Part shown: positions 1-64,000 of the stretch, piece after piece
Position numbering within the stretch: the first letter of the stretch is position 1
Layout: the number at the start of each line of letters is the position of its first letter
Source of the DNA: an uncultured Methanosarcinales archaeon
GTDB lineage: Archaea; Nanobdellota; Nanobdellia; Woesearchaeales; ARS49
DNA: 64,000 nt
Assembly (NCBI GenBank): GCA_964354285.1
Contig: CAYGYR010000001.1
Span: 326,424 to 390,423, forward strand
Direction: 5' to 3'
Translations under genes and position numbers: made by a program
The notes under the pieces: model-generated
Seen by the model: the letters and a program-made list of their open reading frames with translations, nothing else
What the model was told of the DNA's origin: nothing
The model's database searches: none

Positions 1-870
1 AAAATAATTGAGTTAAGCGTTTTTCCTTCAAAAACACAGCTTCACCAGGGAGAAAAACTATCTTTCTTAAGCAAGCTATCCAGTGCAGAGGAACGAGAGG
101 CTTCAGTTGTTCTCACTTGCGTTTTAACAGACAAAAGAAACAACCAGGCAATCGCATCAAAACAAGAACAGTTATCCATAGCAATGGAAAAAAGCATAAC
201 AACAGAGATTATGATTCCAGAAAGCGCAGTGCCCGGAGAGTACTCTTTGAAGGCAACCATTAGCTATGAAGACAAGACAGAACAAAAAAGCTTTGACATA
301 AAAATTATTAAAAAAGCCGAGGCAGGAATGTTGCCCCAACAAGGGCCAGAGCCGGAAGCTGCGGCAATTGCAGAATGCCCTGCAACCTGCGATGATTACA
401 ACAAGTGCACAAATGATTTCTGCGAAAAAGGAATATGCAGGCATGCACCAATAACGCCTTGCTGCGGAAACGGAATTTGCGAAAGCGGGGAAAACGTGCT
501 GAACTGTGTTGATGACTGCAGAGAAAGAGCAGACACGCCAGAAGAATTGACAGCAAAGGCAAGAGTGATTGTGCAGACAGACCCGGAAAGCGCAGCAGCG
601 GTCTGCAGTTCAATAACGCGGGCGCCGCAGGCAGACGAGTGCTTTTCACAGGTCGCGCTCAGTTCAGGCAAAAATCTTCTCTGCGAGAATGTGCAGGACC
701 CGGAAAGCAGAGACCGGTGCTACGTCTCTTTTGCGTTGGAAGGAGATTTCTCTGTTTGCACAAGGATAAAGAACAGTTATATGTCAAAAGCATGCTACTC
801 TTTGCAGAAAACAGAGCAGATAAAGGCAAATATTAACCAAATAAAAATGCCTAGTTCTCAAAGCGCCTGA
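1..870 (+). CDS. Cys-rich repeat protein, likely secreted/surface (5' partial; the frame is open from window position 1)
   Basis: Frame 1 has no stop from nt 1 to the Met at 184. Dense Cys motifs (CPATCDDYNKCTNDFCEKGIC, PCCGNGICESGEN, CVDDC). Confidence 0.5.
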   Translation, partial: KIIELSVFPSKTQLHQGEKLSFLSKLSSAEEREASVVLTCVLTDKRNNQAIASKQEQLSIAMEKSITTEIMIPESAVPGEYSLKATISYEDKTEQKSFDIKIIKKAEAGMLPQQGPEPEAAAIAECPATCDDYNKCTNDFCEKGICRHAPITPCCGNGICESGENVLNCVDDCRERADTPEELTAKARVIVQTDPESAAAVCSSITRAPQADECFSQVALSSGKNLLCENVQDPESRDRCYVSFALEGDFSVCTRIKNSYMSKACYSLQKTEQIKANINQIKMPSSQSA

Positions 871-1139
871 ATGAAATCATAGATTAGGCCAAGAAACAGA
901 AACAAGGTAATAATTAAGAATGTAATCCCAAAAATCCTGTGCTTTGTGATTCCAATTGACATTAAGTCCCAGCAAGTGAGCATTGCAAAAAATATCGCAA
1001 TAATCCCCGCAAGGAATGCCATGAATGCAACACCTGCCTTTGCTTCTAGGAAAGAGATTGAAAGCAGCAGAACAGCAGTGCAAATAAAATAAACAACATA
1101 TTCCAGGCTTATTGGAAATTCCTTAAAAATTGTTTCCAT
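858..1139 (-). CDS. small hydrophobic membrane protein (hypothetical)
   Basis: 93-aa ORF with two or three hydrophobic helices. No recognised motif. Confidence 0.3.
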   Translation of the reverse strand: METIFKEFPISLEYVVYFICTAVLLLSISFLEAKAGVAFMAFLAGIIAIFFAMLTCWDLMSIGITKHRIFGITFLIITLFLFLGLIYDFIQAL

Positions 1140-1192
1140 GCTGTTCTGGTAAACGCAGGAGCTATATTAATTTTTTGTTTTGATGCCCTGCT

Positions 1193-3199
1193 TTAAATCC
1201 TACTGATGAACCCGTGCCTTGGCTCGAAGATGTCTCCTGAGCGCTTCAGCTTCTGTATTAATTCCTCAACCTCAGAATCAGTCATTCCTTTGTGGGTCGC
1301 ATCTCTAACAACATCCTCAAGAGGGATTGTCTTGCCCAGCTTGTTCTCCAGCTCTGCAATAATTTCCTTCAGGATAATTATTTTGTTTCGTTGCGCCGCA
1401 GGAACAGCTGTTGCAATCCTATCAATATCAATTGTCCCAGTCTCTTCATCAAAGGCAATCTGCCTGAGGCAGAAGTCAAGCATCTCAACTGCTTTTCTTG
1501 CATCTTTTTTAGTGACTTTATCTGAAAAGCGCATTTTTGCTGCAGCTTCTGACAGCCTGACAAGGCCCTCAAGCTGCCTCGCAGATATGGGGACTGCCTT
1601 GACTCCGTGGCCTGCTGCAGAGGCACGCATCTTTATATAATACTCCTTAAGCTCCTGGACAGCAGAATCAGAGAGTTTCGGAAAGAGATTCTGGCGTGCA
1701 TAAGCAACATATTTTCGCAAAAGTTTTGTATCCACTGGAGGCGGCTCAACAGTGTTCTGGTGCAAGTCAAGAATAAACGATGCCATTTTTTCATCTTTGG
1801 CAGGGTCAGGCAGATCTTTAATAGGGAAGATTAAATCAAAACGATTGATAAGCGTCGGAGGAAGGTCTATCTGGTTTGCAACAGTATCATACGGGTCAAA
1901 CCTGCCGAATTTCGGATTGGCTGCTGCCAGAACAGTTGTCTCACAGCGCAGTGTTGCCTGGATATTTGCCTTTGAAATGGTGATTGTCTGCCCCTCAAGC
2001 GCCTCGTGCATCGCTGCCCTGTCTTCATTGCTCATCTTGTCCAGCTCATCAATGCAAATTATGCCTTTATTGGCTAGGACGAGGGCGCCAGCCTCAAGAG
2101 ACCAGCCCTGCAGGAATTCATCTTTGACAACAGCAGCAGTAAGTCCTGCTCCAGAAACGCCCTTGCCGCTGACGAAACGACCTTTTGGCGCGATGTGGCT
2201 AATTCTTTTTAGCATCTGAGACTTTCCGCCGCCAGGGTCTCCAACCAGCAAGACGTGCATGTCGCCTCTTATCACAGCCCCGTCTTCACGAACCTTCCTG
2301 ACCCCGCCAAACATCTGCAATAGCAGTGCCTCTTTTATTTTTTCATAGCCATAAATTGAAGGAATTACGCTGCTGATTAATTTTTTTGGCATCAGGGGGT
2401 CAAGAGAGAGTTTTTCAATCTCTTCTTTATCCTCTTTTGAAATGGCGATGTCACTGAAATCTTCCTCAACAGGCCTGACTGAATTTGCCTCAAACAGCAA
2501 GTCAAAACGCGTGCTTTGAATTCCGGAACGCGTGAATATCGGAATTTCTTTAATATCTCCTGTGATAAGCACCCTTGAACCAGGATTCGTCTTCCTTTCT
2601 GAGAGCGGGCTTACAAGGTCATTTTTCAGGAAGACATTGATTCTTTTTGGCTGCGCGCCTCCTTCAATCTGCTCAGGAATCTCTTCAAGAATAATGCCCT
2701 GGGCATCAACAAGATCCTTGCTGATGAGCCTGAACTTCCCCTTTCGCCCGCATGAGCATTTGAAGGGCTCCTTGAACTTAGTGTCAAGCTGAATTATGCT
2801 TAGGTTGTTCCCGCACGATGGGCATTCAAACTTTGCAGTTGTGACCTGGGGCCGCACGTCTGATTTCTGCCTGATAACACCCTCGACACTGAGAAATTTG
2901 CCCAAGTTAACGCTTCTTATGTTTCGAATCATTATTCTGGCAGACTCTGGCAAATTAAGCACTCTAAGAACAAAAGTCTTTGCCTTCGCATCAAACTGCT
3001 CAACAGCAATCTCTCCTGCCTTCAGGAATTCTTCAGGCTGGTCAAGAAGCATATCTGCCAAAGCAGGGTCAAAAGCAGAAATCTTTGCAAAATCAATCAG
3101 AATATATTTTTCTCCTTTCCTGATTTTTTCAAGTAGCTCTGCGTAATAATTCTTTTCAAGAAATTCCTGCGCTTTCCTTATGAGTTCTGTTGCTTCCAT
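1193..3199 (-). CDS. mcm: MCM replicative helicase
   Basis: Zn finger CPSCG..CSCG. Walker A GDPGGGKSQ. Walker B IDELDKM. Arg-finger region SARQLEGLVRLSEA. The 668-aa length is typical of archaeal MCM. Confidence 0.9.
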   Translation of the reverse strand: MEATELIRKAQEFLEKNYYAELLEKIRKGEKYILIDFAKISAFDPALADMLLDQPEEFLKAGEIAVEQFDAKAKTFVLRVLNLPESARIMIRNIRSVNLGKFLSVEGVIRQKSDVRPQVTTAKFECPSCGNNLSIIQLDTKFKEPFKCSCGRKGKFRLISKDLVDAQGIILEEIPEQIEGGAQPKRINVFLKNDLVSPLSERKTNPGSRVLITGDIKEIPIFTRSGIQSTRFDLLFEANSVRPVEEDFSDIAISKEDKEEIEKLSLDPLMPKKLISSVIPSIYGYEKIKEALLLQMFGGVRKVREDGAVIRGDMHVLLVGDPGGGKSQMLKRISHIAPKGRFVSGKGVSGAGLTAAVVKDEFLQGWSLEAGALVLANKGIICIDELDKMSNEDRAAMHEALEGQTITISKANIQATLRCETTVLAAANPKFGRFDPYDTVANQIDLPPTLINRFDLIFPIKDLPDPAKDEKMASFILDLHQNTVEPPPVDTKLLRKYVAYARQNLFPKLSDSAVQELKEYYIKMRASAAGHGVKAVPISARQLEGLVRLSEAAAKMRFSDKVTKKDARKAVEMLDFCLRQIAFDEETGTIDIDRIATAVPAAQRNKIIILKEIIAELENKLGKTIPLEDVVRDATHKGMTDSEVEELIQKLKRSGDIFEPRHGFISRI

Positions 3200-3278
3200 T
3201 TTCTCTTTTTTTATTTTTTAATTTTAATATAGGTTTACCTAATTATTAAATCTTGTGAGCGGTTGTCCAGTGCGAATT

Positions 3279-3887
3279 CTACTTTTGCTTGACTTTTTTT
3301 AGGTTCTCGATCAGTATGTCAAGCGCCCCGTGGACTTCTTCTTCGCTTTTGGTTCCTGTACAAACTATCTTGCCATTCGAGAAAAGAAGGAATGTTGCTT
3401 TCTGGGCAGGAAGTTTGTAGACAAGTCCTGGGAACTGTTCTGGCTCATATTCTGTGTTTTCCAGCTTTATTGCAAGCACGTTGAGGTTAAGATCCATTCC
3501 AACAGAGCCTGCTGCAACAATGTTCTGGATTTTCACTTCTGGGAAGCCCTTGATTTTGACGTTGATTTTTTCAAGTGATTTGATTATTTTTCTGATGCTC
3601 TCGTGCACGTTCGCCATGGTGCGCGCGCCTGTGCACACAATTTTTCCAGAGCTGAAGATTAGTGCAGACGTTTTTGGTTCTTTTATTCTTATGACGAGTC
3701 CTGGGAATTGCTCTGGATTATACTCTGTGTTGCTAAGCGTTGCCGCCATTTTTTCGAGCGGTATGACGTGCCCAAGTGATGCAGAAACAACAATGTTAAC
3801 TACTTTTATCTCTTTCACACCTTTTGCTGGCTTTTCTTTTTCAGCTGGTTTAGCCTGGTGTGTTACTTTCTTTGCCTTTTTAACCAT
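3279..3887 (-). CDS. tbp: TATA-box binding protein (TBP)
   Basis: Two internal direct repeats each carry the EQFPGLV(I/Y) signature (EQFPGLVIRI and EQFPGLVYKL). The track start at 3905 is TTG. The first ATG (MVKKAKK) is at 3887, 26 nt downstream of a TATA box. Confidence 0.9.
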   Translation of the reverse strand: MVKKAKKVTHQAKPAEKEKPAKGVKEIKVVNIVVSASLGHVIPLEKMAATLSNTEYNPEQFPGLVIRIKEPKTSALIFSSGKIVCTGARTMANVHESIRKIIKSLEKINVKIKGFPEVKIQNIVAAGSVGMDLNLNVLAIKLENTEYEPEQFPGLVYKLPAQKATFLLFSNGKIVCTGTKSEEEVHGALDILIENLKKVKQK

Positions 3888-3912
3888 AATCGCACCCCCG
3901 ATCAAACGCTTG

Positions 3913-3972
3913 TTTAAATAGTATTTAAATACTAATACTGAGGTAGTATTTAAATACTTTTGTATTTAAATA
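3913..3972. promoter_or_regulatory. cluster of four palindromic TATA-like boxes (TATTTAAATA) upstream of tbp
   Basis: Copies at 3913-3920 (partial), 3922-3931, 3947-3956 and 3963-3972. The 10-mer is its own reverse complement. The first copy is 26-33 nt upstream of the tbp ATG at 3887, consistent with a leaderless promoter. Confidence 0.5.
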
Positions 3973-4180
3973 TGGATTTTGGAGGTGTAGTACCCCCCTC
4001 GTTTCTTATGGAACTCTGTTGTTTTTGGGTTTTATAAGCCTTGCGGCGCTAAGCCCGTAAATATTGCGGATTTACACCCCCCTGTTTCCCATGGAGATTA
4101 TTATTTTCTATATAAAAAACATAATCTTTAAAAACCAATCACAGTTTCTTTAAGTATAAACTTTGGTGGGTGAGTGCAAA

Positions 4181-4363
4181 ATGATTTTTAGAGGATTTAG
4201 ACCGTATTATGCAAGATCTGGGTTGAACCCCAACAAAAAGGACAGCAAACAGCCAGTGCAAGAACCAGGCTTAATAAGGCGAATGAAAAACTGCGAAGCT
4301 GACGAGCCTGATAAAATAAGAAAGTATGATTCTGGCGAAAGCATAAAGAAATACAATCAGTAA
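4181..4363 (+). CDS. small basic hypothetical protein
   Basis: About 60-aa ORF (MIFRGFRPYYARSG...) with an A/T-rich box (AAGTATAAAC) about 20 nt upstream. No similarity recognised. Could be spurious. Confidence 0.25.
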   Translation: MIFRGFRPYYARSGLNPNKKDSKQPVQEPGLIRRMKNCEADEPDKIRKYDSGESIKKYNQ

Positions 4364-5127
4364 ACTTTCATAACTTTTCTTAAGGCCATACTGAAAATCA
4401 GCGCGAAAATAATGTAGGTTCCAAGCCACCCAATTTTCCAGCCAAACAAATTCAGCATCATCTGCGGCTTGTTGCCAAGCTCAATTGATTTTACTGAAGA
4501 GTGCTTTATCTGGCTTATTGGTGCTTCATAATTTCTTTCTTTAGTTATAACCACGGGCTTGCTAAAAGTCTCATCATTATAAATAAATTCTAGCGGCGGC
4601 GCAGTATACTTTCCCTCGTCCCCTTTCATCTTAAAGACAACCCTGCTGTTATCAATCACTTTTGTTTTCTCGCTCAAAAGAGTTATTCCTTCAGGCACAT
4701 TGATTGTTATATTTCCCTTAGCGCCGTCATTAAAATTCACATAAGTATTAAATTCCTCTCCTGGCATCAACGGCTCATAAGCCAGGTGCGCCTGGAGCCA
4801 TCCGAAAAGAATTATTATTGGAATGAAAGTTATCAATGTTGCCTTCATTGACTGCATCATATACTTCATGTTAGTCTGCATGGCCTTCTTCTGGGCAGCC
4901 ATTGCTTTCTCTGGCTCGTTCTTCAGCTCTTTCATCTGTTTTTGGAGATCCTTTATCTCATCCTTGAGCTGTTTCATGACACTTTGGTTTGTTGCATACT
5001 TGTAAATAACGACGATAATTAAAGAAATCAAGAAAGACATGATTATCACAGCCCACAATGGAGGCAGATTTAGCAGCGGGCCAAAAACAAAATTAAGCGC
5101 AGGATCAACAAAACTAAAGAAGCCCAT
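4357..5127 (-). CDS. DUF106 (EMC3/TMCO1/YidC-like) membrane protein
   Basis: TM helix, then a coiled coil (KQLKDEIKDLQKQMKELK), then TM, as in archaeal DUF106 proteins. It sits at the conserved position downstream of secY. Confidence 0.6.
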   Translation of the reverse strand: MGFFSFVDPALNFVFGPLLNLPPLWAVIIMSFLISLIIVVIYKYATNQSVMKQLKDEIKDLQKQMKELKNEPEKAMAAQKKAMQTNMKYMMQSMKATLITFIPIIILFGWLQAHLAYEPLMPGEEFNTYVNFNDGAKGNITINVPEGITLLSEKTKVIDNSRVVFKMKGDEGKYTAPPLEFIYNDETFSKPVVITKERNYEAPISQIKHSSVKSIELGNKPQMMLNLFGWKIGWLGTYIIFALIFSMALRKVMKVY

Positions 5128-5185
5128 TAAGAAGTTCCTCCAGACCTAAATTGTATTCTTATTTTCATTTTTTAAAGTGGGTGTA

Positions 5186-5213
5186 TTCAGGCTCCACCCA
5201 TGAATTTTCTTAA
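5186..5213. repeat. 28-nt duplicate of the secY 3'-terminal coding sequence in the secY-DUF106 intergenic region
   Basis: CCACCCATGAATTTTCTTAACATGGG occurs at 5186-5213 and again at 5309-5337. The second copy encodes the SecY C-terminus (..MLRKFMGGA) on the minus strand. Confidence 0.6.
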
Positions 5214-5311
5214 CATGGGTTCCTCTCCATCACAAACTTTACAAAGTTTGACCAAACCGTCTACAGTAGGGTATTTCGTTACGCTCAATACCCTAAATAG
5301 CGAGGAAAACA

Positions 5312-6706
5312 TCATGCGCCACCCATGAATTTTCTTAACATGGGGTTCATATCCATCATGTGCTGTCTCGCAATGTCTTCGTAAAGGCGATAGACAATCA
5401 TGACCGTAAGCAATAGGCCTGTTCCAGAGGTCAAAGCCCCTGAGATATCAGCAACAGCTGCGAGTGTTCCAACGACAATAGCGCCCATTATCGTCAATGG
5501 TCCGATATATCTCTGCAGTAATCTTTCAAGAACCCTTTCGTCTTTTCTAAATCCAGGAATCTGAAGGCCAGAAGACATCATTTGTTTTGCCTGGCTCTTT
5601 GCATCCATTCCAGAGGTCTGGACCCAGAACCATGAGAAGATAACAGAGCCAACAAGCATGATTAAGATGTAAATAAGTGCATGACCTGTATCCGCAAAAG
5701 TAAGGCTGCCCCTGATTGCTTTTCCAACAACATCAGGATACTGTATCCATGCAACAAGGCCTGATACGGGGGAGTTTCCCACGAAAGTTCCGAAGATTGG
5801 AAGGCCCCAGTTCTGCAGCAGTCTAGCCCAGAGTTGCACGTTAGCAAGAAGCGCCGCGACAAGTATGACTGGAATGTTTGATGTATACATAAAGTGCAGT
5901 GGCCATCTTATTCCATGGCCGCGAATTCTTCCAAAGCTCAAAGGAATCTCAACTTTCATTGCCTGAGCATAAACTGCCATTAGGAAAACCAAGAGGGTTG
6001 AAGCCACGCCTGCAATCATCAGCAAGGCCGTTTGAGGGTCTCCTGCCGCCAGGCTTTGGAACAGTGCAGGAATCGCGCCTGTAGCAATTGACGGGTTAGT
6101 TGGAGAAGGCAAGGGACTTAGGGCACGGATGAAGACAGATTCTGCAACACCTGCTGCGATAAACAAGCTGACTCCAGAACCAAAACCCCATTTGCTCACA
6201 ACCTCATCCATATACATAATAAGAATCCCGCCAAGGAATAATTGGAACACTAGCAAAAGCTCAAGCTGGAAATACAGAGCAGTTCCTACCAGCTCTACAG
6301 GAGGAGCAAGTCCTGACATGAAAACATAGATTGCTGCCTCAAACAAGATGAAAAAGAAAGATGAAATCTTCTGGACTCCTTGGTATGTCTTTCTTCCATC
6401 ATGGCTCGTCAAGTCAAACTTTATCAGGCCAGAACCATTAAGCAATTGAAGAACAATGGATGCAGTGACAATCGGGCCAATACCCAGCGATATTATTGAG
6501 CCAAATTTTGCTCCAAGAATAATTGACAGGAGCTCAAATCTCTGGAGCGCGTTTGCTCCGAGGCCAAACAAAGGAACAAGGCCGAGAACAAAGAACACCA
6601 CCAGAACAATACCGGTCCATTTAAGTTTTTCTTTGAATGAAAGCTTCTTTTGTGTCGGAGGCTTTACTTCAGGAAGGTTGTAAAGCAGGCTTTTTAAAAA
6701 ACTCAT
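5312..6706 (-). CDS. secY: preprotein translocase subunit SecY
   Basis: 464-aa polytopic membrane protein. Position after uL15 in the r-protein operon. Typical SecY helices and plug region. Confidence 0.9.
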   Translation of the reverse strand: MSFLKSLLYNLPEVKPPTQKKLSFKEKLKWTGIVLVVFFVLGLVPLFGLGANALQRFELLSIILGAKFGSIISLGIGPIVTASIVLQLLNGSGLIKFDLTSHDGRKTYQGVQKISSFFFILFEAAIYVFMSGLAPPVELVGTALYFQLELLLVFQLFLGGILIMYMDEVVSKWGFGSGVSLFIAAGVAESVFIRALSPLPSPTNPSIATGAIPALFQSLAAGDPQTALLMIAGVASTLLVFLMAVYAQAMKVEIPLSFGRIRGHGIRWPLHFMYTSNIPVILVAALLANVQLWARLLQNWGLPIFGTFVGNSPVSGLVAWIQYPDVVGKAIRGSLTFADTGHALIYILIMLVGSVIFSWFWVQTSGMDAKSQAKQMMSSGLQIPGFRKDERVLERLLQRYIGPLTIMGAIVVGTLAAVADISGALTSGTGLLLTVMIVYRLYEDIARQHMMDMNPMLRKFMGGA

Positions 6707-7176
6707 TGCTCTTTACCTTTTTCTTCTGTTTTTTTAACGGGCGAAACAACCTCGCCCCCCGCTGCCTTGACTTTTTCAACAGCTGATTTAGAAGCAAAAA
6801 GGACAATTATTCTTAATTTCTTTGTGACCTCGCCTGTGCTAAGCAGCTTATTATACCCTGCCTTTTCGAGGTCAATAACATATGTGTCTTTCTCAACAGT
6901 TGCAGCTTTATCTGCAACCAGAGCATCGATTCTATCTTCTATTTCGCGGAAGTTTATTGGTATCTGCTCAATAATAGGGCCTTTTGAAATAAATCCATGC
7001 TTTCCAAAGCGCTGAATTGACCAGAGCCCTTTCTGCGGCATCTTGCATTTTGCTTTCTTTCCGCTGCCTGCATTTCCAAAGCCGCCGCGCTGTCCGCTAC
7101 CTCTATGCACAAGACCCCAGCCGCATGTTCTGCCTGCGCGTTGCTTTCTTATTTTCTTTTTTCTCTTGACAACCAT
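6703..7176 (-). CDS. rpl15: 50S ribosomal protein uL15
   Basis: KRKKKIRKQRAGRTCGWG..GSGQRGGFGNAGSGKK, the uL15 Gly-rich motif. Operon position. Confidence 0.85.
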   Translation of the reverse strand: MVVKRKKKIRKQRAGRTCGWGLVHRGSGQRGGFGNAGSGKKAKCKMPQKGLWSIQRFGKHGFISKGPIIEQIPINFREIEDRIDALVADKAATVEKDTYVIDLEKAGYNKLLSTGEVTKKLRIIVLFASKSAVEKVKAAGGEVVSPVKKTEEKGKEQ

Positions 7177-7529
7177 TATAGCATCCTCTTGAGTAAAGCA
7201 TTAATCTTGTCTTTCCTGTTACCAAGCACGCCGCCTACTGTGAAAGGCATTTTTACTCCTTTGCGCTCAAAGCCGCCTTTGGGCGGGTGCAGCGCAGTAA
7301 TCTTCATGCCCTTTTTCTTTTTTGCCTCAACCAGTTTGAGCACTTCATCATTAACCTCTCCCCAGGTTACATAAGATCGTATCTTGTTTAGCATTCCTTT
7401 GATAGAAGGATTATCATCAACAATTGCGCAATTAAGTTTCTTTCTTAGATTTAGCATAGTCATAGTGTCCTCTATTTCACCCTTGACATGAACTGGCCCT
7501 CTTATCCTTATTACTGCAAGTTTTGCCAT
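7176..7529 (-). CDS. rpl30: 50S ribosomal protein uL30
   Basis: MAKLAVIRIRGPVHV...TMTMLNLRK, the uL30 signature. Position between S5 and L15. Confidence 0.85.
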   Translation of the reverse strand: MAKLAVIRIRGPVHVKGEIEDTMTMLNLRKKLNCAIVDDNPSIKGMLNKIRSYVTWGEVNDEVLKLVEAKKKKGMKITALHPPKGGFERKGVKMPFTVGGVLGNRKDKINALLKRML

Positions 7530-7530
7530 T

Positions 7531-8376
7531 TTATTTACCTGATGTCGCTTTTCCTTCTATCATTCCAGTTTCTTGGATTGCCTTTTGGTTTGCTTTGACT
7601 TTGGTGAGCATTTTAAGCGCTTCAAGGCAGGCCTTTACAAGATTTCTCTTGACTCTTGTCTGACCCATGGTTTTGCTCCACACGTCTTTAACTCCCGCAA
7701 GCATCAGAACCTTTGCGCATTCTTCCTCAACACACAAGCCTTTTCCTCTTGGCGCGGGAAAAAGCCTAATCCTGCACGAGCCGCACCGGCCTTTAACAGC
7801 AAAAGGTATTGTGTGAGGCAGCTTGCAGCCGCACTCCCAGCTTCCGCAACCTCTTCTTATTTTTATGATATTAAGTTTTGCTTTCCTTATCGCTTTTTCT
7901 CTTGCAGGAACAGTGTCCTTTGACTTGCCGCAGCCAGCCCCAACATAACCATCCTTGTTTCCAGTAATTGCAAAACAAGAGAAGCTCGGCTTGTTTCCTT
8001 CAGGAGTTTTCTTTTGTGTCTGCATGAATACTCTTCTTGCTCCGCCACCAAACTTTCCTTTTGATTGCCCAATCATAAGGAGTTCTGTGTCCATGTTAGG
8101 AAGCAGAACATCTGTAATCTCTGGCTCAAGTATCTTTAATCCTGCATCAAGTATCTCATCGATGTCCTTTATCTCGCCAGACTTGACTTTTTTGCCAATG
8201 CTTGTTTTTGGTTTCCAGGCATCGAGCTCTGTCAGCGGCTTTTCTTTAACAACAGCTTCTTCTTCAGGAATGTCAGTGATTATGTCTTTCTCTACCTCAA
8301 GCTTTACTTCCTCAACTACAGCAGCCTCTGGAGCATGCGTTTCCGCGTCCTCAGTTTTTTCTTTTTCCTTGTTCAT
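7531..8376 (-). CDS. rps5: 30S ribosomal protein uS5 with an acidic N-terminal extension
   Basis: GKFGGGARRVFMQTQKK...ITGNKDGYVGAGCGKSKD, the uS5 dsRBD and C-domain. The extra N-terminal stretch of about 80 aa is Glu/Lys-rich. Confidence 0.85.
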   Translation of the reverse strand: MNKEKEKTEDAETHAPEAAVVEEVKLEVEKDIITDIPEEEAVVKEKPLTELDAWKPKTSIGKKVKSGEIKDIDEILDAGLKILEPEITDVLLPNMDTELLMIGQSKGKFGGGARRVFMQTQKKTPEGNKPSFSCFAITGNKDGYVGAGCGKSKDTVPAREKAIRKAKLNIIKIRRGCGSWECGCKLPHTIPFAVKGRCGSCRIRLFPAPRGKGLCVEEECAKVLMLAGVKDVWSKTMGQTRVKRNLVKACLEALKMLTKVKANQKAIQETGMIEGKATSGK

Positions 8377-8948
8377 TTTTCAGCCTCTATTTTCGCTTTC
8401 ATTTCAGTGAAGTGTGCGGTCAGATTTTCAGCATCAAGCTTCCTTTTTATGTGGCCAGCAAAGTGCCTGTCAAATTTTGTCTTGTCTGCCTTCAACAGCT
8501 TCGCATACGCTGTAATGTGCTCTCCCTTTATGCGCTTATCATTTGGGAAAATCTCTTTTGAGTGCGCAACCTTCAGCCCAGCATCAATAGCACCCTTGAG
8601 TGCTGCATAGAGCGCGCAGCCTTTCACGCTGGTCTGCATGCCAATATCCAGTATGCACTCGCCAACTTTCTTTTTCTGCGCTTTTTTCCCGAGCAAAAAG
8701 CCACAAAGATAGCAAGCAGGCAGATTGTTCGTGTTTCCTTTCCAGCCGTGCTGTACCAAGTCTCTTGAATTTGCGGCGACAAGAACCTTATCTCCAACAG
8801 GAGTGAAATCAATAACTTGCAAGGTTATATTCTTCAGGCTTTTTCTAATTACAAGCCGCAGCTTTTTGGACAGCAAGAGCCTTATTCTTTGCCTGTAATC
8901 TGTCTTGCCTTCCGCCTTTCTCCTATATTGTACTGTGAATTTTTTCAT
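8373..8948 (-). CDS. rpl18: 50S ribosomal protein uL18
   Basis: YRRKAEGKTDYRQRIRLL...RLVIRKSLKNI motif. Position. Confidence 0.85.
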   Translation of the reverse strand: MKKFTVQYRRKAEGKTDYRQRIRLLLSKKLRLVIRKSLKNITLQVIDFTPVGDKVLVAANSRDLVQHGWKGNTNNLPACYLCGFLLGKKAQKKKVGECILDIGMQTSVKGCALYAALKGAIDAGLKVAHSKEIFPNDKRIKGEHITAYAKLLKADKTKFDRHFAGHIKRKLDAENLTAHFTEMKAKIEAEK

Positions 8949-9391
8949 TTTTTCTTAAACAGGTCATGTTCTGTTGCGTAAAGCTTGATGTGCCCCACGC
9001 TTCTGAAAAACCCGCCCTTTGCTTTCAAATAAAGTGAGTGAAAATCTTGTAGTGAAATCAGTCCTTTTGATTTAAGCTCCTTTAAAAAGCTTCGCTGAGC
9101 CCTGATCCTGTTCATCCAGCTTTTTTTAGGGTTGTTTCTTGCAGTGGCCCTGCCTTTTCTCGAGCCAAATCCGCGTTGTCGTCCTTTCTTTTTCTGCAGC
9201 CGTGTTTTTCGCGCGCGTCCTTGTGCAATGCCCTGCACACGCAGTTCTGTGATCACTTTTCTCTTAATTAAGCCCCTGATGTCTGCCTTCGTGATTGCTT
9301 CCTTTATGTCTGAAAGCTTCTCTGTGTCGAAATGAACTCTTTGATGTGAGCATTTCATCATTTTTGCCGAAAGCCTTTTCTGAAGTCTCAT
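8945..9391 (-). CDS. rpl19e: 50S ribosomal protein eL19
   Basis: MRLQKRLSAKMMKCS...GRQRGFGSRKGRA, eL19-like. Position. Confidence 0.85.
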   Translation of the reverse strand: MRLQKRLSAKMMKCSHQRVHFDTEKLSDIKEAITKADIRGLIKRKVITELRVQGIAQGRARKTRLQKKKGRQRGFGSRKGRATARNNPKKSWMNRIRAQRSFLKELKSKGLISLQDFHSLYLKAKGGFFRSVGHIKLYATEHDLFKKK

Positions 9392-9969
9392 CTTGCCCTC
9401 TGTGTAAGCACTTTTTCAAACTCTTTTGTTTCTTTTTTCTTTATATCTTCTGAAGACATTTCCTCTTCTTTTTTCTCTTCCTTTTCGGCATCTGCCTTCA
9501 CATCTTTGGTTTTTTCTTTTTTGGCCTTCACGGTTTTCCCTGCTTTTTTGATTGCCAGCATCTCCTCGAATTTTTTGAGGTATTCTGCAGGATTTTTAAT
9601 TCCAATTATTTTTAAGCTGAGCGATGATGCCTTCTTGACAATCTCTGCTTTCTTTCTTATGCTGACTGCTGCCCCAATAATGACTGCGTGCACTGATTTA
9701 TTAAGCAATGATAAGTCTTGTGCATTATGAATTCTTATTGGCATGAGCCCTGAACTGTGAAGCCCACGGACATCACCCGGTGAACCATATCCGGGGTCTG
9801 CGGATGCAGGATGACCTTGGAAGCCATGGCGCATCTTGCTATGCTTTCCCCTCGGCTTGCGCCAGCTTGTCTTGCAAGCAGCCTTCCTCTTATGCCAGTC
9901 CTCTCTAAAAAAGTTAGGTGTTCTCTTCTTTAAGTTCTCTCTCTTCGCCAAGCTTTTTGCTATGCTCAT
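9388..9969 (-). CDS. rpl32e: 50S ribosomal protein eL32 with a K/E-rich C-terminal tail
   Basis: REDWHKRKAACKTSWRKPRGKHSKMR core. The tail reads KKEKTKDVKADAEKEEKKEEE. Confidence 0.85.
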   Translation of the reverse strand: MSIAKSLAKRENLKKRTPNFFREDWHKRKAACKTSWRKPRGKHSKMRHGFQGHPASADPGYGSPGDVRGLHSSGLMPIRIHNAQDLSLLNKSVHAVIIGAAVSIRKKAEIVKKASSLSLKIIGIKNPAEYLKKFEEMLAIKKAGKTVKAKKEKTKDVKADAEKEEKKEEEMSSEDIKKKETKEFEKVLTQRAR

Positions 9970-10508
9970 TTTAGTGGTTTGCCTGCTTTTTCAATAATGT
10001 AGATTCCATCCTGGAATACCCTTCTATCTTTTTTGCTGACAAATGTAAGGAGCTCCATTTCAGAAGATGCTGCCCCTGCAAGCTCCTTGTCAACAGACTC
10101 AACAGTTATGTCTTTTCCATCAACCTTGACTGTAACGCCCGGTTTTATTATCATTTTTCTAGGAACTTTCTCTCCAAGGAAATTCTTGACAAGTAAAGCA
10201 TTACCGCTAAGGTTGACAGTCATTGGGAAGTGCCCCGCGCACACCTTAAGCTTGTATACCCAAGGGGTCTGCACCCCTTTGAACATATTTGCCAGGTGTG
10301 CCATATAAGTATAAAGCATTTTTTTCTCTCTTTTTGTTGCTTTCTTGCAGACAAAAGTTACTTTTTTCCCCTCAACTTTTATTTCAACTCCAGGATAATA
10401 TAGCACCCGCTTCACAGCTCCCTTTGGGCCTTTGACAGCGACTTCCTTTCCTATGCTTACCTGAACTCCATCAGGAATTTCCATCTCTTCTTCAATGCGT
10501 GTTTTCAT
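9966..10508 (-). CDS. rpl6: 50S ribosomal protein uL6
   Basis: Two-domain uL6 pattern (VKGPKG..., KVDGKDITVE). Position between S8 and L32e. Confidence 0.85.
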   Translation of the reverse strand: MKTRIEEEMEIPDGVQVSIGKEVAVKGPKGAVKRVLYYPGVEIKVEGKKVTFVCKKATKREKKMLYTYMAHLANMFKGVQTPWVYKLKVCAGHFPMTVNLSGNALLVKNFLGEKVPRKMIIKPGVTVKVDGKDITVESVDKELAGAASSEMELLTFVSKKDRRVFQDGIYIIEKAGKPLK

Positions 10509-10510
10509 GT

Positions 10511-10912
10511 TTAGTAGCAGTATGCTATCAGCTTGCCCCCTGTTTTTTTCTCCCGGGCCTCGCTGAGAGTCATCAGACCTTTTGGTGTTGAGATTATTAT
10601 TATGCCAACTCCTTCTGCAGGAAGATATCTTTTCTCAAATTTTGTGAACTCACCAAGCATTGCAGCGAACCTTGGTTTTACGACACCGCACTTGTTAATG
10701 CTTCCGAGAAGGTGCAGTTTTATGAAGCCGCCTTTAACATCAGTCATCTCTTCAAACTGGCCTACATAGCCATGCGTATTTAATATGGCTAGCACCTGCT
10801 TAATTATTTTAGATACTGGATTAAGGACTATTTCTTTCTTGCTTGACTTCTCGTGGTTCAGTATCGCCGACATCGCGTTTGCCAATACATCATGATTCAT
10901 TTTTTTTAGCAC
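10511..10912 (-). CDS. rps8: 30S ribosomal protein uS8
   Basis: DVLANAMSAILN...IISTPKGLMTLSEAREKKTGGKLIAYCY, the uS8 C-terminal signature. Confidence 0.85.
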   Translation of the reverse strand: MLKKMNHDVLANAMSAILNHEKSSKKEIVLNPVSKIIKQVLAILNTHGYVGQFEEMTDVKGGFIKLHLLGSINKCGVVKPRFAAMLGEFTKFEKRYLPAEGVGIIIISTPKGLMTLSEAREKKTGGKLIAYCY

Positions 10913-11143
10913 CTAGCTGTATTTTTTAAAACCCATCTTTGTTACGATCTCTCTAAGGCAGTGCCTGCATAAATCCAGGCCATACTTGCTTGTGTGACCA
11001 CCATATCTGCCGCACTGCGCGCATTTCTTTTTTGCGACTCCTGTGGCACGCACCTTTGGCGCGTTATGCTTGATATACTTCTTTAACTTTACAGGCTTGG
11101 CTTTTAGCTGCCTGAATGCTTTTCTCCAGTCTTTTATTGTCAT
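10913..11143 (-). CDS. rps14: 30S ribosomal protein uS14 (Zn-ribbon type)
   Basis: CAQCGRYGGHTSKYGLDLCRHCLRE zinc-binding motif. 76 aa. Confidence 0.85.
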   Translation of the reverse strand: MTIKDWRKAFRQLKAKPVKLKKYIKHNAPKVRATGVAKKKCAQCGRYGGHTSKYGLDLCRHCLREIVTKMGFKKYS

Positions 11144-11655
11144 GCTTCCTCACCAACGCGCACATTGTATTCTTTTTGCATGAACGTTATTGCTTCTTGC
11201 TTTGTAACAATATGCTTCTTTGATATTTTCTTCTGAGCAAGCTTTCTTCGCTTTATCCTATAGCCTGGCTTTTCAAGCGAGACGCAAACCTGCAGCCCCA
11301 TGATTCCTATTTTAGGATCATAAGCAACTCCAGGGATGTCAATGTACTCAGTTATTCCGAAAGAGATGTTTCCCGCATCGTCAAACTGTGAATCCTTAAG
11401 CTTCAATTCTTTTGCCTGCAGCAGCCGTTTCAGCAAATCAATCGCTGCCGCCTTTCTAAGAGTCAATTTGCAGCCAATTGGCAAGCCAGGCCTTAAGCCC
11501 CACTCAGGAATCCTTTTCTTTGTAACTGTCTTGATAGGATCGATGCCTGTTATTGCTTTGATAAGGACAATTCCTTTCTCTAGCTTAGTCTGGTCTTTGC
11601 CAGCCCCTATGTTAAGGGTTAATTTCTCTATCCTTGGTAATTGCATGGGATTCAT
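11140..11655 (-). CDS. rpl5: 50S ribosomal protein uL5
   Basis: uL5-type sequence (NPMQLPRIEKLTLNIGAG...). Position. Confidence 0.85.
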   Translation of the reverse strand: MNPMQLPRIEKLTLNIGAGKDQTKLEKGIVLIKAITGIDPIKTVTKKRIPEWGLRPGLPIGCKLTLRKAAAIDLLKRLLQAKELKLKDSQFDDAGNISFGITEYIDIPGVAYDPKIGIMGLQVCVSLEKPGYRIKRRKLAQKKISKKHIVTKQEAITFMQKEYNVRVGEEA

Positions 11656-11656
11656 T

Positions 11657-12346
11657 TTAGTTTAGGCTTATTAGCTCCTTGTCTTTGCCGATAACAAACA
11701 CGTACTCTTTACGCGTGTTTCTCTTTTCCTTACCTGCTGAGTATGTGACTTTGTTGCCTTCAATGCTCTCAACAACGCCTTTTGAACTGACACGCGTGCC
11801 TCCTGTGATAAAGATGAGCGCGCCATTTTCCAGCTTGATGTGCTGGACAATCTTTTGTGAAGGAAGATCAATCAAGAGGCTGTCTCCCGGCACGTACTCG
11901 CATTTTTCAACAAGCAAATTTCTGTTGCCTGACAGGTTCAGCTGGATTTTGCCTTTCTTGATGACTTTTTTGCCATTTATCCTACAAAGCTTAAGGACTG
12001 CCTCTGCCACGTTCTTAATTGGCAATAGCTTTAGCCTTCCTTTATAGTCAAGTATAACTCTGAAGCTTTCTTTTGTCACAGGTATTGACAGCGCATCCAT
12101 GAAGCCGACAGGGAACCTGTGGTCCTTTACCCTTCTGTTGTCAACCAATACTTCTTTTGTATTGAGTATTTTTTTAATCTCCCTGGTAGTTTTGGCATAG
12201 CCAAGCTGCCTTAGCAAAAGAGCAATAGGCATTCCAAACTTCAGGGGGTGAGCGCCAGGATTTGGCCGCACTACGAAGGTCTCCGTCTTTCTCAAAAGCG
12301 TCCAGCTTTTTGGTGCAACGTATCTTTTAAGGTATCCTTTGCTCAT
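11657..12346 (-). CDS. rps4e: 30S ribosomal protein eS4
   Basis: KGYLKRYVAPKSW..., the eS4 N-terminus and KOW region. Position between L24 and L5. Confidence 0.85.
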   Translation of the reverse strand: MSKGYLKRYVAPKSWTLLRKTETFVVRPNPGAHPLKFGMPIALLLRQLGYAKTTREIKKILNTKEVLVDNRRVKDHRFPVGFMDALSIPVTKESFRVILDYKGRLKLLPIKNVAEAVLKLCRINGKKVIKKGKIQLNLSGNRNLLVEKCEYVPGDSLLIDLPSQKIVQHIKLENGALIFITGGTRVSSKGVVESIEGNKVTYSAGKEKRNTRKEYVFVIGKDKELISLN

Positions 12347-12714
12347 TTTGTCCTCTTAATCCTTTTTTTATCACTCATGTTTAGCTCTTGAATCATTAAT
12401 TTTGATGGGACGATCGGGTAAAGTGTTTTGCTGCCGTCTTTCTTGACAGTCTCAATGCCTGTTATGAAGACTTTTGCATATTTCACGCTAATGCGCTCCA
12501 CTTTTCCAGTTTTGCCCCTGAAACTGCCTGACATTATTTTTACTGTATCCCCTTTTCTGATGCGCATGCTTCTGGTGCCATGTTTTTTCCTAAGCTCTGG
12601 AGCTAGATGGCTGCCAAGGAACTGGCTTTTTACGTGAAGCGGAGCTCCGTACACGTATTTTCTCTGTTTATTTGGTTTTTTGCTTGATTTCCAGCTAGCT
12701 GACCATCTTTTCAT
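12343..12714 (-). CDS. rpl24: 50S ribosomal protein uL24
   Basis: KOW motif MRIRKGDTVKIMSGSFRGKTGKVERI. Confidence 0.85.
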   Translation of the reverse strand: MKRWSASWKSSKKPNKQRKYVYGAPLHVKSQFLGSHLAPELRKKHGTRSMRIRKGDTVKIMSGSFRGKTGKVERISVKYAKVFITGIETVKKDGSKTLYPIVPSKLMIQELNMSDKKRIKRTK

Positions 12715-12722
12715 TTTTGCAC

Positions 12723-13124
12723 CTATACTGCCATGCTTACTATTTTTGCAACGTTAGGCCACCTTTCGCAGACCTCTCTGGCAACAGGCCCCTTGATCAT
12801 GGTTCCTTTAGGGTTGCCAAGTTCGTCTTTAAGTACTATTGCAGCATTATCCTCAAATTTTACTCTTGTTCCATCAAGCCTTCTGAATTCCTTTTTTTGC
12901 CTTGCAATAACTGCAATGACGACTTGCTTTCTCATATCAGGTCTTCCTTCAACAACAGATGCTGTTATCTTGTCGCCAATGCCTGCTGCCCCATACCTTC
13001 CTCTTTTTGTCTTGTGACCGAATGTACTTATGACTTTCAAAATCCTTGCACCCGAATTATCGCAGGCGAAAATATTTGCACAATGAGGAAGCACTCTCCC
13101 TATTGATGCTTTGACTGCTTTCAT
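12723..13124 (-). CDS. rpl14: 50S ribosomal protein uL14
   Basis: CDNSGARILKVIS...ASVVEG, a strong uL14 signature. Confidence 0.9.
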   Translation of the reverse strand: MKAVKASIGRVLPHCANIFACDNSGARILKVISTFGHKTKRGRYGAAGIGDKITASVVEGRPDMRKQVVIAVIARQKKEFRRLDGTRVKFEDNAAIVLKDELGNPKGTMIKGPVAREVCERWPNVAKIVSMAV

Positions 13125-13507
13125 TTTTCTTCCTCCACTTCTTTAGCCTCGTCCTTCTTCTTTTTCTTAACCTTCGCCTCTGCCATCAGCCCTTCCTTCT
13201 CTGCAAACAGGCGCTCTTTTCCTATTTTTTCTAAAATAACAAAATGTTTTGTTTTGCTTAATGGCCTGCATTCCGAAATTTTAACCACGTCCCCTTTTTT
13301 CGCGGCAACGCAGTCGGGATTATGTGCTTTGAGTGATGTTGTCTTTTTTTCATATCTTTCAAACTTGGTTACATATTTCAGCCAGCCCCATTCAACAACC
13401 ACAGTTTTCTGCATTTTTTCAGCAACAACAATGCCTGTGAATATTCTGCCTCTAAGGCTTAAGCTACCATGATTCGGACAATTTTTGTCATTACATTTTT
13501 CTGTCAT
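13121..13507 (-). CDS. rps17: 30S ribosomal protein uS17 with a K/E-rich tail
   Basis: RGRIFTGIVVAEKMQKTVVVEW OB-fold signature. C-terminal KVKKKKKDEAKEVEEEK. Confidence 0.85.
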   Translation of the reverse strand: MTEKCNDKNCPNHGSLSLRGRIFTGIVVAEKMQKTVVVEWGWLKYVTKFERYEKKTTSLKAHNPDCVAAKKGDVVKISECRPLSKTKHFVILEKIGKERLFAEKEGLMAEAKVKKKKKDEAKEVEEEK

Positions 13508-13770
13508 TTTGCACCTTTGATTCTTTCCTCAGGTGATCCCCTGAGGAGTTCGCCCTTGATATCAACTTTTTTCCCCAGATACATTATCTGGAAATCGCTT
13601 CCTTTCTTCGGAAGCTTTTTGTGACCTTTTGGCGTGTCGATGATGACCCAGTATTTGGTCTCATCAACCACTTTGCCTGAGATGCCAAGATTTGCCTTGT
13701 TCTTGGCAGCTGTAACCTTGATTGGACGACCTATTAGCTCGTCCCTTGTAATATCGGGAAATTTTGGCAT
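13504..13770 (-). CDS. rnp1: RNase P protein component Rpp29 (Rnp1)
   Basis: ELIGRPIKVTAAKNKANLGISGKVVDETKYWVII matches the Rpp29 core. Conserved position between S17 and SUI1. Start trimmed to the ATG at 13770, which removes the overlap with sui1. Confidence 0.7.
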   Translation of the reverse strand: MPKFPDITRDELIGRPIKVTAAKNKANLGISGKVVDETKYWVIIDTPKGHKKLPKKGSDFQIMYLGKKVDIKGELLRGSPEERIKGAK

Positions 13771-13771
13771 C

Positions 13772-14110
13772 TTATCTTGACAGCACGATCGTCTCCGGCG
13801 CAAAACCGGATTCAATCAGCACGCCTTTGATCTTCAGCAGGTGCTTTTGCTCAGCAGCAAGCGTCTGACCGCCTGCGCCCTGCAGTTCAATGACGTTTTC
13901 CTTGACCGTGCCTCCGCACGCAAGGAGTGCCTTGAATTTTTTTGCCAACTGCTCAAGGTCAATCTCTTTTGGGTCAATTCCTTCAATGACTGTGTACTTT
14001 TTGCCAAACTTTTTCTTCTCGACCCTGACGATGATTTTTTGTGTCTCCTTAGCTATGCTTTCACAGACGCATAGCTCTTTTGGTAAGCCACATCTTGGGC
14101 ATACACTCAT
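13772..14110 (-). CDS. sui1: translation initiation factor SUI1/aIF1
   Basis: [14 protein letters not shown]-terminal zinc ribbon plus the SUI1 fold ([21 protein letters not shown]). Confidence 0.85.
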
Positions 14111-14310
14111 GCTTTTTTTATGACCTCCTTGCCTGCAAGGAGCATTTTTATCCTTGCTATTGATTTTTTTGCAAGCCTTATCCTGCTAGGATTTTTTGGG
14201 ATTGTTCCTGTGGCGACCTGCGCGTTATCTTTAATTAGGTCTTTTCGAATATCATTAAGCTTTATTTTTAGTTCTTCTGCAGGCATTGCTTTAAGTTCCT
14301 TGAATTTCAT
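14107..14310 (-). CDS. rpl29: 50S ribosomal protein uL29
   Basis: [25 protein letters not shown], the classic uL29 N-terminus. Confidence 0.85.
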
Positions 14311-14969
14311 TTCTTCTCCTCTTCTTTCTCATCTGAAGCCTTGGGCTTTGGTTTTTCTTCAGTCAACACTTCCTCTTGCTTGAGCTCGATATCATCAGGC
14401 AGTTTGACATCAGGAGGAAGTATCTTAACTTTTACCCCGACAGTCCCTGACTTCAGCTGTGCAGACGCATTGGCATTCCTCATTCCTGTGAGAGCTATGC
14501 TTCCGCTCTTTTTCAAGTAGCCTGAATAAAATCTCCAGCTTTTTGCACGCGCGCTCGGTACTTTTCCAGATATAATGATTTCTATGCCCAGGGCACCAGC
14601 ATTCATGACATCTGACATGGTCTTGTGGCCAATGGCCTTGAATTTCTGGGTGCCAAACCTCTCAAGTGTTGATGCAATCCTTTCGGCAACTATCTGCGCA
14701 TCAAGCAATGGCTGCTCAACCTCTGAAATCTCAATCTGCGGGTTCTCAAGACCGAACTTCTTTTTCAGCGTGGCTGTCAGCTTTTTGATGTTCTCGCCCT
14801 TTCTTCCAACAACAAGGCCTGGGCGTGACGCAAAAATGACTATTTTTTCACCAAGAGGAGTCCTGACTAGTTTCGTGTGCGAGTGCCCCACATTCTTCAG
14901 TGTTTTAGCTATATAATCCTGAATCTGGTACTCCTTGAATTTCTCCCGCACAAACTTTCTTTCAATCAT
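14307..14969 (-). CDS. rps3: 30S ribosomal protein uS3
   Basis: KH domain (FVREKFKEYQIQDYIAKTL...) with a K/E-rich C-terminus. Position. Confidence 0.9.
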   Translation of the reverse strand: MIERKFVREKFKEYQIQDYIAKTLKNVGHSHTKLVRTPLGEKIVIFASRPGLVVGRKGENIKKLTATLKKKFGLENPQIEISEVEQPLLDAQIVAERIASTLERFGTQKFKAIGHKTMSDVMNAGALGIEIIISGKVPSARAKSWRFYSGYLKKSGSIALTGMRNANASAQLKSGTVGVKVKILPPDVKLPDDIELKQEEVLTEEKPKPKASDEKEEEKK

Positions 14970-15418
14970 TTTTTGCCCTCTTTCTTAACCTTTCTCTCCT
15001 CTAGCACAATTTCAACGTGATTCCTCTTTATCCTGCGCCTGGACTGCCTTCCATAATGCCATGTTTTCGGGCCCTGCTGTGTGGTTATGTGTTTTACAAT
15101 GAGATCTGCTGTGCTAAGGCCCTTGAACTGGGCATTTGCTTCTGCTGACTCAAGCAGCCCAAGTATGTGCGCGCATGTTTTTGCAGGATATCTTCCCGCA
15201 GCCATGCCTGGCTTGTGGCCTGGCCCGTTAGGGTATCTTGTGAAAGGCACTGCTTTTGCAAGATTAATTACTTCTGTGAGCATCTTTTTTGCTTTCTGGA
15301 GGCTCTTGCCCCGGATGAACTGGCAGACTACTATTGACTTTTTCCTCGATATCGGCAAAGACATGCCGACAGCTTTCGCACAGTTTTCTCCAGCAGCTGT
15401 TGAATACAGGTAAGCCAT
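14966..15418 (-). CDS. rpl22: 50S ribosomal protein uL22
   Basis: uL22 pattern (AKAVGMSLPISRKKSIVVCQFIRGKSLQKAKKML). Position between S19 and S3. Confidence 0.85.
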   Translation of the reverse strand: MAYLYSTAAGENCAKAVGMSLPISRKKSIVVCQFIRGKSLQKAKKMLTEVINLAKAVPFTRYPNGPGHKPGMAAGRYPAKTCAHILGLLESAEANAQFKGLSTADLIVKHITTQQGPKTWHYGRQSRRRIKRNHVEIVLEERKVKKEGKK

Positions 15419-15422
15419 TTCT

Positions 15423-15803
15423 TTACCTCACCGACAAGCTCGCGCTTGACCTTGTGGCGCCAATACCTGGAGATGAGTGCGCAACTTTCTTTCTAGTCTG
15501 CGTGAACTCCCCGAGGCGGTGACCGAGCATCTCGTCTGTAATTTTAGTCATAGTAAATTCTTTTCCATTATGAATCTTTATTATTCTTCCAACCATTTCT
15601 GGAATAATTATCATGTCCCTGCAGTGCGTTTTCGGGTCTTTTTTCTCTTCCCTTATGCATTTCAGGAGCGTTTTCTGCGGTTCTGTGAACCCACGCTTGA
15701 TGGTTCTTCGTTCTCTGGCAGGAAGCATTTCTGCAAACTCCCCAAGAGATAACTTCTTTATTTCATCGAATGTTTTCCCTCGGTAAGTGAAAATCTTTGC
15801 CAT
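15423..15803 (-). CDS. rps19: 30S ribosomal protein uS19
   Basis: [41 protein letters not shown], the uS19 signature. Confidence 0.9.
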
Positions 15804-15805
15804 GC

Positions 15806-16519
15806 TTATTTCCTCCTGCCTGTCCTTCTAGGCCAGAGCTTGCCGACTTTCTGGCCAGGCTGCGCGAAGTGATTGCAAGCTATTTGTTTTGCTTTTCTTG
15901 CAGTACGCTTGTTACCAAATGGATGGTCCACAGCGTTCATAGCGCATGCCCTGCTTCTTGGGTAAAGCTTGTTTTTTGCTCTTTTCTTATAAAACATGTG
16001 GCCTGCCTTGAGGATTGGTTTTTCCCTTCTTCCTCCGGCAGCAATCGTGCCGATGCACGCCCTGCATTTTAATATGAAATTTCTTTCTTTTTTTGAGGGA
16101 AGCAAGACTGTTGCCGAGCCATCTTTCTTTGCAGTCATCCTTGCATTTGTGCCAGATGCCCTGCAGAATTTTCCGCCGTCTCCTGGCTGGCTTTCTATAT
16201 TATATATTGGTGTTCCTTCAGGAATATTCGCAAGAGGCAGTATGTTTCCAGGCATTACCTGCGCCTCTGGCCCTGCCGCGACAGTATCTCCAACCCTAAT
16301 TCCATCTGGAGCCAACAGCAAGCAGGTCTCAGCATCAGCATATCTTACCTGCATCAAAGGAGCAGAGTGTCCTGCGCAGTGGATGAGGTCAATAATTGTG
16401 CCAGTAATAGTTCCTTCCTTCAGGCTCTTCAGCTTGATGTCTCCTTGGAAGTTAAAGCTAGGCGACCTGTATCTCGGGCCTCCCTTGCCTCTTGCCTGCT
16501 GAATAAGATTTTTTCCCAT
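15806..16519 (-). CDS. rpl2: 50S ribosomal protein uL2
   Basis: [24 protein letters not shown] and [23 protein letters not shown], the uL2 signatures. Confidence 0.9.
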
Positions 16520-16528
16520 GTTTTATCC

Positions 16529-16786
16529 CTACATCAAGCCAAGATTTGTTGCTATGTCAATTGCAGGTGTTTCCTTGCTGAACTTGACATAAGCCCGCTT
16601 CTGGCTTTTTAAAATGGATATGTTTACTTTCTCTACTTTCGCCTTGAACATTCCCTCAATGGCTTTCTTTATCTCTTCTTTAGTTGCCGAGTTTTCGACT
16701 ACGAAAATCATCTTGTTTTCTGATTCCATTAGCCTGATCGATTTTTCAGTCGCCAACGGGTATTTGATTACTTTGTCTGTTTCCAT
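16529..16786 (-). CDS. rpl23: 50S ribosomal protein uL23
   Basis: KYPLATEKSIRLMESENKMIFVV, the uL23 pattern. Position. Confidence 0.85.
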   Translation of the reverse strand: METDKVIKYPLATEKSIRLMESENKMIFVVENSATKEEIKKAIEGMFKAKVEKVNISILKSQKRAYVKFSKETPAIDIATNLGLM

Positions 16787-16787
16787 T

Positions 16788-17594
16788 TTACGTGAATAAG
16801 TTTTCCTTCTCCAGTTTCTCTATTGCTGAATTTGTGAATAGCGTGAGCCTTCCCGGATGCGCCCCTGGTGCAAGCAGCTTTGCATTTACATTCTTGATTT
16901 CAACAATGTCCAACCCAGGTATGTTTTTTGCTGCCTTGAGCAAGTCACAATCACCGCTAACGACAAGCAGAGGGCCCTTGCTTTGCTTGTATCTCCTTCC
17001 TCTTGTTTTGCCTATCCCTGCCCTTATGTTTCTCTTGCCTCCTCTCTCGAGGTCAGCTGCCAAGCCTATTTTTTCCAGAGCAGCAAGGACTTCTTTTGTC
17101 TTAACAAGCTTTTCAAAATCAGTTGCTATAAGGAAAGGGAATTTCTCAGGAAGCGCATGGCCTCTTTCTGCAACTATCTTTTTGTCCATGGTTGCCGCAA
17201 GCGCAGACCTTACTGCTTTTCTCCTCTCTTTTTCATTTATTTTTTGAGCATAAACCTTCTCTACTTTTGGCGGGAATGCCCTTCTTCCTTTAACAGCGCC
17301 CGAGATAAGTGCGGCTGTCCAGTTGAACTGGGTTCCTCTCTTAGTCATAACTTTTCTTGGAACTCTTGATATTCCGTGGCCGTAGCAGCCTCTGTATTTT
17401 CTTCTCCTCTTTGAGACAGGAGCGACTGCTTTCATGCCCGCTCTTGGGTCAGGGCCATAAGCCTGCCTGTTATGGGAAGCGATTGCATCTACTGCGCGCC
17501 TTATCAAATCAATTCGCACAGGCTCTGAGAACTGTGCCGGAAGCTTTTTCTTTCCGACTTCTGTGTTTTGCAGCGAGATTATTTTAAGCTCCAT
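16788..17594 (-). CDS. rpl4: 50S ribosomal protein uL4
   Basis: uL4 family features (APVSKRRRKYRGCYGHGISRVPR). Start set to the MELKII ATG at 17594, immediately after the uL3 stop. Confidence 0.85.
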   Translation of the reverse strand: MELKIISLQNTEVGKKKLPAQFSEPVRIDLIRRAVDAIASHNRQAYGPDPRAGMKAVAPVSKRRRKYRGCYGHGISRVPRKVMTKRGTQFNWTAALISGAVKGRRAFPPKVEKVYAQKINEKERRKAVRSALAATMDKKIVAERGHALPEKFPFLIATDFEKLVKTKEVLAALEKIGLAADLERGGKRNIRAGIGKTRGRRYKQSKGPLLVVSGDCDLLKAAKNIPGLDIVEIKNVNAKLLAPGAHPGRLTLFTNSAIEKLEKENLFT

Positions 17595-17595
17595 T

Positions 17596-18582
17596 TTATT
17601 GTTTTGCCTCTTGACTGATATAAACGATTGCAGGCGCATGCGTGAATATTTTTTTGTTTGGTCTTACTGCCATTGTGATCTTGATAAGCCTCTTTGGAGG
17701 GCCTGATATAGAGCCCTTGACAAGAAGGTACTTGTTTTTTATGACGCCATATCTGATAAAGCCGCCTTTTGCGTTTATCTCCTCTGTCTTGTCGCTGATT
17801 TTCAGTATTATCTTGTTATAATCCGTTCGCTGGTGGAATCCCATCTGGCCTGCGTGCGCAACCCTGTTATAGTCTGTGCCGTGCCATGGGCCGATGTTAC
17901 CAGGGCCTCTTTTTGTCTTCTCAGATTTATGGCTCCTTATGGCAACGCCAAATCTTTTTACAGGGCCTTGGTAGCCTTTTCCTTTTGTTATTGTGTGAAT
18001 ATCAGTTTGCTGGCCCTCTACAAAAACATCTGTGAGGGATATTTCTTTTCCAAGAACTTTTTTTGCATACTCAAGCTGTGATGCAAGATGTTCCCCGCCA
18101 ATTGCAAGTTCAAAGAGCTCTGGTTTTTTCTTTCCAATGCCCGTAAGTTTTGGCTGAGTATGAACAAGGAGCATGATTTCAGAGTAATCCTCTGGTTTTA
18201 TTTCCTCTATCTTTTTTTGTTTTTTTGGCAGAGGCATTGTTCTGCCGAGTTCTTTATCAAGTTTTTCAGCAAGAACAAGGGATGATGTGCAAGGGCCATA
18301 AAGAGTTTGACGGTAGAAAACTATTCCCGCAACCTTGATTGGCGGGCATTCAATGATTGTGACAGGCCACGAGATATCCTCACCCTTGGTTATTGCGTTT
18401 GGCCGGTTGTCAGTTATTATCATGTGAGTCATGCCAACTTTGTAGCCGGCAAAGCATAGTGGCTTTGTGTCTTTTGTTTTAGCCCAGCACCTAATTCTAG
18501 CTAACATGCTCTTGGCCCTTTTTCTGGGCCAGAATTGCATTGATCCTCGTCTTGGACTTCTGGTTCTAGGCATATAACTCAC
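17596..18582 (-). CDS. rpl3: 50S ribosomal protein uL3
   Basis: PRRGSMQFWPRKRA...FAGYKVGMTHM, the uL3 signature. First gene of the operon. Confidence 0.9.
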   Translation of the reverse strand: MSYMPRTRSPRRGSMQFWPRKRAKSMLARIRCWAKTKDTKPLCFAGYKVGMTHMIITDNRPNAITKGEDISWPVTIIECPPIKVAGIVFYRQTLYGPCTSSLVLAEKLDKELGRTMPLPKKQKKIEEIKPEDYSEIMLLVHTQPKLTGIGKKKPELFELAIGGEHLASQLEYAKKVLGKEISLTDVFVEGQQTDIHTITKGKGYQGPVKRFGVAIRSHKSEKTKRGPGNIGPWHGTDYNRVAHAGQMGFHQRTDYNKIILKISDKTEEINAKGGFIRYGVIKNKYLLVKGSISGPPKRLIKITMAVRPNKKIFTHAPAIVYISQEAKQ

Positions 18583-18813
18583 TCGTGAAAAAGCATATTA
18601 CCTTAGGTTGTTGCATGTAATACGCTGAAAACCCTGTAGCTTACAGGATTGCCCCCTGACAAAACCCTCGCGAAGCTTTCATAGAAGTCAGAGTAAATGT
18701 ATGCCACCTCCTGACGTTTGTACTGAAAGCTTCTTTTCAGGCTAGTCGGATTTGTTTAAGAAACCATGGTTTATTTATAAAGATTACTATCCGCAGGTAA
18801 GCACTAAGTTAGT

Positions 18814-20127
18814 TTATTTAACCTTTCTAACTTTTTTGCTGTTATCGGTTAAATTGGTTAATTTTTGCTTAAGGACAGAATAATTCACAGGATTCTTAAT
18901 CCTAGAGCAGAAATTGTCAGGATTGCATACATGCATATCAAGATAGTAAGACTTGTTTGCACAATTTGGCGGCAGGACTTTCTTGTTGTTAGCCTTATGG
19001 TATCTGAGTTGCCCCTTCACAATAACCTCTCTCAACGGCTCTGGGTTTTTCTTGTTCCATGCATCAAGCAGCTGCTCTATCTTTTCATGCTCCCAGCCGC
19101 AGCTTGTCAAGAAATTCACGAGGACAAACAGCGAGCGCTTCTTTCCATCCTGAAGGCCCAGGAGGATCTTCTGTATGCATGGCGGGAAATACTGCTCAGG
19201 AACAGCCTCCTCAGGAGCTGAAAACTCCTCTTGTTTCGTGATCTTGATTTCTTCCTCTTCTATTTTTGAGTCAAAGGCCTGGATAATAAGTTTCTTTGCC
19301 TCATTCGGCTTTGGTTTTTTCTCTTCCAGGAACTTCATCTTTACCTCTACATTCGCAGGGTTAGCGTCGTTTGTGTCAAAGGAAAGGATATTGTTAGGCT
19401 TTATAGGGACGCTTATCAAGCCAGATTTTTCATTAAAAGAATAAGGCATCCTGTACAGGTGCCTGGTCGCGATAAGCACAGTATCAATCTGCAGAATAGA
19501 GAAGGGATCAAACTCCTTATTTTTTATGACCTCATTAAACTGCTTGCCTGTCCTTTTGCATATCTTCGCTATATCCTCGAACTCAAGAAGCTTTTTTGCA
19601 AAAAGAGGCCGTATCATTTCAGCAAGGTAAACCGCAATCTTTTTTGGCCCGTCTGGAAACAAGAATCTGGTCGGCTTTCCGTGAACATTCTCAGGAAAAG
19701 AGGCAAAAGGAACAGCGATGTGAAATCCATGATTGCCAGAGAACTTGACAGCGAGGTTTTCAATGCCATGATAGTTCAGGGCCTGAACAATAAGGTCAGC
19801 AGCAATCCTTGAATAATCAAGAATAGGGCAGTCGACATCAAGAACAAGATCCCAGCCCTTCCTGAGATCATCAAGCTCTTCTTTTTTCAGGTTAGGGTTT
19901 AGCTGCAGGGGGTTTGTCCATAACTCTTCAGAGCAATGGAAGCTTGATGCACCCTGCTTGACAAACTCAAGAACATCCTTTGAGTGCCTTACAACATCAG
20001 GCCTTTTGCCATACCCTTTCTCACCATATTTTATAGCAACCTCTTTATCCTCTGCAGCCCCGACAATAGCAGCGCGGACATCCTCTCTTTTGTAATACTT
20101 CAGTAAAGTGCTCAGATGTATTTGCAT
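18814..20127 (-). CDS. priS: DNA primase: catalytic PriS fused to a PriL-like C-terminal Fe-S domain
   Basis: AEP motifs: LVLDVD (motif I), SGNHGFHIAV (motif II), TRHLYRMPYSFN (motif III). The C-terminal 130 aa carries FPPCIQ plus three further Cys (TSCGW, PPNCANK, HVCNPDNFC), resembling the PriL 4Fe-4S domain. Confidence 0.75.
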   Translation of the reverse strand: MQIHLSTLLKYYKREDVRAAIVGAAEDKEVAIKYGEKGYGKRPDVVRHSKDVLEFVKQGASSFHCSEELWTNPLQLNPNLKKEELDDLRKGWDLVLDVDCPILDYSRIAADLIVQALNYHGIENLAVKFSGNHGFHIAVPFASFPENVHGKPTRFLFPDGPKKIAVYLAEMIRPLFAKKLLEFEDIAKICKRTGKQFNEVIKNKEFDPFSILQIDTVLIATRHLYRMPYSFNEKSGLISVPIKPNNILSFDTNDANPANVEVKMKFLEEKKPKPNEAKKLIIQAFDSKIEEEEIKITKQEEFSAPEEAVPEQYFPPCIQKILLGLQDGKKRSLFVLVNFLTSCGWEHEKIEQLLDAWNKKNPEPLREVIVKGQLRYHKANNKKVLPPNCANKSYYLDMHVCNPDNFCSRIKNPVNYSVLKQKLTNLTDNSKKVRKVK

Positions 20128-20192
20128 TTTATTTTTTTAAGCTTAAATTCCCCCAAAAGATTAAAAACTAAATTATATTTATATGCTTTGCG

Positions 20193-20546
20193 ATGGAATT
20201 TGACCAGTGGCTTGAAAAACTTAAGAAAGAAAATAAACTAATATTAGTAGAAGGCATAAAAGACAAGAGAGCACTAGAGAGCCTCGGCCTGACTAATATA
20301 ATAACCCTGCGGCAGAAACCATTGTTCCAAGTTGTTGAAGAGGTTGCAGCACAGGCAAAAGATGTAATAATCCTGACAGACCTTGACAAAGAAGGGAAAA
20401 CACTGTTCGCAAAACTAAGCAAAGATCTGCAAAAGCTTGGAGTGAGAGTTGATAAAAAATTTAGGGAGTTCTTGTTTAAAGAGACAAAGCTCAGGCAGAT
20501 AGAGGGGATAAGAAGGTATGTGGCGAAGCTTCCTGAAACTTTATAA
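20193..20546 (+). CDS. small Toprim-domain protein
   Basis: LILVEGIKDKRAL (the Toprim Glu) and DVIILTDLDKEG (DxD). 117 aa. Divergently transcribed from the primase gene. Confidence 0.65.
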   Translation: MEFDQWLEKLKKENKLILVEGIKDKRALESLGLTNIITLRQKPLFQVVEEVAAQAKDVIILTDLDKEGKTLFAKLSKDLQKLGVRVDKKFREFLFKETKLRQIEGIRRYVAKLPETL

Positions 20547-20563
20547 GCTTAGAAAAATTTCAA

Positions 20564-21004
20564 ATGCGCATGCTTAATGCTAGTGAGTCATTTCGTGCAC
20601 ACTTGGAGGCATTACTAACAGTAACTCCCGTAGAAAGCGGGCAGTCTCATCTTGCAGAGGAATTAGTTGCAGATTTTTTGAACCGATATCCAATAGATGG
20701 CCTTGCTTATTTGCAATCATATCTTCTTAGGAAAGAAAATCTGAGCATTGCTGATAAGAGAAATATTGCTGACACTTTAATTCTTTTTGGGCGAATGCCA
20801 CAAACTTTAGTTGGCAATTTAGGTTATGATATTGCTTCAAAAGCTCTTCAATCTGAAGAATTGCGCATTCGTGATGCAGCAGTCGGAGCATTGGAATGTT
20901 GGGGTGGCAAAAGCGCAGTAGAAATTCTTGAAAAACATCACGAAACTGTAGATTGGTTAGCTGAATACATTAGCAAAATAATCAAAGAAATGAAGAACTG
21001 CTAA
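20564..21004 (+). CDS. HEAT-like repeat protein (hypothetical)
   Basis: Helical repeats (IRDAAVGALECWGGKSAVEIL). No catalytic motif. Confidence 0.4.
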   Translation: MRMLNASESFRAHLEALLTVTPVESGQSHLAEELVADFLNRYPIDGLAYLQSYLLRKENLSIADKRNIADTLILFGRMPQTLVGNLGYDIASKALQSEELRIRDAAVGALECWGGKSAVEILEKHHETVDWLAEYISKIIKEMKNC

Positions 21005-21090
21005 ATTCAGTTTTCTGGCTTTTTTTACATTCTGCTTTGGAATTCACAAACTTTAAATAGCTATATATTACTTTCAGAAATGGATACAAA

Positions 21091-21936
21091 ATGTGGAACC
21101 AAATTAAAACAATAATTTTGCTCGGTCTTTTATCAGGAGTATTGCTGGCAGTCGGCTATTTAATCGGGGGAATGAATGGCTTGACAATATCCCTTGCTAT
21201 TGCAATCCTCATGAACTTTGGGTCATATTTCTACTCAGACAAACTGGTTATTGCAATGTACGGAGCAAAAGAAGCAAAAAAATCAGATTATCCAAAGCTT
21301 CACAAGATTGTTGAAGAAGTCGCGCAGAATGCAGGAATACCAAAACCAAAAGTCTTCATAGTGCCTACAGAAACTCCAAATGCATTTGCAACAGGAAGAA
21401 ACCCAAAGCATGCAGTCATTGCATGCACAGAAGGAATAATGAAACTTCTCGACGATAAAGAACTTAGGGGAGTTATTGCGCATGAGATAAGCCACGTTAA
21501 AAATCGAGACATCCTGATTACAACAATAGCTGCAACAATCGCGACAGTAATATCTTATGCTGCTTACATGGCAAGATTCGCAGCAATCTTCGGGGGAAAT
21601 AGGAATGATGACAACAGCGGCAATGCACTCACAATCCTTGTGCTTGCAATACTCACTCCATTAATCGCAATGATAATACAGCTTGCAATCTCAAGAGGCA
21701 GAGAGTATTTTGCAGATGAAACAGGAGCAAGAACAATAAAAGACTCAAAAGCACTTGCAAGCGCGCTTCATAAGCTCGAAATTGCAAACAGGCAGAACCC
21801 ATTAAGGCACGGAAATGCAACAACAAGCAGCTTGTTTATTGTAAACCCATTCACTGCCAAAGGATTTGTTACATTATTCAGCACACACCCGTCGACTGAT
21901 GAAAGAATAAAAAGATTAAATCAAATAAAGTTCTAA
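21091..21936 (+). CDS. htpX: M48 zinc metalloprotease HtpX homolog
   Basis: N-terminal TM helices. HEISHVKNRD (HExxH). A downstream EYFAD glutamate. Confidence 0.8.
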   Translation: MWNQIKTIILLGLLSGVLLAVGYLIGGMNGLTISLAIAILMNFGSYFYSDKLVIAMYGAKEAKKSDYPKLHKIVEEVAQNAGIPKPKVFIVPTETPNAFATGRNPKHAVIACTEGIMKLLDDKELRGVIAHEISHVKNRDILITTIAATIATVISYAAYMARFAAIFGGNRNDDNSGNALTILVLAILTPLIAMIIQLAISRGREYFADETGARTIKDSKALASALHKLEIANRQNPLRHGNATTSSLFIVNPFTAKGFVTLFSTHPSTDERIKRLNQIKF

Positions 21937-22223
21937 TTATCCCAAAAAATAACAACAGCGTCTTTATTTGTTACTTTTGCTCTAAGTAAACCGCTGAGTT
22001 CTTCTCTTTGGGCTTCATCAATTATCGGCTCTATATCTGTGATGGCTGTCCTCCTGAAGCCTTCTTTTTGGCTCGCCACTTCACCAGAGATAAATCCCGC
22101 AACAACAAGTAGTGGCTTAGAAAACCCTGCCAAAAGAACTTCTTTTCCTTTGTATTGAAATCTGTTTGCAGATGAAACACGTGCATCTGCGTATTCATGT
22201 TCTTGATGATAAAATTGCTTCAT
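21933..22223 (-). CDS. hypothetical protein
   Basis: 96-aa ORF. No motif recognised. Confidence 0.3.
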   Translation of the reverse strand: MKQFYHQEHEYADARVSSANRFQYKGKEVLLAGFSKPLLVVAGFISGEVASQKEGFRRTAITDIEPIIDEAQREELSGLLRAKVTNKDAVVIFWDN

Positions 22224-22505
22224 TTTGTCTTCAACCTCACTATTTTATAGAAATAAGAAGCTCATGCTTTTTAAAGATGTGGGAAAAGAAGAAAATTAAG
22301 AAGTTCAGCTTCTTTTTCATCTGTCATAAAAAAAGTAAAATTTATATGCATATATACTGATGTATTGATAAAACATGAAAAAAGCGCAGGAAAACCTAAA
22401 GTCTGAAAGAATTCTCTTTCCAGAAGATTATCTTTTTCCTGGCTTGCATGAAAAAATCAAGAAACTTCACAAAGAGCCGTTAAAAAAAATAAAAGTACAT
22501 AAAAA

Positions 22506-24335
22506 ATGACCAACGCGCTAATCTTCTTCAATCACAACGATTTCTTCGGGGTAACAAAAAATGGGAAAGAAATCGACGTTGTAGCAATCATTAAAAAAAA
22601 TGCCAGGCAGCTCTATCCAGAAATTTTTAACAAAAAAATTTTACCCCCAGAATTTCCCCCGCCAGAAAGCCTGGAACTGCCCTGGGAAAATGATAACTTG
22701 TGGCAAAAACTGAATGAGGTTAAAAATGCAATGGCGGACTGCATACGCGCAAACCACTACATAACCCCTGAAATCACCGCAAACTTTTACAGTGCACTGA
22801 CATCAGCATTGGCTTATTTACACAAAAACTATTTCAATATTAGAAATCAAATTTTTATATTCGAAAAACTGCTATCATCAAGATATGCAGGCGATTTATA
22901 TAACTTATTTTTCTGGCTTATGGGCGCCAAAAAGTTAGGAATACAGGTATACCTCATGTCAAAAGAGGAATTCCAAGAAGATTATGCAGAAAACCCAGCT
23001 CTAATCCAAGAACTAATCAAAAAAATTGACATCCACGTAACATTTGACCTTGAAAAAAAATATGACTTAGAGCTTGCTTCAAAAATAGTCCAAGAAGGAA
23101 AAGTCATTGTAGGCCACGATGCAGGCGGATTCACGAAAGCGCAGTTCGCTTTCATACCATTCATGCTGAACCAATGGGAAAAATACTGTAAAGGAATGCC
23201 AAAAGAGTATCTTGGAGCAGTACAAGACTTTGTGGAAAAATATGACGGCAAAATGGCGCAATTAATACCGCCATTTGTTTCGATACCTGCCACCACAGGA
23301 TTCACCAAAACATTAGTAACTGTTATGATGGATTTCTTCAGAAAAATAGGCTGCTTAAAGGTAATAGTAAAAGGATCCTACTCTGCAGCAAACAGAGGAA
23401 GCAGTATGACTGATTTGTCAACAGGCCAAGATGTCTACTGCCCATATATCTTACTTGATGTCAATGTAGAACCAGAAACCTGGCTGCTGGAACTGACAAA
23501 TTATCATGCCCGTTATGGGGCAAGAGGATGCATTCTTCTGCAAGCGGTTGTTCGTGATTTTGAAAAAGCAAAAGAGATAGAACAAAGATACGAAGAAGCT
23601 GTTGTACACAAAACAACAGTGGTTGGAGCTGTTGCCTGGAAACAGTGTGTCAAGACAGTATATTATTTCTTCAAGGATTTCTGGAAAAACCCTGAAGTGA
23701 GGGTAATGGGCACGCCAGCGGATCTGCACTATATGTCAAAAAAACCAACAGGCAAAATAGGAACCCTCTCAGAAGAAGGAGCAATAATCGCAAGCCTGGG
23801 AACAGCAATGAAACAAGTGGCGGGCGTTATTTCTTTCGGCAAATTCCGCGAACACAAATTCAGTGATTTAGAAGAAGAATTCTCAGATGTAGATCCGCAT
23901 TTAGACATGGCTGGTGAATTCATAAATCTGATATCCCCTATGGGGGCGCATGCGCTGGATATAGTGTTTGGCAAGATTGAAGAAAAAGGAGAAAGACAGA
24001 TGTATCTTCTTGAAGCAAACGGGAGTTATACCAGAAGCGACCCGATTCCAGTTAATTATTACGCCAACAGAGTCGGGAAAGGAAAGAAAACAATGTTTGA
24101 TGAATATCTTGAATGGGCCCTTGGAATCTGTGAGGGAAATCCTGCGCAAGCAGGAGCTTATACAAAAAAATTGTTCTTTGACTTAGAAAAAAATGAGCGC
24201 GAAAATTATCTCCAAGGGGTGCAGGAGCTCTGGGACAGGGCATACGGCAACCTCATAAGATATCTTATTTTTTGTAATAATGGAACAGCAGTGCTCAAGA
24301 AACCTGCAGCTGCGCCTGAAGCAGTAGCTGTATAA
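22506..24335 (+). CDS. large hypothetical protein, possibly ATP-grasp-like
   Basis: 609 aa. VIVKGSYSAANRGSS resembles the ATP-grasp phosphate loop (K..GS.G.G). MYLLEANGSYTRSDP resembles the C-terminal E.N motif. Weak assignment. Confidence 0.4.
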   Translation: MTNALIFFNHNDFFGVTKNGKEIDVVAIIKKNARQLYPEIFNKKILPPEFPPPESLELPWENDNLWQKLNEVKNAMADCIRANHYITPEITANFYSALTSALAYLHKNYFNIRNQIFIFEKLLSSRYAGDLYNLFFWLMGAKKLGIQVYLMSKEEFQEDYAENPALIQELIKKIDIHVTFDLEKKYDLELASKIVQEGKVIVGHDAGGFTKAQFAFIPFMLNQWEKYCKGMPKEYLGAVQDFVEKYDGKMAQLIPPFVSIPATTGFTKTLVTVMMDFFRKIGCLKVIVKGSYSAANRGSSMTDLSTGQDVYCPYILLDVNVEPETWLLELTNYHARYGARGCILLQAVVRDFEKAKEIEQRYEEAVVHKTTVVGAVAWKQCVKTVYYFFKDFWKNPEVRVMGTPADLHYMSKKPTGKIGTLSEEGAIIASLGTAMKQVAGVISFGKFREHKFSDLEEEFSDVDPHLDMAGEFINLISPMGAHALDIVFGKIEEKGERQMYLLEANGSYTRSDPIPVNYYANRVGKGKKTMFDEYLEWALGICEGNPAQAGAYTKKLFFDLEKNERENYLQGVQELWDRAYGNLIRYLIFCNNGTAVLKKPAAAPEAVAV

Positions 24336-24343
24336 TCTGCTCA

Positions 24344-25105
24344 TTAAGGCTGAGGCTGTAATGGTATAGATTTAGACAAGGCACTAAGCAAACCCCTGAA
24401 GTAATCATAGTGCGTAAGCTTATTGCGGTCCTTTGTGCTTAGCTTTTCATCAATTTCCTCACGGGAGAAGCCTGCTTCTGAAAGCAGAGAAAGATAAATT
24501 TCCAGGTAATCCTTGCCCTTAATGCGGGGGCCGACAGCAGCAACAAGCTGCCTGGCGCGCTTAATATAAAAAATCATCTTCTTAACTGCATCGAGAGACA
24601 TTTCGCGCGAAAAAATACCGCTGTGTGCGCTATAAGCCTTTTTAAAATCAATACTGCCAATCTTGCCAAGGGAGCTTATAAATGCCCCGTAATCAAAAAC
24701 AAGAGGAACATGGTTTTTATTAATCATATCCCCTGTAAAAAGCACATCATCTACAAGAACTGAAATATCACCAGACTCGCAATGACCTGGTGTCTTGTAA
24801 ACATTCAAGCAAGCCCCATTAAGATCAATTGAAACATTATCTTTTTTTACATTATCAAAAGAAGGCGGAGCTACGTGTTGGGTGCCTTTGAAATAACGCT
24901 CGTTCAATGTATGGTCGAGATGAAGGTGCGTATAAACAAGATGCTTAACAGGCTTTCTTAAGGTAATGCAGAGATCATTGATATCAGAAACTATCTCTTT
25001 ATTGTATCCAGGATCAATAACAATAAGAGATTCTGGGCCTTCAACTACTCCTGCAGTGCTCTTTACCCAGACTTTATCAGTTAATTTATAAAGCATATTA
25101 GTCAC
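24344..25105 (-). CDS. MBL-fold metallo-hydrolase
   Basis: VYTHLHLDHT (HxHxDH). Glyoxalase-II-like size of 253 aa. Confidence 0.7.
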   Translation of the reverse strand: MTNMLYKLTDKVWVKSTAGVVEGPESLIVIDPGYNKEIVSDINDLCITLRKPVKHLVYTHLHLDHTLNERYFKGTQHVAPPSFDNVKKDNVSIDLNGACLNVYKTPGHCESGDISVLVDDVLFTGDMINKNHVPLVFDYGAFISSLGKIGSIDFKKAYSAHSGIFSREMSLDAVKKMIFYIKRARQLVAAVGPRIKGKDYLEIYLSLLSEAGFSREEIDEKLSTKDRNKLTHYDYFRGLLSALSKSIPLQPQP

Positions 25106-25164
25106 GTTACTACTACGTGGTGACTATTTATAAAGCTTTCGGTTCTGGCGGGCTTTCCAACTAG

Positions 25165-27372
25165 TCAGTCCTCATACTCCTTCTCAACAGTATCCTTTAT
25201 TCCTTTTGCTATCTTGTCACCGACTTTATCGACTTTTTTGAGGTCATCTTCAGAAGCATTGATGATACTTTTTACTGACTTGAAATATTTTAAAAGCTCT
25301 TTTGCAGCGCTTGGGCCAACGCTAGGCAGCGAAGAAATAACGTATTCTTGCTGCTCCTTGGGTGTGAGCGGCTTCCTTTCTGTATGCAGTGAGAAATCCT
25401 TATTCTCGTCTTTGCTCTGCTCTCTTTTTGCAATCGCGATAAGTATTCCTGCTGTCTCTTTTGAGTTTTTTGTTTTTATGATAGGGATGCCATAGCTCAC
25501 TGCAATCGTTGCAAGCATTCCCTGGATAGCATTAGGGTGGACGTTCCTCACCGCATAAATGTCTTCCTCACCCTCAATCATTACAATGGGCCGCTCAAAC
25601 TTTCTTTTCAGCTCTTTGAGCTGCTGAAGCAGCCTTCCGTCAACAATAGAATTCACAAAATCATCAACACGCTTCACCTCAACACCAACTCTTGATGAAA
25701 GAATGTAGTCAGCAGAATCAAGCATCTCAAGCTTAAGATTAACTCCAAGATCGCAGAGCTCCTTAAGTATGCCTGAGCTTTTCTCCCTGTAATCTGCAAA
25801 AATCTTTATCTTGCTGTCTTCCTGCGCAAAGCTTGAGAGTGTTGGCTGGCTAGAGAGGCGTGCGCTCACTTTATTTTTGAGAGTGTCGAGAATTGTGTGC
25901 ATCCTTTTTTCCTTATTGAAAGCAGACCATCGATAGCCCTCGTCACGCGTGCCTTTTGCCATCAAAACAATAACCCTGCCTTTTTCCTGTCTTCCAGTCC
26001 TGCCTCTTCTTTGGATTGTCCTTATTGCAGAAGGAATCGGCTCATAGAAAATAACAAGGTCAACTCTCGGAATATCAAGGCCCTCTTCTGCCACAGATGT
26101 TGCGATAAGAACATTGTAAAAACCATCTGAAAACTGCTGCAAAATCTCTATCTGCTTCTTCTGGCTCAAGCCAGTCTCTCTTTTTTTTGCCTGGCCAACA
26201 AAAATGACAGGAAAAACACCCTGTATCTTTGAGATGATATCATAAATTTTTGATGCAGAATCCCTGTATTGCGTGAAAAGAATTATCTTTGCCTTATTGT
26301 TTGCCTTGAATTCCTCTGCAAGAATCTTCTCAAGCTCTGCAAATTTAGGATGCTCAACACCCGCCTCAAAAAGCTTCTGGGTTTTTATGAATGCTGACTT
26401 GAAGTGCAGGTCCTGGACAAGATTTTTTACTGCCTTGACTTTTGTTGTTCCTGCCTCTGAAAAAATCCTTTCCATGTAATTATTCAATGCAGTTATACCC
26501 TGGCTTTCAAGAAGCTCAAGCGCATGCTGCGCTTTCATCAACTCTGCAAGCAGGCTTATTGCACGCATCATCGTGAAGTCTCTCTCGCCAGAAGACATTT
26601 TTGCATGAAACTCTGCCTGCATTGCCAGAAGGTCTTTTTTTGAGAAAAAATCAAAAGACCTGTTTATTCCGAGACTTTTCATGTCATTAAGCTTTGACTT
26701 AAGGCAGTTCTCCAGGAAATGCTTAATCTCAAGGAACTGCTCTGGAAGGTCAACCTTTACCCATTTTATGCTCATCTCCTGTATGTACGGCTGGACATCT
26801 GGGTCTTTGTCTGTCCTTATCTCAACACCTTCTATGAAAAGGTTCTTGCAAACCTCGTCAATCTTCTCAAGGTCAGAGCCAGGAGAAGCTGTAAGGGCCA
26901 AAATCTTCGGAAACTTTGCCTGCTTCATGTACTGTTTTGCAATAAAGACGTAGGCATAATCTCCGACAGCCCTGTGAGCCTCATCAAATACCAGAAGGGA
27001 GACATCTTCAAGGGTTATTTTTCTCGAGATTGTATCATTCTCCAAGCCCTGCGGCGTTGAGAAAATGAATCTTGCACTTTTCCAAATCTCTTCCCTTGTG
27101 CTCGGAGGAACATCTCCTGTAAAGAGGACAAACTTGCTTTCATCAAAAGTGACGTATTTCTTGAACGTGTTTAGGTGCTGCTCTGCAAGAGGCTTTGTCG
27201 GGGCAAGAAACAAAATCTTTGACTGCGGAAAATTTTTCAGGCGCTGGATAGCCAGCAGCATCGCTACTGCAGTCTTGCCCATCCCAGTCGGAAGCACAAC
27301 AAGGCAGTTCTTGTCAACGCATGTAGAGAGTATGGTTTCCTGGTAAAGCCTTGGCTCAAAGTTGTTAAGCAT
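25165..27372 (-). CDS. hef: Hef/FANCM-like helicase-nuclease (SF2 helicase + ERCC4 nuclease + HhH2)
   Basis: Walker A LPTGMGKT. DEAH box. ERCC4 region ADYREKSSG...ADYILSSRVGVEVKRVDDFVNSIVDGRLLQQ. C-terminal HhH2 (SLPSVGPSAAKELLKYF). Confidence 0.8.
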   Translation of the reverse strand: MLNNFEPRLYQETILSTCVDKNCLVVLPTGMGKTAVAMLLAIQRLKNFPQSKILFLAPTKPLAEQHLNTFKKYVTFDESKFVLFTGDVPPSTREEIWKSARFIFSTPQGLENDTISRKITLEDVSLLVFDEAHRAVGDYAYVFIAKQYMKQAKFPKILALTASPGSDLEKIDEVCKNLFIEGVEIRTDKDPDVQPYIQEMSIKWVKVDLPEQFLEIKHFLENCLKSKLNDMKSLGINRSFDFFSKKDLLAMQAEFHAKMSSGERDFTMMRAISLLAELMKAQHALELLESQGITALNNYMERIFSEAGTTKVKAVKNLVQDLHFKSAFIKTQKLFEAGVEHPKFAELEKILAEEFKANNKAKIILFTQYRDSASKIYDIISKIQGVFPVIFVGQAKKRETGLSQKKQIEILQQFSDGFYNVLIATSVAEEGLDIPRVDLVIFYEPIPSAIRTIQRRGRTGRQEKGRVIVLMAKGTRDEGYRWSAFNKEKRMHTILDTLKNKVSARLSSQPTLSSFAQEDSKIKIFADYREKSSGILKELCDLGVNLKLEMLDSADYILSSRVGVEVKRVDDFVNSIVDGRLLQQLKELKRKFERPIVMIEGEEDIYAVRNVHPNAIQGMLATIAVSYGIPIIKTKNSKETAGILIAIAKREQSKDENKDFSLHTERKPLTPKEQQEYVISSLPSVGPSAAKELLKYFKSVKSIINASEDDLKKVDKVGDKIAKGIKDTVEKEYED

Positions 27373-27542
27373 GCCTTCCGAAGGAGCATGTGTTGTTTAA
27401 ATAATTTATGCAAGGCCATGTCTAGTGTCCAGTGCCCAAAAGTACACAGTGTTGTATATTTTTATCAATTTTTGCCAGAAACTTGATATTAGTGTTGTAC
27501 AGAACATAAATGCTTAAATACGAGCTTAACCAATGAAAAAAC

Positions 27543-28394
27543 ATGCTTGATGATAAAATAACCAAAAAAATAAATGATTTTGTCTATGCCAAACCAAGAA
27601 TAATCATGGAGATTGCGCAGCTAATAAACAAGAATTGGAGAACAGCAGACAGATATGTTGAGAAGATCGCAAAAGAGAACGGCGCAATCGCCACAAGAAC
27701 CTTTCGCGGAGGAACAAGAGGGGCGCTGAAACTGGTATTCTGGAATAATATTGAGAAGATACACAGCACAGAATTCCAGGAAAGAATTTTCAAGAAAATA
27801 GAGTCAGGAAGGGAGAAAGAGGATTTCTCACCGATGGACATCTACCAGTATATTGACTGCAATAAGAAAAAAGCATTCCTTGAGGTGCAGGCAGATGAAA
27901 ACGCAAAGATTGAGCAGGACATTGTCTCGCTAATAAGAGGCGCAAAAGAGCAGATATTCATTTTCTCAGGAAACTTGTCCTGGGCAAATGCTGTGCAAGG
28001 AAAAGTGAAAGTTCTTGATGTTCTTGAAGAGGCTGCAAAGAGAAAAGTAGCAATAAAAATACTTACAAGAGTCGACATTGCAAGCATGAGCAACATAGAA
28101 AAAGTTCTTCCGATTAATGAAAAGCTTGGCAGGGAGGCTGTGGAGGTAAGGCACTGCGAGCAGCCGCTGAGATGCATAATTATTGACAACAAGATAGCGC
28201 GATTAAAGGAGATAAAAGACCCTGCAAATTATAAAAAAGGGGAGCTGGCAAAAAAAACATTCATCTTCTACGAGATCTATGATACTGAATGGCTGGAGTG
28301 GCTCAAAAAAGTCTTCTGGAGCCTTTTCAGGCCAGCAATGCCCGCCAGCAAAAGAATAGAAGAAATAAACACAATAACCGTTTTGAAGCTCTAA
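27543..28394 (+). CDS. putative wHTH transcriptional regulator (hypothetical)
   Basis: N-terminal helix-turn-helix-like segment. C-terminal alpha/beta domain. No firm family assignment. Confidence 0.35.
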   Translation: MLDDKITKKINDFVYAKPRIIMEIAQLINKNWRTADRYVEKIAKENGAIATRTFRGGTRGALKLVFWNNIEKIHSTEFQERIFKKIESGREKEDFSPMDIYQYIDCNKKKAFLEVQADENAKIEQDIVSLIRGAKEQIFIFSGNLSWANAVQGKVKVLDVLEEAAKRKVAIKILTRVDIASMSNIEKVLPINEKLGREAVEVRHCEQPLRCIIIDNKIARLKEIKDPANYKKGELAKKTFIFYEIYDTEWLEWLKKVFWSLFRPAMPASKRIEEINTITVLKL

Positions 28395-29143
28395 AGAGAC
28401 CAGGATTCTCTCTCAAAGACAATAAAAAAGACAATCAAGCAGACAAAACCAATCATTCCTGCATACAGAACCGAACTAATCCACGATAAGCCAAAGGCAT
28501 AAACCATTATAAGATAACTGTAGATTGCGCCTGCAAAAAAGGAATACGCGAGCCTTGAGGCAAAAAACATCCTCGAGCCATCCAGCGGGGGGAAAGGAAG
28601 AGCGCTATATACTGCAAACAAGAAATTAAACAGCACAAACTTGCTCAAGAGTGCAGAACCCACACTGAGGTTAATTGCCTGTATAATTACAGCAAGGGCA
28701 ATATTTACAAGAGGGCCTATCATTGCAACATAACCCCACGTCCTTAAGTTAGGGCCTGGCCTAAACCTGCCAAGGCGGTGAACCTCAAGCGCAGTTATTG
28801 CAACATAGCATCCAGCAAAAATCGTGATCTTGCCGTTTGAGAAAAGAACCAAAATCAATCCAATAAGAACACCAGGCCACCAAATCCTGTGCTCTGGCTT
28901 GAGGCCTGCATACAAAGAGAGCAGCCTCTGCGCAGAATGATGCGCTAAAAGCGAGATGACTGCAATAATGAAAGCAACCAGCAGGTTCTTTATTCCTGCC
29001 GCAGCATCAAATGTCACAGCACCCCATTCATTAAATGAGAATATGAACGCAAAGGCAAGAGCGAGAAGCATCAGTTCATTTAGCTCTTTACCAGAAAACC
29101 AAAAATACCTCTTTATTTTATCCTTGTAGTTCTGCCAACTCAT
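28391..29143 (-). CDS. site-2 protease (M50)-like membrane protein with a non-canonical metal-binding motif
   Basis: Polytopic. ALPFPPLDGSRMF matches the M50 PPLDG motif. The expected HExxH position reads LAHHSAQ. Confidence 0.45.
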   Translation of the reverse strand: MSWQNYKDKIKRYFWFSGKELNELMLLALAFAFIFSFNEWGAVTFDAAAGIKNLLVAFIIAVISLLAHHSAQRLLSLYAGLKPEHRIWWPGVLIGLILVLFSNGKITIFAGCYVAITALEVHRLGRFRPGPNLRTWGYVAMIGPLVNIALAVIIQAINLSVGSALLSKFVLFNFLFAVYSALPFPPLDGSRMFFASRLAYSFFAGAIYSYLIMVYAFGLSWISSVLYAGMIGFVCLIVFFIVFERESWSL

Positions 29144-29186
29144 CAGCAGGTCATTTATAAATCAAGTATATAAATATTATTCTTTT

Positions 29187-29328
29187 ACTTGACTTTTGCG
29201 GTTTGCATATAAAAAAGGCAAAATTGGAAATTTTAAAAAATTTCCAAATTCACAAAACAGAGTTTTGTGAAAAGTCAAGTAAGTTAACTTTTGCCCCTAA
29301 CGCAGATATTAACTGCAAAAGTTAACTT
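29187..29328. repeat. nested palindromes with core ACTTTTGC/GCAAAAGT
   Basis: Outer arms ACTTGACTTTT (29187-29197) and AAAAGTCAAGT (29270-29280). Inner palindromes GGAAATTTTAAAAAATTTCC and CACAAAACAGAGTTTTGTG. A perfect 14-bp hairpin AAGTTAACTTTTGC (29281-29294) / GCAAAAGTTAACTT (29315-29328) overlaps the traB stop. Confidence 0.5.
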
Positions 29329-29995
29329 TTAGTTTTTGCTTAACAAGGCCAACAATGTCTTTTTCATGGCCTGCACCAACAACCGCAACAATCTTTTTTT
29401 CTGGAAAACTCTGCAAAAGATGGGCGAGGCCAGCTGCCATGAAACTATTTCGTTCTGTAACAAGAACCTTGTAAACATTAGGGTAGCGCTTTTTCACTTG
29501 TTTAATCAGCTTCGTGATCGTTTCCTGCTTCGGAACTTTTGCCAGATCAAAATCAATATCAGACTTCCTTAGAATCAAGCCCCTGAAAAGGTCAACAAGA
29601 AAAAACCACTTTTCTTTCCAGCTCAATTCCTTTGAAAATCTCTTCAAGGTAAACTCAATATCCTGGTCGATAAGTGCAACCCGCGCATTGACTTTTTGTG
29701 CTGTCTTGAAGGCAAGAAGCATTTCAGAGCCAGGAGCGACGCCTGTTTTCTGGCCAAGCTTCTGCTCAACCCATGCGCCAATCATAGAGAAAAGAAAGCC
29801 CTTGATACCCACACGCCAAACGTCCTTCCAGCGCAGCTTCCTGCTTATATTGCCTACAAGAGCGGAAAGCCTTTTCCTGTCAAGCTCAAGAGCAACAATG
29901 TCAGGTTTTTCATTTAAAATCGTGCTTTCAACTTCCTTAAGGCTCTGCGGAGCAATATGCGACGTGCCGATTATTATAAGGTTTTTATACCGCAT
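29309..29995 (-). CDS. TraB/GumN family protein
   Basis: LIIIGTSHIAPQS and VVGAGHE motifs, characteristic of the TraB family. Confidence 0.7.
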   Translation of the reverse strand: MRYKNLIIIGTSHIAPQSLKEVESTILNEKPDIVALELDRKRLSALVGNISRKLRWKDVWRVGIKGFLFSMIGAWVEQKLGQKTGVAPGSEMLLAFKTAQKVNARVALIDQDIEFTLKRFSKELSWKEKWFFLVDLFRGLILRKSDIDFDLAKVPKQETITKLIKQVKKRYPNVYKVLVTERNSFMAAGLAHLLQSFPEKKIVAVVGAGHEKDIVGLVKQKLKVNFCS

Positions 29996-30104
29996 AGCTA
30001 CTTGGCAATGGACAATCCTTTTAAATAACTTGCTATCCAGGCAAAAAGTTTATATATTCTGCTGTTTTCTGAAAATGCATCATAATCAGAGGAGGGATTT
30101 GCAA

Positions 30105-30392
30105 ATGTTGAGAATGAAAAAAATAACTGAAACATATGACATGAAGGTTTTTACAGAAGAAGGAGACTATTTTGGAGATATTGAAGAGATCCAAATGAGT
30201 CAAACAAAAATCCAGGGCTGGCGGGTAAGGGCAACAAAGAACTCTTTCTTAAACAAGGTTCTTGGCAGTGCAAAAGGAGTTATTGTACCGCACCAACTCG
30301 TGAAAGCAATCGGCGACATAATGATTATCTCCAAAACAGCCATGCCGAGCTATAGCGAAACAGAAGCGCAACCACAAACAACAGTAGAATGA
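30105..30392 (+). CDS. PRC-barrel domain protein
   Basis: GDYFGDIEEIQM...GVIVPHQLVKAIGD, PRC-barrel-like. GGAGGG Shine-Dalgarno 9 nt upstream of the ATG at 30105. The long upstream extension in the track is antisense to traB and was rejected. Confidence 0.6.
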   Translation: MLRMKKITETYDMKVFTEEGDYFGDIEEIQMSQTKIQGWRVRATKNSFLNKVLGSAKGVIVPHQLVKAIGDIMIISKTAMPSYSETEAQPQTTVE

Positions 30393-30709
30393 ATTTAATT
30401 TTAGCAAGTACTGTATGCGCCTGGCTAGTTAATCAAGCAATAAAAGTTATTATTGCGAAAAAGAAAGAACGCTTCTTTGAATGCGGAGGAATGCCCAGCT
30501 CACACTCGGCCCTCGTGAGTGCCCTAAGCACATCTGTTGGCCTGCTTGAAGGCTTTGGCTCCGCAATATTTTTAATCGCCGTTATATTTTCAGCAGTCAT
30601 CGTGCATGATGCCATAAGAATAAGGAGGCACCACACACTGACTGAGGCGCTCGTGGGCATTGCAGTCGGCATTGCAGTAACATTGCTCATAAATGCAATG
30701 TTTTTTTGA
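30389..30709 (+). CDS. divergent PAP2 family membrane protein (DUF212-like)
   Basis: CGGMPSSHSALVSAL signature. 106 aa with TM helices. Confidence 0.65.
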   Translation: MNLILASTVCAWLVNQAIKVIIAKKKERFFECGGMPSSHSALVSALSTSVGLLEGFGSAIFLIAVIFSAVIVHDAIRIRRHHTLTEALVGIAVGIAVTLLINAMFF

Positions 30710-30796
30710 AAACAGTCATCACTAGTCACAGGACATACCTGCGCAGAGTATATAAATCATCAGCACTCGATAATCTAAATCTCTAAAATATATGCA

Positions 30797-31693
30797 ATGA
30801 ATATGATTCGTCAAGAAAAGTTTTTAATATTTGCTGAAGGAGAACAAAAAAAGTTTTTGTTAGACGCGAAATCTAAGCTAGGTGTAACATGGAAGACAAT
30901 AATATGTCATTCGCACGTCAGTAAAGCAATGTTCTATAATTATCTAAAAGAAAAGAATATTCTTAATGAGCGCGTTTTTAATTTATTAGCTCAGTACGCC
31001 AATCTTGAAAAATCACAATACTCCTTTAAAACCACACTAAAACAGCAAAATGCTGCAGAAATTCCAACTGGAAACAAAGAAGCTCTTGCCGAGTTTATTG
31101 GCATTCTTCTTGGTGATGGGCATTTAAGTAAGTTTAAATTTCAGATAGTTATTACCCTTAATTCGGCATTAGAATCCGCATATTTACATGATAAAGTCAA
31201 ACCCCTTCTTAGTACCTTATTTAAGCTAGAACCCAAGATAAGGCATTTTAAGGGCAAAAAAGCTGTTCAAATATATTTTGCTTCTAAAAAAGTATTTAAC
31301 TTTTTAAATCAGCAAATGGGAGTGCCCAGTAAAAGGAGAATAAATAATCCTAGCAACAAAATTCCATCTAGTTTTTTTCAAAATAAAAAGTTATTGCGGG
31401 CATGCCTAAGAGGATTATTTGATACTGAGGGGTCTTTAAGTATAAGACATCATAAAGCAATAAGGCTTTCCATTTATAATAATTCAGATTATCTATTAAG
31501 TAGTATCGCTAAGGCATTAACAGACTTGGGTTATACCTCCATTAAGAAACACAAAAGTGTGAGATTAAACAGAACATCAGAAATACTAAAGTTTTTTAAG
31601 GAGATAGGATCAAATAATCCCTATAAGCTAAAAAGATATTTAGCTTGGCAGGCAACAGGCAAATTGCCTAATGTACATACGGCTGTGTTGTAG
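30797..31693 (+). CDS. free-standing double-motif LAGLIDADG homing endonuclease-like protein
   Basis: LAEFIGILLGDGHL (motif 1) and LRGLFDTEGSL (motif 2). The 3' end overlaps the tRNA-Gly 5' end by 15 nt. Confidence 0.7.
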   Translation: MNMIRQEKFLIFAEGEQKKFLLDAKSKLGVTWKTIICHSHVSKAMFYNYLKEKNILNERVFNLLAQYANLEKSQYSFKTTLKQQNAAEIPTGNKEALAEFIGILLGDGHLSKFKFQIVITLNSALESAYLHDKVKPLLSTLFKLEPKIRHFKGKKAVQIYFASKKVFNFLNQQMGVPSKRRINNPSNKIPSSFFQNKKLLRACLRGLFDTEGSLSIRHHKAIRLSIYNNSDYLLSSIAKALTDLGYTSIKKHKSVRLNRTSEILKFFKEIGSNNPYKLKRYLAWQATGKLPNVHTAVL

Positions 31694-31749
31694 TGGTAGC
31701 AAACTACCCTCCCAAGGTGGAAGCCCGGGTTCGAATCCCGGCAGCCGTA
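31679..31749 (+). tRNA. tRNA-Gly (CCC)
   Basis: Manual fold. Acceptor ACGGCTG/CAGCCGT. D-stem TTGT/GCAA. Anticodon stem CTACC/GGTGG with loop CTCCCAA (CCC). T-arm CCGGG-TTCGAAT-CCCGG. Discriminator A. Confidence 0.7.
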
Positions 31750-31780
31750 TATTGTAATTCATTAACAATAATATTTATAT

Positions 31781-32080
31781 ATGAGCTTTGTTTCTGCAAA
31801 TACGAAGAAAATGAGATGCCTAAAACATCACAGGGCAATTGTCGGAGCCTGCCAATGGTGCGGAAAACAGCTCTGCCAGAACTGCGTTGCAAAAAGCGAA
31901 GGCAGCAAGCTTTACTGCGAGAAATGTGCAATACAGCTTTCTGGGATAAGAAGAGCCAAAGTGCCGCCTGTAAAGCCGCAGGCAAAGCCAGAATTTCCTT
32001 TGCCAATGAAAGAAGGGCAGCAGCCAGGCAAGACTAAGTATTCGATTGACAAAGACGGATATCTCATACTAGAACAGTAA
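31781..32080 (+). CDS. zinc-finger (B-box/zinc-ribbon-like) protein
   Basis: CLKHH..CQWCGKQLCQNC..CEKC cysteine pattern. Confidence 0.45.
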   Translation: MSFVSANTKKMRCLKHHRAIVGACQWCGKQLCQNCVAKSEGSKLYCEKCAIQLSGIRRAKVPPVKPQAKPEFPLPMKEGQQPGKTKYSIDKDGYLILEQ

Positions 32081-32083
32081 AAA

Positions 32084-32593
32084 ATGAGGTGGGAGACAAT
32101 GGATGTAGAAAAACTCAAAAAAATAAACCAGCTAAGCGGTGAGTTTAAGAAGCACGGACTGGCTGTTTCTCATGATGATGCATTCGCAAAAGCAAGCGCA
32201 GTTGTACATGATGATGAGCTAAAAGATGTTCTTGCACGAACAAGCATAACTGCAAGCACAGCAACAAGCACAGAGACACCTGAAAGGCCAAATCAAGCGA
32301 CCAGCCAAGGATTTGACAATCAGTATCAAGTTCTCCTTGAAAGGCAGAACAGGCAACTTGTCCAAGAAATACTTGCATTAAAAGAGACAGTCGCAATGCT
32401 TAAATCAGATGTTGAGCAGTTGAAGAGCAGTGCAGCAAGAGCTGCGGCAGTGCAGCAAGCACAGCCCAAGCAGGAAAAACAAGCAGTCCTGCACGAGAAA
32501 AAAGAGTGCAGCGAGAAATCACATCCGAGGCAGGGCAATTTTACTTCAGAAGATGTAGCCATAGAAAAGATGTTCTATTACGGGAAGAAATAA
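32084..32593 (+). CDS. coiled-coil hypothetical protein
   Basis: Heptad-rich (QVLLERQNRQLVQEILALKETVAMLKSDVEQLK). Confidence 0.4.
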   Translation: MRWETMDVEKLKKINQLSGEFKKHGLAVSHDDAFAKASAVVHDDELKDVLARTSITASTATSTETPERPNQATSQGFDNQYQVLLERQNRQLVQEILALKETVAMLKSDVEQLKSSAARAAAVQQAQPKQEKQAVLHEKKECSEKSHPRQGNFTSEDVAIEKMFYYGKK

Positions 32594-32599
32594 ATTTTT

Positions 32600-34069
32600 T
32601 TATTTGAAATTTTCAATTATTTCAAGGTTCCTATTAGTGCGAGGGGCGCAGCTTTCAGCATATCTTTCTATTTTGCCAGAGAGAATCTCGCGCTGCCGCT
32701 CATCAAGTTTATTAGACCAGTAATCGCAGAACGTGCTATCTTCCCTGGCGATATCTAACAGCAATTTGCCTTGTTTTTGAGCTTTCCGCGCCCACGTAGC
32801 AACGCTTTCATGAGCACCGCCGTATTCAGGATGCTTGAATATGTGCGCCTTGAGTATACCTGTCATTGCCTCTGAAGGCTTCTTCCTTATGCCTTCTAAA
32901 TTGGCTTTCATTTTTTCTTTTATTACATACAAATCTTTTATTCCTTTGTTTGTTCTTAGCAAAGCCTCATAGGTCATAGCCATTATTCTTTGCGGCTCAT
33001 AGCGAGCTTGAACAGAGCCTCTGAGGTCCCGCTGATGGTCAGAAACAATGAGCGCAAGCAGGGTCATAACGCCTCCTTTAGCGACTTCATACTGGCCTGC
33101 AATATTTTCCCAATCAATAGGATTATTTTTTCCAGCATCTATACTCGAGCCAGCAAGACGCTCTTTCGCAGACAATGAAACAACTTCACCAATCTCTGCA
33201 GAATAAAGCAAGCGCATGGTGTTTGCCATGTTGGCAAGAGCACCATTTAATAGAAGAACATTAAAGCCAAAATTTGCAAGGTTTCCCTTAGGAATTATCT
33301 GTGTAGGATTTGTGCAGAGCTTAAGCCCAATACCATCTTCTATGACGTACTTCTCAAAGGCCATTTGGTTTTCAAGGCCGACAAACTCTGCAACAGATGC
33401 ACTGCTTCCAACAATCCCTGCAATCTTGCCTTCAAGATTTGAGGCAGAAGCATCGACTCTATTAATCGCATTAATTATGTCCACAGCATAGCAACTCAGC
33501 ATGTAGCTGAAATAAAGAGGGGATGTGTGCTGGTTATGTGTCCTTCCAACCATTATTGCATCTTTAAGGTGCTCTGTCTTTGCAAGTTCACCCAAAGCTT
33601 TTACAGCGCTAACAGATTCTTGGCGTATAACCTTTCGCCAGCCATCTGCAAAAGCCCAATTTCGCCCAGTATCAAGAATGTCATAAGATGTTGTTCCAGG
33701 ATGTATCTTTAATGCAGTATCTTCTGAAACATAACGCATGCATTCAAGGATAACTGCGAGCTGGTCATGATGTGTTACTTGCTCCTCGAGAAGGCTGATG
33801 TTTGCAGGAACAATCTTATCCATTGCAGCTTCCAGCTCCTTGACATTCTGCTCGCTTGCCTTTCCGAATTTATGCAAGCCTTTCATGAGCGCCAGCTGCA
33901 CACGCACACAATAAGACCATTCTGCTGCAGAAGAAATATGCTTCATTAAAGGAGTTATTTTTTCCCTGTACTTAGAATCAAGCGGATCAACGCTTAACAA
34001 AGCCCATTCAGTTTCTCTTTGCTTTTCAAGGCTTAATTTGCCGAATAAGTCTAACTCTTTAACAGCCAT
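32600..34069 (-). CDS. fumarate-lyase superfamily protein (adenylosuccinate lyase-like)
   Basis: GSSIDAGKNNP matches the GSSxMPxKxNP signature loop with substitutions. 489 aa. Confidence 0.6.
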   Translation of the reverse strand: MAVKELDLFGKLSLEKQRETEWALLSVDPLDSKYREKITPLMKHISSAAEWSYCVRVQLALMKGLHKFGKASEQNVKELEAAMDKIVPANISLLEEQVTHHDQLAVILECMRYVSEDTALKIHPGTTSYDILDTGRNWAFADGWRKVIRQESVSAVKALGELAKTEHLKDAIMVGRTHNQHTSPLYFSYMLSCYAVDIINAINRVDASASNLEGKIAGIVGSSASVAEFVGLENQMAFEKYVIEDGIGLKLCTNPTQIIPKGNLANFGFNVLLLNGALANMANTMRLLYSAEIGEVVSLSAKERLAGSSIDAGKNNPIDWENIAGQYEVAKGGVMTLLALIVSDHQRDLRGSVQARYEPQRIMAMTYEALLRTNKGIKDLYVIKEKMKANLEGIRKKPSEAMTGILKAHIFKHPEYGGAHESVATWARKAQKQGKLLLDIAREDSTFCDYWSNKLDERQREILSGKIERYAESCAPRTNRNLEIIENFK

Positions 34070-34094
34070 CCCACCACCATTTCTTCAATATCCT

Positions 34095-34841
34095 TTAATC
34101 ATTCTCTACTCTTGGAGCGAGAATAAAGCTAAGCAAGACCTTGTCAACAACCTTGTACTCAATCTTCAGAGGATAATCCTGGCTGAAATAAATGCTGACA
34201 TTGTTTGCAATCTTTGCACCCTGAATCATTTTCTTAAGGTACTCAATTGAGTATTTGGCCTTGACTTTCGCCTGCGTCTCAGACGTAATCTTTGTGCAGT
34301 CATCACTTTTAATATCAATGTCTGCCTTTGACAGGTCTCCCTCTGCGCTTATGCTGAACTTATCCTGCTCTGCTGCAAAAGTAACTGATTCTGCAACAAT
34401 GTCTACATCATCAATCGCATCATTAAGAACATGAGAAGCTGTTGTGACAACAACAGGAAAGCTCAGGTTAGGAACTCTCTGCTCTTTCTCTTCAATGTCA
34501 ATTATAGGCAGGCTGAATGTCCTTATGGTCCCTGATTTTAATTGTATCTTCAGCTTGTTGTCCTGCGTGATTTCAAGCGAAAGAATGTCATTTGCCTTTG
34601 CCCTTTTCAAAATCTGCTTGAAGTTTGCAAGATTAACTGCAATCTCCATGTCTTTTGTAATATCATACTCTGTAAAACAGCTTGAAAGAAGCTTGAAAAC
34701 AACCATAGCCACGTTTGCCGGGTCCATTGCCACAAGCTCTATTCCATCCTTGTTAATCTTGAAGCGTGCCTCGTGCACCAATTCAGAAATAACTGTAATA
34801 CTGTCTTTCAAATATGTCGCATCTGCTAAAACTAACCTCAT
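34095..34841 (-). CDS. pcna: DNA polymerase sliding clamp PCNA
   Basis: 248 aa, two-domain PCNA pattern (MRLVLADATYLKDSITVISELVHEARFKINKDGIEL...). Confidence 0.85.
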   Translation of the reverse strand: MRLVLADATYLKDSITVISELVHEARFKINKDGIELVAMDPANVAMVVFKLLSSCFTEYDITKDMEIAVNLANFKQILKRAKANDILSLEITQDNKLKIQLKSGTIRTFSLPIIDIEEKEQRVPNLSFPVVVTTASHVLNDAIDDVDIVAESVTFAAEQDKFSISAEGDLSKADIDIKSDDCTKITSETQAKVKAKYSIEYLKKMIQGAKIANNVSIYFSQDYPLKIEYKVVDKVLLSFILAPRVEND

Positions 34842-34894
34842 TTTAACACCCCCAAATAGTGAAATTGATTAACTAATATAAATATTTTATTATT

Positions 34895-36256
34895 CTACAA
34901 TATCAGTGATTGGCCATTAAGAAGCTGATGAACTGTTTTGCCTTCCTTGTAGCCCATCTCCAGACCAAGTTCTGTGAATGCATCCATGCAGCGCTTTTCA
35001 GAATGAATGGGAATTATGTGCTCTGGCTTCGTGTATTTTAACAAATCCCTCATGTCTTCCTTGTAGCAGTGGCCAGAGACGTGGACATCCTTGAAGATTC
35101 TTACACCCTTGCTTTTGAGGTTATTCTCAAGAATCTCCCTGTAAGCCTTGTTTATCTGCGTTGGGATTATCTTGCATGAGAAAACAACATGGTCCTCATT
35201 CTCAAAATGGAAAGGAAGAACTCCTGTTGTCATCTTTGAGAGCACTGATTTTGGCTCTCCCTGATGGCCTGTTGCGATGATAAGATATTTCTCAGGCCCT
35301 TTTTTCTCGATTTCCTTTAGTTTTCTGGCAACCTGCCTTGCAAACCTGCAAACCTCTCCTTCCTTCTCAAGATGAGCGATATTCACTTCAGCAGCAGCAT
35401 CAATGTATTTTGCCAAGGAACGGCCAAGGAAAACAATTTTCCTGTTAAGCTTGTGGCCGAACTCAATGATTGATTTTAATCTTGCAATATGCGATGAGAA
35501 TGTTGAGACAATAACTGCCTTTCCCCTTGAATCAACGCCAAGAAGCACGTCTCTCAGTAATTCCTTAGCGACAAGCTCTGAAGGAGACTTTCCATCCTCA
35601 GGAGCATAAAGCGAGTCAACAAGGGCGACAAGAACTCCTTTTCTCCCAATTGCCTCAAGAGCCTCGTAGTTTGGCTTTTTTCCAATGACTGGATTGTTGT
35701 CAAACTTGAAATCAGTCGCGTAAAGTATGACCCCGTGCTTTGTGTGGATTGCAATCATGACTGTCTGCGGTGTTGAATGCGTGACACTGATGAATTCAAT
35801 TGTGATTTTATCGCTTATCTTCAAGAATGCATTCGGATTTAATATTTTTATTTCATTTCTTATCTTTATTTTTTCATCTTTCAGTATTGCTCTCAATACC
35901 GCGCCAGTGTATGGCGTGCATATCACAGGAGCATCAAACCTGTCTGCTATGTAAGGAATAGCACCAACATGATCCAGGTGAGCATGAGTCGGGATGATGG
36001 CCTTGACCATATCTTTCCAGTCACTTATCATTTCTGGGTTCGGGACTGCCTTGACTTTAATCAAGTCATCTGCCTTGATTTTTACAACATCCTCTCCCTC
36101 TTCCTCTGTATACTTGATATAGTTCGGCATGTGAAGCCCCATATCACAGATAATAACTTCATCATCTACCCTTACTGCAGTCATGTTCTTTCCGACTTCA
36201 CCATAACCGCCTATAGCTCTTATTTCAATTGACATATTATCTGGTTTAAAAATCAA
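34895..36256 (-). CDS. rnj: beta-CASP ribonuclease (archaeal RNase J)
   Basis: MBL motif HAHLDHVGAIPYI. The beta-CASP region is present. 453 aa. Confidence 0.8.
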   Translation of the reverse strand: MIFKPDNMSIEIRAIGGYGEVGKNMTAVRVDDEVIICDMGLHMPNYIKYTEEEGEDVVKIKADDLIKVKAVPNPEMISDWKDMVKAIIPTHAHLDHVGAIPYIADRFDAPVICTPYTGAVLRAILKDEKIKIRNEIKILNPNAFLKISDKITIEFISVTHSTPQTVMIAIHTKHGVILYATDFKFDNNPVIGKKPNYEALEAIGRKGVLVALVDSLYAPEDGKSPSELVAKELLRDVLLGVDSRGKAVIVSTFSSHIARLKSIIEFGHKLNRKIVFLGRSLAKYIDAAAEVNIAHLEKEGEVCRFARQVARKLKEIEKKGPEKYLIIATGHQGEPKSVLSKMTTGVLPFHFENEDHVVFSCKIIPTQINKAYREILENNLKSKGVRIFKDVHVSGHCYKEDMRDLLKYTKPEHIIPIHSEKRCMDAFTELGLEMGYKEGKTVHQLLNGQSLIL

Positions 36257-36271
36257 GGTTTATAAATGTTT

Positions 36272-36751
36272 TTATGATTTAGGAGAAATTGCCTTAATTT
36301 CATGAGAAATAGAATCCTTACACCAATAAATTGCCACAAAAACATCCAGCGCAGGATACACAGGTGCAAAATCTTTAAACTTTTTTCTGGTCTCATCAAA
36401 CAAGCACGTGTATCTTCGCTTGAGATCATTTATGATATCATCTCTAAAATCCCGAAGATCTGAGCCCCCTTCAAAATAAGGGCCCATTTCCAATCCCCAA
36501 AATACTGGCAAAAAAGCACTGTAAGAATTTAAGGCAGCACCAGGGCTTGCCCGTATAACATACATTCTTTCATCTATTAATACAACATCCTCTTTGCTTA
36601 AGACATCTTTGCATAAATTGTTAAGTTCCTCGCTCAGATGATTCAAAAATTCATCTAATTCTGCTGGAGAAAACCGCAACAAATTTCTCTCTAATACATA
36701 TTCTCCTCGCAAGCCAACAGGCTCCGGAATCTGAACTTTTCTCATTTTCAT
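36272..36751 (-). CDS. hypothetical protein
   Basis: 159-aa ORF co-directional with rnj. No motif recognised. Confidence 0.4.
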   Translation of the reverse strand: MKMRKVQIPEPVGLRGEYVLERNLLRFSPAELDEFLNHLSEELNNLCKDVLSKEDVVLIDERMYVIRASPGAALNSYSAFLPVFWGLEMGPYFEGGSDLRDFRDDIINDLKRRYTCLFDETRKKFKDFAPVYPALDVFVAIYWCKDSISHEIKAISPKS

Positions 36752-36791
36752 TTAAAAATTAAATGCGGGGCACAGATCCACACTGGAGTAA

Positions 36792-37337
36792 TTACTTTTT
36801 AACAAAAATAGCCTCATATGCATCACTCCAATAACTCTCCTCCATAATTTCAATCAGGCTATCTGCAGGAGGCCGAGAGTAGTCAAAACGAAAATAAGGC
36901 ATGATAAACATGCATTTTGTTTTAAGAATCCCTCTTAAAAAGAAGTCTTCCCCGCCAAAAGAGACAATGGAATCAAGAGAGCCTTTGTACCCATTGCCTC
37001 CTAAATCTTGCCAAATATCTAAGTTGTCCTTGTTAATTCTAATAGTATATCTTGCTTCATTATGGCCACCGCAGGCATGGACAAATGTTCCGGGCGGGAG
37101 CTGGTGTAAATCAACAAAATCTGTCTTTGTCCACACGTTGGGTTTATGTAAGGTGATATAATCAATATCACTATAACCTAGCGGGCAACATTCTGCATTA
37201 TGCACAAAATCCTCAATGCGAATGTACTCTTTATCATAGTCAGCTAACGATCTTCGTTTTGCTTCAGATAAACCCGCAGACTGAGGTTTGCGAGCCGTAT
37301 TATTCTCTCCCATCAGCATACCTCCATTAAAAAACAT
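36792..37337 (-). CDS. hypothetical protein
   Basis: ORF trimmed to the ATG at 37337 to avoid overlap with the tRNA-Leu. No motif recognised. Confidence 0.4.
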   Translation of the reverse strand: MFFNGGMLMGENNTARKPQSAGLSEAKRRSLADYDKEYIRIEDFVHNAECCPLGYSDIDYITLHKPNVWTKTDFVDLHQLPPGTFVHACGGHNEARYTIRINKDNLDIWQDLGGNGYKGSLDSIVSFGGEDFFLRGILKTKCMFIMPYFRFDYSRPPADSLIEIMEESYWSDAYEAIFVKK

Positions 37338-37339
37338 AA

Positions 37340-37474
37340 TGCGGGGCACAGGATTCGAACCTGCGTAGGCACTAAGCCAGCAGATATCTCACCATCCAAG
37401 ATGAATGGTAGACAGCAGATTTTCATTAACCGACTTTTTGAGTCTGCCCCGTTTGGCCACTCCGGCAGCCCCGC
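37340..37474 (-). tRNA. tRNA-Leu (CAA) with an intron of about 50 nt in the anticodon loop
   Basis: Acceptor GCGGGGC/GCCCCGC. 3-bp D-stem and 11-nt D-loop (class II). Anticodon stem GCAGA/TCTGC with CAA. Variable arm TGGCTTAGTGCCTAC. T-arm GCAGG-TTCGAAT-CCTGT. An alternative nearer TCTGC would give a 16-nt intron but a 50-nt variable region, so the long intron is preferred. Confidence 0.7.
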
Positions 37475-37509
37475 ATGATAGAATTAAATTTAGAGTGAGT
37501 ATATAAAGT

Positions 37510-37872
37510 TTATTCCAAAGCATTTAGTCTTGACTCAACTTTAGACAATTCCTGCTCAAGAAGGTCAAGCTTTGACCTGGCCATCGGAATTGCTTCTCCC
37601 TTTGCTTCCTTCGCGCCTTTCTTTATCTTTGGCTTTTCAAGGCCAGAAATCTTCAAAGGAGTTGCAGGAAGATGCCCCCTTACTTTCTTGTCAAGAACAA
37701 TAAGCTCGTCAATAACTCTCTTGAGATCCACTATGTATTTCTGCTTCTCGTCACGCGCAGAAGCAAAATCATCATATTTCTTCAGGGAGTCCAGGATGCC
37801 CTTTGATGAAGTAAGCAAATCACGCCTCACTCTCACAGGATCCTTAATCCCAACAAAGAATGTCTGTTTCAT
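37510..37872 (-). CDS. coiled-coil hypothetical protein
   Basis: 120 aa, helical and charged. Last gene of a three-gene operon on the minus strand. Confidence 0.4.
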   Translation of the reverse strand: MKQTFFVGIKDPVRVRRDLLTSSKGILDSLKKYDDFASARDEKQKYIVDLKRVIDELIVLDKKVRGHLPATPLKISGLEKPKIKKGAKEAKGEAIPMARSKLDLLEQELSKVESRLNALE

Positions 37873-38096
37873 AGTTCTGGCTCAAGAAGCATTCTATCAA
37901 CATCACTGACCATTGCCGCAACATCATCCAGGTCTTTTGACCAGCTGGCAAGCTCTGCATCCTCCTGATTCTTCAGCTCATTTATCTTGCCGAGGAGGAA
38001 TTTTGCCTGGCTAAGCTTTTCCTTGATAAGGACAAGCAGGTCCATTATGTCCTTGTACTCTTCGATTTTAACGAAAACAGGAGCTTTTTGATTCAT
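37869..38096 (-). CDS. small coiled-coil hypothetical protein
   Basis: 75 aa. Overlapping start and stop with its neighbours. Confidence 0.35.
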   Translation of the reverse strand: MNQKAPVFVKIEEYKDIMDLLVLIKEKLSQAKFLLGKINELKNQEDAELASWSKDLDDVAAMVSDVDRMLLEPEL

Positions 38097-38100
38097 ATAA

Positions 38101-38658
38101 TCACCCTTGTGCTTTTTCTATTACTGCGTCAACATAAGATATTTTTTTCTCAGAGTCCTCGATCAGGCTTCTCCACCGCGCTAAAACTTTTTCTTTCTGG
38201 TTTCTTATGTCGCTGAGCCTTGTGACATGGTTCTCTGCTTCCATGAGCCTTGCCCTAATGACTTTTGTGTTGGTTGCAAGATTTTTGTACTCGTCAACAG
38301 CAACAAACATTGGCTTAATTTCCCTGGTCATCACATCTTCCCTAGTCGGAAGCGCTTCTCTCAAGGTTCTGTCAAAGATCCTGGGAGCTTCCTCTTCTGT
38401 CATATGAGGAGAGACTTCAAATTCCTCTTCTTTTTCATAAGAAGGAATTTCTGGGAAGAGATCTGCTTTCTCATACTCTGGCTTCACTTCTTCCTTTTCA
38501 TACTCTGGTTTTATTTCCTCTTCAAATTGCATTCCTGCACGTATCTGAGGAATCTCTGCCTCAGAAGGAAATGCAAATTCTGCCTCTGGCGGACTTGGAG
38601 GAGGAGGCAGTGCTATCTCCTCTGGCGCCTTTTTCTTTAAGAATCCAAATAATGTCAT
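38101..38658 (-). CDS. Pro/Glu-rich hypothetical protein
   Basis: PPPPSPPEAEFAFPSE and an EYEKEEVKPEYEK repeat, with a helical C-terminus. Confidence 0.4.
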   Translation of the reverse strand: MTLFGFLKKKAPEEIALPPPPSPPEAEFAFPSEAEIPQIRAGMQFEEEIKPEYEKEEVKPEYEKADLFPEIPSYEKEEEFEVSPHMTEEEAPRIFDRTLREALPTREDVMTREIKPMFVAVDEYKNLATNTKVIRARLMEAENHVTRLSDIRNQKEKVLARWRSLIEDSEKKISYVDAVIEKAQG

Positions 38659-38763
38659 TCTTTAAACACCCCCACCTCTGATTTTTATTTACTATTAAAA
38701 ACTTTTAGGACTATCACGGGATAGTAACAATCATTTTAATAGAGAGTTATTCTCCTAAACAGC

Positions 38764-39780
38764 ATGATTGAGGCAAAAGAGGCATCATGGTACAAGAAGC
38801 TGAAAGATAGCACCGTGCAGTGCTTCCTTTGCCCAAGAAGGTGCGTCATAAAAGAGAACACAAAGGGATTCTGCGGAGTCAGGCAGAACAAGAAAGGAAA
38901 GCTGTACTCTCTTGTTTATGGAAAGGCAACTGCAGTGCAGATAGATCCTGTTGAGAAAAAGCCTTTGTATCATTTTCTGCCAGGAAGCGCAGCATTCTCA
39001 ATAGGAACAGTCGGGTGCACCTTGATATGCCAGCACTGCCAGAACTGGACAACAAGCCAGGCAAAGCCAGGAAAATGGCACACGTATGACTTAACCCCTG
39101 AAGAAATAGTTAAGAAAGCAGTTGAGGAGCACTGCGAATCAATAGCATACACATACAATGAGCCAACTGTTTTTGCAGAATATGCTCTCGATACAGCAAA
39201 GCTTGCAAAGAAAAAAGGGATAAAAAACATCTTTGTAACAAATGGCTTTACAAATCCTGAATCATTAAAAGACATCTGCAAGCATATGGACGCAGCAAAT
39301 GTCGACCTCAAGGCATTTGACAATGAATTCTACAAAAAATACACAGGCGCATGGATGGAACCAATACTTGAAGCGCTAAAGACATACCAGGAGAAAAAAG
39401 TCTGGCTCGAGATAACAAACCTGATAATTCCCCAGCTGAATGATGATATGGAAAAGATAAGTCAGATGTGCGCTTGGATAAAAGAAAACCTCGGCCAGGA
39501 TGTTCCCCTGCATTTCAGCGCATTCTATCCTGCATACAAGCTCGAGGACATGCCGCCAACATCAGCAGCAACACTAATGGAAGCAAGAAAAATGGCAATG
39601 AAAATTGGCCTGCACTATGTCTACATCGGAAACGTCATAACAACAGCTGAAGAAAACACAATCTGCCCTAAATGCAAAAAACTGCTTATTGAGAGATCTT
39701 ACTTCAACATAATCCAGAACAACATCAAGGATGAAAAGTGCCCATACTGCAGATACAAGATAGCAGGGGTATGGAAGTAG
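38764..39780 (+). CDS. radical SAM enzyme (AmmeMemoRadiSam / PFL-activating-enzyme-like)
   Basis: CTLICQHCQNW (Cx3Cx2C). N-terminal Cys cluster CFLCPRRC..FCG. C-terminal CPKC..CPYC. Confidence 0.7.
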   Translation: MIEAKEASWYKKLKDSTVQCFLCPRRCVIKENTKGFCGVRQNKKGKLYSLVYGKATAVQIDPVEKKPLYHFLPGSAAFSIGTVGCTLICQHCQNWTTSQAKPGKWHTYDLTPEEIVKKAVEEHCESIAYTYNEPTVFAEYALDTAKLAKKKGIKNIFVTNGFTNPESLKDICKHMDAANVDLKAFDNEFYKKYTGAWMEPILEALKTYQEKKVWLEITNLIIPQLNDDMEKISQMCAWIKENLGQDVPLHFSAFYPAYKLEDMPPTSAATLMEARKMAMKIGLHYVYIGNVITTAEENTICPKCKKLLIERSYFNIIQNNIKDEKCPYCRYKIAGVWK

Positions 39781-39815
39781 TAACCTTTTTATATTACTCT
39801 AAAATCTAATTTTTC

Positions 39816-40394
39816 ATGGGAGATAATTTAGTGGTTAGGGCAATAATCCAGATGCTCGGGGCTCCAAAAGAGTATATAGAAGAGACGCTGAAGAATTACA
39901 TTGAAAAGCTCAAGAAAGAAGGCCTTCAGATAACAAAAGAGGATTATGCGCCTGCAGAAAAAGCAGGGGAATTGTTTGGTGCCTTTGTAGAGCTGGAAGT
40001 AAAATTCAATGATACTGCAGGACTGCTTGATTTCTGCTTTGACTCCATGCCAGCATCTGTTGAAATACTGGAGCCAGATGAACTTAAGTTTGAGTCAAGA
40101 ATATTAACAGGGCTGCTGAATGACATGCAGTCAAAACTTCACGAGATTGACATGATTGTGAAAAGCGTAAGAGCACAAAACAAAGTGCTTGACACAAATG
40201 CAGTAGTTGTGTTCAACAACTTCATACTTTATGTTGCAAGCAAAGAGCCTAAAACCACAGAGGAGATAGCTGCAGTCATCGGGGCAAAGCCAACACACCT
40301 CCAGCCTTTCATTAACAAGCTGGTTGATGCTGGCAAATTAAAAAAAGAGGGACAAAAATACATAAAAAATGAGCGACCTGAAGTACAGGCTTGA
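39816..40394 (+). CDS. hypothetical protein
   Basis: 192 aa. Possibly a C-terminal HTH (TTEEIAAVIGAKPTHL). Directly upstream of the scpB-like gene. Confidence 0.4.
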   Translation: MGDNLVVRAIIQMLGAPKEYIEETLKNYIEKLKKEGLQITKEDYAPAEKAGELFGAFVELEVKFNDTAGLLDFCFDSMPASVEILEPDELKFESRILTGLLNDMQSKLHEIDMIVKSVRAQNKVLDTNAVVVFNNFILYVASKEPKTTEEIAAVIGAKPTHLQPFINKLVDAGKLKKEGQKYIKNERPEVQA

Positions 40395-41625
40395 ATCAAT
40401 ACTATTCTCAGCAGGGCAGAAGATTTCACTAGAGGAACTCTCAAGGCTCACAAAAGAAAGAGACCTTGAGAGAATAAAGCAAGCCCTGCACGAGCTCAAG
40501 ATGGAGCAAGAGCAAAAAGGAAGCTCGATAATGCTGATTCAGGAAGGAGATTGCTGGAAGATGACCATCCGCGAGAAATACCTTCCATTTGTAAGAAAAA
40601 TAGTCACGCAGACAGAGCTCCCAAAATCAGTCATTGAAACACTCGCAGTGGTTGCATTCAAAGCCCCTGTCTTGCAGTCAAAAATCATCTCAATAAGGAC
40701 AAACAAGGCATACAAGCACCTTGATTTTCTTGAAGAAGACGGCTACGTAACAAGAGAGAAAAAAGGAAGGACAAAACTCATCAAGCTCACAAAAAAATTC
40801 TTTGAATACTTTGATATCCCCCCCGAGGAGCTCAAGAAAAAATTTGAAGGATTCAAGGATTTAGAGAAAGTGCTTGAGAAAAAAGAAGAGCAGCATGAAG
40901 CAGAATCTGAGAGAGCAGAAGAAATCACGGCAGCTGTTGCAAAAGAGCCAGAGGTAGACCTTGTTGCAGCAGATGGAAAAGCAGAGAAACTAAAAGTCTA
41001 TGATGAAGAGCCAAAAACAGAGGTGTTTGAGAGAGAGGAAATTCCGCCTCCGCTAGAGCTAGCAGAGGACAAGCTCGGCGAGCTAGAGACCTATGGCGAA
41101 AAAGAAAAGAAAGAAGAAAAGCACAAGAAAAAGCACAAAAAGAAAAAAGAGAAAGAAGAAAGAAAAGAAGAGGAGACTTCAGAAGCTGCTGAAGAAGGAG
41201 CAGATGAAGAGGCAGAAGAAACGCCAACAGAGGAAGAGACAGCAGAAGAAGAGCGACCCGCAGAGGAACCTGAAGAGGAAAGAATAACAGTCGAAAAAAT
41301 AGAGAAAGAAGCAGGCAAGGCAAAAACAAAACCCAAAAAATATGAATCTACTGGGCTATTCAAAGGAGAAATACCCACAGAGCTTGAAAAAAAGATTTCT
41401 AACAGAGCAGAAGAGATAGTTTATGGAGAAAAAGAAGCAGAAGAGGAAGAAACAAAAGAAGACGAGACAGAGGAAACAGAAATGCCTGAAGAAGAGCAAA
41501 CAGAAACAGCAGAAGAAACTGAAGAACCAACAGAACCAGAAGAAAATACTGAAAAGACAGAAGAACCTGAGGAAACTGAAGAAGGAACAGAACCAGAAGA
41601 ATCAACTGAAGAATCCGAAAAATGA
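40369..41625 (+). CDS. scpB: ScpB-like segregation/condensation protein with a very long acidic E/K-rich tail
   Basis: N-terminus LESILFSAGQKISLEELSRL matches the ScpB wHTH. The C-terminal ~170 aa are E/K/T low-complexity. Confidence 0.6.
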   Translation: MSDLKYRLESILFSAGQKISLEELSRLTKERDLERIKQALHELKMEQEQKGSSIMLIQEGDCWKMTIREKYLPFVRKIVTQTELPKSVIETLAVVAFKAPVLQSKIISIRTNKAYKHLDFLEEDGYVTREKKGRTKLIKLTKKFFEYFDIPPEELKKKFEGFKDLEKVLEKKEEQHEAESERAEEITAAVAKEPEVDLVAADGKAEKLKVYDEEPKTEVFEREEIPPPLELAEDKLGELETYGEKEKKEEKHKKKHKKKKEKEERKEEETSEAAEEGADEEAEETPTEEETAEEERPAEEPEEERITVEKIEKEAGKAKTKPKKYESTGLFKGEIPTELEKKISNRAEEIVYGEKEAEEEETKEDETEETEMPEEEQTETAEETEEPTEPEENTEKTEEPEETEEGTEPEESTEESEK

Positions 41626-41768
41626 TGCTGCTTCTAAGATGCCCGCAGTGCAAGAACGAGATGAAATACCAGACAAACAGCACTCTTCTGAAAAACAAAA
41701 GAAAAACATGCGTCTACTGCGGCAAGAACTTCAAGATAGGAAATTATGTTGCCAGAAGACTAGAGTAA
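41622..41768 (+). CDS. small zinc-ribbon protein (48 aa; possibly RpoP-like)
   Basis: Read by hand: MMLLLRCPQCKNEMKYQTNSTLLKNKRKTCVYCGKNFKIGNYVARRLE. Its ATG overlaps the scpB stop (ATGA). Absent from the track because it is under 60 aa. Confidence 0.4.
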   Translation: MMLLLRCPQCKNEMKYQTNSTLLKNKRKTCVYCGKNFKIGNYVARRLE

Positions 41769-41984
41769 AACTTTATAAACCGCTTTCTTTTACGCATCTT
41801 TAATATGTCAGAAATATACCACTGGTCTGTATGACCAGTGGACAACATCCACATCTTTTTGCAGAAGGTGGTATATTTCTGAGCATGCTCAAAAGACGGC
41901 AGGGGTGAGCGAAGCGAACATGCCACCAGTCTGTTGACTGGTGGTCCCCTGCCGTTTTTGACACAAGAATGGGGGAGTGCTAAA

Positions 41985-42650
41985 ATGGAAACAACTTTAC
42001 AAGCAAAGCTTGACAAGCCGCTGGCAACAAAAACAGAGTTCAGTGAGTGTGCAAATAAGTTTAAAGCAATTGCAATTGTAGAACACCTTCTGCAATTCAA
42101 TGTACTTGCTGAATCAAGTTATAATCCGCAGGAAATGTATGGCCTTTCCAGAAAAATATTCAAGCAAAATAACGCAATATTTGATTATTCCAGACATAGT
42201 GCAGGGGCAGAACAAGTTATTTGCGATTTAATTTTAGACGATGAACGCACGCTGAAACTTTCTTTTCTTAATCCTGAACAAGGAGGAACATTAATGCTAC
42301 TAAGAGATTTTACTGGCGCACCAGCAACTGCAAAACAGCCCACTCTTGAACTTTATTTGCATTCAAACAAAAAAGGAATCTTCGGCATGTACGCTGTTGA
42401 TTTTGGACTTAGCGGAGAGCCAAATTTCTTTGCAACACTTGACGGAAAAAATCCAGTTACAATACGCAGAAGCAATTACGGAGAGCCTGTGCCAGACGAT
42501 GTTACAAACGCATATGCTAAACTTCTTGATTTAGCATATACTGAGCTGGTAGTTAGCCCGATAAAACACTGCGAGTCAATTGAAAAAGAACTTTCTGAAG
42601 CCAGAAAATCAGTATGGCAGAAGCTCAAAGAGAAAATGCGAAAAAAATAA
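41985..42650 (+). CDS. hypothetical protein
   Basis: ORF trimmed to the METTLQAKL start. No motif recognised. Confidence 0.4.
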   Translation: METTLQAKLDKPLATKTEFSECANKFKAIAIVEHLLQFNVLAESSYNPQEMYGLSRKIFKQNNAIFDYSRHSAGAEQVICDLILDDERTLKLSFLNPEQGGTLMLLRDFTGAPATAKQPTLELYLHSNKKGIFGMYAVDFGLSGEPNFFATLDGKNPVTIRRSNYGEPVPDDVTNAYAKLLDLAYTELVVSPIKHCESIEKELSEARKSVWQKLKEKMRKK

Positions 42651-42793
42651 ATTTTATTTACCTTTTTTCTCGACGGGCCAAAACCCCTGAAAACTGCCTT
42701 TATAGCTCTTATAACCCTTGTTTTCAAGCAAAAGGTTTATAAACAAGCAGCATTTCTTTTTTATTAGAGAAAAACTGTTTTCTCGACTATAAA

Positions 42794-45274
42794 ATGGATG
42801 ATTCCAACGCAGAAAAAACAGAAAAACAAGAAGAAAAAATCATTCAAAGAGTGATTGAAGACGAGATGCAGACTTCTTACCTAGATTACTCTATGTCAGT
42901 CATAGTTGGAAGAGCCCTGCCAGATGTAAAAGACGGGCTAAAGCCAGTGCACAGAAGAGTTCTCTACGCAATGTATGAGCTGGGCGTGCTGCACAACAAG
43001 CCATTCAAGAAATCAGCAAGAATCGTCGGAGACTGCATGGGTAAATACCACCCGCACGGCGATGCAGCAGTCTATGACTCTATGGTAAGGATGGCGCAAT
43101 CTTTCTCACTAAGATATCCCCTTGTTGAAGGACAAGGAAATTTTGGATCAGTTGATGGGGATTCTCCTGCTGCAATGAGGTACACAGAAGCAAGGCTAAA
43201 CAAGATTGCAGAAGAGATACTGCAAGACCTTGACAAGGAAACAGTGCCTTTTGTCCCAAATTTTGACGGCAGCCTGAAAGAGCCAGTTGTGCTCCCATCA
43301 AAAATACCTAACTTGCTGATCAATGGAAGCTCTGGAATCGCAGTTGGAATGGCAACAAACATACCGCCGCACAACATGCTAGAGATTTGCGATGGTGCAA
43401 TAAAAGTAATAGAGCATCCGACCGCAACACCAGAAGAACTGTTGCCAATCATAAAAGGGCCTGATTTCCCAACAGGTGGAATAATCTGCGGGAGCTCAGG
43501 GATAAGAGATGCATACAGGACAGGCAAAGGAAAACTCATTGTCCGCGCAAAAATAGCTGTTGAGGAAACAAAAAAGAAAACAGGCCTCATAATAACAGAG
43601 ATACCCTACCAAGTAAACAAGGCACAACTTGTTGAAGAAATAGCCAACCTTGTAAGAGACAAAAAAATTATCGGCATCTCTGACTTAAGGGATGAAAGCG
43701 ACAAAGACGGATTGAGAATAGCCATAGAACTGAAAACAGGGGCAAATTCAGACATAGTAATAAACCAATTAATGAAACACACAAGGCTCCAGACAACTTT
43801 CGGAATCACAATGCTTGCTCTTGTCAACAACGAGCCAAGAACACTCAACATAAAAGAGCTCCTTGAGGAATTCATAAAACACAGGCAACTGGTTGTAAGA
43901 AACAGGACGCAATTTGAGCTCACTGAGGCAAGCGACAAAGCACACCTCCTGGAAGGCCTGATAATAGCTCTTGACAACATTGACCCTGTGATAAAACTCA
44001 TCAAGGCAGCAAAGAGCGCGATAGAGGCAAAACAGGGGCTTGTTCAAGATTACAAGCTATCTGAAAAACAAGCACAGGCCATACTTGATATGAAACTCCA
44101 GCGCTTGACAAGCCTTGAGCAGGACAAGATAAGAGAGGAGCATAAATGCCTCCTGAAGCTGATTGAGCAATTAAAAGAAATTCTTGGAAGCGAGCCAAAA
44201 ATACTTGGCATAATCAAGAGCGAGCTGATTGAGGTAAAGCAAAAATACGGAGACCAAAGAAAAACACAAATTATGGAGACAGAGGCGCAAAGGCTTGAGG
44301 AGGAAGAGCTCATAAAGCCAGAATCAATGACAGTAACACTCACGCACGCAGGCTACGTAAAGAGACAGCCGCTAGAAAGCTACAAGCTGCAAAGAAGGGG
44401 GGGGATGGGCGTTGTCGGGATGGAAACAAAAGAGACTGACTTTGTAGAGGAATTATTTGTAGCCAACACGCACGATCATGTTTTGTTCTTCACAAACAAA
44501 GGAAAAGTGCATTGGCTTAAAGTCTACCAGATACCAGAGGCAGGAAGGTATGCAAAAGGAACAGCAATCGTGAACATTCTGGCTTTGGAGAAAGACGAGA
44601 AAATAACATCATTCATCGCGGTGCCTGGCTTCAACCCTGCGCAGTACTTATTAATGATTACCAAAAAAGGAACAGTCAAAAAGACTTCGCTTGAGGAATT
44701 CTCAAACCCAAGGAAAGGGGGCATAGCTGCAATAAGCCTTGATGCTGCTGACGAGCTAATAGAAGTCCTGCTGACAGACGGAACAAAACAAGTAATCATC
44801 GCAACAGAGCAGGGGATGGCAGTCCATTTCAATGAAGAGGACGTAAGGTCAATGGGAAGAACAGCACAGGGAGTGATAGGAATAAGGCTCAGGCAAGATG
44901 ACAATGTAATAGGCGCAGTTGTTGCCGAAAAAGAAAAAACAATCCTCACAGTAACAGAGCTAGGATATGGCAAAAGAACAGACGTCCAAGAGTACAGGAT
45001 AATAAGCAGAGGCGGAGTGGGAGTGCAGAACATCAAAGTAACTGACAAAAATGGGAAAGCAGTTGCAGTGCAGGCAGTAAAAGATGATGACGAACTAATG
45101 CTAATAAGCCAGAACGGAATAATCATAAGAACACCAGCAAGCGGCATAAGCCTAATAGGAAGGGCAACGCAAGGAGTCAGGGTAATGAAGCTAGATCCGG
45201 GAGACAAGGTAGTTTCAGCGGCAAAAATCGCAAAAGAAGAGCCAGCAGATGAAGGGAATAGCACTAACCAATAA
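42794..45274 (+). CDS. gyrA: DNA gyrase subunit A
   Basis: [27 protein letters not shown] (active-site region). 826 aa with C-terminal beta-pinwheel repeats. Confidence 0.9.
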
Positions 45275-46328
45275 AGGCATAGAAGATATTTCTGCACTTG
45301 AGATTAAAGAGATAATAAGTGCTGATTCGCAAACAAAAGAAGGATTTGTTGTTTTTGAATTCAACGATTTCAAGGAATTATTCAAGCTAAGCTATTCTTC
45401 ACAGTCACTTAACAGAGCACTGTATGCCCTTGGCAGATTCAAAAAAGACAAGCTAGAAGAGATATCAAAACTGGATTTCAAGGAGTGGCTTTGCGGCAAA
45501 ACATTTGCAGTTGAATGCGAGGAGAATGAACTTAAAGCAGAAATAGGGAAGCACATTCCAGGAAAAGTAAATCTTGCAAAGCCAGACATAACATTCTATG
45601 CGATCCTTGACGGAAATGAAGTTTATCTCTGCATTGATTTCTCAGAAGACATAGGCAAAAAGCAGTACAGGATATTCATGGGCTCAGAAACACTAAAATC
45701 AGGAAACGCGTATGCCCTTCTGAGAATAGCAGGATATGATGCAAAAAAAGTGATTATTGACCCTTTTTGCAGGGCAGGCATAATAGCAATCGAGGCAGCA
45801 CTCTACGCATGCAAGCTAAGCCAGAGCTTCTTCAACAAACAAGATTTTCCATTCGTGCATTTTACCAAGTTTTCTGATTTTGATTTTGAGAAATTCTTTG
45901 CAGCAATTGACAAGCAAAGCAATCTTGAGAAAGAGACAAGCATACAAGCAAGTGACAGGGCCTTCAACAATGTACAGGCAGCAAAAAAGAACGCAAAAAT
46001 AGCAGGAGTAATCAAAAAAATAGATTTCAGCAAGACAGACCTAGAAAACCTTGAGATAAAGTTCAGCGAGAAATCTGTTGACTTGATTGTTACAGAGCCA
46101 ATACAGCCATCAAAAGCAATTGCAGAAAAGCTTACTGACAAGATTTACAAGGAGTTATTTAACCAGGCAGATTTCATCCTTAAAGAAAAAGGAGTTGTTG
46201 CACTGATTGTGAAATCAGGTGTTGAGCAATTAAAGAAATGGGCTAGTGAGTACAAGTTTAAATGCGCCGCAGAGCGAAAGCTAATGCAGGGAAAAGAAGC
46301 TTGGACAATATTAAAATTTGCAAAATAA
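45249..46328 (+). CDS. THUMP-domain RNA methyltransferase (Trm14/TrmN-like)
   Basis: N-terminal THUMP-like region. [18 protein letters not shown] motif I. IVTEP motif. Confidence 0.6.
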
Positions 46329-46392
46329 TCATTTTCTGATGCGCCTCGCGCTTTTTGCTGCCCGAATCTGTATCTTATTCATTTTTGCCGCT

Positions 46393-46683
46393 TTAGTAAG
46401 AATTTGTTGGCCCTGGCTTTTTGTCTTCCTTTTTGTAGAAGGAATCAACAATCCCATGAAGGGTGTTCTGAGCCATTGCTGCAAGGCTTGCTGCGCATGT
46501 CGCAGCGCCAATGAGCTTTGCTACAGCAGCATACTCTGGCATTGTGGCGTATTTGAAAAACTCCGCCATTGTTTCATTATCTAAGGAAACACCAGTAAGA
46601 TAAGCAGTTGTTCCTAGCACTAATGCTGTAATTCCTTTTTTAGCTACGTCTTTGTTCATTTTGTCATCACCCTTAGTAACCAT
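46393..46683 (-). CDS. small hypothetical protein
   Basis: 96-aa ORF. Weak hydrophobic segment. Confidence 0.3.
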   Translation of the reverse strand: MVTKGDDKMNKDVAKKGITALVLGTTAYLTGVSLDNETMAEFFKYATMPEYAAVAKLIGAATCAASLAAMAQNTLHGIVDSFYKKEDKKPGPTNSY

Positions 46684-46865
46684 CTAAGAGAAGGTAGTAT
46701 ATAAACCTTTCTATTTTATTCACTCCTGAGTAGTAAAATAGCTCTGGAAGGGCTGCAGGCTGTGTTTTCTGCCCTCTAAAACCCATGAATTCAAGCCCTA
46801 CAGCCTTTTTAAAGGCAGTTTCCCAGCGATAGCTTTATATATCCCTGAGTAATACTATTTTACAG

Positions 46866-47210
46866 GGTTGGGAAAGCACTTGACTGACGGTCCTTATTCT
46901 TAAGGGCTGAGGAAAGTCTACCCACCGCAAAAGGCCACTTTCGGAAGGAAGGCCCAGTAATGGGCGGCAACATCACAGAAACGAAACGGCCCTTATTCGC
47001 TATGATGCTGAGAAGCTTCTGGCAACAGAAGTCAGCTAACCAGCTGAGTTTGCTTAAGGGATGCGTTGAAACGGATAGGACTGGCCGGTGCAAGCACAGA
47101 ACGTGCGCTTAGTAAAATGTCAAGACAGCCCGTCCACAACAGGTAAAACTGTTGGCATCGAAAAATATCGGTGCTTAAAGGGGGCTGACAAAAGGTAGCT
47201 TACGCTTGCC
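46866..47210 (+). ncRNA. rnpB: RNase P RNA (ends approximate)
   Basis: GGGCTGAGGAAAGTCTACC (P4 5' strand). ACAGAAACGAAACGGCCC. GCACAGAACGTGCGCTTAG (ACAGAA..GCTTA P4 3' strand). TTTATATA box at 46833-46840. Confidence 0.65.
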
Positions 47211-47248
47211 CAACTCTACTTACTTTCAAAACAACTAGGTCGATAAAA

Positions 47249-47425
47249 ATGAGCGATAAAAAAGTAAACATGCCTGCGAGCACAGCAGGGTTAACAAGAT
47301 TTTTTGAGGACTACAGAAGCAAGATAGAGTTCAAACCAGGCCACGTGATAATACTCGCGGTCGTAATCATGCTGATAACAATTGCCTTGCATGTCTACGG
47401 AAGCGCGCTGCTAGGCCTGAGCTAA
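47249..47425 (+). CDS. secG: preprotein translocase subunit Sec61beta
   Basis: Read by hand: MSDKKVNMPASTAGLTRFFEDY..., with the AGL(T/M)R(Y/F)F motif and a C-terminal TM anchor. 58 aa. Confidence 0.65.
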   Translation: MSDKKVNMPASTAGLTRFFEDYRSKIEFKPGHVIILAVVIMLITIALHVYGSALLGLS

Positions 47426-47429
47426 GAAC

Positions 47430-47768
47430 ATGATTCCAGGAATGAATTCTAGGGACATGGCCAAAGCCATGAAGCGACTGGGAATACAGCAGGTTGAGAT
47501 AGATGCAAAAGAAGTCATAGTGAAGACAGCTGACAAGGAGCTTGTTTTCAAAAACCCGAAGGTAAGCAAGGTAAACCTCATGGGCCAGGAAACATTCCAG
47601 ATAATCGGAAAGCCCGAGGAAAGGCCTCTGCAGTCAGAGCCTGAGATAAGCGAAGAGGACATCCAGACAGTCATGGACCAGACTGGCGCGAATCATGACG
47701 ACTGCCTCGAGGCAATAAAACAGAACAAAGGAGACCTTGCTGCCGCGATACTTCAACTAAAAAGCTAA
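47430..47768 (+). CDS. nac: nascent polypeptide-associated complex protein (NAC alpha)
   Basis: AMKRLGIQQVEIDAKEVIVKTADKELVFKNPKV NAC domain. C-terminal UBA-like (HDDCLEAIKQNKGDLAAAIL). Confidence 0.8.
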   Translation: MIPGMNSRDMAKAMKRLGIQQVEIDAKEVIVKTADKELVFKNPKVSKVNLMGQETFQIIGKPEERPLQSEPEISEEDIQTVMDQTGANHDDCLEAIKQNKGDLAAAILQLKS

Positions 47769-47778
47769 GGTAAAAAAA

Positions 47779-48234
47779 TTGTTCGAATCACTAAGCAATG
47801 CGCAAAAAGAAATCGGGAGAGCAGACCATCTTTTCCACGTCACCCTAAAGTACACCAGGACAGTTGATGTTCTAAAATCACTCATCCAGAGATTAATCAA
47901 TGCAATGGATTTTGGGATAGAAGCGCTCCTGCGCCAATGCAAGGAAAAAAAGCTCATAACTGATATCCCAGAGCTTCCAAGGTTAAGGATAGAAATAATT
48001 AAAAAAGAGTTCTCAGACGATCCTGAGATACAGAAGTACATTGATTTTTTCATGCTCCTGAGAAAAATTGAGAAAGCAAAGTTTGACAAGGCAATGGAAT
48101 ACAGAAGGCATGTCACAATGACTGTCCGTATCGACGACAAAGATGCAGAAGTCACAATAGACATTATTGGAGATTACTTCAGGAAAACAAAAGAATTCCT
48201 GAATTATATTGAAGAAATGGTTAAAAAAGAATAA
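47779..48234 (+). CDS. hypothetical protein
   Basis: 151-aa helical ORF. Confidence 0.4.
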   Translation: MFESLSNAQKEIGRADHLFHVTLKYTRTVDVLKSLIQRLINAMDFGIEALLRQCKEKKLITDIPELPRLRIEIIKKEFSDDPEIQKYIDFFMLLRKIEKAKFDKAMEYRRHVTMTVRIDDKDAEVTIDIIGDYFRKTKEFLNYIEEMVKKE

Positions 48235-48736
48235 GATGGAGAAACTAAAAGAAAAAATCTCTGGCAAGCCCTGGCCAGTTCATGAGAAAAAGAGAACAAT
48301 AGAAATAATCGACCGGGCCTCAGAGAGAAAAACAGGCTCACTTCTTTTTCTTGACGAATTCGTGTACTTCTTCCTGTTATTCACAGGAATTATCGGCAAC
48401 TTCTTCATTTCAGTAATTCTCGTGCCGCTCATGCTGATACTAACAGGATTTTACCTATACACAGCACTATTCCTCATAGGCATTGCATTCGGAGCGCTGA
48501 TAAACCAGATAATACTGGAGATACAAAAAATAGAGGAAAGAAGGCACTTTATACCAGGGCTTCTGATGGCAGCAATAGCGCTGATTAATATATACATAAT
48601 GACAAAACTTGCAAATGTTCTTGAAACAAAACTTGGACTGCTAACCCCAACACACAATCCTTGGCTCGTAAGCCTAGCGTATGTTGCTGCATTCTTGATA
48701 CCGCACATCTATACTGAATATAAAAAGAGATTTTAA
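48209..48736 (+). CDS. hypothetical membrane protein
   Basis: Four predicted TM helices. Confidence 0.4.
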   Translation: MKKWLKKNKMEKLKEKISGKPWPVHEKKRTIEIIDRASERKTGSLLFLDEFVYFFLLFTGIIGNFFISVILVPLMLILTGFYLYTALFLIGIAFGALINQIILEIQKIEERRHFIPGLLMAAIALINIYIMTKLANVLETKLGLLTPTHNPWLVSLAYVAAFLIPHIYTEYKKRF

Positions 48737-48743
48737 GCTTAGA

Positions 48744-48829
48744 AGCGGTAGCTGGGAATCGAACCCAGGCCGGAGGCTTTCCATATTCTTGTTCCACAGG
48801 CCTCTACGCTACCATTACGCCACTACCGC
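48744..48829 (-). tRNA. tRNA-His (GUG) with a 15-nt intron at 37/38
   Basis: Acceptor GCGGTAG/CTACCGC. D-stem GCGT/ACGT. Anticodon stem GAGGC/GCCTC with GTG. T-arm CTGGG-TTCGATT-CCCAG. Position -1 is A and the discriminator is U, rather than G-1/C73. Confidence 0.7.
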
Positions 48830-49139
48830 TGTAAACATAAACCCAGGTATTATGAAACTATATAAAACTAACCCCTCACATAGGCACTGTCTTGAGTCTC
48901 GCTATACGCTCAGGTTAGCAGCTTCAAATCCTCGCTGCGCATCTTTGATTACTGACATAAACCCACACAATTTTTTTATAAAATGGATTTGACCTTAGGC
49001 TACTAACCTACATTCAGGACAAAGCCGCCCACACCCAAAGCTTTATAAACAAACCCTTTATCCTATTACATACTAGCCCGAGTCAAGATGGCGTTTTTAG
49101 GGTTAAGCGCTTATTTTTCTCGTGTTAATGAGGCATTCA

Positions 49140-49616
49140 ATGGCTGAAGAGCAAATAAAACATTTAGTAAGAATTGCAAACACAGACCTTAAGGGAACAC
49201 AGGCATTACTCTATGCCCTCAGAAAGATAAAAGGCGTTGGAACAATGTACGCCAATGCAGTCTGCAAAGTTGCAGGAATGGATACCGCAAAAAAAATAGG
49301 AACATTAAGCGATGCAGAAATTAAAAAATTAGACGAAATTGCAAAAAATCCAGTAAAAAATAATATCCCTGTCTGGATGCTTAACAGGAAAAAAGACCCA
49401 GAGACAGGGCAAAACAAACACCTTCTAACAAGCGATTTACAGTTCAGCGTTGAAAATGATATCAAGTTCATGAAGAAAATAAAGCTTTACAAAGGAATAA
49501 GACATATGTTCGGGCTGACAGTAAGAGGCCAGAGAACAAGAAGCAACTTCAGAAAGAATAAAGGAAAAGTTCTTGGCGTCAAGAAAGCAAAGCCAGGAAA
49601 AAAGGCCAGCAAGTAA
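49140..49616 (+). CDS. rps13: 30S ribosomal protein uS13
   Basis: IANTDLKGTQALLYALRKIKGVG signature. Start trimmed to MAEEQ. Confidence 0.85.
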   Translation: MAEEQIKHLVRIANTDLKGTQALLYALRKIKGVGTMYANAVCKVAGMDTAKKIGTLSDAEIKKLDEIAKNPVKNNIPVWMLNRKKDPETGQNKHLLTSDLQFSVENDIKFMKKIKLYKGIRHMFGLTVRGQRTRSNFRKNKGKVLGVKKAKPGKKASK

Positions 49617-49644
49617 AAACATGAGGTAATGAGGTAATAATCAA

Positions 49645-50304
49645 ATGGGCGATCCAAGAAAAATAAGATCAAGACTGGAGGGGCCAAGCCACCCCTGGAT
49701 GAAGGAAAGGATTGAGCAAGAAAAAGAGTTAGTACAGGATTATGGCCTTAAAAATAAGAGCGAGATATGGAGGCAAATGTCAAAGCTTAAAGGCTTTGCA
49801 AGACAGGCAAAGAGGCTTGTCGCATTGAGAAGAGAGCCCCAATCAGAAACAGAAAAAACACAGCTGCTTACAAAGCTGAATAAGCTTGGCTTGCTGAGCA
49901 AGGAAGCTGTTCTTGAAGACGTACTCGGCCTCACAATAAAAGACCTGCTTGAGCTGAGACTGCAGACACTGGTTTGCAGAAAAGGGTTTGCAAAAACCAT
50001 GAAACAAGCAAGACAATTTATAGTTCACAGCCACATTACAATCAACGGCAAAAAAGTAACATCACCATCACATATTGTTCCAAGCGAGGAAGTGCCAACC
50101 ATAAACTTTGTAGCAACATCTGCTCTAGCAGATGCAGAGCACCCGGAAAGAAAAATGGGAAAGACAAAAGTTGTCAAAGAAAAAAGAGTAGAGAAAAGAA
50201 AAGAAAGGCGCGGAGAGAGAAGAGGCCACAACAGGCAAGACACAAGAGGCAGAGAAAACACAAGGCAATCCAAGCCTAAAGAAAAAACTGAAAAGAAGGC
50301 ATAA
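49645..50304 (+). CDS. rps4: 30S ribosomal protein uS4 with a basic C-terminal extension
   Basis: [19 protein letters not shown]-terminus. S4 domain. [24 protein letters not shown] tail. Confidence 0.85.
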
Positions 50305-50309
50305 TAAAA

Positions 50310-50717
50310 ATGATGAACAGGCCACAACAAAACATAAGATGGGGAATAGCACATATTTACTCAAGCTATAACGATACCATAATTCACATAACAGACATAA
50401 CAGGCACAGAAACAATAGCCGTTGCTTCAGGAGGAATGATGGTCAAGGCAGACAGGCTTGAAAACTCGCCAACAGCCGCAATGATGGCCTCAAAAAGAGC
50501 GGCAGAAATAGCGCTGGAAAAAGGAATTAATGGAATACACGTAAAAGTGAGAGCTCCAGGCGGGCACAATGGGCCGCATAATCCGGGGCCAGGCGCCCAG
50601 GCAGCAGTTAGAGCGCTGTCAAGAATGGGATTGAGAATAGGCATAATCGAGGATGTAACACCAATGCCGCACGGCGGATGCAAGAAGAAAGGCGGAAAAA
50701 GAGGAAGGAGGGTATAA
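50310..50717 (+). CDS. rps11: 30S ribosomal protein uS11
   Basis: [21 protein letters not shown] signature. Confidence 0.9.
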
Positions 50718-50718
50718 A

Positions 50719-51516
50719 ATGGTTGAACTCCAGGTACTTGGCAAAGACAAGAAAACAGGGAGAGTGACCTTCATACTAAAGGGAACTAATGCTGCGTTTG
50801 CTAATGCAATGAGACGCACAATGCTCAGCAACGTGCCCACAATGGCAATAGAAGATGTTGAGATAAGAAAAAACAGCTCAATACTTTACGATGAAATAAT
50901 TGCCAACAGGCTCGGACTAATCCCCCTTAAGACAGACCTGAAATCATATTACTTACCAAAAAAATGCAAGTGCGAAGGCAAAGGATGCAACAGGTGCACC
51001 CTGAAACTAACGCTCAAGGCAAAAGGACCAGGCATAGTTTATGCATCTGAGATAAAATCAAAAGACCCAAAAGTAAAACCAGTATACCCTGAAACGCCAA
51101 TAGTAAAACTCATGAAAGGCCAGGAATTAGAACTCGAGGCAACAGCAGTGCTCGGCACAGGAAAGGAGCATGCAAAATGGAGCCCAGGACTAATATGGTA
51201 TAAAGCAAAACCAATCATAACAATTGATGACAAAAAATGCACTAATGCAGAAGAATGTGCAAAAGCATGTCCTGTAAAGGTTTACAATGCAAAGGACGGA
51301 AAACTCACAATCAACAAGGAAAACTTGATGCAATGCCACTTATGCAATGCATGTGTCGATATTGCTGCAAACAAGTCAATAACGGTCGCGAAAAGCGATG
51401 ACGAATTTGTGTTTTACATCGAGCCATGGGGCCAGTTGACTGCTGTAGAGATAGCAACTACTGCTGCAGAACTGTTCAAGGAAACACTTGCAGAATTTGA
51501 GGAAAAAATAAAGTAA
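50719..51516 (+). CDS. rpoD: DNA-directed RNA polymerase subunit D (Rpo3) with a 4Fe-4S ferredoxin-like insert
   Basis: Dimerisation domain plus CTNAEECAKACPVKVY / CHLCNACVDI. Confidence 0.85.
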   Translation: MVELQVLGKDKKTGRVTFILKGTNAAFANAMRRTMLSNVPTMAIEDVEIRKNSSILYDEIIANRLGLIPLKTDLKSYYLPKKCKCEGKGCNRCTLKLTLKAKGPGIVYASEIKSKDPKVKPVYPETPIVKLMKGQELELEATAVLGTGKEHAKWSPGLIWYKAKPIITIDDKKCTNAEECAKACPVKVYNAKDGKLTINKENLMQCHLCNACVDIAANKSITVAKSDDEFVFYIEPWGQLTAVEIATTAAELFKETLAEFEEKIK

Positions 51517-51534
51517 GATTTACATTCGCAAATA

Positions 51535-51552
51535 CCCGCAAAAGTTTGCGGG
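51535..51552. terminator. perfect palindromic hairpin CCCGCAAAAGTTTGCGGG downstream of rpoD
   Basis: 8-bp stem with a 2-nt loop, immediately 3' of rpoD. Shares the GCAAAAGT core. Confidence 0.45.
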
Positions 51553-51557
51553 CAAAA

Positions 51558-51660
51558 CAGAATCTGCGGATTCTGTGAGTCCACGTTCGCTGATGCTCAC
51601 GTGGGCAGCGCAGAATCTGCGGGTTCTGCTGGTCCGCGTTCGCTCACGCTCACGCGGGGG
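51558..51660. repeat. tandem direct repeat (about 53 nt x 2) of the tRNA-Leu(GAG) leader
   Basis: Unit A (51558-51610) and unit B (51611-51660) are about 80% identical. Each carries the hairpin CAGAATCTGCGG(A/G)TTCTG. Unit B runs into the tRNA 5' end. Unit A ends in a degenerate copy (GTGGGCAGCG). Confidence 0.5.
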
Positions 51661-51758
51661 TGGCAGAGTGGCCAAATGCGCTAGGTTGAGGTCAGCCAAT
51701 GGCTGTGCAAAAGCCTAGTCCCTTAGTGGGTACGCGTGTTCGAATCACGTCCCCCGCA
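51654..51758 (+). tRNA. tRNA-Leu (GAG) with an intron of about 21 nt
   Basis: Acceptor GCGGGGG/CCCCCGC. 3-bp D-stem. Anticodon stem CTAGG/CCTAG with loop TTGAGG.. (GAG). Variable arm TCCCTTAGTGGGTAC. T-arm GCGTG-TTCGAAT-CACGT. Confidence 0.7.
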
Positions 51759-51780
51759 TACAACAAATAATAACACGAAA

Positions 51781-52011
51781 ATGGATAAAATATCAAATGC
51801 ATTATTGAAAGACATCCGGGCTCATACTGGCAGAGATGGTTTTATGCTAGCAGCACTTGAAATGAAGTATGCTAGCAATTCAGCACGAGGAGATTTTGGA
51901 AACAAAGGACTAAAATGTGCACTCAATCAACTTCAAAATCAAGGTTTAATAGAATATGAGAAAAGACAGGTAGGATTTGATTATTTTACCTTTATCAAAC
52001 CAACGCAATGA
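51781..52011 (+). CDS. small hypothetical protein
   Basis: 76-aa ORF (MDKISNALLKDIRAHTGRDGFMLAALEMKY...). The ATG-to-stop overlap with eL18 (ATGA) suggests co-translation. Confidence 0.35.
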   Translation: MDKISNALLKDIRAHTGRDGFMLAALEMKYASNSARGDFGNKGLKCALNQLQNQGLIEYEKRQVGFDYFTFIKPTQ

Positions 52012-52370
52012 AAAGAACAGGACCAACAAACGAACATATGAAAATGCTCATCCAAGAGCTGAGAAAAGAATCAACTATTCAAAAAGCTGCAATCTGGGAC
52101 AGGATAGCAGACGATCTTGAGATGCCAACAAGGCAGAGAAGGATAATCAATGTTTCAAAAATAAACAGATACACCAAAGCAAACGAAACAGTCGTTGTGC
52201 CAGGAAAAGTCCTTGGCTCAGGGCTGGTAAATCACAGCGTTCATGTTGCCGCGTGGGCCTTTTCTGATTCAGCAAAGAAAAGAATAGAGCATGCAAAAGG
52301 GAAGTGCACCACAATCAGCGAGCTGGTAAAGGCAAACCCAAAAGGAAAAGATGTGAGGATACTCGGATAA
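52008..52370 (+). CDS. rpl18e: 50S ribosomal protein eL18
   Basis: MKRTGPTNEHMKMLIQELRK...VVVPGKVLGSG, the eL18 pattern. Position before uL13. Confidence 0.8.
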   Translation: MKRTGPTNEHMKMLIQELRKESTIQKAAIWDRIADDLEMPTRQRRIINVSKINRYTKANETVVVPGKVLGSGLVNHSVHVAAWAFSDSAKKRIEHAKGKCTTISELVKANPKGKDVRILG

Positions 52371-52371
52371 A

Positions 52372-52797
52372 ATGGCAGAGCTATATATTGACGCAGAGGA
52401 CGCAATTTTTGGAAGGCTTGGATCATACATAGCTAAAAGAGCCATGTTAGGGGACACTGTCAAGGTAATGAACTCCGAGAAAGCAATTATTTCAGGCAGC
52501 AAAGAACTTACTATCAAAAAGTACCAGTACCTAAAAAGCGGCATGGGAAGGCCTGCAAAAGGGCCATTTTACTCAAAAATGCCTGACAGGTTCATGCGCA
52601 GAATCATAAGGGGTATGCTTCCTCACAAAAAGACAAAGGGCTGGGAAGCTTATAAGAGAATAATGTGCTACATAGGAGTTCCTGCTGAATTCAAAAACCA
52701 AAAGTTAATTAAGATACAGGAAGCAGATGTTTCAAGATTAAAAACACTAAAGAAAGTATCTATTGGAGAGGTGTGCAAAGCACTCGGGCGAAAATGA
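52372..52797 (+). CDS. rpl13: 50S ribosomal protein uL13
   Basis: IDAEDAIFGRLGSYIAKRAMLGDTV signature. Confidence 0.85.
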   Translation: MAELYIDAEDAIFGRLGSYIAKRAMLGDTVKVMNSEKAIISGSKELTIKKYQYLKSGMGRPAKGPFYSKMPDRFMRRIIRGMLPHKKTKGWEAYKRIMCYIGVPAEFKNQKLIKIQEADVSRLKTLKKVSIGEVCKALGRK

Positions 52798-53189
52798 AAG
52801 TCATAACTGTTTCAGGGAAGAGAAAGAGGGCAATTGCAAGAGCAACCCTTAAGCCAGGCGCAGGGATCATAAGAATAAACTCAAAACTGCTGAACTTTAT
52901 CGAGCCAGTACTATACCGGACAAAGATCAGCGAGCCAATGATACTTGCAGGTGACAGGGCAAAAGACGTAAACATTGACATACAAGTCAATGGCGGCGGA
53001 ATAAGCAGCCAGGCAGTGGCATCAAGGCTAGTTATTGCAAGAGCACTAGTAGTATATGACAAATCACTTGAGAAAGAATTCCTTGAGTATGATAGAACCT
53101 TACTCATTGCAGACGTAAGAAGAAAAGAAACACACAAGCCAAACTGCCATGGAAAGGCAAGGGCAAAAAGGCAGAAATCCTACAGGTGA
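52794..53189 (+). CDS. rps9: 30S ribosomal protein uS9
   Basis: GKRKRAIARATL...GGGISSQAVA...KSYR terminus. Start trimmed to MKVITV. Confidence 0.85.
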   Translation: MKVITVSGKRKRAIARATLKPGAGIIRINSKLLNFIEPVLYRTKISEPMILAGDRAKDVNIDIQVNGGGISSQAVASRLVIARALVVYDKSLEKEFLEYDRTLLIADVRRKETHKPNCHGKARAKRQKSYR

Positions 53190-53193
53190 GAAT

Positions 53194-53391
53194 ATGATAA
53201 TACCAATAAGGTGCTGGAGCTGCGGAAAACCAATCGCGCAATTGTGGGACAAATTCAAGGAAAGAGTAGACAAGGGAGAGTCAAAAAAAGAAGTGCTTGA
53301 TGACTTAGGCCTTGACAGGTATTGCTGCAGGGCGATGCTATTAGGGCACGTTGACCTGATTGACACAGCAGGGCAGTTCAAGAAAGTATAA
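53194..53391 (+). CDS. rpoN: DNA-directed RNA polymerase subunit N (Rpb10 homolog)
   Basis: MIIPIRCWSCGKPI...RYCCRAML Zn-bundle signature. Confidence 0.8.
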   Translation: MIIPIRCWSCGKPIAQLWDKFKERVDKGESKKEVLDDLGLDRYCCRAMLLGHVDLIDTAGQFKKV

Positions 53392-53396
53392 TTTTT

Positions 53397-54395
53397 TTAT
53401 TTATTCATTGCAGTTTTTATAATTCTAGCAATAAGCATATTATAATCAAGGCCATCTGCCTTGAATGCAAGCGCAGTATCTGAATTTTTTCCAATCCAGC
53501 AATTAGGATTAATCTCTATGATATACAGATTTCCATTTTTATCAAGACGCGCGTCAACAGTTGCATAGCCATCACAGCCCATTGCCTTGTAAACTCTCGC
53601 CGCAGTTGATTTTATTGATTTAAGCTCCTGCCCTGTGAATCTTTTCTCTGCATTCTTAACAAGAGTTATGCAGTCCTTGTAGATCGGCTTGCCAGAATCC
53701 CATTTTGCAGAGTGAGAGAGAATCTTTGGCCTGTGCTTGTAAGAGCGCAAATACCTTGTTTCTGCAGGGTTTAGAACAGTTAGCTCACTTTTTCCAATGA
53801 CTGGCGTAATCAAATCCCTTCCATCAATATACTCCTCAACAAGAGCTGGCTGCTCGTGGTATTCGATAATCCTTTTGATGTTCTTCTTCAAGCTATCCTC
53901 ATTGTGGGCAACAGAGTCAGCATATATTCCTACAGCACCGTCTGCACAGACTGGCTTTACCATCAAAGGGAATTTCAGGGAAGTGCTCAACATTTGTTTT
54001 GTCGAAGTGAAAACCTGATATCTCGGAGTCAAAATCCCGTTTCTCACCAGCACTTTTTTTATTTTTCTCTTATCATTGCAGAGCATTACTGCATTAAGAT
54101 TATTTCCTGTGAAAGGGAGCCCTGTCTTTTCAATATCCTTGAGAACCTTAAACTCAATAAACTCAGGGTCATTCTCCAATCCATCACACAGATTAAATAT
54201 CAGATCATAGCTCTTGTTCAGCTTCAAACCTTTTTGAGAATCATAAGGCATCTTCTCAACAAAATAGCCAAGTTCCTCAAGAGCCTTGCATACCTGTAAA
54301 TCACTTGCAGGAATACGCTCAATCAGCTTTTTCTTGCCGTTAATTCTTGTTTCTATTTCCTCTTTCAAATAAAGAGCTAAAATTCTCATCAACAA
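53397..54395 (-). CDS. ATP-grasp ligase, D-alanine--D-alanine-ligase-like
   Basis: MVKPVCADGAVGIY (K-loop). EEYIDGRDLITPVIG. GCDGYATVDARLDKNGNLYIIEINPNC (E.N motif). Confidence 0.7.
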   Translation of the reverse strand: MLMRILALYLKEEIETRINGKKKLIERIPASDLQVCKALEELGYFVEKMPYDSQKGLKLNKSYDLIFNLCDGLENDPEFIEFKVLKDIEKTGLPFTGNNLNAVMLCNDKRKIKKVLVRNGILTPRYQVFTSTKQMLSTSLKFPLMVKPVCADGAVGIYADSVAHNEDSLKKNIKRIIEYHEQPALVEEYIDGRDLITPVIGKSELTVLNPAETRYLRSYKHRPKILSHSAKWDSGKPIYKDCITLVKNAEKRFTGQELKSIKSTAARVYKAMGCDGYATVDARLDKNGNLYIIEINPNCWIGKNSDTALAFKADGLDYNMLIARIIKTAMNK

Positions 54396-54472
54396 GGTTT
54401 ATTATAGAATTTTATTTAAATGTTTTCATAGCAAAGTTAATATTGCTTGACTTTGTATCGAAATGTATTTAA

Positions 54473-55066
54473 ATGAATTTTTTTTCTTATTGTAAAATGC
54501 CTAAATACATCATCGAACACATGGAGCCAATGCTCTTCAAGTGGTGCATACTTGAGTACAGGCACATGTCACAAATAGTTGGAAAGGCAAATCTCATCTT
54601 CACAAGCATAACAAAAGGCAAGGCAAAGATCAAAGGCATTGGAAAAATCTATTCTGAACCCCTAGAGAAAGCGAAGCTAAACCTGAAAAAAGCATGCATA
54701 CTTGACCCAGGTGCTAAAAAAAAGCTGACTCCAAAAGATGCAAAGAAGTTTGACTGCTTTATCTTCGGAGGAATACTTGGAGATTACCCGCCAAGAGCAA
54801 GAACAAAAGAGCTTGCCCACAGGCTTCCAAAGACCGAGACAAGAAATCTTGGCAGGGCGCAGATGAGCACAGACACAGCAGTCCATGTCACAAAACTGAT
54901 TTACCACGGAAAAGCGCTTGAAGAGCTTAAATTCCAGGATAAAATAGAAATACCCATCTCAAAAGGAGAATCAGTGGAGCTTCCATACAGATACCTTCTT
55001 GAGAACAGAGAGCCCGTGCTTCCCCCAGGGCTTATTGAGATGCTGAAGAAGCAGAAAGGTTTTTAA
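54473..55066 (+). CDS. hypothetical protein
   Basis: 197-aa ORF upstream of leuS. No motif recognised. Confidence 0.35.
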   Translation: MNFFSYCKMPKYIIEHMEPMLFKWCILEYRHMSQIVGKANLIFTSITKGKAKIKGIGKIYSEPLEKAKLNLKKACILDPGAKKKLTPKDAKKFDCFIFGGILGDYPPRARTKELAHRLPKTETRNLGRAQMSTDTAVHVTKLIYHGKALEELKFQDKIEIPISKGESVELPYRYLLENREPVLPPGLIEMLKKQKGF

Positions 55067-55089
55067 AATATCATCTTTTCTCATAAAGT

Positions 55090-57915
55090 ATGGTTGATTT
55101 TCACAAGATAGCTAAAAAATGGCAGAGAGCCTGGGATAAGAAAAAAATATTTGAGTCAGACGCAGTGCCAGGCAAAAAGAAATTCTTCATCACGTTCCCG
55201 TATCCATACATGACAGGATACCTGCACGTAGGTCATTCTTACACGTCAATGCGGTGCGAGGCATTTGCAAGATACAAAAGAATGCGCGGCTACAATGTTC
55301 TCTTTCCACAAGGATTTCACGCAACAGGAAGCCCAATAGACACTGCAGCAAAAAGAGTCAAGGAAGGAGAGCAAAACCAGATAGATACGCTTAAATTAAT
55401 GGGATTTAAAGACGAGGAAATAATTAGATTCGCAGAGCCAAAGCACTGGATAGATGTCTTCAGCAAGGCAGCGATAAAAGACTTCAAGGAATTCGGCTTA
55501 TCAATCGACTGGAGAAGAAGATTTGTCACAACAGACCTCACTCCAAGATATTCTAGATTTGTGCAATGGCAGTTCACAAAACTCAAAGAAAAAGGATACG
55601 TGATCAAAGGAGAGCACCCTGTTGTGTGGTGCCCTAATGAAAACACGCCAGTAGGAGACCACGCAAGATCAGAAGGCGAAGGAGAGATGCCAGAGGAGAT
55701 GATACTCATCAAGTTCAAAATGGGAGATACTGTGCTTCCAGCAGCAACATACAGGCCAGAGACAACATATGGTGTTGTAAACATGTGGATAAACCCAGAA
55801 ATAGAATATGTAGAGGCAGAGGTTGACGGGGAAAAATGGCTTGTGACAGAGCCAACACTGAGAAAACTTCAGGATCAAAAGCACAAAGTCAATCCAATGC
55901 AAAAAATCATTGGAAAATCCCTCATCGGAAAGATGTGCACAAATCCTTTGACAGGAGCACAACTCCCAATACTTCCAGCAAGCTTTGTAGACCCTGAAAA
56001 CGGAACAGGCGTAGTCATGAGCGTCCCAAGCCACGCGCCATATGACTGGATAGCACTCAAAGAAATCCAGGACAACCCAGCAAAATTCGGAGTAAAACCA
56101 GAGACTATCAAAGAAGTAAAGCCAATCTCGCTAATCAAGATAAAAGAATACAAAGAGCATCCTGCAATAGAAATCGTCCAGAAAATGGGCATAAAAAGCC
56201 AGGCAGAGGAAGACAAGCTTGCTGAGGCAACAAAAGAAATCTACAAAAAAGAATTCCACACAGGAATACTCAACGAGAAAACAGGCAAATACAAAGGAAT
56301 GACTGTTCAGCAGGCAAAAGAACCCTTAACAAAAGACATGATTGCACAAAACAAGGCACTGATATTCTACGAATTAATGAATCCAGTTGTTTGCAGGTGC
56401 CTGGCAAAATGCCACGTAAAAATTGTTGATGACCAATGGTTCATAAAATATGGCGATCTTGATTGGAAAAAGACAACAATGAAAGCAATGGAAGAGATAA
56501 AGTTCTATCCAGAAAAGATAAGGCCGCAGTTCGAGTATGTTGTTGACTGGCTAAAAGACTGGGCATGCACAAGAGAGATTGGCCTCGGAACTCACTTGCC
56601 CTGGGACAAGAAATGGCTGATTGAGAGCCTGTCAGACAGCACAATGTACATGGCATACTACACAATTGCGCACTTGATAAAGAAAATACCATTAAGCAAA
56701 GTAAATAATGCCTTTTTTGATTACGTATTCCTCGGAAAAGGAAATCCAGAGGAATTAAAGATTGAAAAAAACCTCCTTGAGCATATGCGGGCGGAATTTA
56801 GTTACTGGTATCCTGTTGATTTCAGAAACTCGGGAAAAGATCTTGTCCAGAATCACCTGACATTCTATGTCTTCAACCACACAGCAGTATTCCCAGAAAA
56901 ATGCTGGCCAAGAGGCATAGGCGTGAATGGATTTGTCAATGTCGAAAAGATAAAGATGTCAAAATCAAAAGGAAACTTCAAGACACTCAGAGAACTTGTG
57001 GCAGCATTCAGCCCAGACATAACAAGAATGACTGTGCTCTCAACAGGAGAGGAATTGCTTGATATCAGCTGGGAATCTGAAATGGCTATAACTGCGAAAA
57101 ACAAGCTAGAAAACTGGTATAACTTCTGCATGGACAATTACGGCAAAGGAAAAAGCGATTACAGGGATATAGACAAGTGGATGGAATCACAGCTTAACCA
57201 GGCAATAAAAGATACTACTGCTGCAATGGAGGAAACATTATTCAGGACAGCGATACTCAAAGGATTCTTTGACCTGCAGAGAAACTTAAAATGGTATATG
57301 CGGAGGAGCGCAGGCAAGTTTAATGCACAGTTAATCAACAAATTAATTGAGGCGCAGACAAAGATGCTGGTGCCATTCACGCCGCACATCTGCGAGGAGA
57401 TATGGCACAAAATAGAAAAACCAGACTTAATAAGCCTTGAAGCCTGGCCAGAATATGATGAGAATGCCATAAACCCTGCATTTGACGCAGCAGAGAATGC
57501 AATATCAACAACACTAGATGACATAAACCAGATACTAAAGCTTGCCAAAATAGAGAAACCAAAAAAAGTAACTCTTTTTGTTGCAGAGGACTGGAAATAC
57601 GAATTATTCAAGATGCTTAAAGACAAGCTGGCAAAAACAAGAAACACAGGAGACATAATAAAAGAAGTCATGTCAACCGGCTTGAAAAAACGCGGCCAGG
57701 AGATAGCAAAAATAATCCCAAGAATAGTCAATGACCCAAGCAAGATGCCTAAGATTGTTATGCACCAGGAAGCAGAACTCAAATTCCTAGAAGACAGCCT
57801 TGATTTCTTCAGTAAAGAATATGGCTGCGAGCTAAAGATAATAAAAGAGCAGGACAGCAAAGAAGCAAAAGCAAAGCAGGCAATGCCAGGAAAGGCAGCG
57901 ATTGTTGTTGAGTAG
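55090..57915 (+). CDS. leuS: leucyl-tRNA synthetase (archaeal type)
   Basis: PYMTGYLHVGHSYT (HIGH). IKMSKSKGN (KMSKS). 941 aa with a CP1 editing insertion. Confidence 0.9.
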   Translation: MVDFHKIAKKWQRAWDKKKIFESDAVPGKKKFFITFPYPYMTGYLHVGHSYTSMRCEAFARYKRMRGYNVLFPQGFHATGSPIDTAAKRVKEGEQNQIDTLKLMGFKDEEIIRFAEPKHWIDVFSKAAIKDFKEFGLSIDWRRRFVTTDLTPRYSRFVQWQFTKLKEKGYVIKGEHPVVWCPNENTPVGDHARSEGEGEMPEEMILIKFKMGDTVLPAATYRPETTYGVVNMWINPEIEYVEAEVDGEKWLVTEPTLRKLQDQKHKVNPMQKIIGKSLIGKMCTNPLTGAQLPILPASFVDPENGTGVVMSVPSHAPYDWIALKEIQDNPAKFGVKPETIKEVKPISLIKIKEYKEHPAIEIVQKMGIKSQAEEDKLAEATKEIYKKEFHTGILNEKTGKYKGMTVQQAKEPLTKDMIAQNKALIFYELMNPVVCRCLAKCHVKIVDDQWFIKYGDLDWKKTTMKAMEEIKFYPEKIRPQFEYVVDWLKDWACTREIGLGTHLPWDKKWLIESLSDSTMYMAYYTIAHLIKKIPLSKVNNAFFDYVFLGKGNPEELKIEKNLLEHMRAEFSYWYPVDFRNSGKDLVQNHLTFYVFNHTAVFPEKCWPRGIGVNGFVNVEKIKMSKSKGNFKTLRELVAAFSPDITRMTVLSTGEELLDISWESEMAITAKNKLENWYNFCMDNYGKGKSDYRDIDKWMESQLNQAIKDTTAAMEETLFRTAILKGFFDLQRNLKWYMRRSAGKFNAQLINKLIEAQTKMLVPFTPHICEEIWHKIEKPDLISLEAWPEYDENAINPAFDAAENAISTTLDDINQILKLAKIEKPKKVTLFVAEDWKYELFKMLKDKLAKTRNTGDIIKEVMSTGLKKRGQEIAKIIPRIVNDPSKMPKIVMHQEAELKFLEDSLDFFSKEYGCELKIIKEQDSKEAKAKQAMPGKAAIVVE

Positions 57916-58322
57916 ACAAACAGCCAAAACTGATAAAATGTTTATGAGTGTATTATTCTTAAGGTTTTTTCATTATCTAAGAATTTTACTTCAATTTTTT
58001 CTTTAATTTGGCCAAAGTGATGTAATCTTCTTGCTTACCTTGACCACCAGCGCATTTGGCTTCCAAAGCTGCGACCTCATTTTTAACAACTCTTAATCTT
58101 TTTTCAGTATCTTTCTTGCTTATTACCATATTTTAGCCTCCAAGAATGAAAATCTTTAAGATATTTATAAACATTTCTAAAAAGTAATCATTATTTTACA
58201 AAATTAGAAAAATAAATGGTATCATATCCATCTTCTTACTTTTTTCTTATATTCTAAATACTTTCTACCAAATCTCCTTTCAAGAGAGAAGAAGAAAAAT
58301 AAAAAAATAAAATAAAAAATTC

Positions 58323-59747
58323 TTATTTCATATACAGAGGCCTTGCTACAGTCGCTATCTGCGTTAATGGTGTGCCTGCTGTGGTCAGCTTTGGCGCGCA
58401 GTAGCTTTCATCAACAGCTAGCTTGCACTGGTCTTTTGGAGTCTTCTGATAGTATCCTGTCCTTACCTCGCAGCAGACATCAGGCACAGTCAGTGTTGGT
58501 AATGGCCTTGTCTGTAATTTTGGCATGCAGACATCTGCTGTTGTTGGGGTGCCGCCATTCTTCAAGCAAGTTCCACGAGCAATATTCTCAGGAGATTTTG
58601 CAGGCACATATGCAACAGTGGTTGTTGGCGTCGGGTATTTGCAGCAGGTAATATCACAATTCGCGTTATCTGCCCTCAATCCCTGGCTCTTTTTGCATGC
58701 ATCATATGTTGAGTACTCAAATTTCGTACCATACTGGCAGCAAACTCTCTCTGTATTCGGAACTTCTTTGCAAGCGTCTACTGCATCACATTTTCCCTGC
58801 CTTGATCTGCATGCATCGTCCTTCATTATTTGATTGTATGGCTGGCAGCAGCACTCTTTTGTTGCAGGAGCACAGTAATCCATACCAACAGGAGTCCCTC
58901 CTTTTTCCATGCATAAATCTGATGTTAGCACTTGCGGTGGGACTGGTGTAGGCATGTATGTCACAGCTGTCGGTGTTGGGAAACTGCAGCAGACTTTCTC
59001 CTGCTCTCTGCAAGCAGAAACATCAGCGCATTTTCCTTGTCTTGACCTGCACACATTCTCAGTCATTATTTGGTTATATGGTTGGCAGCAGCAGTCTTTT
59101 GGCTGCTCACAAGGCCCGCATGTCGGGCATCCTGGGCATGAACCGCACTCTGGCTTTGCAGGCTCACAAAAGACAGGTCTGCAAAATGAATATTTCTCAG
59201 CACACCTTTTGTACCCATCCAAACAGAGAAATTCCTGATGGAACATATTAAAGCAGATAGTGACAGCGCAATCTTCGCATCCTGCTGCATCCCTTGCAGG
59301 ATTCACTGGATCTGGCATTTTCATCTCGCAAGTTCCTGGCCTTCCTATTTCAAGCCCAGGCCTTAATGTCTGAGGTATCTCCCTGCATAATGATGAGTCA
59401 GTGCATCTTCCCTTGCGCTCCATGCAAGCTTTTTCATTCATTGAATAATACTTGTTATCAACAGCACAGCAGCATTCTGTTGGTTGCGTAGTGGTCTCTG
59501 TCGGCTTGAAAGCATCTGCTATTCTTCTAAAAATGCTTGGCTTTGGCAGTAATCTTTCACATTCATCTGATGTTGTGTACTGGATGCACTCTCGCATGCA
59601 TTCATCACGGCTTTTGCCTGCATCTAAACATCTCTTGACAATCTCTGCAGGAGACGGCGCTGTGGTTGCTGCTCCTGTTGTCTGCGCGTAAACAAACATG
59701 CTGCTAAACAAAATAAATAAAGCAAGAATTACTAATATCTTTTTCAT
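58323..59747 (-). CDS. secreted Cys-rich repeat protein
   Basis: Signal peptide MKKILVILALFILFSSMFVYA. At least two repeats of the CCCQPYNQIM...CRSRQGKC..AC module. About 12% Cys. Confidence 0.55.
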   Translation of the reverse strand: MKKILVILALFILFSSMFVYAQTTGAATTAPSPAEIVKRCLDAGKSRDECMRECIQYTTSDECERLLPKPSIFRRIADAFKPTETTTQPTECCCAVDNKYYSMNEKACMERKGRCTDSSLCREIPQTLRPGLEIGRPGTCEMKMPDPVNPARDAAGCEDCAVTICFNMFHQEFLCLDGYKRCAEKYSFCRPVFCEPAKPECGSCPGCPTCGPCEQPKDCCCQPYNQIMTENVCRSRQGKCADVSACREQEKVCCSFPTPTAVTYMPTPVPPQVLTSDLCMEKGGTPVGMDYCAPATKECCCQPYNQIMKDDACRSRQGKCDAVDACKEVPNTERVCCQYGTKFEYSTYDACKKSQGLRADNANCDITCCKYPTPTTTVAYVPAKSPENIARGTCLKNGGTPTTADVCMPKLQTRPLPTLTVPDVCCEVRTGYYQKTPKDQCKLAVDESYCAPKLTTAGTPLTQIATVARPLYMK

Positions 59748-59862
59748 TTAATTCACCCCTTCTTTTTTTTTGTTTTTTGATAGAAACTATCTGTAAAATC
59801 GCTTTAAGAATGAAAATACCATAACTATATTTAAACTTTACTGAAAACAATATGAAAAAAAA

Positions 59863-60140
59863 GTGGGCAGGCACATGAAGATCGACATAACACCCGCCTG
59901 AAGGTTGACCTTGAACTGTTCTCCATTCCGCGACCCTACAAGCATTGATAACAGCAGTTAGCGTTGCTTCCTTCCGGACCTGGCGCAGTTCCTACAGCAA
60001 CAATCCTGTAGGACAGAATTTCACCGTTGAGCTCAAGACCTTGCAAACAAGCATTAAGCCTTTCCTCATGCATACGCCCAGTCATGAAGCCGATTTACTG
60101 TGACAGGAGACGGCTAACCTCCCAGCATAGCCTGCCCAGG
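59863..60140 (-). ncRNA. ffs: SRP RNA (7S RNA)
   Basis: Minus strand reads CTGCGCCAGGTCCGGAAGGAAGCAACGC (helix-8 consensus GCCAGGCCCGGAAGGGAGCAAC). The 5' GGGCAGGC pairs with the 3' GCCTGCCC. An oligo-T terminator follows. A TTTTTAAA box sits upstream at 60153-60160. Confidence 0.7.
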
Positions 60141-60178
60141 ACAGATTAGGTAATTTGTGTTTAAAAAGGTTTCTATTT

Positions 60179-60270
60179 CTGAACTTTTGCATTTATATTT
60201 TCACTCTTCGAGCAAAAGTTCAGGTCACTAGACTTTTGCCCAGTTTTCTATATACCCCGCAAAAGTCTAG
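60179..60270. repeat. two adjacent perfect 12-bp-stem hairpins with core ACTTTTGC/GCAAAAGT
   Basis: Hairpin 1: CTGAACTTTTGC (60179-60190) / GCAAAAGTTCAG (60212-60223), loop ATTTATATTTTCACTCTTCGA. Hairpin 2: CTAGACTTTTGC (60228-60239) / GCAAAAGTCTAG (60259-60270), loop CCAGTTTTCTATATACCCC. Both loops contain A/T-rich TATA-like boxes. Confidence 0.55.
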
Positions 60271-60322
60271 TATTGTTTGCAGTATAGAAATCCATATTAA
60301 GATGCAAACTATGTAACACAAT

Positions 60323-61138
60323 ATGGAGTCAAAAATCTTGTTTCTCGGAACAGGCAGCGAGATAGCAGTCACAGGAAAACAAACAAGAGCATCAGGAGGA
60401 ATCATTATCAAAACAGAAGACTGCCAATTCCACATAGACCCTGGGCCAGGCGCCTTAGTGAGGGCAGCAATGCACGGCATAAATGTAAGAGAGCACACAG
60501 CAATATTTGTGAGCCACGAGCATACAGCGCACTGCAGCGACGTAAATGCACTTGTTTCTGCCATGACACTAAATGGGTTTGACAAGCACGGAGTTATTAT
60601 TGCAGCAGATTCATTTATGAAAAATAATCACCTGACAGAGTTCCACAAAAATTGCGTAGAAAAAATAATAGTCGCGAATCCAGGCAAAAAAATAGGCGTG
60701 GAAAGCGTAGAGATACACGCCCTGAAAACAAGCCACAATGACCAGAGCTGCATTGGCTTCAAGTTTTTCACACCAAAATTCGTCCTGGCATATACGTCTG
60801 ATACAAAATATGACAAAGACCTTATCGAGCAATACAAGAAATCAGACATACTAATCCTAAATGTTCCCTTCCCATTCAAAACAAAAGACCCCAAGACACT
60901 TAGCAGCGATGATGTTGTGAAAATCATCAACAAAGCCAGGCCAAAACTGGCAATAATAACACACTTCGGAAGCAAGATGCTTGCAACAAACCCGATATAT
61001 GAGGCAAGGGAGATACAGAAACAGACAAAGGTTCAGGTAATTGCAGCAGAAGACGGAATGGTGCTAGAGCCAACATCATACTCTGCTGGCATGAAGCAAA
61101 AGACACTAAATCTTTTTCCTTCTAAACAGAAAAAATAA
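60323..61138 (+). CDS. MBL-fold metallo-hydrolase (RNase Z/PhnP-like)
   Basis: LFLGTGSEIAV N-terminus. VSHEHTAHCSD His cluster. 271 aa. Confidence 0.5.
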   Translation: MESKILFLGTGSEIAVTGKQTRASGGIIIKTEDCQFHIDPGPGALVRAAMHGINVREHTAIFVSHEHTAHCSDVNALVSAMTLNGFDKHGVIIAADSFMKNNHLTEFHKNCVEKIIVANPGKKIGVESVEIHALKTSHNDQSCIGFKFFTPKFVLAYTSDTKYDKDLIEQYKKSDILILNVPFPFKTKDPKTLSSDDVVKIINKARPKLAIITHFGSKMLATNPIYEAREIQKQTKVQVIAAEDGMVLEPTSYSAGMKQKTLNLFPSKQKK

Positions 61139-62024
61139 GCTTCACAATAAGATAGCCCACAATGCAGCCGATTGTAAGGAATGGGATTGCAGGGTAGAAA
61201 TGCTTCTTTTTTCCGAGCAAAAGCAGTATAAGCAAGGCAAGTGAGATAACAAAAGGCATTATCAATGAAGGATAAAAACCAAAATTTTTCAGTACAACCC
61301 CTGAAAAGATAAGAGGAAAACCAATATCCCCCCCACCAAGTATTGCGGTCCTTACAGGCTCCATCTTTACTTTTTTTCTGGCCACAGAGATTGCAGGCAC
61401 TTTATATGGAATGAGCAGCCCTGCAAAAATCCCGCTTTTTGTCTGGAATTTTGCCATCGCTACCATGTGCTTTGATTTCCAGACAGCATACATATCATAC
61501 ACTGAGAGCACAAGCATCAGGGCAACAGCGGCAAACGTGTTCATTATCGGAACAAAAATAACTGCAAGGCCGCCATAAATGAAGAGTTCTGTAAAATTAT
61601 GCACAAATATGTTTGGCTTGAAAATTTTCATGAATGCAAACAGCAGCGCGAGAACAAAAGAGTACATGCTTGGAATGAATGCAGAGAAAGCAATGTGCAG
61701 GCAGACAAGCACGGCAATAAAAAACCAGAGCTTCCAAATAGTAATTCTTCCCAGCTTTATTATCAAAAGTATAAGCATGGTTCCAATCATAATGGCCCCA
61801 AGAATGTACAAAAACGATTTCTCAGGGGCAACCTCTGGCCTGGCAATAGAGACACCGCCAATACTAGGCAGCGGCTGCCAGCTTAGCTCGCCCGTTTCAG
61901 ATGTTTTTGCAACATCAACATACTTATTGATAATTATTAGCCCCAGTATCTGGGCACACAAGAAAAGAGTAACAAGAAACAAAGTCACTTTAAAGGTATG
62001 CTTCATGTCCACAAAAATTACCAA
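61122..62024 (-). CDS. presenilin/signal-peptide-peptidase family intramembrane aspartyl protease
   Basis: LVLSVYDMYAVW (YD motif; compare presenilin SVYDLVAV). LGGGDIGFPLIF (GxGD). YPAIPF (PAL-like). Polytopic. Confidence 0.65.
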   Translation of the reverse strand: MVIFVDMKHTFKVTLFLVTLFLCAQILGLIIINKYVDVAKTSETGELSWQPLPSIGGVSIARPEVAPEKSFLYILGAIMIGTMLILLIIKLGRITIWKLWFFIAVLVCLHIAFSAFIPSMYSFVLALLFAFMKIFKPNIFVHNFTELFIYGGLAVIFVPIMNTFAAVALMLVLSVYDMYAVWKSKHMVAMAKFQTKSGIFAGLLIPYKVPAISVARKKVKMEPVRTAILGGGDIGFPLIFSGVVLKNFGFYPSLIMPFVISLALLILLLLGKKKHFYPAIPFLTIGCIVGYLIVKLIFSV

Positions 62025-62059
62025 ATAATATATAAATATACCCTTTTTTAATTGGAGCT

Positions 62060-62512
62060 ATGAAGACAGTGAATAAAATTGTGATAACGGTATTTGCCAA
62101 AGAGGATGAAAATCAGGAAAAGATAAAGCAAGCACTAATATCTCTTGTTCCCCTTGACTTGGAAAAGGAAAAAATTGCGATACGACAGCAGACAGCAACT
62201 GGCTTCCAAGACAAGCAAATACGCGTGTTCAAGATAGAGCTGGAGAAAACAAGGCACGCAAACGAGTTTGCCAAGTTCCTTACAAGCAAGCTGACAAGCG
62301 AGCAAAAGGAATTATTGCTGCGGCAGGCAGAGTCAAGGCTTGATGAGGAGCTGAACTTTTTCATAAGGCTCGACAAAGACCGGCTGCTCGAAAGCAACGA
62401 ACTGTATATTACTGACAGCGGAAACTGCTACCACATAACGCTATCTATTGCTGCTTTCCCAAGCAAAAGAGAAAAAGCGCTTGAAACAATAGAAAAATTA
62501 TTAAAAGTATGA
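62060..62512 (+). CDS. hypothetical protein
   Basis: 150-aa ORF immediately upstream of trpS. Confidence 0.4.
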   Translation: MKTVNKIVITVFAKEDENQEKIKQALISLVPLDLEKEKIAIRQQTATGFQDKQIRVFKIELEKTRHANEFAKFLTSKLTSEQKELLLRQAESRLDEELNFFIRLDKDRLLESNELYITDSGNCYHITLSIAAFPSKREKALETIEKLLKV

Positions 62513-62528
62513 TGAAACGAAGAAGAAT

Positions 62529-63623
62529 ATGACAACAAACATAATAGATCCCTGGGGATCTGAACTGGCAGAGGATTATGACAAAATAGTCAAGAGCTTT
62601 GGTCTCGAAGTTTTTGATAGCTCCCTGTTTCCAGAGCCGAATAAGATAATGCGCAGGGGCGTTGTATTCTCAGGAAGAGACCTTAAGATAATTGCTGACT
62701 GCATCAAGAAGAAAAAGCCATACTATGCTCTTACAGGAATAATGCCAACAGGAGACAGGATACACATAGGCAACAAGATGGTCGTTGAAAACCTCAGATA
62801 CTTCCAGGAGCACGGCGCAGAAACATACATACTGATTGCAGACCTCGAGGCAGCAGCAACAAGAGGAGTCACACTTGAACAGGCACGAGAGAGGGCAATG
62901 GAGTTCCATGTTCCAGCTTATGTCGCGCTCGGCCTTGACCCTGAAAAAACAACATTCTATTTCCAATCTGAAAACAAAGAAGTAATGAATCTTGCATATG
63001 AGTTTGCAAAAAAGATAACCTTAAGCGAGTTCCAGGCAATATACGGCAATGCAGACCCAGGAAGAATCCTGGCAGCAGTGACCCAAGTCGGAGACATACT
63101 CTTCCCGCAATTAAAGAAGAAAATGCCAGGCATAATACCTGTCGGAATAGACCAGGACCCGCACATAAGATTGACAAGAGACATCGCCGCAAGAGTCAAA
63201 ACAAAATACGGGTTTATCCCACCTTCTGCAATCTACCACAAGTTCACTCCCAGCCTTGACGGCTCGATTAAAATGTCAAAATCAAGCCCTGCTGGAAACA
63301 TAGATTTGCCAGAAGAGATAAAAGAGGTATGCCAGAAGCTCAAGCGAGCAAAAACTGGCGGAAGAGACACTATTATTGAGCAGAAAAAAACAGGCGGCAT
63401 ACCTGAGAAATGCATGATATTTGAGATGCACAAGCAGCATCTGGTAGAGGATGATGCAGAATTAAGCAAGATATTCACTGACTGCAAAAACGGGGTGCTG
63501 ATGTGCAGCGATGACAAGCAAAAAGCATGCGACATTCTTACAGCATTCATGACTGACTTTAATGCAAAACTAAAAGAAGCAAAAAAGCACATGCACAAGC
63601 TGAACTTTATCAAATTCAAATAA
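62529..63623 (+). CDS. trpS: tryptophanyl-tRNA synthetase (archaeal/eukaryotic type)
   Basis: YALTGIMPTGDRIHIGN (HIGH-like). GIDQDPHIRLTRDIA (compare eukaryotic TrpRS AIDQDPYFRMTRDVA). IKMSKSSP (KMSKS). Confidence 0.8.
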   Translation: MTTNIIDPWGSELAEDYDKIVKSFGLEVFDSSLFPEPNKIMRRGVVFSGRDLKIIADCIKKKKPYYALTGIMPTGDRIHIGNKMVVENLRYFQEHGAETYILIADLEAAATRGVTLEQARERAMEFHVPAYVALGLDPEKTTFYFQSENKEVMNLAYEFAKKITLSEFQAIYGNADPGRILAAVTQVGDILFPQLKKKMPGIIPVGIDQDPHIRLTRDIAARVKTKYGFIPPSAIYHKFTPSLDGSIKMSKSSPAGNIDLPEEIKEVCQKLKRAKTGGRDTIIEQKKTGGIPEKCMIFEMHKQHLVEDDAELSKIFTDCKNGVLMCSDDKQKACDILTAFMTDFNAKLKEAKKHMHKLNFIKFK

Positions 63624-63731
63624 TTTCCTTTTTAAATAGAAAAGAATATAAAGACTATAATATAACTTAAAATCGAGGCAGGCAGACTATTTCTGCAAGT
63701 CTCAAAATCAAAATTTTGAGGTGACAGCACA

Positions 63732-63944
63732 ATGTCTATGGAAATAGCGCCACTAAACACGTCTTTCATGCTTGCAGGAATACTGGGGTTCATGATATCA
63801 GTGATATACCTGCCAAAATACTCACTTAACTTTGCCTTTGCATTCGGGCTCGTATTTTTCCTGATGATTGTTGCTGCACTGTTTTCAATGGCAAAAGGAA
63901 GCACAGGAGAAATGCAGCTTCACGAGAAACAAAAAATCAAATAA
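63732..63944 (+). CDS. small membrane protein (hypothetical)
   Basis: 70-aa ORF with two hydrophobic helices. Confidence 0.3.
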   Translation: MSMEIAPLNTSFMLAGILGFMISVIYLPKYSLNFAFAFGLVFFLMIVAALFSMAKGSTGEMQLHEKQKIK

Positions 63945-64000
63945 AAAGGTGGGAGGGTATAAGATGAAAAAAATATATTGCTTAATTTGCGCATTATTAG

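Follow-up and report, generated by a model that had tools for sequence, protein, structure and literature searches.

A conserved TATA array and two ORBs upstream of tbp suggest a link between basal transcription, MCM, and replication initiation in Woesearchaeota

Results and Discussion

The tbp locus in the window and in related genomes

We analyzed a contiguous stretch of 64 kb (the window), which stems from a Woesearchaeota archaeon (DPANN, Nanobdellota) and has a GC content of ~42%. Its relevant features are compiled in Table 1. The gene at the center of this study, tbp, had been placed on the minus strand with its ATG at 3887 by an earlier note on this DNA, an assignment that is confirmed by the Pfam match of its product. 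On the upstream side, tbp is separated by a non-coding stretch from a gene for an EMC3/YidC-like membrane protein, beyond which secY and then ribosomal protein operons follow on the minus strand. On the downstream side, tbp and mcm form a pair that is kept in ~77 of 80 related loci. In the window, the spacer between both genes comprises 79 nt and is devoid of a T5 run on the coding strand, which would make read-through from tbp into mcm possible. Because mcm has a TATA box of its own in the window and a T5 run follows tbp in half of the loci, control of mcm from the tbp region is uncertain.

For comparison, 80 Woesearchaeota loci around tbp orthologues (71–94% identity) were retrieved with flanks of 4 kb, which amounts to 587 kb in total; the tbp start codons in these loci were assigned automatically. 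L212, a separate assembly of the same species (6.7 kb), is free of substitutions in the aligned columns ~3912–4077, which cover the TATA array, ORB2, and the spacer between the ORBs, and its differences from the window are one substitution in the ORB1 G-string, two within the leader of tbp, and several in the more distant upstream sequence. An exact look-up of ORF228 and MCM of the window found neither on record.

Table 1. Features of the tbp locus; positions refer to the 64 kb window.
Feature	Position	Strand	Remarks
mcm	1193–3199	minus	Pfam MCM domains; directly downstream of tbp; may share tbp regulation
tbp (TATA-binding protein, 202 aa)	3279–3887	minus	Pfam PF00352, E = 2e-60, two repeats
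Shine-Dalgarno-like GGGGGTG	3893–3899	minus	6–12 nt upstream of the tbp ATG; read from the sequence
Box E, TATTTAAAC on the tbp strand	3912–3920	minus	Partial box of the earlier note; without BRE
Box D, AGTATTTAAATACT	3920–3933		14-nt palindrome; without BRE; overlaps the start site predicted from box B
Box B, CAAAAG + TATTTAAATA + CT	3945–3962	minus	Conserved BRE and TATA; core promoter candidate for tbp
Box A, CATATTTAAATAC	3962–3974	minus	Centered 16 nt upstream of box B; without BRE in register
ORB2 (proximal), aGTTCCATAAGAAACGAGGGGGGTac	3990–4015	minus	27.1 bits; distance to box B 55 nt, shared with 14 other loci
Spacer between the ORBs	4016–4072		Contains GCTTATAAAA (4039–4030, minus); length conserved, sequence variable
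ORB1 (distal), atCTCCATGGGAAACAGGGGGGTGta	4073–4098	minus	24.3 bits
Near-palindrome TTTTCTATATAAAAAA (consensus TTTTCTATATAGAAAA)	4104–4119		Directly upstream of ORB1
Non-coding stretch upstream of tbp			470 bp
EMC3/YidC-like membrane protein gene	4357–5127	minus	

An array of TATA boxes precedes tbp

The earlier note had described four palindromic boxes in front of tbp, and these are all found: three exact copies of TATTTAAATA at 3922–3931, 3947–3956, and 3963–3972 are abutted by a partial fourth box, TTTAAATA, at 3913–3920. The chance expectation for the 10-mer in the 64 kb window is 0.14 copies, and none of 100 shuffles reaches three. Two of the boxes correspond to 14-nt palindromes of the sequence AGTATTTAAATACT (3920–3933 and 3945–3958), and the third is near-perfect. 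At least three TATA-like boxes within 70 nt are present at a single place in the window, namely before tbp, and elsewhere their number does not exceed two.

The four boxes (A, B, D, and E in Table 1) differ in their surroundings: A TATA 8-mer that directly follows a purine-rich BRE is found at box B only (CAAAAG-TATTTAAATA), whereas boxes A, D, and E are devoid of it. Box B agrees with the consensus of local promoters (RAAAnn-TTTAWAWA), and the register of its A-run is identical to that at the promoters of ddl, gyrA, leuS, and rnj, as exemplified by GAAAACATTTAAATA before ddl and AAAAGGTTTATAAA before gyrA. Its motif, ARAGYHTTTAWAWA, occurs in 40 of the 80 tbp loci and constitutes the best-conserved block of the region. 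Since the spacing between TATA box and start is 22–23 nt at the SRP RNA, leuS, and hef, transcription from box B is predicted to start at ~3924, which would yield a leader of 37 nt including GGGGGTG; a G-run at this Shine-Dalgarno position is conserved in relatives. Box E corresponds to +5 to +12 of the start site predicted from box B. As a promoter in its own right it would be located at approximately −33 to −25 relative to the ATG, and because it lies 24 nt from the ATG it may drive a leaderless mRNA. The earlier note had considered only this proximal box to be positioned as a promoter. That a single box stands out holds true in so far as only one carries a BRE; the choice of the box is questionable, since a leaderless mRNA would leave out the conserved GGGGGTG, and the conserved combination of BRE and TATA is the third box (3962–3947).

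Comparison with the related loci, a check that the earlier note had proposed, revealed that the array is kept. Within 135 nt before the ATG, 75 tbp loci contain on average 2.95 TATA-like boxes, compared to 0.49 for 306 other ORFs of the same loci, a control set that includes operon-internal genes, and 0.36 for dinucleotide shuffles of the same sequences, which cover sequence composition. Three or more boxes are present in 64% of the 75 loci, with a preferred spacing of 16–18 nt. Aligned on the best-conserved block, the layout consists of box A, a distance of 16 nt, box B (CAAAAGTATTTAWAWA), and then one to three more boxes. In most relatives, box A takes the form (C/T)TATTTAAAyA and keeps its place 16 nt ahead of box B; box D is conserved as ATTTAAATAC in close relatives, and box E is also found in L007, L010, and L207–L209. 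This cluster of TBP-type sites is conserved and specific to tbp throughout a whole archaeal order, as predicted by the idea of autoregulation or decoy sites put forward in the earlier note. In a limited full-text literature search, neither TBP autoregulation nor a TATA array at an archaeal tbp promoter turned up.

The direct repeats correspond to ORBs

Further upstream lie two direct repeats at 3992–4015 and 4074–4100, which read TTCCATAAGAAACGAGGGGGGT and CTCCATGGGAAACAGGGGGGT on the minus strand and whose starts are 83 nt apart; both had been seen before, the second with its start one base off, at 4075. The repeats fit the canonical archaeal ORB pattern tTCCAnnGGAAAc-n-GGGGGGT on the tbp strand and are the sole ORBs in the window, where GAAAC-N0-4-GGGGG likewise occurs at these two places only (expected 0.22). 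A 26-nt ORB matrix built from 46 equivalent tbp-upstream sites of relatives (consensus ATTTCCACAGGAAATGAAGGGGGT) assigns 27.1 and 24.3 bits to the repeats, compared to 11.3 bits for the runner-up in the window. Both ORBs contain a dyad-like core TTCCA-N2-GGAAA (CTCCATGGGAAAC and TTCCATAAGAAAC; TTCCACAGGAAAT in the consensus of the 46 related sites), which is followed after 1–4 nt by a G-run, the G-string (AGGGGGGT and GAGGGGGGT). The reverse complement of P. furiosus ORB1, which was used in gel shifts with Cdc6/Orc1, reads GTTCCAGTGGAAATGAAACTCTGGGGGG with the core GTTCCAGTGGAAAT (PMC1904270). The TTCCA-NN-GGAAAT core and the G-run of our consensus are the same as in this site, and the core of ORB2 matches it as well.

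As a positive control, metagenome contigs were scanned blindly with a degenerate ORB pattern, followed by the matrix and an Orc1 HMM. In ~25 of 120 metagenome loci the matrix matches adjoin orc1/cdc6 genes, often as inverted pairs, and matches are also found in the orc1 upstream regions of the Woesearchaeota loci L201, L203, L205, and L210. Because the motif adjoins orc1/cdc6 in this blind scan, we assign the repeats by sequence as Orc1/Cdc6 recognition sites, which would presumably be bound by this initiator. The suggestion of the earlier note that the repeats might form the operator of a second regulator was right in kind.

One or two ORBs are located upstream of tbp in at least 47 of the 80 loci and always point at tbp. 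The 587 kb of tbp loci contain 67 matrix matches with at least 12 bits, of which 61 map to the sense strand no more than 450 nt before tbp; among the six exceptions, the match in L060 owes its outlying position to a coordinate artefact and is likewise located upstream of tbp. The position of ORB1 is conserved in L005–L010, L018, L024, L040, L048, and L207–L209. Moreover, the geometry is narrowly defined: Among the 13 compared sequences with two ORBs (the window and 12 loci), nine, one of them the window, have a start-to-start distance of exactly 83 nt, and three have one of 84–88 nt, 83 bp being equivalent to eight helical turns. The distance between the proximal ORB and box B is 55 nt in 15 loci including the window, 57 nt in three, and 69 nt in 11. 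Between box B and the ATG, distances of 53 to 225 nt are found. The fixed geometry of ORB and box B speaks for the two acting jointly at the promoter and against a chance neighborhood. Since ~40% of the related loci have no ORB upstream of tbp, these sites are dispensable. The TATA array is present in Woesearchaeota that are devoid of an ORB at tbp (L201, L203, L205), hence array and ORBs constitute separable modules.

The element upstream of tbp resembles one half of an origin

The near-palindrome directly upstream of ORB1 recurs in canonical origins of relatives. Allowing for up to two mismatches, seven of the eight copies of TTTTCTATATAGAAAA in the 80 tbp loci lie upstream of tbp. Of 12 copies in other loci, 10 have an ORB at a distance of at most 400 nt, and in L119, L203, L205, and L210, which have canonical origins, the palindrome is situated between the inverted ORBs. 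A kinship with the Sulfolobus ucm motif (ATTATACAAAC) was considered and rejected, as the sequences show no relation and the analogy is limited to their place in the origin.

The window contains no orc1 homologue detectable by tblastn with 1FNN or by a three-sequence HMM. No orc1 was found in the 80 tbp loci either, but these end just short of orc1 in some genomes, and its absence therefore holds for the window only. Woesearchaeota Orc1 was reached with a five-sequence profile, while a Pacearchaeota query gave only Pacearchaeota. In L201, L203, and L205, the gene order is tbp, mcm, OB-fold protein, SpoIIM, an intergenic region of 0.5–1.3 kb, orc1, polD DP1, and DP2. The intergenic region harbors inverted ORBs whose TTCCA ends face the center, for example in L203 at 6992 and 7125 (minus) and at 7841 and 7974 (plus). 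In L210, with an Orc1 that shares 76% identity with the L207 protein, a minus-oriented ORB, ~250 bp of extremely AT-rich DNA with the palindrome, a plus-oriented ORB, and orc1 succeed each other. The close relatives L207–L209 (MCM 76–78% identical) keep both the ORB pair and the TATA array before tbp; their orc1 is found on the opposite strand at a distance of ~11.7 kb from these ORBs, the block that extends from orc1 to eIF2-beta having been inverted. L210 exemplifies the region upstream of orc1 in this arrangement. For Woesearchaeales, a single-copy ORC1 has been described, and an ORC1-adjacent origin was assumed, not mapped, in 208 complete genomes (10.64898/2026.05.13.725050).

Measured against these origins, the tbp element looks like the origin center plus the right arm only: It shares the central palindrome TTTTCTATATAGAAAA and two direct ORBs that point toward the downstream gene, as the ORBs at 7841 and 7974 of L203 do toward orc1, but is devoid of the left arm and of an AT-rich stretch of 250–700 bp. 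AT-rich DNA at tbp amounts to ~60 bp of TATA boxes and ~40 bp around the palindrome, compared to ~250 bp in L210 and ~500–700 bp in L201 and L203. The ATG of orc1 in L203 and L205 is directly adjoined by the right-arm ORB, whose G-run occupies the Shine-Dalgarno position, which is where a site for orc1 autorepression would be expected; tbp, if preceded by this arm, would come under the control of the same initiator. The canonical origin is probably located beside orc1, with the tbp element as an accessory ORB site and not itself the origin. We infer this placement from relatives, since the region upstream of orc1 was seen in genomes other than those carrying ORBs at tbp; the window itself ends 1.2 kb past mcm. 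The gene-strand switch at ~38.7 kb, where the cumulative GC skew has its minimum, was also considered as an origin and rejected, as the intergenic region there comprises only ~100 bp and is devoid of an ORB.

Comparison with known systems

The tbp ORBs share the architecture of Orc1-1/oriC1-type ORBs of Sulfolobus, Pyrococcus, Aeropyrum, and haloarchaea, i.e., a TTCCA-NN-GGAAA(T/C) core followed by a G-run within ~22–26 bp. They differ in their arrangement: While the latter lie beside orc1 as inverted pairs, the tbp ORBs are one or two direct copies, locked to a promoter and away from orc1. Clusters outside the active origin are known from the Pyrococcus dp1 region, from Haloarcula hispanica oriC2D, and, in bacteria, from datA and promoters with DnaA boxes; they are located a few kb from the real origin, do not fire, and have been proposed to act in titration or gene regulation. 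Haloarcula oriC2D, for instance, restrains the origin, probably by titration (PMC3936714). In contrast to these extra-origin clusters, the tbp region has two sites at a fixed distance to BRE and TATA, and the target is TBP (with MCM), not the initiator or a polymerase. For Sulfolobus Orc1 proteins, binding sites outside origins and altered transcript profiles have been reported (PMC3607249). Separately, hints of gene regulation by Orc1/Cdc6 outside origins from Sulfolobus ChIP-seq have been reported only as unpublished data.

A proposed composite control region and its alternatives

In our view, which we hold with moderate confidence, the segment 3906–4119 is best explained as a composite region that controls tbp and perhaps, via read-through, mcm, and that consists of a TATA array and half an origin. 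From the identity, conservation, and geometry of the elements and from the origin of the relatives, we infer the following protein occupancy, start site, and directions of effect. Box B (3962–3947, with the BRE-like CAAAAG preceding TATTTAAATA) would be the one true core promoter and recruit TBP and TFB. The symmetric, BRE-less boxes A, D, and E would serve as extra TBP sites without productive orientation of TFB, so that abundant TBP on these boxes would impede RNA polymerase at box B during assembly or escape, which would result in a negative feedback on the TBP level. Sites overlapping the start site are the usual position for repression in archaea. Different from other cases of factor occlusion, the occluder at tbp would be TBP itself on BRE-less TATA copies, for which a limited search found no archaeal report. 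A single Orc1/Cdc6 would bind the two phased ORBs, centered ~52 nt upstream of the TATA of box B. Bound there, it would modulate tbp(-mcm) transcription, be titrated, or both, whereby the status of the initiator would be linked to the supply of TBP and helicase. The interpretation of the earlier note is partly supported by these results, as far as functions can be read from a sequence.

Ranked by the weight that we assign to them, the alternatives run from alternative promoters over a pure Orc1 sink and a real (second) origin to a dedicated regulator and, finally, a small RNA. The array could represent alternative promoters instead of decoys because box E is placed for a leaderless mRNA like those of most genes in the window, its distance to the ATG being similar to that of the TATA boxes of the leaderless-looking hef and leuS. 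In this case a highly expressed gene would be served by alternative or reinforcing promoters with leadered and leaderless transcripts, and TBP feedback would not exist. Boxes C and D of relatives would set starts just before or after the Shine-Dalgarno sequence, and archaeal TATA boxes are symmetric, which means that direction is not set by TBP alone. We regard these multiple promoters as a possible but doubtful solution: The BRE is in register at box B only, no other gene in the window or the loci, including ribosomal protein and RNA genes, has such an array, and a spacing of 16–18 nt is too tight for independent pre-initiation complexes. It is very unlikely that the AGTATTTAAATACT palindromes are operators of a dedicated dimeric regulator in place of TBP sites. 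Two perfect 14-nt palindromes along with a third near-perfect one, and a 10-mer that is unique to this place in the window, would suit such a protein; the flanks of the palindromes are unconserved outside close relatives, though, and the boxes drift within the TATA consensus (TTTATAAA, TTTTAAA, TTTAAATA) and do not adhere to a single operator sequence. The possibility that the GC-richer segment 3975–4100 encodes a small structured RNA is practically negligible; the earlier note had raised a small RNA for the repeats. In its favor are modest z-scores of the folds, −2.5 for the plus strand and −1.7 for the minus strand. Against it, no Rfam match is obtained at the gathering threshold or at E = 1, ARAGORN finds no tRNA, and the consensus fold of 13 sequences comprises four pairs (−1.97 kcal/mol) without a compensatory change. 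Only the two ORB cores are conserved, the spacer in between being fixed in length and variable in sequence. Without a conserved structure and an Rfam match, the small-RNA reading is therefore removed.

The remaining alternatives concern the ORBs. They might be a mere titration sink for Orc1/Cdc6, similar to datA or oriC2D, and leave tbp transcription unaffected. Precedents are the extra-origin clusters in Pyrococcus (dp1, PMC1904270) and Haloarcula (oriC2D, a negative regulator, PMC3936714) as well as strong ORB doublets inside a gene near orc1 in Pacearchaeota. The tbp ORBs also outscore the origin ORBs of relatives, although this comparison is biased because the matrix was trained on tbp-upstream sites. 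We nevertheless judge a pure sink unlikely, given that the tbp loci offer one or two sites, whereas oriC2D of H. hispanica has 11 (PMC3936714), and that a sink needs neither strict orientation to tbp nor a fixed distance to the promoter. Slightly less probable still is that replication starts in the tbp region itself, which would then be the chromosomal oriC or a second origin, with ORBs that recruit Orc1/Cdc6 and a TATA array that unwinds. In favor of this, the ORBs are genuine by sequence, ORB1 adjoins the origin-center palindrome, ORB2 is followed by ~60 bp of roughly 80% AT, mcm is adjacent, the 64 kb window is devoid of orc1, and the origin in Nanobdellota has been assumed and not mapped. 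However, no inverted partner ORB is present around tbp in the window or the 80 loci at thresholds down to 5–7 bits, and antisense matches are limited to the palindromic cores of sense-strand sites. In Sulfolobus, origin firing depends on each of the two inverted ORBs (PMC12141716). Further counterarguments are the complete canonical origin beside orc1 in relatives, the absence of the tbp ORBs in ~40% of relatives while the TATA array stays, and the locking of the ORB at a fixed distance to the BRE/TATA promoter. Moreover, a fork leaving the site would meet the transcription of the ribosomal protein operons on its right-hand side head-on. The composite control region thus remains our preferred reading.

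Conclusion

The conserved cluster of TATA boxes before tbp together with the two ORBs suggests that basal transcription, mcm, and replication initiation are wired together. Going further, we tentatively propose that Woesearchaeota copied half of an origin to a position before tbp-mcm and that Orc1/Cdc6, held at a constant helical distance to the promoter, along with TBP on surplus boxes, sets the levels of TBP and MCM. This scenario, to which we give somewhat more credence than to alternative promoters but well short of that given to the control region as such, would, if true, represent a direct circuit of initiator, TBP, and MCM with feedback via decoy boxes, of a kind undescribed in archaea. 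A bolder variant starts from the palindromic TATA-like motif at the centers of the origins and holds that TBP might also take part in origin function.

The 215-bp fragment bears on two questions, namely whether archaeal Orc1/Cdc6 regulates genes outside origins and whether TBP controls itself. Additionally, the ORB matrix is validated for Nanobdellota/DPANN; it places a canonical origin beside orc1 in Woesearchaeota and reveals the palindrome at the origin center. The DPANN organisms are uncultured, and conserved cis-elements are among the few handles by which their cell-cycle control may be approached.

Replication genes and origin-like elements around tbp and orc1

In the Woesearchaeota loci L201, L203 and L205, taken as whole loci, the replication genes form an island in the order tbp, mcm, OB-fold protein, SpoIIM, oriC, orc1, polD DP1 and DP2; the clade of the window has an inversion of the segment running from orc1 to eIF2-beta (seen in the close relatives L207-L209, 9,000-22,000). 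The central palindrome of the canonical orc1-side origins is flanked by short, tandem-like repeats that consist of A and T only (TATTATATTATAT... and AATAATAAATAAT...). In L203 and L205, the right-arm origin recognition box (ORB) abuts the start codon of orc1, its G-run GGGGGTG lies at the place expected of a Shine-Dalgarno, and an ORB-like TTCACCTGAAATGGGGGTGT is similarly placed just before the tbp ATG in the loci L001, L012 and L014.

A pair of strong direct ORBs, 43 nt apart, is found in Pacearchaeota within a conserved coiled-coil ORF (MEKEQIK.../MDEEKLRQAF...), which is adjoined by an 88-aa ORF. The orc1 gene lies 3-7 kb from this doublet and has inverted ORBs of its own, which are weaker than those of the doublet.

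Within the window, the cumulative GC-skew minimum and a switch of gene strand coincide in a 106-bp intergenic region (38658-38764), in which no ORB was found; the GC skew at this position merely tracks gene orientation. The primase and gyrase genes of the window are listed in the table.

Coordinates of features in the window and in the compared loci
Feature	Locus	Position	Strand	Remark
TCGCACTGGACAACCGCTCACAAG motif	window	3253-3276	-	between tbp stop and mcm TATA
66-aa ORF	window	4163-4363	+	no Pfam match
Fused PriS-PriL	window	18814-20127	-	single ORF matching both small and large primase subunit
DNA gyrase A gene	window	42794-45274	+	present in this archaeon
AT-only repeats, canonical origin	L210	4640-4870
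AT-only repeats, canonical origin	L201	7560-7760
Right-arm ORB	L203	7974-7999		abuts orc1 start codon
Right-arm ORB	L205	7975-8000		abuts orc1 start codon
ORB doublet, Pacearchaeota	L094	13023-13091
ORB doublet, Pacearchaeota	L102	5773-5841
ORB doublet, Pacearchaeota	L123	1395-1463
ORB doublet, Pacearchaeota	L145	56-124
ORB doublet, Pacearchaeota	L199	48-116

Sequences flanking tbp

Upstream of tbp, the segment of about 200 nt that holds the 66-aa ORF occurs only in the species of the window, including its separate assembly L212, and is absent from the close relatives L207 and L209; the ORF itself may not be a gene. Downstream of tbp, the spacer that precedes mcm carries the TCGCACTGGACAACCGCTCACAAG motif, which follows the pattern GCACTGGACA-N3-5-GC(T/G)CA, with the mcm TATA box about 10 nt further downstream. 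The motif, a candidate mcm operator, is conserved between tbp and mcm across many Woesearchaeota loci.

Follow-up and report, generated by a model that had tools for sequence, protein, structure and literature searches.

What are the perfect hairpins with a common core that recur at two loci in a 64-kb stretch of archaeal DNA (the window, by which we mean the whole stretch analyzed)? An earlier note on this DNA had offered three readings: operator sites for a dimeric regulator, intrinsic terminators, or a miniature inverted-repeat element family. The last of these is supported by target duplications, empty sites, dispersed copies with homologous loops, and a patchy distribution; we estimate a probability of about 0.8 that each hairpin is one of two modules making up a small, non-autonomous transposable element without coding capacity, and that these elements form a MITE-like family. 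The window itself is archaeal, as indicated by its SRP RNA, RNase P RNA, and tRNAs, and by genes for MCM, TBP, primase, PCNA, and GyrA. The named sequences most closely related to its TrpRS come from Woesearchaeota.

All three perfect hairpins of the earlier note, here termed H1, H2, and H3 (Table 1), were recovered at their positions, and its view that the common core is improbable by chance held up: ACTTTTGC-N15-25-GCAAAAGT occurs three times in the window, against 0.01 occurrences expected from 100 shuffles. Single-strand folding of these hairpins gave z-scores of -6 to -9. As noted, H1 lies over the end of traB, whose stop codon (29309-29311, minus strand) falls within the H1 loop. The long-range pair described beside it was likewise confirmed (29185-29197 with 29270-29282; 13 bp, 72 nt apart, enclosing two small palindromes), and we read this outer pair as a fourth family hairpin, ACTTGACTTTTGC-N18-GCAAAAGTCAAGT, interrupted by a 46-nt nested insert. 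A further proposed member, CCCGCAAAAGTTTGCGGG (51535-51552) after rpoD, exists and carries the 8-mer, but it forms an 8-bp stem with a 2-nt loop and lacks the other family features; it is unrelated to the family, and we excluded it from the member count. Outside the elements, the 8-mer core is found at chance level in the window (8 occurrences versus 6.5 expected). As for the TATA-like boxes reported in the hairpin loops, TATA-like runs are present in many copies but not in all. The earlier note missed that the unit is a hairpin pair.

Table 1 Features of the two loci in the window (positions are those of the window)
Feature	Position	Strand	Details
Hairpin H1	29281-29328		14-bp stem, 20-nt loop
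Hairpin H2	60179-60223		12-bp stem, 21-nt loop
Hairpin H3	60227-60271		13-bp stem, 19-nt loop
Locus A, membrane-protein gene	28391-29143		Leaderless; H1 upstream
Locus A, TATA box (TTTATATA) of membrane-protein gene	29167-29174	minus	8 nt from target duplication
Locus A, target-site duplication, promoter side	29183-29187		TTTTA on plus strand, TAAAA on gene strand
Locus A, element	29188-29326		139 bp; delta hairpin, 3-nt spacer, alpha hairpin H1
Locus A, delta hairpin arms	29188-29199; 29218-29223 plus 29274-29279
Locus A, nested insert	29224-29269		46 nt; two small palindromes; AAAA flanks at 29220-29223 and 29270-29273
Locus A, alpha hairpin H1 arms	29283-29294; 29315-29326
Locus A, target-site duplication, TraB side	29327-29331		TTTTA, inside last TraB codons
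Locus A, TraB gene	29309-29995	minus	H1 overlaps last codons and stop
Locus B, SRP RNA gene	59865-60137	minus
Locus B, SRP RNA gene TATA box (TTTTTAAA)	60160-60167	minus	6 nt from target duplication; kept in empty sites
Locus B, target-site duplication, left copy	60174-60178		TATTT; single copy in empty alleles (L133, sister species)
Locus B, element	60179-60270		92 bp; H2, 4-nt spacer, H3
Locus B, H2 arms	60179-60190; 60212-60223
Locus B, H3 arms	60228-60239; 60259-60270
Locus B, target-site duplication, right copy	60271-60275		TATTG
Locus B, MBL-fold gene TATA-like box (TATAGAAA)	60283-60290	plus	7 nt from target duplication
Locus B, MBL-fold gene	60323-61138	plus

Each element consists of two adjacent stem-loops separated by a 3-4-nt spacer. 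The 12-bp arms comprise four variable bases followed by the core ACTTTTGC, and the A/T-rich loops span 17-21 nt, or ~40 nt in Pacearchaeota. The outer arms form imperfect terminal inverted repeats (consensus 5'-STNRACTTTTGC; 9-11 of 12 positions match), and each is mirrored in inverted orientation ~20 bp inward, which yields four copies of the 12-bp motif per element. Overall length is 88-109 bp (88-93 bp for Woesearchaeota-type copies, 100 bp for those of CAYWPJ01, and 109 bp for those of Pacearchaeota), reaching 139 and 205 bp in copies with nested inserts. No ORF lies within the elements, and Rfam 15 returned no match to them at gathering thresholds; its sensitive mode gave only chance-level hits (E of ~1 or higher, lowest 0.86). 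Arm bases outside the core co-vary so as to keep each hairpin perfect, one copy carries a compensatory change within the core itself (ACCTTTGC/GCAAAGGT), and G-T pairs are not in excess among stem mismatches. The perfection of the hairpins may be maintained by a requirement of transposition or by templated correction of quasi-palindromes. Arm subfamilies combine variously within elements, as beta+alpha, alpha+gamma, beta+gamma, and alpha+delta.

We examined whether these pairs carry the footprint of insertion by defining the arms as 4 nt plus the 8-mer core and comparing the 5 nt outside the first left arm with those outside the second right arm. Nine of 13 pairs are flanked by a perfect 5-bp duplication and 60 of 65 positions match overall; shifted controls gave 30% matching positions and 0.4% perfect duplications. 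The remaining four pairs match at 3-4 of the 5 bases. Further perfect duplications flank L179 (AAAAC), L197 (GCATC), L140 (TGTAA), and L219 (AGAAC), and the duplication is absent from some pairs (L180, L213) and from several hairpins for which just one module was scored. The duplicated target is T-rich, and on both sides the flanking 5-mer varies by site (TATTG, TAAAA, TTATC, TTTCC, TGGTA, GTTTA, AGAAC, and others). Each hairpin pair is thus one insertion. Tandem hairpin pairs whose stems are unrelated to ACTTTTGC fill further intergenic gaps (L160, 3135-3219 and 5166-5252; L196, 3-86; L219, 7834-7938); two of these had 5-bp flanking repeats, no more than chance would give over the 16 offsets tried.

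Empty sites provide a second line of evidence for insertion. At locus B, between the SRP RNA and MBL-fold genes, a strain contig encoding an identical MBL protein (L133) lacks exactly the 92-bp element plus one copy of the repeat, with breakpoints bounded by TATT. Two other contigs (L131, L132) match the window sequence here, and a third (L134) differs by three SNPs, all within H3. In the sister species (L282-L284; TrpRS ~80% identical), the TATA boxes of the SRP and MBL genes stand ~18 nt apart without hairpins between them, and the 'cagtatagaaatccatatta' run at the MBL-fold gene promoter is conserved. Since locus B is empty both in L133 and in the sister species, the insertion is derived and has yet to reach fixation in the population. 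In another species (L285, 7644-7700; L286, 205-260), exactly this SRP/MBL promoter gap holds an unrelated insertion of 42-51 nt built from two small hairpins; a 9-10-bp direct repeat (GATTACTAT) flanks it, and the insertion includes, in part, that flank in inverted orientation.

Locus A can be compared with a wider set of relatives, as a metagenome scan with a TraB alignment recovered 28 loci whose TraB is 47-100% identical (100% corresponding to the window's own species). In the TraB orthologues of the closest other species (L255-L257; 68-69% identical), the junction reads '..ctaaaag|aataatatttatatactt..', which is the window sequence minus 144 nt, that is, the element and one repeat copy; locus A is empty in these and in about 20 other TraB loci. 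It follows from this junction that TraB ancestrally ended ..K(L/I)(K/R)E*, directly abutting the TATA box of the next gene. Insertion changed the TraB C-terminus from ..KLKE* to ..KLKVNFCS*, replacing the last codon; ..VNFCS* is encoded by the element, and the present stop codon comes from the H1 loop. A Woesearchaeote with a TraB 61% identical (L218) carries a pair of its own at the same gene junction, flanked by a different duplication, and this is best read as an independent insertion.

Locus A is also polymorphic among strains. Nine contigs with identical TraB lack the 95 nt between two direct GCAAAAGT repeats, which are arms, leaving a chimeric single hairpin composed of the left arm and loop of H1 and the right arm of the neighboring hairpin; L123 carries the long form. 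This deletion allele shows that recombination between arms occurs. A free-standing LAGLIDADG homing-endonuclease gene (30797-31693), just upstream of tRNA-Gly, is present in the window and L123 and absent from the strain contigs L121 and L122. The 46-nt nested insert of locus A splits one arm of the delta hairpin, and we found no second copy of it in the sequence examined. Family hairpins here and elsewhere are interrupted, within the T/A run of one arm's core, by inserts of two to three short palindromes; these measure 46 nt in the window and ~100 nt in Pacearchaeota (L219, ~2075-2175; L231, ~4120-4220), where the same nested-insert derivative was found at two loci.

To follow the family beyond this species, we scanned species-representative genomes with one 9-mer variant, AACTTTTGC-N18-22-GCAAAAGTT, which matched at least 119 loci. 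Among the matches listed, loci cluster in a few archaeal MAGs (CAZGZA01, CAYWPJ01, CAYHXI01, and CAYPAC01) and also fall in several MAGs from Woesearchaeota and Pacearchaeota and in one from Nanoarchaeota. CAZGZA01 holds at least 8 loci, 7 of them with full pairs; Pacearchaeota MAGs hold at least 2-3 each, and the window two elements. Archaeal copies are nearly always tandem pairs 3-4 nt apart, and even copies at unrelated loci have homologous loops. The window and other MAGs have in common the arm subfamilies GTTAAC, CTGAAC, CTARAC, and CTTGAC; in the Pacearchaeota version, the arms of the second hairpin are of the CTGAAC type and its loop measures ~40 nt. The 28 archaeal sites examined all lie between genes or, at most, clip the end of one, and their contexts are divergent (9/28), tandem, and convergent. 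That Woesearchaeota and Pacearchaeota have a common core would also fit a host-factor binding site.

The distribution is patchy. No family member was found in ~92 kb of sister-species loci or in 27 loci of TraB relatives (~130 kb), ~220 kb in total. A search for orthologues of the genes flanking copies in other MAGs yielded no usable empty sites. In viral contigs, stricter twin-hairpin and beta-hairpin patterns found nothing, and a 16-base pattern gave only single chance matches among the matches listed. Several features by which MITEs are recognized are present: short (under ~500 bp), non-coding elements with terminal inverted repeats, a duplication of fixed length, multiple copies, and filled and empty sites.

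Several other hairpin families surfaced in the scan. Bacterial families with the same 9-mer were seen in CALCDS01 (L142-L223), L151, and JADGCS01 (L144/L154/L175/L210). The pattern AGAACTTTTGC-N19-22-GCAAAAGTTCT recurs at no fewer than 14 loci of a Clostridiaceae MAG, as well as in Caloramator, and AACTTTTGCCAAG-N10-CTTGGCAAAAGTT at 4 loci of a Deltaproteobacteria MAG among the matches listed. These unrelated-looking bacterial families were retrieved because of the search pattern. The four archaeal MAGs in which copies cluster (L149-L232) are titled 'uncultured Methanosarcinales archaeon'; they and the Woesearchaeal window have in common arm subfamilies, an ncRNA candidate that is 87% identical, and a G+C content of about 40%, and the Methanosarcinales label of those MAGs may be wrong.

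That ncRNA candidate is one of several structured elements in the window that lie outside the family. It spans ~160 nt (window 41803-41963; L228 5821-5980), with two long hairpins connected by GAGCATGCTC, and is 87% identical between the window and CAZGZA01 within unrelated flanks and with compensatory changes. A TATA-like box lies ~20 nt upstream, a T5 run stands at its end, and Rfam gave no match; we take it as a candidate structured ncRNA that may be H/ACA-like. The GAGCATGCTC center motif also occurs between two other hairpins in L163 (~2980) and L211 (~7600). Between the rpoD stop and an intron-bearing tRNA, which the sensitive Rfam mode alone detects and ARAGORN misses, lie two tandem copies of a small hairpin pair (51553-51660 and 51654-51758) with compensatory differences (CCACG/CGTGG versus CCGCG/CGCGG). 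Directly upstream of the TBP gene (3279-3887, minus strand), nested TATTTAAATA palindromes (3904-3979) amount to several overlapping TATA-like boxes that could be a site of TBP autoregulation.

We also examined where the insertions land. RNA and protein genes of the window have TATA boxes 22-29 nt upstream of their starts, and a TATA-like hexamer begins 6-13 nt from the element edge at 12 of 30 flanks, against 7.5% of non-coding control positions (binomial P < 1e-5). Elements sit preferentially 5-8 bp upstream of the TATA box, where the distal edge of the BRE lies. At both window loci these TATA boxes are present in the empty sites and are therefore part of the target rather than of the element. 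To reach that distance from the TATA box, the locus A element entered coding sequence, which hints at targeting. Promoter-proximal DNA appears to be either targeted or the sole landing site tolerated in these compact genomes; promoter proximity could reflect survivorship rather than targeting.

Proximity to promoters is also what lends some appeal to a regulatory explanation, in which a dimeric or tetrameric transcription factor would bind ACTTTTGC half-sites conserved in cis and control the adjacent promoters. At many promoters the foot of the hairpin pair lies ~10-11 nt from the TATA box, even distant DPANN lineages have the 8-mer core in common, and the arms seem to resemble a BRE-like A-rich sequence. 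The operator sites that the earlier note had proposed for a dimeric regulator are nevertheless unlikely because the sites are missing from the same promoters in the sister strain and sister species, because half-site spacing varies from 17 to 40 nt (17-23 nt in some copies and ~40 nt in others), and because non-core arm bases co-vary toward perfect palindromes, which protein half-sites do not need. The sites are also flanked by 5-bp duplications and occur in mixed gene contexts, including between convergent genes, and solitary half-sites are not enriched; we regard this explanation as highly improbable. Less probable still is a function at the RNA level, whereby the hairpins would serve as terminators, as 3'-end stabilizing structures of the upstream gene, or as bidirectional insulators. 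Several copies do begin 0-40 nt past a stop codon, the stems are stable, and each arm holds a T4 run that would lie in the direction of incoming transcription. Yet the SRP RNA and MBL-fold genes are both transcribed away from H2 and H3, which excludes ordinary terminators at locus B, and eight other sites also fall between divergent genes, where there is nothing to terminate. Loops of 17-40 nt are atypical for terminators, the stems are A/T-rich, stem mismatches show no preference for G-T, and archaeal termination does not need hairpins. The elements are moreover dispensable in sister strains, and intrinsic termination, the other function that had been suggested for them, is not supported as their primary nature.

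Mobile DNA of a different type could also produce hairpins of this form. Elements transposed as single strands, whether REP/BIME-like (mobilized by a RAYT-type Y1 transposase) or palindrome-associated and derived from IS200/IS605, would account for intergenic pairs of palindromic units totaling ~100 bp and for perfect hairpins, which would form on single strands; the architecture resembles E. coli BIMEs and REPINs. Such an origin is very unlikely because a variable 5-bp target is duplicated here, and in addition no GTAG-like foot motif is conserved and a scan of window proteins turned up no Y1 transposase. Other candidates were set aside. In tRNA and Rfam scans covering 19-25 loci, ncRNA genes lay near the elements only occasionally. 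A replication origin or ORB role was rejected, there being no Orc1/Cdc6 gene nearby, scattered copies, and a skew that only mirrors gene orientation. Integron attC sites, invertible promoters, and cruciform switches were dismissed given the perfect palindromes, the intervening segments of ~20 bp, and the target duplications.

Set among known systems, the element is of an ordinary, MITE-like kind and its build is unusual. Prokaryotic MITEs include the Correia/NEMIS elements of Neisseria and the SM1-SM4 MITEs of Sulfolobus, and like them the twin-hairpin elements are short, non-coding, multi-copy, intergenic, and promoter-near, with terminal inverted repeats, target duplications, and strain polymorphism. 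The Correia element folds as one long hairpin and duplicates TA, whereas here each end is itself a perfect hairpin, since the terminal repeat is copied in inverted form ~20 bp inside, and the duplication is 5 bp. The best-conserved part of the arm is moreover the inner 8-mer rather than the outermost bases. This differs from known MITEs and, being unusual for DDE-type inverted repeats, counts against the MITE reading. E. coli REP/BIME and Pseudomonas REPIN sequences are likewise extragenic, ~100-bp, many-copy arrangements of two palindromic modules of different subtype. REP/REPIN stems are imperfect and G+C-rich with short loops, a RAYT gene is associated with them, and insertion leaves no target duplication; the stems here are instead perfect and A/T-rich, with loops of ~20 nt and a 5-bp duplication. 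IS200/IS605 elements insert 3' of a fixed tetranucleotide without target duplication, and the IS200/IS605-derived PATEs of haloarchaea similarly insert 3' of a specific short motif that is not duplicated. Like the present elements, PATEs are small non-autonomous elements of archaea that have hairpins close to both ends; the flanking 5-mers here, by contrast, vary by site and are duplicated. We found no description of the twin-hairpin family in the literature, only a general census of prokaryotic MITEs, in which archaeal MITEs go down to 41 bp in length and one Woesearchaeal genome, carrying 105 MITEs per Mb, ranks with the most MITE-dense in the archaea (PMC11602168).

How might such an element move? 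The 5-bp duplication points to staggered cleavage of the target by an enzyme encoded elsewhere, and the window encodes no transposase genes. A search of ~250 kb of archaeal loci and the window for an autonomous partner, as longer elements with the same arms and a 5-bp duplication or as repeated ORFs, found none, and we know of no parent IS of the twin-hairpin family; with no such partner found, we infer mobilization in trans only from the duplications. A transposase encoded elsewhere would bind the 12-bp motif and make cuts in the target staggered by 5 bp. A more specific possibility, which we consider doubtful, is that an undescribed transposase reads the fold-back end and integrates specifically at the upstream edge of archaeal promoters occupied by TBP and TFB. 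What would be read as the fold-back end could be the four copies of the BRE-like 12-mer or the hairpins themselves. The different insertion in the SRP/MBL promoter gap of L285 and L286, together with the two-hairpin inserts within family arms, would indicate insertion guided by structure or promoter instead of the usual sequence-guided transposition of MITEs.

DPANN archaea, whose genomes are tiny and tightly packed, are generally regarded as poor in mobile elements. The present family documents active transposition, polymorphic between strains, in a Woesearchaeote; its insertions land only a few bases away from core promoters, and one of them altered a protein C-terminus. It offers concrete markers for tracking strains in metagenomes, and its perfect palindromes are a likely source of chimeric alleles and of breaks in assemblies. 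Finding the transposase would either extend the set of archaeal IS families or reveal a known one in a new role, and if integration is truly promoter-aimed, the family would serve as a natural tool for studying how promoters are built in uncultured archaea.
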